Part shown: in pieces, positions 1-28,765 of the stretch
Numbering within the stretch: position 1 is the first letter of the stretch
Layout: every line of letters starts with the position of its first letter
Notes under the pieces: generated by a model
The model's input: the letters and a program-made list of their open reading frames with translations, nothing else
What the model was told of the DNA's origin: nothing
The model's database searches: none
DNA from: Octopus sinensis
Lineage: Eukaryota
Length of the DNA stretch: 28,765 nucleotides
Direction: 5' to 3'
Assembly (NCBI RefSeq): GCF_006345805.1
Contig: NW_021833555.1
Coordinates: 1-28,765 of the forward strand
Translations under genes and position numbers: made by a program

Positions 1-202
1 TCATGGAACCTCCCTCATTCCCCCATAAAAAAAAACAGACAAAAGCAATGTCTCCTTTTCTAAACAAAACCTCCCCAAAAACATCCGTTTTATCTAAATG
101 AACGGTGTTTGTACATTCACAAAATTCTATTTTACAAGTTCAAAAAACGAACGAAGCACTAATAATAATAATAATGAATAAATAAAAAGAATCATTTTCC
201 TT

Positions 203-224
203 TATATATATATATATATTTTAT

Positions 225-278
<54 letters not shown>
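203..278. repeat. (TA)n microsatellite
   Basis: Direct TA run with a short interruption. Confidence 0.95.
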
Positions 279-280
<2 letters not shown>

Positions 281-281
<1 letters not shown>

Positions 282-760
282 AAATAAGAAAATGGAGAAA
301 TACATCTAAATCAATTATCAACTACCAGATAATATCCAATCACATAATTTATTAAACCACTACATATGAACATTAAGGTCAAACATATTATATTATATTT
401 ATATTTTTTATATTCTCTATACATACTGTACTTATTGTACCATATTACTCCTTCATGTACAATGTTTTGTTCTATATTAATATGTTTGACCTTAATGTTC
501 ATATGTAGTGGTTTAATAAATTATGTGATTGGGTATTATCTGGTAGTTGATAATTGATTTAGATGTATTTCTCCATTTTCTTATTTTCTATTATTAATTT
601 GTGGTAAAACAGTTTACCTTCGTTCATATAATACAGTAAATGAATTAATTGCATCACAATTCCTAACATTTATGTACTAACTTTGTTGGGTACTTCACTA
701 GCAGTATATTGGATATATGTTATCCCATGGAGGGTTGCATTTACAACCCCTATCTCAATT

Positions 761-772
<12 letters not shown>
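281..772 (+). mobile_element. Penelope-like terminal-repeat (pLTR-like) fragment with a 110-bp inverted duplication, between (TA)n tracts
   Basis: Arms 281-390 and 478-587 are reverse complements with 1 mismatch and an 87-bp spacer. 478-772 is a diverged reverse-complement homolog of 5737-6020 (e.g. tatcccatggagggttgcatttacaacccctatctca vs tgagataggggttgaaaattcaacccaccatgggata). The Penelope assignment is inferred from the architecture. Confidence 0.6.
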
Positions 773-801
<29 letters not shown>

Positions 802-1136
802 GTGTCGTCTGTATGTGGAATATCTGTATACCTGTATACATAAACATACGTATACATATGTATGCATGTCCGTCTCTATGTATGTATGTAAGCATGTGTG
901 AATGCACACATGTACCTATTCATATTTGCATATATGTACAGATTCTTTTGTGTGTACATGTGAATACACAAAACGCGATTGCAAGTCTATTGTATACTAA
1001 GTCTATTGTATACAAACAAATACACGCCTACTCACAAACTCATATCCATGTATATATAACCTTCCTCTCTCACTCCTTGTAACATATACACTCACTACAT
1101 ACAAGCATAACACGCAAACACACAAACATATACCTT

Positions 1137-1430
1137 CATATATATACAAACAAATACATACATACATTTATACATTCATATATAAACATATATATATATA
1201 CATACATATATATACACGCGCATATATACATACATACATGCTTGCATACATAAAAACATACATACATGCATACATACATACATACATACATACATACATA
1301 CATACATACATGCATACATACATACATACATGCATGCATACATACATACATGCATACATACATACATACATACATACATACATACATACAACATACATAC
1401 ATACATATATACATACATGCAGACATACAT
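1137..1430. repeat. (TACA)n/(TA)n compound microsatellite
   Basis: Direct. Confidence 0.95.
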
Positions 1431-1499
1431 AGGATAATTGGGATTTCTAACACACATTAACTCAAAAAGGTGCTTTAATTCTTTCTGCTACTGAGTAAA

Positions 1500-1555
1500 G
1501 AGATAAAGAAGAAAGAGAAAGGAAGAGAGAGACAGAGTGACACAGAGAGGGAGAT

Positions 1556-1602
<47 letters not shown>
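1500..1602. repeat. (GA)n microsatellite
   Basis: Direct. Confidence 0.95.
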
Positions 1603-1607
<5 letters not shown>

Positions 1608-1721
1608 AAACAGCATGAACGAATGAGGTGTGGATAGAGGGGAAGAAACAATACAAAAGTTAGGTACACGTGTACTACTCTGTCATACAAAACTACAAAT
1701 TCAAAATGATAAAAATCCAAT

Positions 1722-1937
1722 ACTTACTCTTTACTCTCTCTTTTACTTGTTTCAGTCATTTGACTGCGGCCATGCTGGAGCACCGCCTTTAGTCGAGCAA
1801 ATCGACCCCTGGACCTATTCTTTGTAAACCCAGTACTTATTATATCGGTCTGTTTTGCCGAACCGCTAAGTGACGGGGACGTAAACACACCAGCATTGGT
1901 TGTCAAGCAATGCTAGGGAATAAACACAGACACACAA

Positions 1938-1980
<43 letters not shown>

Positions 1981-2141
1981 TACGACAGGCTTCTTTCAGT
2001 TTCCGACTACCAAATCCACTCACAAGGCATTGGTCGGCCCGGGGCTTATAGCAGAAGACACTTGCCCAAGATGCCACGCAGTGGGACTGAACCCGGAACC
2101 ATGTGATTGGTTAGCAAGCTACTTACCACACAGCCACTCCT
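1722..2141 (-). mobile_element. tRNA-derived SINE, family A, full length with internal microsatellite
   Basis: Reverse complement of 21068-21475. Head aggagtggctgtgtggtaag...gggttcagtccc has A/B-box-like motifs; tail ...gaaacaagtaaaagag. Confidence 0.9.
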
Positions 2142-2196
2142 TGTTTTTTGTTTTTTTTTTAACACAGGAACATATGCGGAACAATTATGGGACATA

Positions 2197-2349
2197 ATTG
2201 GGTCGCGAGATAAATAAAATGGGTCGCGTGAACAAAAGAAGGGCAGAAAAATTAAACGCAACTGGGTACAAAATGCTGAATATACAGCATTTTCCAAACT
2301 GTGAGTCCCGAACGTTCACTGGGTCGCGACAAAAGTTTGAAAAATTCTG
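2197..2349. mobile_element. hAT (Charlie-like) non-autonomous DNA transposon remnant
   Basis: Repeated GGGTCGCG subterminal motifs at 2200, 2221 and 2321. TIR-like pair cagcattttccaaact (2285-2300) / agtttgaaaaattctg (2334-2349), 14/16 match. No matching TSD. Confidence 0.5.
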
Positions 2350-2553
2350 ATGTAAATGGTCAGTCGTTGTATGCTAGAAATAGCTGTCAATCTCACCTGT
2401 ATTATACTTTATAATGAATATAGAAGAGGGAAACTGGCTTAGTAAGAGTCGATGGAGCAACCGTAAGAAGGAGGGACCTTGCACTATTTCTTCCGGTTCA
2501 CTGCAACCTAAGTTCAAATCCCGCCGAGGTGAATGTTGCCATTCACGTAGGAA

Positions 2554-2695
2554 CAGGTTTGGCTGTGTGGTAAGAAGCTTGCTTCCCAACCGCATGGCTC
2601 CGGGTTCAGTCCCCCTGCTTTGGTCAAGTGTCATCTACTATAGCTTCGGGCCGAGCAAAGCCCTGTGAGTGGGGACTGAAAGATGCCCGTCGCAT
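2554..2695 (+). mobile_element. SINE family A, 5' half
   Basis: ggctgtgtggtaagaagcttgcttcccaacc...gggttcagtccc...ctgaaagatgcccgtcg aligns to 21075-21232. Confidence 0.85.
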
Positions 2696-2699
2696 ATGT

Positions 2700-2720
2700 C
2701 TATCTATCTATCTATCTATC

Positions 2721-2782
<62 letters not shown>

Positions 2783-2785
2783 CAT

Positions 2786-2829
<44 letters not shown>
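2700..2829. repeat. (TATC)n + (TA)n microsatellite
   Basis: Direct. Confidence 0.95.
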
Positions 2830-2831
<2 letters not shown>

Positions 2832-2938
2832 TGTGACCGACCAGGCCATCAGATGTTGCTACACATCGCTGGTCACAATGCGATTCACATTGTTTTAGCC
2901 TTCAATGACGCCACCTCGCTGGCTAAGCGAGCAGGCCA
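2830..2938 (-). mobile_element. Probable SINE 3'-tail fragment between (TA)n tracts
   Basis: GC-richer block bounded by TA runs. Recognised as resembling a common octopus SINE tail; there is no second copy in the window. Confidence 0.4.
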
Positions 2939-3206
2939 TATATATATATATATATATAACAATTTAATAAATAAAATATATGCATACATACATACATATA
3001 TGTACATACCTACATTTAAATATGTATATATATATATACATGCATATATGAGTACAGGACACCACAAATAAACGTAGAACACAATGAGAAACGAAAACAT
3101 AAAACCAAACAAGGAAACGGACCTTTTTTTAACAACGATAAAACAGAGTACAAACAGCAGAAGGAACATTCCCCTTCTTCAGCTGCCCCTATTTCGACTC
3201 AATGCG

Positions 3207-3300
<94 letters not shown>
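3207..3300. repeat. (AGAT)n microsatellite
   Basis: Direct. Confidence 0.95.
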
Positions 3301-3301
<1 letters not shown>

Positions 3302-3642
3302 AACACACGTACAACTGCTACGAAAGAGGCTAATATTTATTCCATTTATTGCTAATTTAAGAACCGATCAACGCATGTGTTGTATGTGAAATATATCAGT
3401 GGATCATTACGAAGAGAAAAATATACAAAATTTACGAATGTTTCCTGACAACTAAAATGCTACTTTCTTTAATGATTCCTTCTTAACAACATCGCTATTC
3501 TTATGAGAGTCGCCTCCCTTACATCAAACGCAATCAGAGTGAAACCACTTAGTTATGATGTTCACAGTTATATCTATAGATACCTGCGTTTAAAAAGGTT
3601 GTGTTTGGTCTATCTATCTTATCTATCGACAGATTGATCTGT

Positions 3643-4030
3643 CAGTTGTGGCTATGTGGTAAAAAGTTTGCTTCTCAACTACATGGCTCCGGCTTCAGTC
3701 CCACGGGGCAGTACCTTCTATTATAGTCTCGGGTCCGCCAAAGCCTTGTGAGTGGATTTGAGGATTTCGTAGACTTAAACAGAAATAAGATCGTCGCATG
3801 TATGTGCGTGTGTGTGTGTGAGCACGTGTGCACTTTCGTTTGTACCCACGACCGCTTGGGAAATGTTGGTGGTGTCTTTGCGTCCCCGTAACTTAGTCAC
3901 TGAACAAAGAATCCCATAGAATGGGTAATAATATTTCTTAAAATAAGTACGGAAGTCGATTCGTTTCACTAAATTTCTTCAAGGTGGAGCTGCAGCATGG
4001 CCACTGTCTAATGCCTGAAATATATAAACA
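3643..4030 (+). mobile_element. SINE family A, old diverged full-length copy
   Basis: gtggctatgtggtaaaaagtttgc...ccaaagccttgtgagtggattt...cgtccccgtaacttag...cagcatggcc is colinear with 21068-21475. Confidence 0.85.
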
Positions 4031-4058
4031 ATAATATATGTGCGCACGCACGTGTATA

Positions 4059-4938
4059 CAGGGTGTGATGAGTAAATTGTAATCACTTTATATTTTTTTG
4101 GTTTCACGCATGCGTATTGTTTATTCTTCATTTAGTCGACTACACAGTATAGTAGGGTTAGTTGGGCACCGTCTTTCAGAATAACAGCACCATGACGCAA
4201 TTCACTCTGCCAAAAATTTGGAAACGGCATGCTGTAGTGTTTGACATTCGCGCCGGAAGCTATAATACGAACATATAAGAGTGTTTGGGTGTGAATCTGA
4301 GGGCAGTGCAATCTGAGGAGATGTACAGAGACTGATAAAAAGCAAACAACTAGTCAAAATCATGGTGTTTGGAGTGATACCTAGTGATAGTGATGTTATG
4401 CCTCCATTTTTCTATCCACACGGTCTCACACTCAACACGGGCACCTACATCAAGTGTCTGGATGAGGTAGTGTTGTTCTGGGTCAAAGGGGTGGCTGCTG
4501 GAAGACCCTATGCCTGGCAACAAAACTCTGTACCATGCCACACAAGCGGGAAAACCCAGTCATGGCTGTCAGACAATTTCTTCGACCATATCACCCCTAA
4601 CATCTGCCCACCTAACTCCCCAGACTGCAACCTCCTTGATTATTATGTGAGGGGCGTAGTTTAGCGTGAGGCCAACAAAACTCCTTGTAACACCAAAGAT
4701 GAACCGAAGGCAAGGTTTGCGACAAAATTCCCCAACTTAAACAAGAAAACCTTTCCAGAAGAGTTGCATGAGATTCCGAAATCGTCTGGAAGCCAATGGC
4801 GATTTTATTGAATAACTTTACTTTTTAGTATTTCAAGTTATTTCTATGTATTTTTTGTAAATATGTATGTTAAAATAAAATGTCACTGTAATTTTAATTT
4901 TTGCGTAATTTAGACGACAGCTTATTTACGGTACTCTG
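4059..4938 (+). mobile_element. Tc1/mariner superfamily transposon, DD37D (maT-type), internally deleted and inactive
   Basis: TA on both sides (4057-58, 4939-40) and degenerate TIRs cagggtg.../...tactctg. N-terminal start MTQFTLPKIWKRHAVV at 4192 has a premature stop; the catalytic-domain ORF is 4362-4664. Confidence 0.85.
4362..4664 (+). pseudogene. DD37D transposase catalytic-domain remnant
   Basis: WQQNSVPCHTS...PPNSPDCNLLDY corresponds to QQD-x37-D with the second Asp mutated to Asn; 37 residues counted between N and the final D. Confidence 0.85.
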
Positions 4939-4940
4939 TA

Positions 4941-5214
4941 TACTTCGTTTATGAATCTCGTTTGCAAGACTCTTTATATTAATTATTGTGTTGAAACAAA
5001 TTTTGTTGTTATCTAGGTAGAGTCATGCTGCTTTAATAAATTATTATTTATTAATTAAAGAATTGACAACAATATCTTACAGCTGTTTCAATTCAAGACC
5101 TTCACAAATTAATTACTAAGATTGAAAATTATTTGAAAGTCGAATTTCGTCAGATGTAGTTTAAGATATACAAAATAGGTGTTCAATTCCTGCATCTAGA
5201 TTTTCCGGCTGCAA
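4941..5214 (-). mobile_element. Hammerhead-bearing Penelope-like short repeat
   Basis: Non-coding block ending at (TA)n and containing the HHR motif at 5071-5160. Boundaries approximate. Confidence 0.55.
5071..5160 (-). ncRNA. Type I hammerhead ribozyme motif (core boxes intact, helix I imperfect)
   Basis: Minus strand: CTGACGA (5153-5147), helix II aattc...gaatt (5146-5090), GAAAC (5089-5085), AGCT, GTA (5080-5078), then agatat. Confidence 0.7.
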
Positions 5215-5424
5215 TATATATATTATATATATATATATAATATATTATATATATGAGGAGGATGACCACTAGGTGGACATCCCTCTTATATGTATGTAAT
5301 ATAATTTTTCTGAATCTTCAGAATTTTTCAATATGCTAGGCCGCTGGTTTAAATTCATATTAATCAAATTAATATGAATTTTTAAACTTTATTATTTAAA
5401 TATATATATATATATATATATATT

Positions 5425-5713
5425 ATAGGAAAAAAGCAACAAGAATGGATTAAAATCTCGGTACAATTGTTTCGTACGAGGACATCTTTAATAAGCTAAC
5501 GAAAAATGCTACAAAAAATGTAGCTTATTAAAGATGTCCTCGTACGAAACAATTGTACCGAGATTTTAATCCATTCTTGTTGCTTTTTTCCTATTTGTAA
5601 TCACCCCACTTGTCGTATGGTTAACACCATATAGATTTCCGGTGCATCCTAGTTAAGGACTATATTCATGTGAATTCATTAGAATTCACTTGAATCTCAA
5701 TTATTTAAACCGA
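5425..5713 (+). mobile_element. Penelope-like short repeat with a perfect 74-bp inverted duplication, containing the 3' half of a hammerhead
   Basis: Arms 5425-5498 / 5521-5594 are perfect. cgtac-GAAAC-AATT-GTA-ccgagat lies at 5541-5564. Homologous to 22385-22454; flanked by (TA)n. Confidence 0.7.
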
Positions 5714-5736
5714 ATATATATATATATATATATATA

Positions 5737-6149
5737 GGTTATAAAATGAGATAGGGGTTGAAAATTCAACCCACCATGGGATAATTATATCCAATATCAT
5801 TACTGCCAGATAGGTACCCAACAAGATTAATACATAGATGTTAAAAATTGTCAAACAATCAGTTCATCTATTGTATTATATGGGTAAAGGTAATAATATT
5901 ACCGTAAATTAATACTACAAAATTAGAGAATGGAGAAACATACTTAAATTAATAAAACATCAACTATCCGATGATACCCAATCAATACTTTAATACACCA
6001 TTACATATGAGTAAAGGCATTATACAAAATGAGATATACAGTAATAATAAAAAGATAAAGAGATATAAGTAAAAAATTTCAAATATAATATGCAATTAAA
6101 TCAAAACTGACAGCTGTTTCGGTAGTGAGGGCAGTCATACCTCATTTAA

Positions 6150-6151
<2 letters not shown>
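5737..6151 (-). mobile_element. Penelope-like short repeat, 5'-truncated within a hammerhead core
   Basis: Bounded by (TA)n. Minus strand starts ggttaa-ATGA-ggtatgactgccctcactacc-GAAAC-AGCT-GTC. Homolog of 391-772. Confidence 0.6.
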
Positions 6152-6186
<35 letters not shown>

Positions 6187-6432
6187 GCATATATATATTA
6201 TATATATACATATATACATATATACATACATACATACATACATACAGACATACATACATACATACATACATACATACTACATACATACATACATACATAT
6301 ATATATTTATACATACATACACACGCATATATATATATATATATATATAGTTATATATATATATATATATATATATACAGAGAGAGAGAGACAGACAGAC
6401 AGAGACAAAGAGACAGAGAGACAGAGAGAGAG
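6152..6432. repeat. (TA)n/(TACA)n/(GA)n compound microsatellite
   Basis: Direct. Confidence 0.95.
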
Positions 6433-6727
6433 AAATCCTAATAGTATACATTGTGCATAGATTTAGTTGTACGACCGCTTATGCTGAGTTTCGTGTTCCG
6501 TGCATTTGTTCAGTATCGCATAATGCAATAAACAGTTACCCTTGTTATGGTTCAGCATCCAATTGCTCTCGGAACAGGCAAAGCAGACCTTATAAATAAC
6601 AACATTTGTGAAACGTAAGTAGGGAACAAATTATTAAAGCTTGTGCTCATCATAATTTTCTCCTTTATGTAAATACATACGTGCATATATAGATATATTG
6701 CTGTTCTTGTGGTTACACTTAATTCAC

Positions 6728-6762
<35 letters not shown>

Positions 6763-6828
6763 TATTATTATTATTATTATTCATTATTATTATTATATTA
6801 TCATTTTATTATTATTCATCATTATCAT

Positions 6829-6887
<59 letters not shown>

Positions 6888-6996
6888 TATTATTATTCAT
6901 TATTATATGTATTATTATTATTATTATTATTATTATATTATTATTATTATTATCATTATTATTATTATTGTTATTATTATTATTATTATTATTATT
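6728..6996. repeat. (TAT)n/(CAT)n compound microsatellite
   Basis: Direct. Confidence 0.95.
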
Positions 6997-7575
6997 AGCA
7001 TTTTTATTGCACTTAATGCAAGCTCAAATTTGTGAAATGAAGACCCAAAGGAAACATCTGGCTCCTGTTATTCATGCAGACTGGCAATAAACCTCTCAGT
7101 ATTGATCTGGAAACTAAGGGAAAGATCATCAGCTTCTTCCAGCATCAAACTTAATTTTAACGTTTCAAAATGTTTATTCTGTATGCTCGCTTGAAAGACT
7201 CTAGCCGCTTTAAAAACAAAATAAAAAACTTGAGAAACTCCGTGACTGTATAAATACAAGTAGCGAGATGTTTTCTTCGTGTCCGCATGTTATAAAATAC
7301 ATCTTAGCGGGATTTCATAATAAAGAATCGAATATATCATAAAGAATTCCATTGTTGGCTCAGGAATATTTTTGATAGTTGTAAATGACTGCTGATATTT
7401 ACTTTAATCTTAATTATCTCCCCTTTATTTCTCTGTGACTTCTAAATGCGCATGCTCATTCAAATGTCGATTGCATCGAATGCAGTTTCTAAACCATCTT
7501 GTATTTTTTTTAGCAGATTGATAAATGGCGAAATTAATTAGTATTTCTTCCAAGAAGCCTTAGGTAGTGGCACAG

Positions 7576-7780
7576 ATGTGTGTGTGTGTATATGTGTGTA
7601 TGTGTGCGTGTTTCTGTGTATGCGTTCGTGTGTGTGTGTTTGTTTGTGTGCATTTGTGTGTGTACGTGTGTATGTGTGCATTTGTGTGTTTGTATGCGTT
7701 TGTGTGTTTGTGTGCGTGTGTTTGTTTGCGTGTGTGTTTGTATGTATATATGTATGTATGTATGTATGTATCTATGTATA
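7576..7780. repeat. Degenerate (TG)n/(TATG)n tract
   Basis: Direct. Confidence 0.9.
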
Positions 7781-8149
7781 TGCCAACATATATTCGATAG
7801 GAATTTGTATAGTTTTTGTTAACCGACTTTCTCTCACAAAACATTTGTTCTCGGACAATGTAATTGTAGAAAAGTCTCTCCTTGTTTTCTCGACCACTTG
7901 TCTATCAGGTCGTTCCGAAGTACTCCGTATTTGCGTAAGAAAGTTTACGAAAATCTTGATATAATTTTGTCAAGTATATATAACTTTAACATAAATTAAC
8001 GAATGCTTCGAAAATACCGCATGTATTCCATAAAATATGTAAAGTTGGAACGAAAATAAGAACTTAGATAGAATATAAAGACCCACAAGAAATATATGGA
8101 ATAAAAAAACAACTGTAAATAAGTTACTGTTTGTAATGAAGGCGAAGAT

Positions 8150-8285
8150 ACCGGAGTTTTTGCAGGGTCATCAGCACCTCACACAAAATGATCAACAGCA
8201 TTTTCTTTGGAGTTCTAAGTTCAAATCTTGCGGAGGACATCTTTACTTTTAATCCCTTCGGAATCATTTAAGTAAGGTACCAACC
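8150..8285 (+). mobile_element. Highly decayed SINE family C
   Basis: agttcaaatcttgcggaggacatctttacttttaatcccttcgg...aaggtacca resembles the family C core gttcaaattccgccgaggtcgactttgcctttcatcctttcgg. Confidence 0.5.
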
Positions 8286-8514
8286 AACACTACCATCACC
8301 CTGAAACCGGCAGCACTTGAGCCCGGCTACGTATCAATGTCCCCTGCAGGAGACTGTTGTGATGTCCGTCAGATATACGCTATGGAAGCCGGATAACCGG
8401 CCGTGAGGGTTCTAGACCTCTTTAAAAGAAAGAAAAAGGCAACAAAAGATTCTGACAAAGAGCTAGCAAATTTGAAATGGAAATAGAGTTTAAAGCTATA
8501 ACCGAACCATGTAT

Positions 8515-8660
8515 TAGAATGGTATTCTTTTATATTTGACCCTTGAGAGACGAAAGGTAAATTTAGCATGAGAGAAATCTGAACTCAAGGTGTAAAGAAC
8601 TAAAGCAATTAAGTCAGGGCATTTCGCTCAAGTGGCGCTCTAACGATTTTGTGAAACCAC
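8515..8660 (-). mobile_element. Highly decayed SINE family C
   Basis: Reverse complement shows aatcgttagagc...gaaatgc...tgagttcagatt...acctttcgtctctc...gggtcaaatataa. Confidence 0.45.
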
Positions 8661-8699
8661 TGGTTATATCGTACAAATAAATAGAAGATATAAATAAAA

Positions 8700-9330
<631 letters not shown>

Positions 9331-9976
9331 ACTATTTGTGATGGAAGAAATGTAACAGGAAAATACTGTACATAAAAGTGAATCAAAAATAAAGATATGG
9401 CTACCGTAAGATGGGTGGTCGACAAAGGATTTCAAATAAACAATAAAATATGTTTGTCCACCACACGTGCCAATCCTCAGTAGCAGTTCCAAAAGGGTTA
9501 ACCATACATACTAAGCATTGCAGTTCTATGCTGCTAGTAACAAGAACTGTCAGATACGCTCTATTTAGATCTGAAGAATAACAGAGTAGCGTTGGAATAC
9601 TATAACGGAAGTCATCTCTTGAATTTTTCTGGCGTGTCGCTAGTAAATCATTCTCGCAGCCGTAACCCTCTCTCGCTCGCCTCCTCTTCACCGAGCTCCC
9701 ATACCACCTTTTTTTCTTGTTGTTGTTGTTGTTGTTGTTTTTCATCACGTTACTACCACGACAAATATTCGTTCTGTTATGTTTGTGCTTCGAGAAAGAT
9801 TTTTGGGATTGAAAAAAAAACAAAAAAAAAAAAACAACAACAACAGAAGAACAAAGAAAAAAACAAGCAAACAAACAAAAAATAAGAGCTGACATTGCAA
9901 CCGTTTCTCACTACATGTCATTCCTTGGAAAATGTTGAGGTTGTTTTTGTTGTTGTGGTGGTGGTGGTGGTAGTGT

Positions 9977-10021
9977 TCGTCGTCGTCATCGTCAACATCA
10001 TCATCATCATCATCACCATCG

Positions 10022-10078
<57 letters not shown>

Positions 10079-10189
10079 CAATCGTCATCATCATCATCAT
10101 CATCATCATCATCAACGTCATCTTCACCAACGTCATCATCGTCATCATCATCATCATCATCATCATCGTCATCGTCATCTTCACCATCG

Positions 10190-10221
<32 letters not shown>

Positions 10222-10246
10222 GTCATCGTCATCTTCACCATCGTCG

Positions 10247-10285
<39 letters not shown>

Positions 10286-10342
10286 CAATCATCATCATCA
10301 TCATCATCATCACAATCATCATCATCATCACCATCACCATCG

Positions 10343-10374
<32 letters not shown>

Positions 10375-10399
10375 GTCATCGTCATCTTCACCATCGTCG

Positions 10400-10438
<39 letters not shown>

Positions 10439-10612
10439 CATCATCATCATCATCATCATCATCACAATCATCATCATCATCACCATCACCATCGTCATCA
10501 TCATCGTCGTCATCATCTCATCATCATCGTCATCGTCATCTTCACCATCGTCATCATCATCATCATCACATCATCATCATCATCATCGTCATCGTCATCT
10601 TCACCATCGTCG

Positions 10613-10651
<39 letters not shown>

Positions 10652-10718
10652 CAATCATCATCATCACATCATCATCATCATCATCACAATCATCATCATC
10701 ACATCATCATCATCATCG

Positions 10719-10750
<32 letters not shown>

Positions 10751-10785
10751 GTCATCGTCATCTCACCATCGTCGTCATCATCATC

Positions 10786-10835
<50 letters not shown>

Positions 10836-10898
10836 CAATCATCATCATCATCATCACCATCACCATCGTCATCATCATCATCGTCATCATCATCGTCG

Positions 10899-10936
<38 letters not shown>

Positions 10937-10955
10937 GTCATCACCATCGTCGTCG

Positions 10956-10995
<40 letters not shown>
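9977..10995. repeat. About 1-kb (CAT)n trinucleotide array with higher-order variant units
   Basis: Direct; recurring gtcatcttcacca variants. Confidence 0.95.
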
Positions 10996-11063
10996 TACCG
11001 TTGTATCGTTACTGTGTGTTATTCCTGCATTGTAATTATAATTGTGATCGTAATTATAATCAC

Positions 11064-11290
11064 AAAGGCGGCGAGCTGGCAGAATCATAAGCACACCGGA
11101 GAAAATGCTTTGCGGCATTTCGTCCGTCTTTACTTACGTTCTGAGTTCAAATTCTACCGAGGTCGACTTTGCCGTTCATCCTTTCAGAGTCGATAAATTA
11201 AGTACCAGTTGAGTACTGGGGGCTCGATGTAATCGACTATACCCCTCCTTCAAATTTCAGGTCTTGTGCCTATAGTAGAAAGGGTTAGTA
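11064..11290 (+). mobile_element. SINE family C
   Basis: aaggcggcgagctggcagaatc...gagttcaaattc (B-box-like)...gtcgataaattaagtaccagt...ttgtgcctatagtagaa; many copies in the window. Confidence 0.85.
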
Positions 11291-11305
11291 TTACAATTAA
11301 TTAAT

Positions 11306-11500
11306 GAATCGTTAGCACCCCGGGTAAAATTCTTAGTGGCATTTCGCCTGTCTTCACATTGTGAGTTCAAATTCCGCCGAAGCCTGTCTTTGATATTTTG
11401 GGGTCGATAAACTAAGTACCAGCTGAGTACTGCTCTCGATGATATCGACCAAGCCCCTTCCCCAAATTTCAGGCTTTGTATGTTTAAAAGAAAAGATTAT
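11306..11500 (+). mobile_element. SINE family C, tandem second copy, followed by a (TAT)n tail to 11620
   Basis: Colinear with 11064-11290. Confidence 0.85.
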
Positions 11501-11502
11501 TT

Positions 11503-11537
<35 letters not shown>

Positions 11538-11585
11538 CTATTATAATTATTATTATTATTATTATTGTTATTATTATTATTATTA

Positions 11586-11620
<35 letters not shown>

Positions 11621-12167
11621 GAGTGAGAGAGCAGTTCATGCCATCAAAGTGACACTGGGGTAAAATATACGAAGCCCAATATACCCATCATGACTACCCG
11701 TCTGATAAAGGCACACCAGGCACATGCATCACAACCATATGTGCTCGACATGGTGATCTCATATCAAGATAAACAGCACATGACCTTGCAGGTGGGGCCC
11801 AGTTAGAATTTTCTTCAGGTTGAGTAGCCCATCCCGCTCAAACGGTCCCTGAATAAGGGTTGTTTAAGGATGTTGAAAGAACCACCCATGTTTCCAGAGG
11901 TGAATTATTCAAACCCCAAAGAATCCCTCTCAACACATGGCTATGATGCTCCCCCACTACTTCTGCTCGTGATCAGAGATGCACATATCGTCAGCCACTA
12001 AGGGACATGCTCAACTGGTTAAGGTCAAACAACTGACAAGCAAATCTGTGGTATTGAGCAGAATATTTGCTGTAGCCCATCTTTTATACCAAGACAAAAC
12101 AATGTACATGATAACACTTCCAATCATTTAAGATCAGAAGCCATGAGAGCCATTGCCTGGTACTGCA
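11621..12167 (-). mobile_element. Non-coding interspersed element inserted in (TAA)n; probable retroelement 3' UTR or non-autonomous element
   Basis: 547-bp complex sequence sharply bounded by (TAT)n on both sides, with no recognisable ORF. Strand assumed by analogy with the neighbouring Dong-like copies. Confidence 0.5.
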
Positions 12168-12206
12168 TATTATTATTATTATTATTATTATCATTATTAT
12201 TATTAT

Positions 12207-12520
12207 TTTAGTTAGGCTCAGATTCAGTCGTAATACTGGTAGGAATTTTGTCGGTAGCGGTTTACTACCCGTAACCTTAGGCATCCACAATTTTTCAGCA
12301 GTTTTTAAGTGCTTAGAACCCTCCTAATAATTCTTGCTCTCCCTAAGAGACAAACACTCTATAGGAGCTCTAACGGGCATTCTATTTGAATCTTCTTCAG
12401 TCACTTGTCTGTATCTTTGCTTACTGTTCCCAACGCTTCAGTTATTATAGGCTCGACTTTTACTCTTCGCATGCTCTAAATTATTCCTACTTCAACTTTT
12501 AAGGGATTGCATTATTTTTT
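12207..12520 (-). mobile_element. R4/Dong-like non-LTR retrotransposon 3' end (RLE C-terminus + 3' UTR)
   Basis: Minus translation LKVEVGII*SMRRVKVEPIITEALGTVSKD...LL*SVCLLGRARIIRRVLST* matches the P-I-x-I-G-A-L-G...LLGTARIxRRVL ending; runs into (TAA)n. Confidence 0.8.
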
Positions 12521-12649
12521 GGGGGGTTATTCTTCCACTTCCTTTACAATTTTCTTATTGATTTTTTTCCTTTTATCTTTAAATTTTCTTCCATTTCTCG
12601 CTAGACTAGAAGAGCAGTAGCTAGACCAACATTTTACCCTGATCGAAAG

Positions 12650-12760
12650 AGGTACTGGAGCCACAATGAAGTACATCGCTTAGAAACACAATGCGCCGAG
12701 AAGTTAGGGAATTGAACCCTCGATCTAGCGATCGTGAGTACAACAGGCTTACCACTAGAT
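12650..12760 (-). mobile_element. Decayed head of CORE-type SINE
   Basis: gggaattgaaccc...gatcgtgag...accactag is similar to 17535-17590. Confidence 0.5.
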
Positions 12761-12799
12761 GACAGATTCCATACAGACACACACATACAAGAGTTAGAA

Positions 12800-12806
12800 G
12801 ACAGAC

Positions 12807-12860
<54 letters not shown>

Positions 12861-12861
12861 G

Positions 12862-12930
<69 letters not shown>
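12800..12930. repeat. (AGAT)n microsatellite
   Basis: Direct. Confidence 0.95.
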
Positions 12931-13596
12931 GCGTAGACAAAGATATAAACGTGTGTTGGTGTGTGCACATTAGTGTGTGTGTGTGTGTGTGCAAATGAGT
13001 ATGTGTGTGTCTATCTACGTTATGTCTGTGCATATACTGTAAGATTCACCACAAAGAATTATATACTGTGATAGAGTGGATATGTGTGTATTAAACAGCT
13101 TAATAGTTTAGTTAGTCGTCCATTAAGGCACAGTTTCACCGGTAATCAATATTCAAATAACAAATATTACATTCTCCGCATGTGTATGACACCAATTTTG
13201 TGGAAAAAGATTAGGGGCATGAACAAAGAAATCTACAAGATGTTAACATCTGGATGGTTTGAAAATTGTAACTCTACTTCAAATCGATGTATGAAGCTAT
13301 ATCTCAAAAAGTTGACTGCTGCTAAATAATTTCTATAAATGCATGTCATTAAATTATAAAATTACAAAATTATTGAATACTATAAGTTATTAAGGGAGAC
13401 CAAGTATAAATTTCAAAATCTATGTTCTTCACCATAAAAATTGAATATGCGTAACAAAGTAAAAGCTCTTGTGCATGCATATATATATATATATATATGA
13501 CTATAAATGTATGTGTGTATGTATATGTATTTGTACTCATATATGCAAAGAAATTTTCCATATATATAAATATACATATATATATATATGCTCTTA

Positions 13597-13969
13597 TATT
13601 CTTTTATTTGTTTCAGTCATTTGACTGCGGCCATGCTGGAATACCGCCTTTAGTCGAACAAATCGACCCCAGGACTTATTCTCTGTAAGCCTAGTACTTA
13701 TTCTATTGGTCTCTTTCGCCGAACCGCTACATTATGGGGGCGTAAACACACCAACATCTGTTGTCAAACGATGGTGGTGGGACAAACACAGACACACAAA
13801 CATATATATACGACAGGCTTCTTTCAGTTTTCGTCTACCAAATCCACTCACAAGTGTTTGGTCAGCCCGAAGCTATAGGACAATACACTTGCCCAAGGTG
13901 CCACACAGTGGGACTGAAGCCGGAACCATGTGGTTGGTGAGCAAGCTACTTACTACACAACCGCTCCTG
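13597..13969 (-). mobile_element. SINE family A, full length
   Basis: High identity to 1722-2141. Confidence 0.9.
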
Positions 13970-14034
13970 TTTATATGTATGTGTATGTATGTATGTATGT
14001 ATGTGTGTGTGTCTGTGTGTTTGTGTGTGTGTGT

Positions 14035-14065
<31 letters not shown>

Positions 14066-14415
14066 AGCGCTGTTCCTCCATCTACACAGAATATTGCGTT
14101 TAATTGTGACTTAATTTTGTCCGGCCGCAAGTTTAAGAGAAGGAAAAACCAACAGCAAAATGACACTTCGAAAGTCGCTACACGGCAACCGCGCAACAGA
14201 TACAGAGTGCAATGTGCGTGTGTATATATGTGCGTATATTTGTGTGAGTGTTCCTGCGGGCGTGCATGTGTGTATGTGTGTCTATGTGTACTATTTTATT
14301 GTGAGTGCATGTGGTTCTTATATGTGGTCGGCAGTATTTCAATATTTAAAATCCTCGACCAGACAAGCATATTTTTTTTCCTAACGTTTTTTTTTTTTCT
14401 TCTATGTTGTCTCAG

Positions 14416-14554
14416 AGAATGAAATACTTTCTTGGCCGAGCTAACTGAACCAGCTGTGCCCGCGTCCGACAACTATCCATCACGTTTTATGGCTGTTTTA
14501 TCCATATCCTAAAGTCAGTAGGTGCGTCTTTAGTTGGCATTAGTCCTTATTAAG
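14416..14554 (+). other. Candidate non-coding exon
   Basis: CTAAC branch point (14381-85), long pyrimidine tract, CAG acceptor (14413-15). Donors AG|GTGCGT after 14521 or AAG|GTAAAG after 14554. Stops in all three frames. Confidence 0.3.
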
Positions 14555-15017
14555 GTAAAGTAAAGACAGATTTATGTGATACCTTCCAAAGAAAATCCGT
14601 ACGTGTTAAACGGTATGCGATTATTTATTTCTACTTTTTACTTTTATATGATTTATTTTTAATCTTTTATATATATTTTTTTAATATTTTTTTCTATATA
14701 TCAATTTATGGGTAATTCGGAAACCGATAATTATTTGATAGACATTCACCCTCCGACAAACGACAAATATTCTCCAAAAGTATTGATACAAAAGCTAATA
14801 CAATACGTTTCTACAGAGTTTAAAAAAACACTCCTTGATTTTATATGCTTCAAGATGACAGCTTACAATTGGTTATTTTTTAACGGAGTTAGGGAGATGA
14901 ACGATATCAACATTTGCCAATTGCACAAACTGATTAAATTTAGTAAGTTTGCGATGACATTTAAATATTTATTCCTGGTTTTAGAACAAGGGATCTCGAT
15001 ACACAAACAGCTATAAA

Positions 15018-15427
15018 GGATCTTTTCGGTTTGAACGGCAGTTTTTTCTAGCGGTGTCATATGAAATTGTCACCCATAATTATGACCCTAGTATCGCCCT
15101 ATTGCATTTCAATCTGTTTTAGGGTTAGGGTTAGGGTTAGGGGGGAAGGGTATCTTTTTTTCTTCACAAATGTAAATGAGCCCAATCTGTTTCTTAAACG
15201 AGGGACATATTCATACGGCACAGACTGTTTTTTACCTCAATATACGTCATTGATTTGTTGAAATTGCAGAAAAACCACAACAAATATCTTACAAACTGTA
15301 GAATTTTCTCAATAAAGTCAAGAGGAAAAGATGTTTTATAAACAAATTCTACCATTATACGAAGTTTAAAAGTGTTTAGTTACGTGGAAATTATTTTAAA
15401 AAACTGCCGTTCAAACCGAAAAGATCC
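15018..15427. mobile_element. MITE, 410 bp, perfect 30-bp TIRs, 8-bp TSD, internal (TTAGGG)4
   Basis: TIR ggatcttttcggtttgaacggcagtttttt at 15018-47 / 15398-427. TSD gctataaa (15010-17) / gcgataaa (15428-35). TTAGGG x4 at 15119-15142. Confidence 0.9.
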
Positions 15428-15879
15428 GCGATAAATAAGAGCATGTAAATATCAGGTTGAAAACCCATGGAATAGGAAAAGTCGAATACTGTCCATCGGA
15501 CTAAAACCCAGACCTTGAATGGTTACAACGTTATAATGTTAACAACATACAACCCACGCTAGTAAGAATAGAGTTTCTAAAATGGACGGTAGGGAATTCG
15601 ATGGATGTTTTGTTCAACGTTAGAACGCCTGTCGTAGCTACATCAGATGTGGGTTCGATCCCAATGGGAAAACTAGCACCGTATCTATACAAAATAGCTT
15701 TGAAACAACATTTTCATGTTATTCATTATTGTTTTATGTGCTTCAAGGTCTATTAATCCAATAACAATTAATTCACACTCTCTCGAAATTTTTAAATACA
15801 TTTAACGTCAACGACAAAGTATTTTTGTTTTGCTTTTAATATCATTCGCTGTGTTTTTTTAATCTTATTGATATTGATG

Positions 15880-16690
15880 ATGTGAACAATTTTGTTATAG
15901 CCTATCAGCGTTTTGGCTTTCAATTAAACATCAAGAATACCAAAGTCCAAGCACAGCCAACCCCCAAATACCAACTTACCAGATTTAATGTTGCTATCGA
16001 TGGTACACCTCTTGAAAAAGTAGAACATTTTCCATATCTAGGCAGCCTTTTATCATACAAGTGCACCCCAGAAAAGGATGTGGAACACAGATTTGAAGCT
16101 GCACACGGAGTATTTCGAAAGTTAAACAAATGCGTCTTCAACAACAAAGATCTTAACTTAACAATGAATGCTTTGGCCCATAGTATTATAGTCATTTCAA
16201 CCTTGCTATTTGGCTGCGAAGTGGAGGCACATGGCCTTGTGGTTAGAACAGCGGACTCGCGGCCGAGGGATCGAGGGTTCGAATCTCAGACCGGGCGATG
16301 TGTGTCTTTATGAGCAAAACACCTAAGCTTCACGCGGCTCCGACAGAAGGTAATGGCAAAACTTCTGCTGACTCTTTCGCCACAAATTTCTTTCACTCTT
16401 TACCCCTGCATCTTGCGGCTCACCTGCAACGGACCGGCGTCCCGTCCAGTGGGGGGAGGGACCTATACGCCAAGGAAACCGGGAAACAGGCCCTTATGAG
16501 CCAGGCGTAGCTCGAGAAGGAATAAACAACATATGGCTGCGAAACATGGACTCTATATCGTCGTGACATCCAAAAATTAGAAAGCTTTCACCACCAAAAA
16601 GCTTCGATTTAATCCTGAGCATCAAATGGGGAACACTATTCAACCAAAAACTAAATCCTGGAAAGAGCCAACAGCCAAAGTATCGAAATT
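15880..16690 (+). mobile_element. RTE-clade LINE fragment (RT C-terminal region), interrupted by a SINE
   Basis: RFGFQLNIKNTKV...LEKVEHFPYLGS...ISTLL(Y)GCE|TWTLYRRDIQKLESFHHQK...ILSIKW...ILERANSQSIE, with frameshifts. Confidence 0.85.
16221..16530 (+). mobile_element. tRNA(Arg)-like SINE family B, tail type 1, full length with TSD
   Basis: ggaggcacatggccttgtggttag...gactcgcg...ggttcgaatctc head. TSD atttggctgcgaa (16208-20) / atatggctgcgaa (16531-43). Confidence 0.9.
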
Positions 16691-16990
16691 TTATTGATAT
16701 TTTTCTGCGTTGTTGATTTTGGGTAATTCGGTCGTTACTGATATCGTTGCTGTTAACAATAATTTTACGTTTTGTTTCATATATCTTACCTATGCTACTT
16801 ACATTATCAAGAGCTTATCTGCCTTGAAAATATAGTCACCAGACTACACAGTTATATAGTAAATCCATTATTCAGTGCAGTAATAAGAATATTCTCGATA
16901 TGAACAACGTTCCTGGAGAATGTATTTATATTTGTTGTTATGGGTTTCGCCAATATATGTGCCTTCACTTATTACCAGTAACTAATTAGT

Positions 16991-17313
16991 AGAAGCGCGT
17001 TGCTTCGTGGCTAGGGTAATCGGCTCATGATCGTAAGGTCGTGGGTTCGATTCTCTGCAGAGCGCTTTGTCTTTGAGCAAGACAGTTTATTTCACGTTGC
17101 TTCAGTCCACTTAGCTAGCGAAAATGAGTTTTACATGTAATTCAAAAGGCCGGCCTTGTCACATTCTGTGTCGTGCTGAATCTCTCTGAGAAGTACGCTA
17201 AGGGTACGCGTGTTTGTGGAATGCTCAGCCACTTGCACGGTAATTTCACGAGCAGGCTGTTCCATTGATCGGATCAACTGGAGCCCTTGTCATCGTAATC
17301 GACGGAGTGCCAG
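16991..17313 (+). mobile_element. CORE-type tRNA SINE with tail type 2
   Basis: tRNA head (ggttcgattc), CORE-like tttgagcaagacagttt...cagtccacttagct...aaaatgagt, and a tail shared with 18720-18905. Confidence 0.85.
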
Positions 17314-17341
17314 TTAACTAAATAAGTGTATATCCTTGTAT

Positions 17342-17590
17342 AGCTTGCTCGTGAAATTTACGTGCAAGTGGCTGACATGTATACCGTTGATGCAGTTCTC
17401 AGGGAGATTCAGCGTGACACAGAATGTGACAAGGCTGGCCCTTTTGAAATACAGGTACAACTTATTCTTCTCAGCTAAAGTGGACTGGAGCAACGTGAAA
17501 TAAAGTGTCTTGCTCGAGGACAGAACGCGTCGCCGGAAATTGAACTCACGACCTTACGATCGTGAGCCGAAATCCCTAACCACTAGGCTG
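17342..17590 (-). mobile_element. CORE-type tRNA SINE, inverted relative to 16991-17313
   Basis: Reverse-complement homology to 16995-17260. Confidence 0.85.
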
Positions 17591-18189
17591 CCCCTATCAT
17601 TGAAGCAACGTCTAAACAACCATAAGTCTTCAAGTCTCTGACTAGACACGTTTGGCGCTTAAAAGAGGAAGGTACGCTATACATAATTAAGTAGTAGCTA
17701 TTTGAACAGCCAGGCTCTTATATAAACAGAAGCAAACGATGTCAGCTTTGCTTGGCTGAAAAGGGCAAAGAATCTTATAAAAAACTCACTTGACCAGAGG
17801 AGCGTTTTACACTCCAGGAAAGAAGTATTCAGTCAATGCCCTTATCTAAATTGTTTTTACTTCATACTTGAAATTTCCATCCGTTGAATAGTCCCGCCAC
17901 AGCTCCTTCGAATATCATAATGGCCGGAGCCGACGTAAGGCATAGGTGTAACCCCATCTTGCTAACCCCGTCCCACAGCACTGACAATTATTGTTTATTT
18001 ACAAGACTGTCTTTTGTTTTTAAAATAAGACAATTTTAGAATTCCAGTCAGAAGCAAGATAGCTGCTGCATAGCTTCACATCTTTCAATCTCGTCGTTTG
18101 AAAATCAGAGAACACGGTGAAACCGGTTGCTTCTTTAAAAATTTAACAAAAAAAAAAATAAACCTATCCCAGTGCATTTTCAACTTTCA

Positions 18190-18261
18190 TATATATATAT
18201 ATATATACATAAATACATATTTGTGTGTGTATAAATATATTGCGAGTGTAAACACACATAG

Positions 18262-18307
<46 letters not shown>

Positions 18308-18352
18308 GTGTGTATTATATATATATATATATATATGTGTGTGTATTTATAT

Positions 18353-18406
<54 letters not shown>
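18190..18406. repeat. (TA)n/(CA)n microsatellite cluster
   Basis: Direct. Confidence 0.9.
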
Positions 18407-18408
<2 letters not shown>

Positions 18409-18719
18409 TACGTATGGCATGAAGTTCAACAATTAGAAGAGCATGCGATCAGTTGTGAGGGTAATGATATTATTAATTAAATCCACTCAAGGAACATGTG
18501 AAATGCAGCTATCCATGTTTTTCTGTGAGAATATTAAATTTATTGCGTTATATTTCAGGCTGGTAATGTTAATGATGTGGGTTATCATCTCAGTAGGATT
18601 TAAGTGAAGTTTGAATGAACGCTAATGGTTTGAGAAAGACAGAGACCTGTCAAGAGGAAATAATTCACTGAACAGCAAATAGAGGCAGACCCTTAAAAGG
18701 GGTAAAGATATATGTTTAT

Positions 18720-19109
18720 TGATTGGAAGCACTCCGTCGGTTACGACGACGAGGGTTCCGGTTGATCCGAATCAACGGAACAGCCTGCTCGTGAAATTAA
18801 CGTGTAAGTGGCTGAGCACTCCACAGACACGTGTACCCTTAACGTAGTTCTCGGGGATATTCAGCGTGACACAGAGAGTGACAAGGCCGACCCTTTGAAA
18901 TACAGGTACAACAGAAACAGGAAGTAAGAGTGAGAGAAAGTTGTGGTGAAAGAGTACAGCAGGGATCACCACCATCCCCTGCCGGAGCCTCGTGGAGCTT
19001 TAGGTGTTTTCGCTCAATAAACACTCACAACGCCCGGTCTGGGAATCGAAACCGCAATCCTATGACCGCGAGTCCGCTGCCCTAACCACTGGGCCATTGC
19101 GCCTCCACC
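18720..19109 (-). mobile_element. tRNA(Arg)-like SINE family B, tail type 2, full length with perfect 12-bp TSD
   Basis: TSD atatatgtttat at 18708-19 / 19110-21. Head shared with the 16221 copy, tail shared with the 16991 copy. Confidence 0.92.
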
Positions 19110-19236
19110 ATATATGTTTATATATATCCGTTTAATAAATTATAATGAACCGACTATTACATTTATGTTATAATAATATAAATTTGTTTTACAGAGAGAG
19201 ACACGTATGTATTTATGTTATATTATATAATACAAG

Positions 19237-19430
19237 TCTGTCTTTGCGGTTTGAGTTCAAATTCCGCCGAGGTCAACTTTGTCTCTCATCCTTTCTGGGT
19301 CGATAAATTAAGTACGAGTAGCGTATTGGGGTCGATCTAATTAAGTACCAGTTGCGTACTGGAGTCGATCTAATCAACTGGCCCCCTCTACAAAAGTTTC
19401 GGACCTTGTGACTAAAGTAGAAAAAATTAC
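19237..19430 (+). mobile_element. SINE family C, 5'-truncated, with an internal 33-bp tandem duplication
   Basis: gagttcaaattccgccgaggtcaacttt...; duplicated units at 19306-38 and 19339-71. Confidence 0.85.
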
Positions 19431-19599
19431 ATAGGACACGTCCATTAAAAACTAATTTATAAAAGATTCCCTACTTTATGTAAAACCGATTCTTCTTTTA
19501 AAGGATACACCCAGTCATTTTTCCCAATCACTATTCGTGGGAGTATTGTGGAGATTAGAGTTCTGAGGTATCTCTTCCATGAGGTCCTACCGGGAGCAA

Positions 19600-19960
19600 C
19601 CATCATTATACTCTTTCGAAGAGTGACCCACTGAGATTATGGATATTATGTAATATATCATTCTTGGTTTATCGCTAGGGCTTCTGTCGGTTTACTCGGC
19701 TTCAAAAATAATCTATCTTGCAATACTTTCCTGCGATTTTCCGATAACATGTCCGTAGTATCGGAGTTGTGACCTGTCAATGCAAAAAAAGTGGTGTCTA
19801 CGCCTGGAGAGAAAATCTGGTCTCCGAATTACGCCCCTTGTCGAACAACGTTACTCCAGAAATCCTTCGGACGGTCCCCATTTCGGCCGCTTGTATTCTC
19901 ATCATACTCTTCATTACCCAATATTCAAAACCATTGTTGAAGAAAACACTTAAATCTAGT
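19600..19960 (-). mobile_element. RTE-clade (Rex3/Expander-like) LINE C-terminal fragment
   Basis: Minus translation GFEYWVMKSMMRIQAAEMGTVRRISGVTLFDKGRNSE...IDRSQLRYYGHVI...DRSPSDKPR. Boundaries approximate. Confidence 0.8.
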
Positions 19961-20012
19961 TGAAGATATCAACTTTGCATTACTTATAACATTCCAGTAT
20001 GTTATATTTTTA

Positions 20013-20211
20013 TCTTTTACTTGTTTCATTCATACACTGCGGTCATGCTGGGGCAACGCCTCAAAGTAAGTCTAGTCGAATGGATCGGCCCCAGTCCCTT
20101 TTTTTTAATTATTTAAGCCTGGTACTTATTGCATCGGTGTCTATTACCGAACCGCTAGATTACGGGGGCGTAAACACAAAAATACCAGTAATTAAGCAGT
20201 GGCGGGGGACA
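20013..20211 (-). mobile_element. SINE family A, 3' half
   Basis: cttttacttgtttca...ctgcggtcatgctgggg...ccgaaccgctag...gtaaacac matches 1740-1915. Confidence 0.8.
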
Positions 20212-20911
20212 TTATTATTATTAGTCAGGTCACTACTTGAAATCGAACTCGGAATCTTGTGGTTAAGAGCCAGGGCTACCATGTAAATAACGTAAGTAAT
20301 GTAAATAATTAAATTTATATCACGTTAATTTCAGACGCATATTTAAAGAAATATTTTATTTTTCCAACTACACCTCTTGTAACATTATACATCTTTATTT
20401 TAAAAAATCATAGCATGTTTGAAGTTTTAAAAATATATTTCGTAACTAATAACAAAAATAGTCAATAAAAAAGAATATACAAATAACGAGAATAACCGAA
20501 AGAAAGAAAACGAGATGGGTATAAACATCTATCTTAAAATAAAAACGTTGTAATTTGCTGACAAAACTTCGTGTAAGAAGCATGAATGGTCAAGGGAGGA
20601 TACTCTGCGATCTTCTGTTATCAATACTGCTGCAGTTATGACCACAGGGAAAATACTCTTTCAATTTTCACTGGTTTCGTTATTCGATAAATTAAAAATG
20701 AACAAAAGGAATTCCGTTCAAACAAATTATTAAATATAAATACATACATACATATATATAAATATAAATAAATAAATAAATAAATATATATATATATATA
20801 TTTATAATAAGTGTAGGTGGCATACGAGTGGGTATATATTTATAAAAAAGAAGTTTGAAAACGCCACTCTATATGATAAATTTTAATTTTCTTAGTGGTG
20901 TTTTCAAACTT

Positions 20912-20948
<37 letters not shown>

Positions 20949-21067
20949 TGATAAGAGTTGTTACATGCGTATGTTTACGTCTAAAGAATCACATCGATTT
21001 GTAAATGTTATTTTTTGCGGGGGATTGCTTAATTATCATATTATGTTTTATATATTTTATATATTTA

Positions 21068-21475
21068 AGGTGCAGGAGTGGCTGTGTGGTAAGTAGCTTG
21101 CTTGCCAACCACATGATTCCGGGTTCAGTCCCACTGCGTGGCACCTTGGGCGAGTGTTTTCTACTATAGCCTCGGGCCGACCAAATTCTCGTCACTGGAT
21201 TTGGTAGACGGAAACTGAAAAAACCCCATCGTATATATATATATATATGTATGTATGTTTGTATGTATGTTTGTGTGTCTGTGTCTGCCCCCCCCCCAAC
21301 ATCACTTGACAACCGATGCTGGTGTGTTTACGTCCCCGTAACTTAGCGGTTCGGCAAAAGAGACCGATAGAATAAGTAGTAAGTTTACAAAGAATAAGTG
21401 CTGGGGTCGATTTGCTCGACTAAAGGCGGTGCTCCAGCATGGTCGCAGTCAAATGACTGAAACAAGTAAAAGAGT
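21068..21475 (+). mobile_element. SINE family A, full length
   Basis: tRNA-like head, internal TA/TATG microsatellite, tail ...aatgactgaaacaagtaaaagag. Confidence 0.92.
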
Positions 21476-22028
21476 ATATATTTATAATTTGCTATTGTAT
21501 TCTACAGTATAAGACAGTATGAGCTGCATCAGTGTTTGACATTTTTCTTTTGTTATTGTTGTTGTTGTTGTAGTTGTTTAGCGCAGATCAGTCATAATCA
21601 AACGGATTTACGATTAAAGGTTTTTCTAGCCGTGATACTCCAATCATTTTTAGTTCATGGTATATCTATATGCTGGCTGTATGAAACCATTTCATTTATT
21701 CGGCGGGTCGTGCTACTACTACAAAAAAAGCTGGGGTGGAGAAAAGAATCAAGATGGTTTGTCGTTTGGGATCACTATTCAGAATGTCACACGGGCCGCA
21801 AACTGCATGCTACTCTTTCAAATACTGATACATAGAACTACGTAGTATCTGTCTCCCACACTGACTCACTATATCCACGGTATAAATAACTGTGTGCATG
21901 TGTGTGTTTGTGTAGTTTTATATATATACATATATACATACATATATAAAACTACACAAATACACACACACATATATATAGGTGTATCTATGTGTATATA
22001 CGTTTATATATAAGTATATGTATATGTA

Positions 22029-22076
<48 letters not shown>

Positions 22077-22079
<3 letters not shown>

Positions 22080-22454
22080 CATCGTCTGTGAGTATGAAAT
22101 CTCTCCTCATATCTCCAGAAATCAAACCTACTTCATATGGATGGATTTACATTTTCATTTTCTGTGAAACTGACAGGTTTTTAAAAATACTTATTTAAGA
22201 CCGGTTATATGACTGTGCAACATTAGAGAACTTTGGAAGTCTCTTTATTATCTAAATCTGATTTTTATAGAACTATCCCTGATGTTTCATGAGTGTAGCC
22301 TCACACCCTTAGATGTTTGGAGAACTCAGATGTGTTTTCGGCTGATGAGTACGGGTCACTTGTATTTGCTGCAATATTTTCAGCCTTAATAAAGCTGGTC
22401 TTCGTATGAACAATTGTACCGAAATACTGATCCATTTTTGTTGCTTTTTTCTTA
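22077..22454 (+). mobile_element. Hammerhead-bearing Penelope-like short repeat between (TA)n tracts
   Basis: Bounded by TA runs; its 3' 70 bp are homologous to 5521-5594. Confidence 0.65.
22336..22424 (+). ncRNA. Type I hammerhead ribozyme motif with a 1-nt deletion in the GAAA box
   Basis: tttcgg-CTGATGA(22342-48)-gtacg...cgtat-GAA-C-AATT-GTA-ccgaaa. Helix I is 6 bp; the helix II insert is 59 nt. Confidence 0.7.
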
Positions 22455-22489
22455 TATATATATATATATATATAATATATATATATATA

Positions 22490-22550
<61 letters not shown>

Positions 22551-22672
22551 GTGTGTGTGTGTGGTGTGGTGTGTGTGTGTGTGTGTGTGTGTATCGATGT
22601 ATATATGTAAGTACATACAGAGGGAGAGTGTGAGGTAGATAGATATATAGACAGGCAGACAGATAGAGAGAA

Positions 22673-22734
<62 letters not shown>

Positions 22735-22750
22735 GAATAGATAGATAGAT
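22455..22750. repeat. (TA)n/(TG)n/(AGAT)n microsatellite cluster
   Basis: Direct. Confidence 0.95.
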
Positions 22751-23038
22751 AGGCATGCACATATATCACATATATTTACATAATACACCTACTCACATAA
22801 ACAGATGTTTCCATGTATGTACGCACGTATGTATGTACGTATACATGTATGTGTGTGTACTAGTATACCCGTGATGTCAATACGTATTCTGTATATTTCT
22901 CATGGTGTTACTGCAGCATATCATATAATACAAGATCTTTAGTGTTCACTTCACAAATGTAATATTTTTTTGTCTGTAATACATATAGAAAACAATTTTA
23001 CGTATGTCGTCATATTATCACACTAAGACAAATGGCCT

Positions 23039-23314
23039 GCCAGTTGAGCCGATCAACGGAACACCCTGCTCATCAAATTAACGTGCAAGTGGTTGAGAAC
23101 TCCAAAGACACGTGTTCTTTTAATATTGGGAAGATTCCGCGTGACACATTGTGACATGGTATTGAATTAGAGGCATCACATATTTTCACCTCCTGAGTGG
23201 TCTGGACCCACGTAAATTTAAATTAATTTCTTAAGGACACAACGCACCGTCGGGAACCAAACTCACAGCCTTACGATTGTGAGCCAAATAGCCTAACCAC
23301 TAAGCCATGCGTTT
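23039..23314 (-). mobile_element. CORE-type tRNA SINE with tail type 2, diverged
   Basis: Colinear with 17342-17590 and 18760-18900. Confidence 0.8.
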
Positions 23315-23339
23315 TCACTCTTACGTCATATGTGACATT

Positions 23340-23460
23340 TCAAAGTGCTTAGCAGCATTTCGTCCTTCTTTCCATTCAAATTCCTCCGAAGTCGACTTTG
23401 CCTTTCATCCTTTCAGGATCGATAAAATAAGTACTAGTTGAGCAACTGGATCGATGGCCT
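23340..23460 (+). mobile_element. SINE family C fragment
   Basis: tgcttagcagcatttcgtc...ccgaagtcgactttgcctttcatcctttcaggatcgataaaataagtac. Confidence 0.75.
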
Positions 23461-23529
23461 TCAGCCAAAATTTGTATACAATGTCATTATTTCATGTCCT
23501 AAAAATATAAAGCTGCTATGAAAAAATAT

Positions 23530-23781
23530 GTGGTCGAGGGATCGCGGGTTCGAATCTCAGACCGGACGATGTGTGTGTTTATGAGCGAAACACCTAAGCT
23601 CCACGCGAAACTTCTGCTGACTCTTTCGCCACAACTTTCTCTCACTCTTTCCTCCTGCATCTTGCAGCTCACCTGCGGCAGACCGGCGTCCCATCCAGGT
23701 GGGGAACCTATACGCCAAAGAAAGCGGGAAACCGGCCCTTATGAGCCAGGCATGACTTGAGAAGGAACAAACAAACAAAAC
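23530..23781 (+). mobile_element. SINE family B, tail type 1, 5'-truncated, 12-bp TSD
   Basis: Homologous to 16260-16530 with an internal deletion. TSD atgaaaaaatat at 23518-29 / 23782-93. Confidence 0.9.
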
Positions 23782-23793
23782 ATGAAAAAATAT

Positions 23794-24270
23794 ACATTGT
23801 CGTATGACTCAAAGAAAGATAATGATAAATATGATAGAGTTGACAATTCTCGGAGAAGTGAACGATCCACTGTTTCAACTCCGTGGTTGCAGTATGGTGT
23901 AGACACTTTGAGCCTCCAGCATTTATCATCATATTGGAATTGATAGTTCCGGGTAATAAGCTCTGATTTTGAGCAGCCAAGTAAAGCCTTCACTCTTTGC
24001 CTTTAGCCCTGAGCTCCGTATCCACTGATGGTGTGCTTCTGGTCTACATCAGCTTCTTTGCTATGGGTCACATATTTGCCAAGAAGAGTTTTTGTTCCGA
24101 CCTATTGCTTTGCTGTCGATTTCACCGTCTTTGCAACTACGGTTGCTGCACATCCATCACGCTGTTCACCCTCAGTATCACGCGTAAACTCACTTGAAAA
24201 TGTTTTGCTCTCCTTCATAACAGAATGATGCTTCTTCCATTTTTCATGGTTTTCAACGTGCTTTAGCATC
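23794..24270 (-). mobile_element. R4/Dong-like retroelement internal fragment (older subfamily)
   Basis: Minus strand, with frameshifts: GKYVTHSKEADVDQK..HQWIRSSGLKAKSEGF.LAAQNQSL.TRNYQ...YCNHGVETVD; homologous to 25200-25400. Confidence 0.8.
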
Positions 24271-24281
24271 AAATTATTATT

Positions 24282-24490
24282 AAAGCAGTGAGTTAGTAGA
24301 ATCGTTAGCACACTGGGAAAAATGCTTAGTGGCATTTCGATCGTGACTCCTTTCTGAGTTCAAATTCCGCTGAGGTTGACTTTGCCTTACGGGGTCGATA
24401 ACTTAAGTACCAGTGAAACATTGGGATTGATGTAATCGACAACCCCCTCCCACCAAATTTCAGGCCTTGTGCCTTTAGTAAAAATATTGT
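24282..24490 (+). mobile_element. SINE family C with (TAT)n tail
   Basis: Colinear with 11064-11290. Confidence 0.85.
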
Positions 24491-24504
24491 TATTATTATT
24501 ATTA

Positions 24505-24544
<40 letters not shown>

Positions 24545-24545
<1 letters not shown>

Positions 24546-26033
24546 TGTATTTTTATTTTTATAGCGTGCTTTCACTTCACTACCGAGCGCAGCTCTGTGT
24601 GCCTTAGGTATGTGCTGTGTTTGTTTGTGATGCTGTGATGGTTATTGTATGGAAAGTGTTCTGCGTAGGATGTGTGTAGTGCCTAGTAGTGCAATTTTCT
24701 GTATGTTATATTTGTTGTAAGTCCTGGTGTGTTTTGTTATGTATTGTCTGAATTTTTTTATCATGCCTAATGCACCTATTATGATAGGAATTGTTTCTGT
24801 TTTTAGATTCCACATTCTGGTTACCTCTATTTCCAGGTCTTTGTATTTGAAAGTTTCTCCATTTCTTTTAGAGTCACGTTGTCATCTGCCGGTATTGATA
24901 AATCAATAGAAAGCATTTTTTTCTTCATGATCTCTGACAACTATATCTGTCTGTTGGCCTGAATTTCTCTATCTGTGTGTATCAGCATATCCCAGAGTAT
25001 GGTTGCTTTTTTTTCGTTTTTCTGGACTTTTACGGTGTGTGCCTATATCATCTTTTTTCTGTGTTTTTATTCCATAATGTTGGCATAGCTTCCAGTGTAT
25101 GTAGGTTCCAACTCTGTCATGTCTGTGAATATATTCCTTCTTAGCCAGGATTGGGCAGCCAGAGATAATATGATTATTGTTTCTTGTCCATCTCCACATA
25201 TTCTGGAGTTACTTGTTATTTTCTTTTATTACATGTTTTTGTAATTTCTGGTGGGGAGGCTTTGGTCTTGTGCTGCAATTAAAAATCCCTCTGTCTCTGC
25301 TTTGAGTCCTGAGCTTCTCAACCATTGCTGGGTTTGTCTTTGTCTATTTCTTTTGCGTTTAGTTTAGTCCAGTATTTACCATGCAGGGGCTTTTCTTGCC
25401 ATCGTTTTAATCATGGTTCGTTGCTGTTCTATTTTTAGTTTGGATTTCATTTGTTTATAGCTTTTGTTGTTCTTCATCTTCTTCTTCTTCTTCTTCTTCT
25501 TCTCTTCATATCATTAGGTGGTATGATTTCTTGTTTGTATTTGTCAGCTTCCTTAAATACTGAGAACAGTTTTTTGTTTTGGCTCGTGTTTTGCCGCTAT
25601 TGTATCAGTTTTCCTTCCTTCTGAAGTAAATATTTTTGCAGTCCTATGTGGTTATTTTATAGTAGTTTTCCAGCTGTATAAGGCCCTACCCCCTTCTATA
25701 CGTTGTATATATAGTCTTTCTATGTCAGATTTGGGTGATGCATCCTAGATCCTGTCATTATTTTTCTTGTTTTCTATCAATTTTTGGTCATTTCATTTAG
25801 TGTCCAGTTAAGGATATTGTAGCTGTAACTTATAACTAGGACAGCTAAAGTGTTAATACCTATTATCTTTTTTTAGCATTGAGCTCTGTTTTTAGTTTTG
25901 ATCTAACTCGTCTATAATATTCTTTTTTATCTTCTGTTTCATTTGTGTGTGTTGTGTCTTATCTAGTTCAGGGATTCCTAAGTATTTGTAAGTTTGGCTT
26001 TGCTAATTCTTTTATTCATTGGTTTTTTCTAGT
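24545..26033 (-). mobile_element. R4/Dong-like non-LTR retrotransposon, 5'-truncated, frameshifted, inserted in (TAA)n
   Basis: Minus translation gives RT end YKYLG...RMHHPKSDIERLYIQRIEGGR, then LRSSGLKAETEGFLIAAQDQSL, zinc knuckle ..HIISGCPILAKKEYIHRHD, and RLE C-terminus KYKDLEIE..PIIIGALG..IQKIALLGTTHILRRTLSIQ* (stop 24642-44). Confidence 0.92.
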
Positions 26034-26061
26034 ATTGTTATTATTATTATTATGATTATTA

Positions 26062-26106
<45 letters not shown>

Positions 26107-26179
26107 TATTATTATTATTTATTATAATCATCATCATTATTATTATTATAGAGCAAGAATCGTTATTCTTGGTTTAAGA

Positions 26180-26382
26180 TTCACAGAATCGCTAGCAAAC
26201 CGGGCGAACTGCTCAGACTATTTCGTCTATCTTTAGGTTCTGGGTTCAAATTCCGCGGACGTCGATATTGCGGTTCATCCCTCGGGGTCGATAAATTAAG
26301 TACTAGTGAAACACTGGGATCGTTGTAATCGACTAGACTCCTTCCCACAAATTTGAGGCCTTGCGACTCCAGCAGGAAGATT
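26180..26382 (+). mobile_element. SINE family C with (TAT)n tail
   Basis: cagaatcgctagc...gggttcaaattccg...ggggtcgataaattaagtac...ggccttg. Confidence 0.85.
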
Positions 26383-26393
26383 TATTATTATCA

Positions 26394-26428
<35 letters not shown>

Positions 26429-26469
26429 TTTTTTTTTTTTTATTATTATTATTGTTATTATTGTTATTA

Positions 26470-26555
<86 letters not shown>

Positions 26556-26558
<3 letters not shown>

Positions 26559-27630
26559 TAGTTTTATTTTTATTTTTATAGCGTGCTTAAACTTCACTAC
26601 CGAGCGCAGCTCTGTGTGCCTTGGGTATGTGCTGTGATTTGTTGTGATGCTCTGATGGTTATTGTATGGAAAGTGCTCTGCGTAGGATGTGTGCAGTGCC
26701 TAGTAGTGGCAATTTTCTGTATGTTATATGTGTTTGTAAGTTATGGTGTTTTTGTTATGTAATGTTGTCGTTTGTCTTCGTGTTTTACAGTTTCAGTGTT
26801 TATATTATTGGGCATTGTTGTGTGCTTCTATCTACATTTCCTGGTGAATGATTTTCTTTAGGTGTTCTATTTCTATTTCTGAATATTTTTTTGTGTTGAG
26901 AATGTATCTTCGTACGTTAGCTAATTATTAGGGTTCATTGCTGTATCCAAGTCTAAATCTCTATTATTTTCCTTCCATATTTTATATGTATGTGTTGTAT
27001 TTCATTTCATTTTTTGGGTAGAGTACTGCTGTGAAGTATGCGGTAAGATAGAAATGTATTCCTCACGTGTCCATTTACGTCTTTTGGGTTTTATTTTGCG
27101 GGACATGAGGTACAACGTCCGGCCCATTATTTTGACGGTCGTCATTTTCGTAGGGTACCGGGTCCGTTTATTCTGTTGTCACATTATTTCGCACGTGTAG
27201 TTTTTTCGTACATTTTTTGTTGTAGGTTTAATGTACGTACCGCTTCGATTGTTATTCTTGGGTTGAATAGTATCGTGGCATTTAATTTCTTCGTAGTTTC
27301 TTTGTACATGGTGTTGGGGGGTCGGAGATGATCGTGATGTTTCACGCATGTTTACATGTGTTTCGTAGAGGTGGAGATGATATCGAGTCAAAATACATCA
27401 TTTCGTTTCGAAAATAGTAATAAATTTCAATTTGTATTACTTACTCGGATACAGTCCAATTCTTTGTTAGTAAAACTTTGGCTCCATAGGATGTCCTTGT
27501 TTTCGATGTTTGTGGTTAGGTTTCGGAGCTCTGAATTTTCCTTCTTACATCTTAAAAGTCCCCCGGTGTTCCTCTCAGTCCTCCGGTGTTCCTCTAGTAC
27601 CCCGGTGTTCCTCTTGCCCCCCCCCCGGTG
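26556..27630 (-). mobile_element. Internally deleted R4/Dong-like element (putative 5' region fused to 3' end)
   Basis: 26556-26761 is a close paralog of 24545-24743. 26762-27630 is different and encodes PKRRKWTREEYISIL..TYKIWKENN..LANVRRYI. Flanked by (TAT)n. Confidence 0.75.
27558..27630. repeat. About 20-bp tandem repeat (core ccggtgttcctct) x3.5 at the element 5' end
   Basis: Cores at 27563, 27583 and 27602; partial copy at 27625. Confidence 0.9.
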
Positions 27631-27677
27631 TATTATTATTATTATTATTATTGGTATTATTGTTATTATTGTTATAG

Positions 27678-27734
<57 letters not shown>

Positions 27735-27736
27735 GA

Positions 27737-27909
27737 TTTTATTCTATTTTGACTTTTGCTTTACATTTGCACAATCTGGCTCCAAGTCTTACCCAGAGAC
27801 CTCAAAGACAACAAGTTGGAAATTCATGTTGGTGTTATGCCTAGGGTGCCATATATTTGGTTTTGTACTTAGTGTTGTAAGTGAATGCCTAAAAAACATA
27901 CGAAAATTA

Positions 27910-27910
<1 letters not shown>
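27737..27910 (-). mobile_element. Probable 3' UTR stub of another (TAA)n-targeting retroelement
   Basis: Short complex block bounded by (TAT)n. Minus strand gaggtctctgggtaagacttgg resembles R4/Dong 3' UTRs (recognition only). Confidence 0.5.
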
Positions 27911-27943
<33 letters not shown>

Positions 27944-28765
27944 GTTGTTGTTGTTGTTCCATTGACAAATGTAACCTCGATTGGACCTACTAAGAAAACA
28001 AACGCAAGAAACACCTGACCACACCTTCTCTTCTCCGAGTCAGTGAACACATTAACCGAATGCCTTCATAGCCAACCATTCTTTCATTTCGTTCCTATTT
28101 TAACCATCGCTTTATCGTTTTTATATAGTAAAGGAGCGTTCAGCGACCGACATTTTATGGTAGTACCTTCTCGTAATTCACCTAATCAGCATTCTGTATA
28201 TTTATTTGTTATTTTTTTGTTTTGTTTCTATTTGTACTTTGCTGACGTTTTTGCTTCTTTTAATTTTTGTGTCTTTGTATTAACCCGTTCATCTATTTCA
28301 TACTGCGTTCTCTATTATAATCCAATGATTTACTTATAAATGTTATATAGATGAATTAAAGATTTAAAAGGTATTTATACAGAGCAATCGTTACTAAAAT
28401 AACTAATTGATTTTTTTTATTCTACTTTTATTCATCCATTTATATATGTATTTATTTATTTTGAAACATTGATTGAGATTTACTGACTCGTAAACACTTA
28501 GACGTCAGTAATAAATAACTAGGATACAAAAAAAAAAAAAAAAAAACCCAGCGTAACCTGCGAATAGATACATGTGTATAGAAGTCGTAAACGATATATT
28601 TAATAAACATACGTTAAGTTTGCGTGAAAACAAAACCCGCGTTTAGGTTTCAGGAACTTCGCCAGCTAGGAATGTGCTTAGACTCAAACAGCTTTCTCTC
28701 CAGAGACTTTATTTACTGAAATGCTAATATTGTACAGTTTACGTATGTATGTATGTATGTATGTA

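What the first reader, a model, noticed from the sequence alone, without database searches (positions are those of the whole stretch)
4941..6151. Pile-up of four short non-coding modules separated by (TA)n, three carrying hammerhead motifs: candidate retrozyme-like / non-autonomous Penelope system
Seen: modules at about 4941-5214, 5255-5400, 5425-5713 and 5737-6151 are separated by TA runs and have no ORF. Three contain GAAAC-[AGCT|AATT]-GT[A/C] hammerhead boxes despite otherwise dissimilar sequence, and relatives occur at 281-772 and 22077-22454. Established: Penelope-like elements carry minimal type I hammerheads with palindromic helix III in their pLTRs, and metazoan non-LTR retrozymes are non-coding hammerhead repeats that yield circular RNAs. 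Inference: several (TA)n-targeting ribozyme-bearing families repeatedly insert into the same microsatellite. Whether these particular families are already described cannot be judged from here.
Basis: partly seen in the sequence, partly recalled or inferred. Interest (0 to 1): 0.75.

Follow-up and report, generated by a model that had tools for sequence, protein, structure and literature searches.

The report
Stacked Penelope ends with long-armed hammerheads
This 1.2-kb stretch is a stack of broken-off ends from four families of Penelope-type jumping elements sitting in TA repeats; no piece here keeps a whole hammerhead ribozyme, but longer copies elsewhere in the genome carry a predicted self-cutting hammerhead with an unusually long arm, and one family is a protein-free 532-base repeat likely copied by its neighbours' enzyme.

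Summary
The four modules are real, but they are not one system. Each is a 5'-truncated 3' end of a different high-copy family. M3 and M4 run directly into RT + GIY-YIG ORFs with Hydra-clade Penelope motifs; M1 does so at one decayed locus. Only M2, the module without a box, is ORF-less: a 532-nt head-to-tail, retrozyme-like unit. M2-M4 3' ends abut (TA)n (M3 29/29, M4 29/29, M2 11/19; background about 5%). Two-armed insertions carry the PLE 'tail' on exactly one arm (47/47). No hammerhead in the window is intact: M3 and M4 lost CUGANGA, M1 has a broken helix I, M2 has none. Longer copies of all four families hold complete type I cores with 41-85 nt between CUGANGA and GAAA, against 12-26 nt in published Hydra motifs. 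Seven further long-arm clusters turned up, and Rfam did not call the three copies I tested one by one (best 17 bits, cut-off 34). Cleavage and circular RNA are untested, and the long arm shows no sense-strand folding bias. This scan noted the long-arm motif and similar ORF-less units before on other DNA of this genome. Verdict: a known element class with a modestly new ribozyme variant.

The parts
4941..5032 (.). Decayed fragment of a different abundant repeat (about 80% identity); not part of family M1
   Evidence: Matches 4 flank loci at 78-81%; the same repeat occurs in 6 of 60 sampled 10-kb stretches
5033..5214 (-). M1: 3' end of an old Hydra-type PLE family, 5'-truncated and missing its last ~25 nt. 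Holds CUGACGA (5153-5147), a 57-nt helix II domain and GAAAC-AGCU-GUA (5089-5078); helix I is broken by mutation
   Evidence: Best relatives 84-90%; cores; family motif; inverted end joined to RT-thumb/EN remnant and 3'UTR in L239
5214..5254 (.). (TA)n run between M1 and M2
5255..5400 (+). M2: last ~145 nt (short fold-back plus tail) of an ORF-less 532-nt head-to-tail unit; the family hammerhead lies ~130 nt upstream of what is kept here
   Evidence: L171: two cores 532 nt apart
5401..5424 (.). (TA)n run at the 3' end of M2
5426..5509 (-). M3 inverted 5' arm (tail-less), holding the mirror copy of the GAAAC-AAUU-GUA box (5473-5462)
5519..5713 (+). M3 main arm of a young Hydra-type PLE: 3' half of helix II, box 5546-5557, tail-less end at 5594, ~120-nt tail 5595-5713; CUGANGA lost by truncation
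   Evidence: 98-99% to family copies; full motif in longer copies; RT/EN linkage
5714..5736 (.). (TA)n run shared tail-to-tail by M3 and M4
5737..6151 (-). M4: 3' end of a young Hydra-type PLE (unit 5,509 nt); tail 5737-5911, box GAAAC-AGCU-GUC 6120-6109, truncated inside the 85-nt helix II, so CUGAAGA is absent
   Evidence: 96-98% to the other 39 scored copies; ORF linkage; unit with both pLTRs in L241
6152..6181 (.). (TA)n run at the truncated 5' end of M4
281..762 (+). R1: two-armed 3' end of a sister family of M4 (78-80%), tail on one arm, no hammerhead included
22077..22454 (+). R2: tail-less 3' end of an M3 relative with a decayed long-arm hammerhead (CUGAUGA at 22342, GAAA reduced to GAA)

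Best explanation
The region is a stack of 5'-truncated 3' ends from four Penelope-type families in one (TA)n tract, three linked to Hydra-type RT + GIY-YIG ORFs and one ORF-less, likely laid down as four separate insertions. Shown: family membership, orientation, ORF linkage (M3 and M4 at many loci, M1 at one), TA at the 3' ends, one tail per two-armed insertion, and a complete long-helix-II type I hammerhead core in longer copies. Inferred mechanism: the GIY-YIG endonuclease nicks (TA)n. RT starts at one of two fixed internal sites of the RNA, giving tail-plus and tail-less ends, and mostly stalls after 150-400 nt or folds back. Each insertion leaves TA on both sides, so later elements can land beside it. 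M1 and M2 (about 10% diverged) likely came before M3 and M4 (1-2%). The hammerhead would cut tandem transcripts into units, probably only as a dimer, since helix III is 1-2 bp with a palindromic loop. M2's 532-nt unit would borrow a Hydra RT, possibly as a circle. The copies in this window are dead and cannot self-cleave as they stand.
For: ORF linkage: M4 copies extend more than 3.7 kb at 95-98% into an EN ORF, and L120 holds a 760-aa open RT-EN frame. L241 reads pLTR+HHR, ATG, ORF with one stop, 3'UTR, pLTR, (TA)n, with cores 5,509 nt apart. M3 links to EN in L129, L133, L136 and L140 and to RT in L243 and L244 (Pfam GIY-YIG E=2.4e-5; RVT_1 E=0.00095, below cut-off). M1 links in L239. Hydra motifs CxCX5C, CxxC..E and N..CxH occur in all three, and DKT in M4 (against PMC8557442 section 11, and its printed alignment). 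TA at 3' ends: M3 29/29, M4 29/29 (28 plus L085 re-oriented), M2 11/19, background 4-6%; M1 17/24 within 70 nt against 10%. Tail on exactly one arm: 23/23 M4-type and 24/24 M3 arm pairs. Complete core among distinct copies spanning the site: M1 22/43, M2 19/34, M3 32/36, M4 19/20; modal spacers 58, 41, 57 and 85 nt; median folding z -1.2, -3.1, -4.8 and -6.0, n=12 each. Descriptor hits: 154 in 945 kb against 0-1 in 3 shuffles. M2: 8 of 25 loci run upstream into the previous unit's tail, no Hydra-ORF match in 44 loci, longest ATG ORF 49 aa.
Against: No cleavage, transcript end or circular RNA was observed. M1's ORF link rests on one decayed locus, and M1's arm folds no better than shuffles (z -1.2 and 0.0). 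M1's 3' end in the window abuts another repeat, not TA. Only 1 of 44 M2 loci has two hammerheads in tandem, and 8 of 19 M2 ends lack a clean (TA)4. Clade placement is by motif, not by tree. M4 has RWR where Hydra has RWK, and its 5.5-kb unit exceeds the '<3 kb' described. Loci were mostly found with tail-containing queries, so zero-tail insertions are under-sampled. Only 4 of about 100 loci had another of these four families within 1.5 kb, so four-way stacks are uncommon. The window is a whole short unplaced contig and its junctions were not checked against reads. In an Anolis PLE, hammerhead mutants did not block insertion in vitro (PMC11167929, parts 1-2 of 4 read).
Confidence: 0.87

Rival explanations
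1. One reading: all modules are non-autonomous, retrozyme-like elements with minimal hammerheads that give circular RNAs.
For: No ORF in the window modules; palindromic helix III boxes; M2 does fit.
Against: M3, M4 and (at one locus) M1 run into RT-EN ORFs; their motifs are long-armed, not minimal; no window copy is complete.
Confidence: 0.04
2. The long helix II is a neutral by-product: these elements fold back readily while being copied, loop II tolerates insertions, and the arm has no function of its own. This competes only with a functional reading of the arm, not with the element identity.
For: Fold-backs are common in these families. Across 11 plausible long-arm clusters the sense strand folds more stably in 5 and the antisense in 6, with no consistent G-U excess. 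Short-armed hammerheads of other families are common in the same genome: 10 of 14 hits in 600 kb of sampled DNA.
Against: Long arms recur in 11 clusters, 7 of them with modal lengths of 53-59 nt, and most fold as rods (z -1.7 to -7.3 in 9 of 11), which is more uniform than chance insertion would suggest.
Confidence: 0.45
3. TA-targeting DNA transposons (MITE-like) with terminal inverted repeats.
For: M3 and R1 look like inverted-repeat elements flanked by TA.
Against: Arm lengths and inner breakpoints vary copy by copy while the 3' ends are fixed, and the tail is on one arm only; long copies carry RT.
Confidence: 0.02
4. The stack is an assembly artefact joining unrelated TA-flanked reads.
For: The window is a short unplaced contig; TA runs are error-prone; no second copy of the arrangement appeared.
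Against: Other loci on long contigs also show Hydra-type pieces of different families side by side, and the window holds two more such ends (R1, R2).
Confidence: 0.07

Closest known systems
Hydra clade of Penelope-like elements, incl. Hydra-1_Obim (Craig et al. 2021, PMC8557442; read: passages, section 11, supplement part 2 of 59, supplement search hits)
   Same: RT followed by C-terminal GIY-YIG; DKT, CxCX5C, CxxC and CxH motifs; (TA)n insertion; type I hammerhead near the 3' end; inverted 5'-truncated copy and optional tail.
   Different: Published Hydra hammerheads have 12-26 nt between CUGANGA and GAAA (26 rows counted by eye); here 41-85 nt. Unit 5.5 kb with a 2.1-kb 3'UTR and Asn-rich inserts against <3 kb; tails about 120-175 nt against 30-40. 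By eye the proteins are not Hydra-1_Obim. The same table lists a ~54-nt stem-loop II in a non-Hydra element (PLE-X1_sMoe), so a long loop II is not unprecedented among PLEs.
Metazoan non-LTR retrozymes (Cervera and de la Pena 2020, PMC7229834, passages read; Li, Clavereau and Pollet 2026, 10.64898/2026.07.22.740005, part 1 of 5 and passages read)
   Same: M2: ORF-less head-to-tail unit with a type I hammerhead, low GC (32%); PLE origin already proposed in print.
   Different: 532 nt (outside 170-400, inside 51-972); 41-nt helix II domain; mostly dispersed partial copies with PLE-type inverted arms and tails rather than arrays; circular RNA not shown.
PAc (Poseidon) of Anolis (Frangieh et al. 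2024, PMC11167929, parts 1-2 of 4 read)
   Same: Two internal RT start sites define the tail; AT-rich target; hammerhead in the pLTR.
   Different: Different clade; there the hammerhead overlaps the start codon and the tail lies inside the ORF, whereas in M4 the ATG lies about 500 nt after the predicted cut and the tail is 5'UTR.
PLE minimal and palindromic-helix-III hammerheads (Cervera and de la Pena 2014, PMC4209133, passages read)
   Same: Short palindromic helix III implying dimeric action; short helix I in M4 and M1.
   Different: Helix II described there is 4-8 bp; here it is a rod of 41-85 nt.

Membership tests
Hydra-clade PLE (M1, M3, M4) | Single ORF, RT followed by C-terminal GIY-YIG | tested here: met
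   M4: L120 760-aa open frame, L241; M3: L243, L244 broken frames; M1: one decayed locus L239
Hydra-clade PLE (M1, M3, M4) | CxCX5C linker | tested here: met
   CNCRNKNKC (M4; some copies CNF), CNCRIKSKC (M3), CDCKIKSNC (M1)
Hydra-clade PLE (M1, M3, M4) | CxxC before the conserved E and CxH after the conserved N of the EN | tested here: met
   CSLC/CIH (M4), CQLC/CIH (M3), CHLC/CIH (M1; CIH read by eye from the DNA)
Hydra-clade PLE (M1, M3, M4) | DKG changed to DKT | tested here: met
   M4 only: HSDKTSN in L126; the region was not recovered for M1 or M3
Hydra-clade PLE (M1, M3, M4) | N-terminal RWK motif | tested here: inconclusive
   M4 has RIRWRIF; not recovered for M1 or M3
Hydra-clade PLE (M1, M3, M4) | CCHH motif absent from EN | tested here: inconclusive
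   Not seen by eye; no alignment with canonical ENs was run
Hydra-clade PLE (M1, M3, M4) | Insertion into (TA)n | tested here: met
   M3 29/29, M4 29/29, M1 17/24
Hydra-clade PLE (M1, M3, M4) | Complete type I hammerhead core near the 3' end | tested here: met
   (family copies, not the window copies)
Hydra-clade PLE (M1, M3, M4) | Typical but not defining traits: short stem II and length <3 kb | tested here: not met
   Spacers 57-85 nt; M4 unit 5,509 nt
Hydra-clade PLE (M1, M3, M4) | Placement in the Hydra branch of an RT tree | not tested
   Reference proteins were visible only as paper text; compared by eye
Non-LTR retrozyme (M2) | Head-to-tail units each with a type I hammerhead | tested here: met
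   L171: two cores 532 nt apart; 8 of 25 loci run into the previous unit's tail; only 1 of 44 loci has two tandem motifs
Non-LTR retrozyme (M2) | No coding capacity | tested here: met
   Longest ATG ORF 49 aa; no match to M3/M4 proteins in 44 loci
Non-LTR retrozyme (M2) | Expressed as self-cleaved linear and circular RNA | not testable with these tools
Non-LTR retrozyme (M1, M3, M4) | No coding capacity | tested here: not met
   ORF-linked
Type I hammerhead ribozyme | Core CUGANGA / GAAA / UH in a three-helix junction | tested here: met
   Family copies; RF00163 aligns to M3 at 17 bits, E=0.12, below its cut-off of 34. Not met by any window copy
Type I hammerhead ribozyme | Self-cleavage | not testable with these tools
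   Needs an in vitro assay

The most novel reading that the evidence does not exclude
The long helix II is a selected, lineage-wide redesign. Hydra-type elements of this genome replaced the loop I-loop II contact with a 40-85 nt rod that works as a protein dock (for the element's own RT, or a dsRNA editor) and gates cleavage. ORF-less 0.5-kb circles such as M2 keep the same arm to hijack that RT. Thousands of such ribozymes would be invisible to standard searches.
Probability: 0.2. Interest if true: 0.68.

Novelty: new variant of a known kind. Interest (0 to 1): 0.4.

Why it matters
The locus itself is dead repeat debris, and its main traits (TA targeting, tail, inverted arm, hammerhead) are published for Hydra PLEs. 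Two things are useful. First, hammerheads with 40-85 nt helix II occur in at least 11 sequence clusters and escaped Rfam in the three copies tested singly. About 3 plausible ones per 0.6 Mb of sampled DNA suggests roughly ten thousand genome-wide, with wide error, so ribozyme counts in such genomes are probably too low. Second, one genome holds young autonomous Hydra families (M3, M4) and an ORF-less unit with the same end anatomy (M2). That makes the proposed PLE-retrozyme link, and the two-start model of the PLE tail, testable with defined RNAs and a nearly intact protein.

Tried and rejected
Rfam: no hammerhead among 133 window matches or among the 150 listed of 183 for five loci. Narrow scans gave RF00163 at 17 bits for M3 and no Hammerhead family for M4 or M2 (M4 had only a weak RAGATH-6 match, E=2); M1 was not scanned narrowly. 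RNA: no RNA holder listed on record; only contigs of runs guessed to be RNA. Contigs of 4 runs cover the M4 3' end and some span the predicted cut; contigs cannot show ends or strand, so this is no evidence either way. Pfam found nothing on the 760-aa M4 protein or the 115-aa frame at 4317-4661. One search covered a flanking repeat by mistake; its 20 loci served only as flank DNA. The strand-asymmetry test of the long arm was negative (5 sense, 6 antisense of 11). Four of 15 long clusters (6 of 107 hits) were dropped as chance: z of -0.3 or higher and no 8-nt palindromic helix III. EN remnants near M1 in L147, L159 and L221 did not match the L239 EN at DNA level (L159 not tested) and are treated as other families. 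MITE and Naiad readings were rejected (RT linkage; EN is C-terminal). Literature: five searches found no paper describing 40-85 nt helix II in Hydra PLEs; the one 'long helix II' hit refers to 6-8 bp (PMC13725137, passages). The library lacks most subscription papers and Repbase/Dfam, and bioRxiv supplements were not seen, so these families may already be catalogued.

Full report
Observation. The TA runs and four modules are present, and four GAAAC-palindrome-GUH boxes lie at 5089(-), 5473(-), 5546(+) and 6120(-). Shuffles give 0.0075 on average. Two of the boxes are mirror copies in the M3 fold-back. M1's family match begins at 5033; 4941-5032 belongs to another abundant repeat. A descriptor for complete type I hammerheads finds none in the window, and Rfam lists none.

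Families. The window is one whole 28.8-kb contig of a 2.72-Gb animal genome. Each module is a high-copy family: first-look candidates were 1028 (M1), 1701 (M2), 2014 (M3) and 2269 (M4), 40 scored each; these are not copy numbers. None of the four ends occurred in 599.7 kb taken at 60 fixed round coordinates, so four within 1.2 kb is a strong local excess. The window copies are 84-90% (M1), 87-93% (M2), up to 99% (M3 main arm) and 96-98% (M4) like their best relatives, which suggests that M1 and M2 are older (inference).

ORF linkage. M4 copies extend more than 3.7 kb upstream at 95-98% into a GIY-YIG ORF. L120 has a 760-aa open RT-EN frame and L126 supplies the N-terminus with DKT. L241 holds a unit with both pLTRs: pLTR with hammerhead, tail, ATG, ORF with one stop, 2.1-kb 3'UTR, tail-less pLTR, (TA)n, 5,509 nt between cores. 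M3 leads through about 1.2 kb of UTR into an EN (Pfam GIY-YIG) and RT. For M1, one locus (L239) joins the inverted M1 end to a decayed RT thumb and EN followed by M1's UTR. All three ENs carry CxCX5C, CxxC..E and N..CxH, which with DKT and (TA)n insertion define the Hydra clade in PMC8557442. The M4 RT follows the printed Hydra alignment closely by eye but is not Hydra-1_Obim. No tree was built.

M2. Longer copies carry a complete hammerhead about 130 nt upstream of the part kept in the window. Upstream of it the sequence returns to the previous unit's tail in 8 of 25 loci, the other 17 being truncated earlier. L171 has two cores 532 nt apart. No Hydra protein match was found in 44 loci and the longest ATG ORF is 49 aa. 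M2 therefore works like a non-LTR retrozyme or non-autonomous PLE; circular RNA is untested.

Insertion anatomy. (TA)4 or longer follows the 3' end in 29/29 M3, 29/29 M4 (one locus re-oriented) and 11/19 M2 loci, background 4-6%; for M1, 17/24 within 70 nt against 10%. Two-armed insertions have the tail on exactly one arm in 23/23 M4-type (including R1) and 24/24 M3 cases; zero-tail cases are under-sampled by the queries, two-tail cases are not. This fits the two internal RT start sites shown for an Anolis PLE (PMC11167929), applied here by inference. Only 4 of about 100 loci had another of the four families within 1.5 kb, though other Hydra-type pieces often lay in flanks.

Hammerheads. Among distinct copies spanning the site, the full core is present in 22/43 (M1), 19/34 (M2), 32/36 (M3) and 19/20 (M4), with modal spacers of 58, 41, 57 and 85 nt that fold as rods (median z -1.2, -3.1, -4.8, -6.0). 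The four motifs share nothing beyond the core (best E 0.03). The descriptor gave 154 hits in 945 kb of fetched loci against 0-1 in three shuffles, and 14 in the 600 kb sample against 0-3 in ten shuffles: 10 short (12-21 nt) and 4 long, one of them likely chance. The 107 long hits fall into 15 clusters; 4 were dropped as chance, leaving my four families and seven others. Helix III is an 8-nt palindrome in most hits of 10 of these 11 clusters, a feature the descriptor did not ask for; M2 has a 7-nt near-palindrome. Pairing of helices I and II in these hits is required by the descriptor and is not independent evidence. Published Hydra hammerheads have 12-26 nt spacers (26 rows, by eye), although one non-Hydra PLE in the same table has about 54 nt. 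Rfam's type I model reaches only 17 bits on M3 and does not appear for M4 or M2. A test for sense-strand selection on the arm was negative, so a neutral fold-back origin remains as likely as a functional one.

Window copies. M1 keeps the core but helix I is broken; M3 and M4 are cut inside helix II; M2 and R1 lack the motif; R2 has lost one A of GAAA. None should cleave (inference from the established core requirements).

RNA. Only assembled contigs from runs guessed to be RNA were available, and they say nothing on cleavage.

Earlier notes. After I had stated my reading, the scan's index returned several unreviewed notes on other DNA of this genome with the same long-arm Hydra hammerhead and similar ORF-less units; none matched M2 or M4 by sequence. 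They agree with my results but are not independent support.

Verdict. A stack of dead 3' ends of a known element class, with a recurrent long-arm hammerhead variant that I did not find in print in five searches, and one retrozyme-like family. New variant of a known kind; interest 0.4.

Noticed in passing
window ~4200-4940: Frame 4317-4664 resembles the DDE region of a Tc1/mariner transposase (motif recalled from memory; Pfam found nothing); it ends just before the TA at 4940-4941.
   Followed up: partly
window 4941-5032; L219:1287-1477, L158:58-249: A different abundant repeat, present in 6 of 60 sampled 10-kb stretches; identity unknown.
   Followed up: partly
L016, L029 (M3 3'UTR): The M3 3'UTR holds internal direct repeats of roughly 130-250 nt upstream of the hammerhead.
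   Followed up: no
L256, L258, L259, L262, L267, L272, L291: Minimal hammerheads (GAAAC-GU, 12-21 nt spacer) of at least two families are frequent: 8 hits in 600 kb of sampled DNA.
   Followed up: no
L239, L108, L028, L040, L055, L150, L161, L191: A fifth large long-arm cluster (53-55 nt, 12 hits) with varied palindromic helix III (ACACGTGT, ACATATGT); in L239 it lies inverted next to a second Hydra-type RT.
   Followed up: partly
L120, L243: M3 and M4 proteins carry long Asn-rich inserts between the RT thumb and the EN, unrelated between the two families.
   Followed up: no
L058 (downstream flank of an M4 copy): The flank translates like antisense large-subunit rRNA sequence (recognised from memory).
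   Followed up: no
L103, L104, L105: Three near-identical loci with shared flanks: a segmental duplication or haplotigs.
   Followed up: no
window 17128-17269 and 18771-18912; 1738-1980, 13595-13969, 21073-21478: Dispersed SINE-like repeats in inverted orientation.
   Followed up: no
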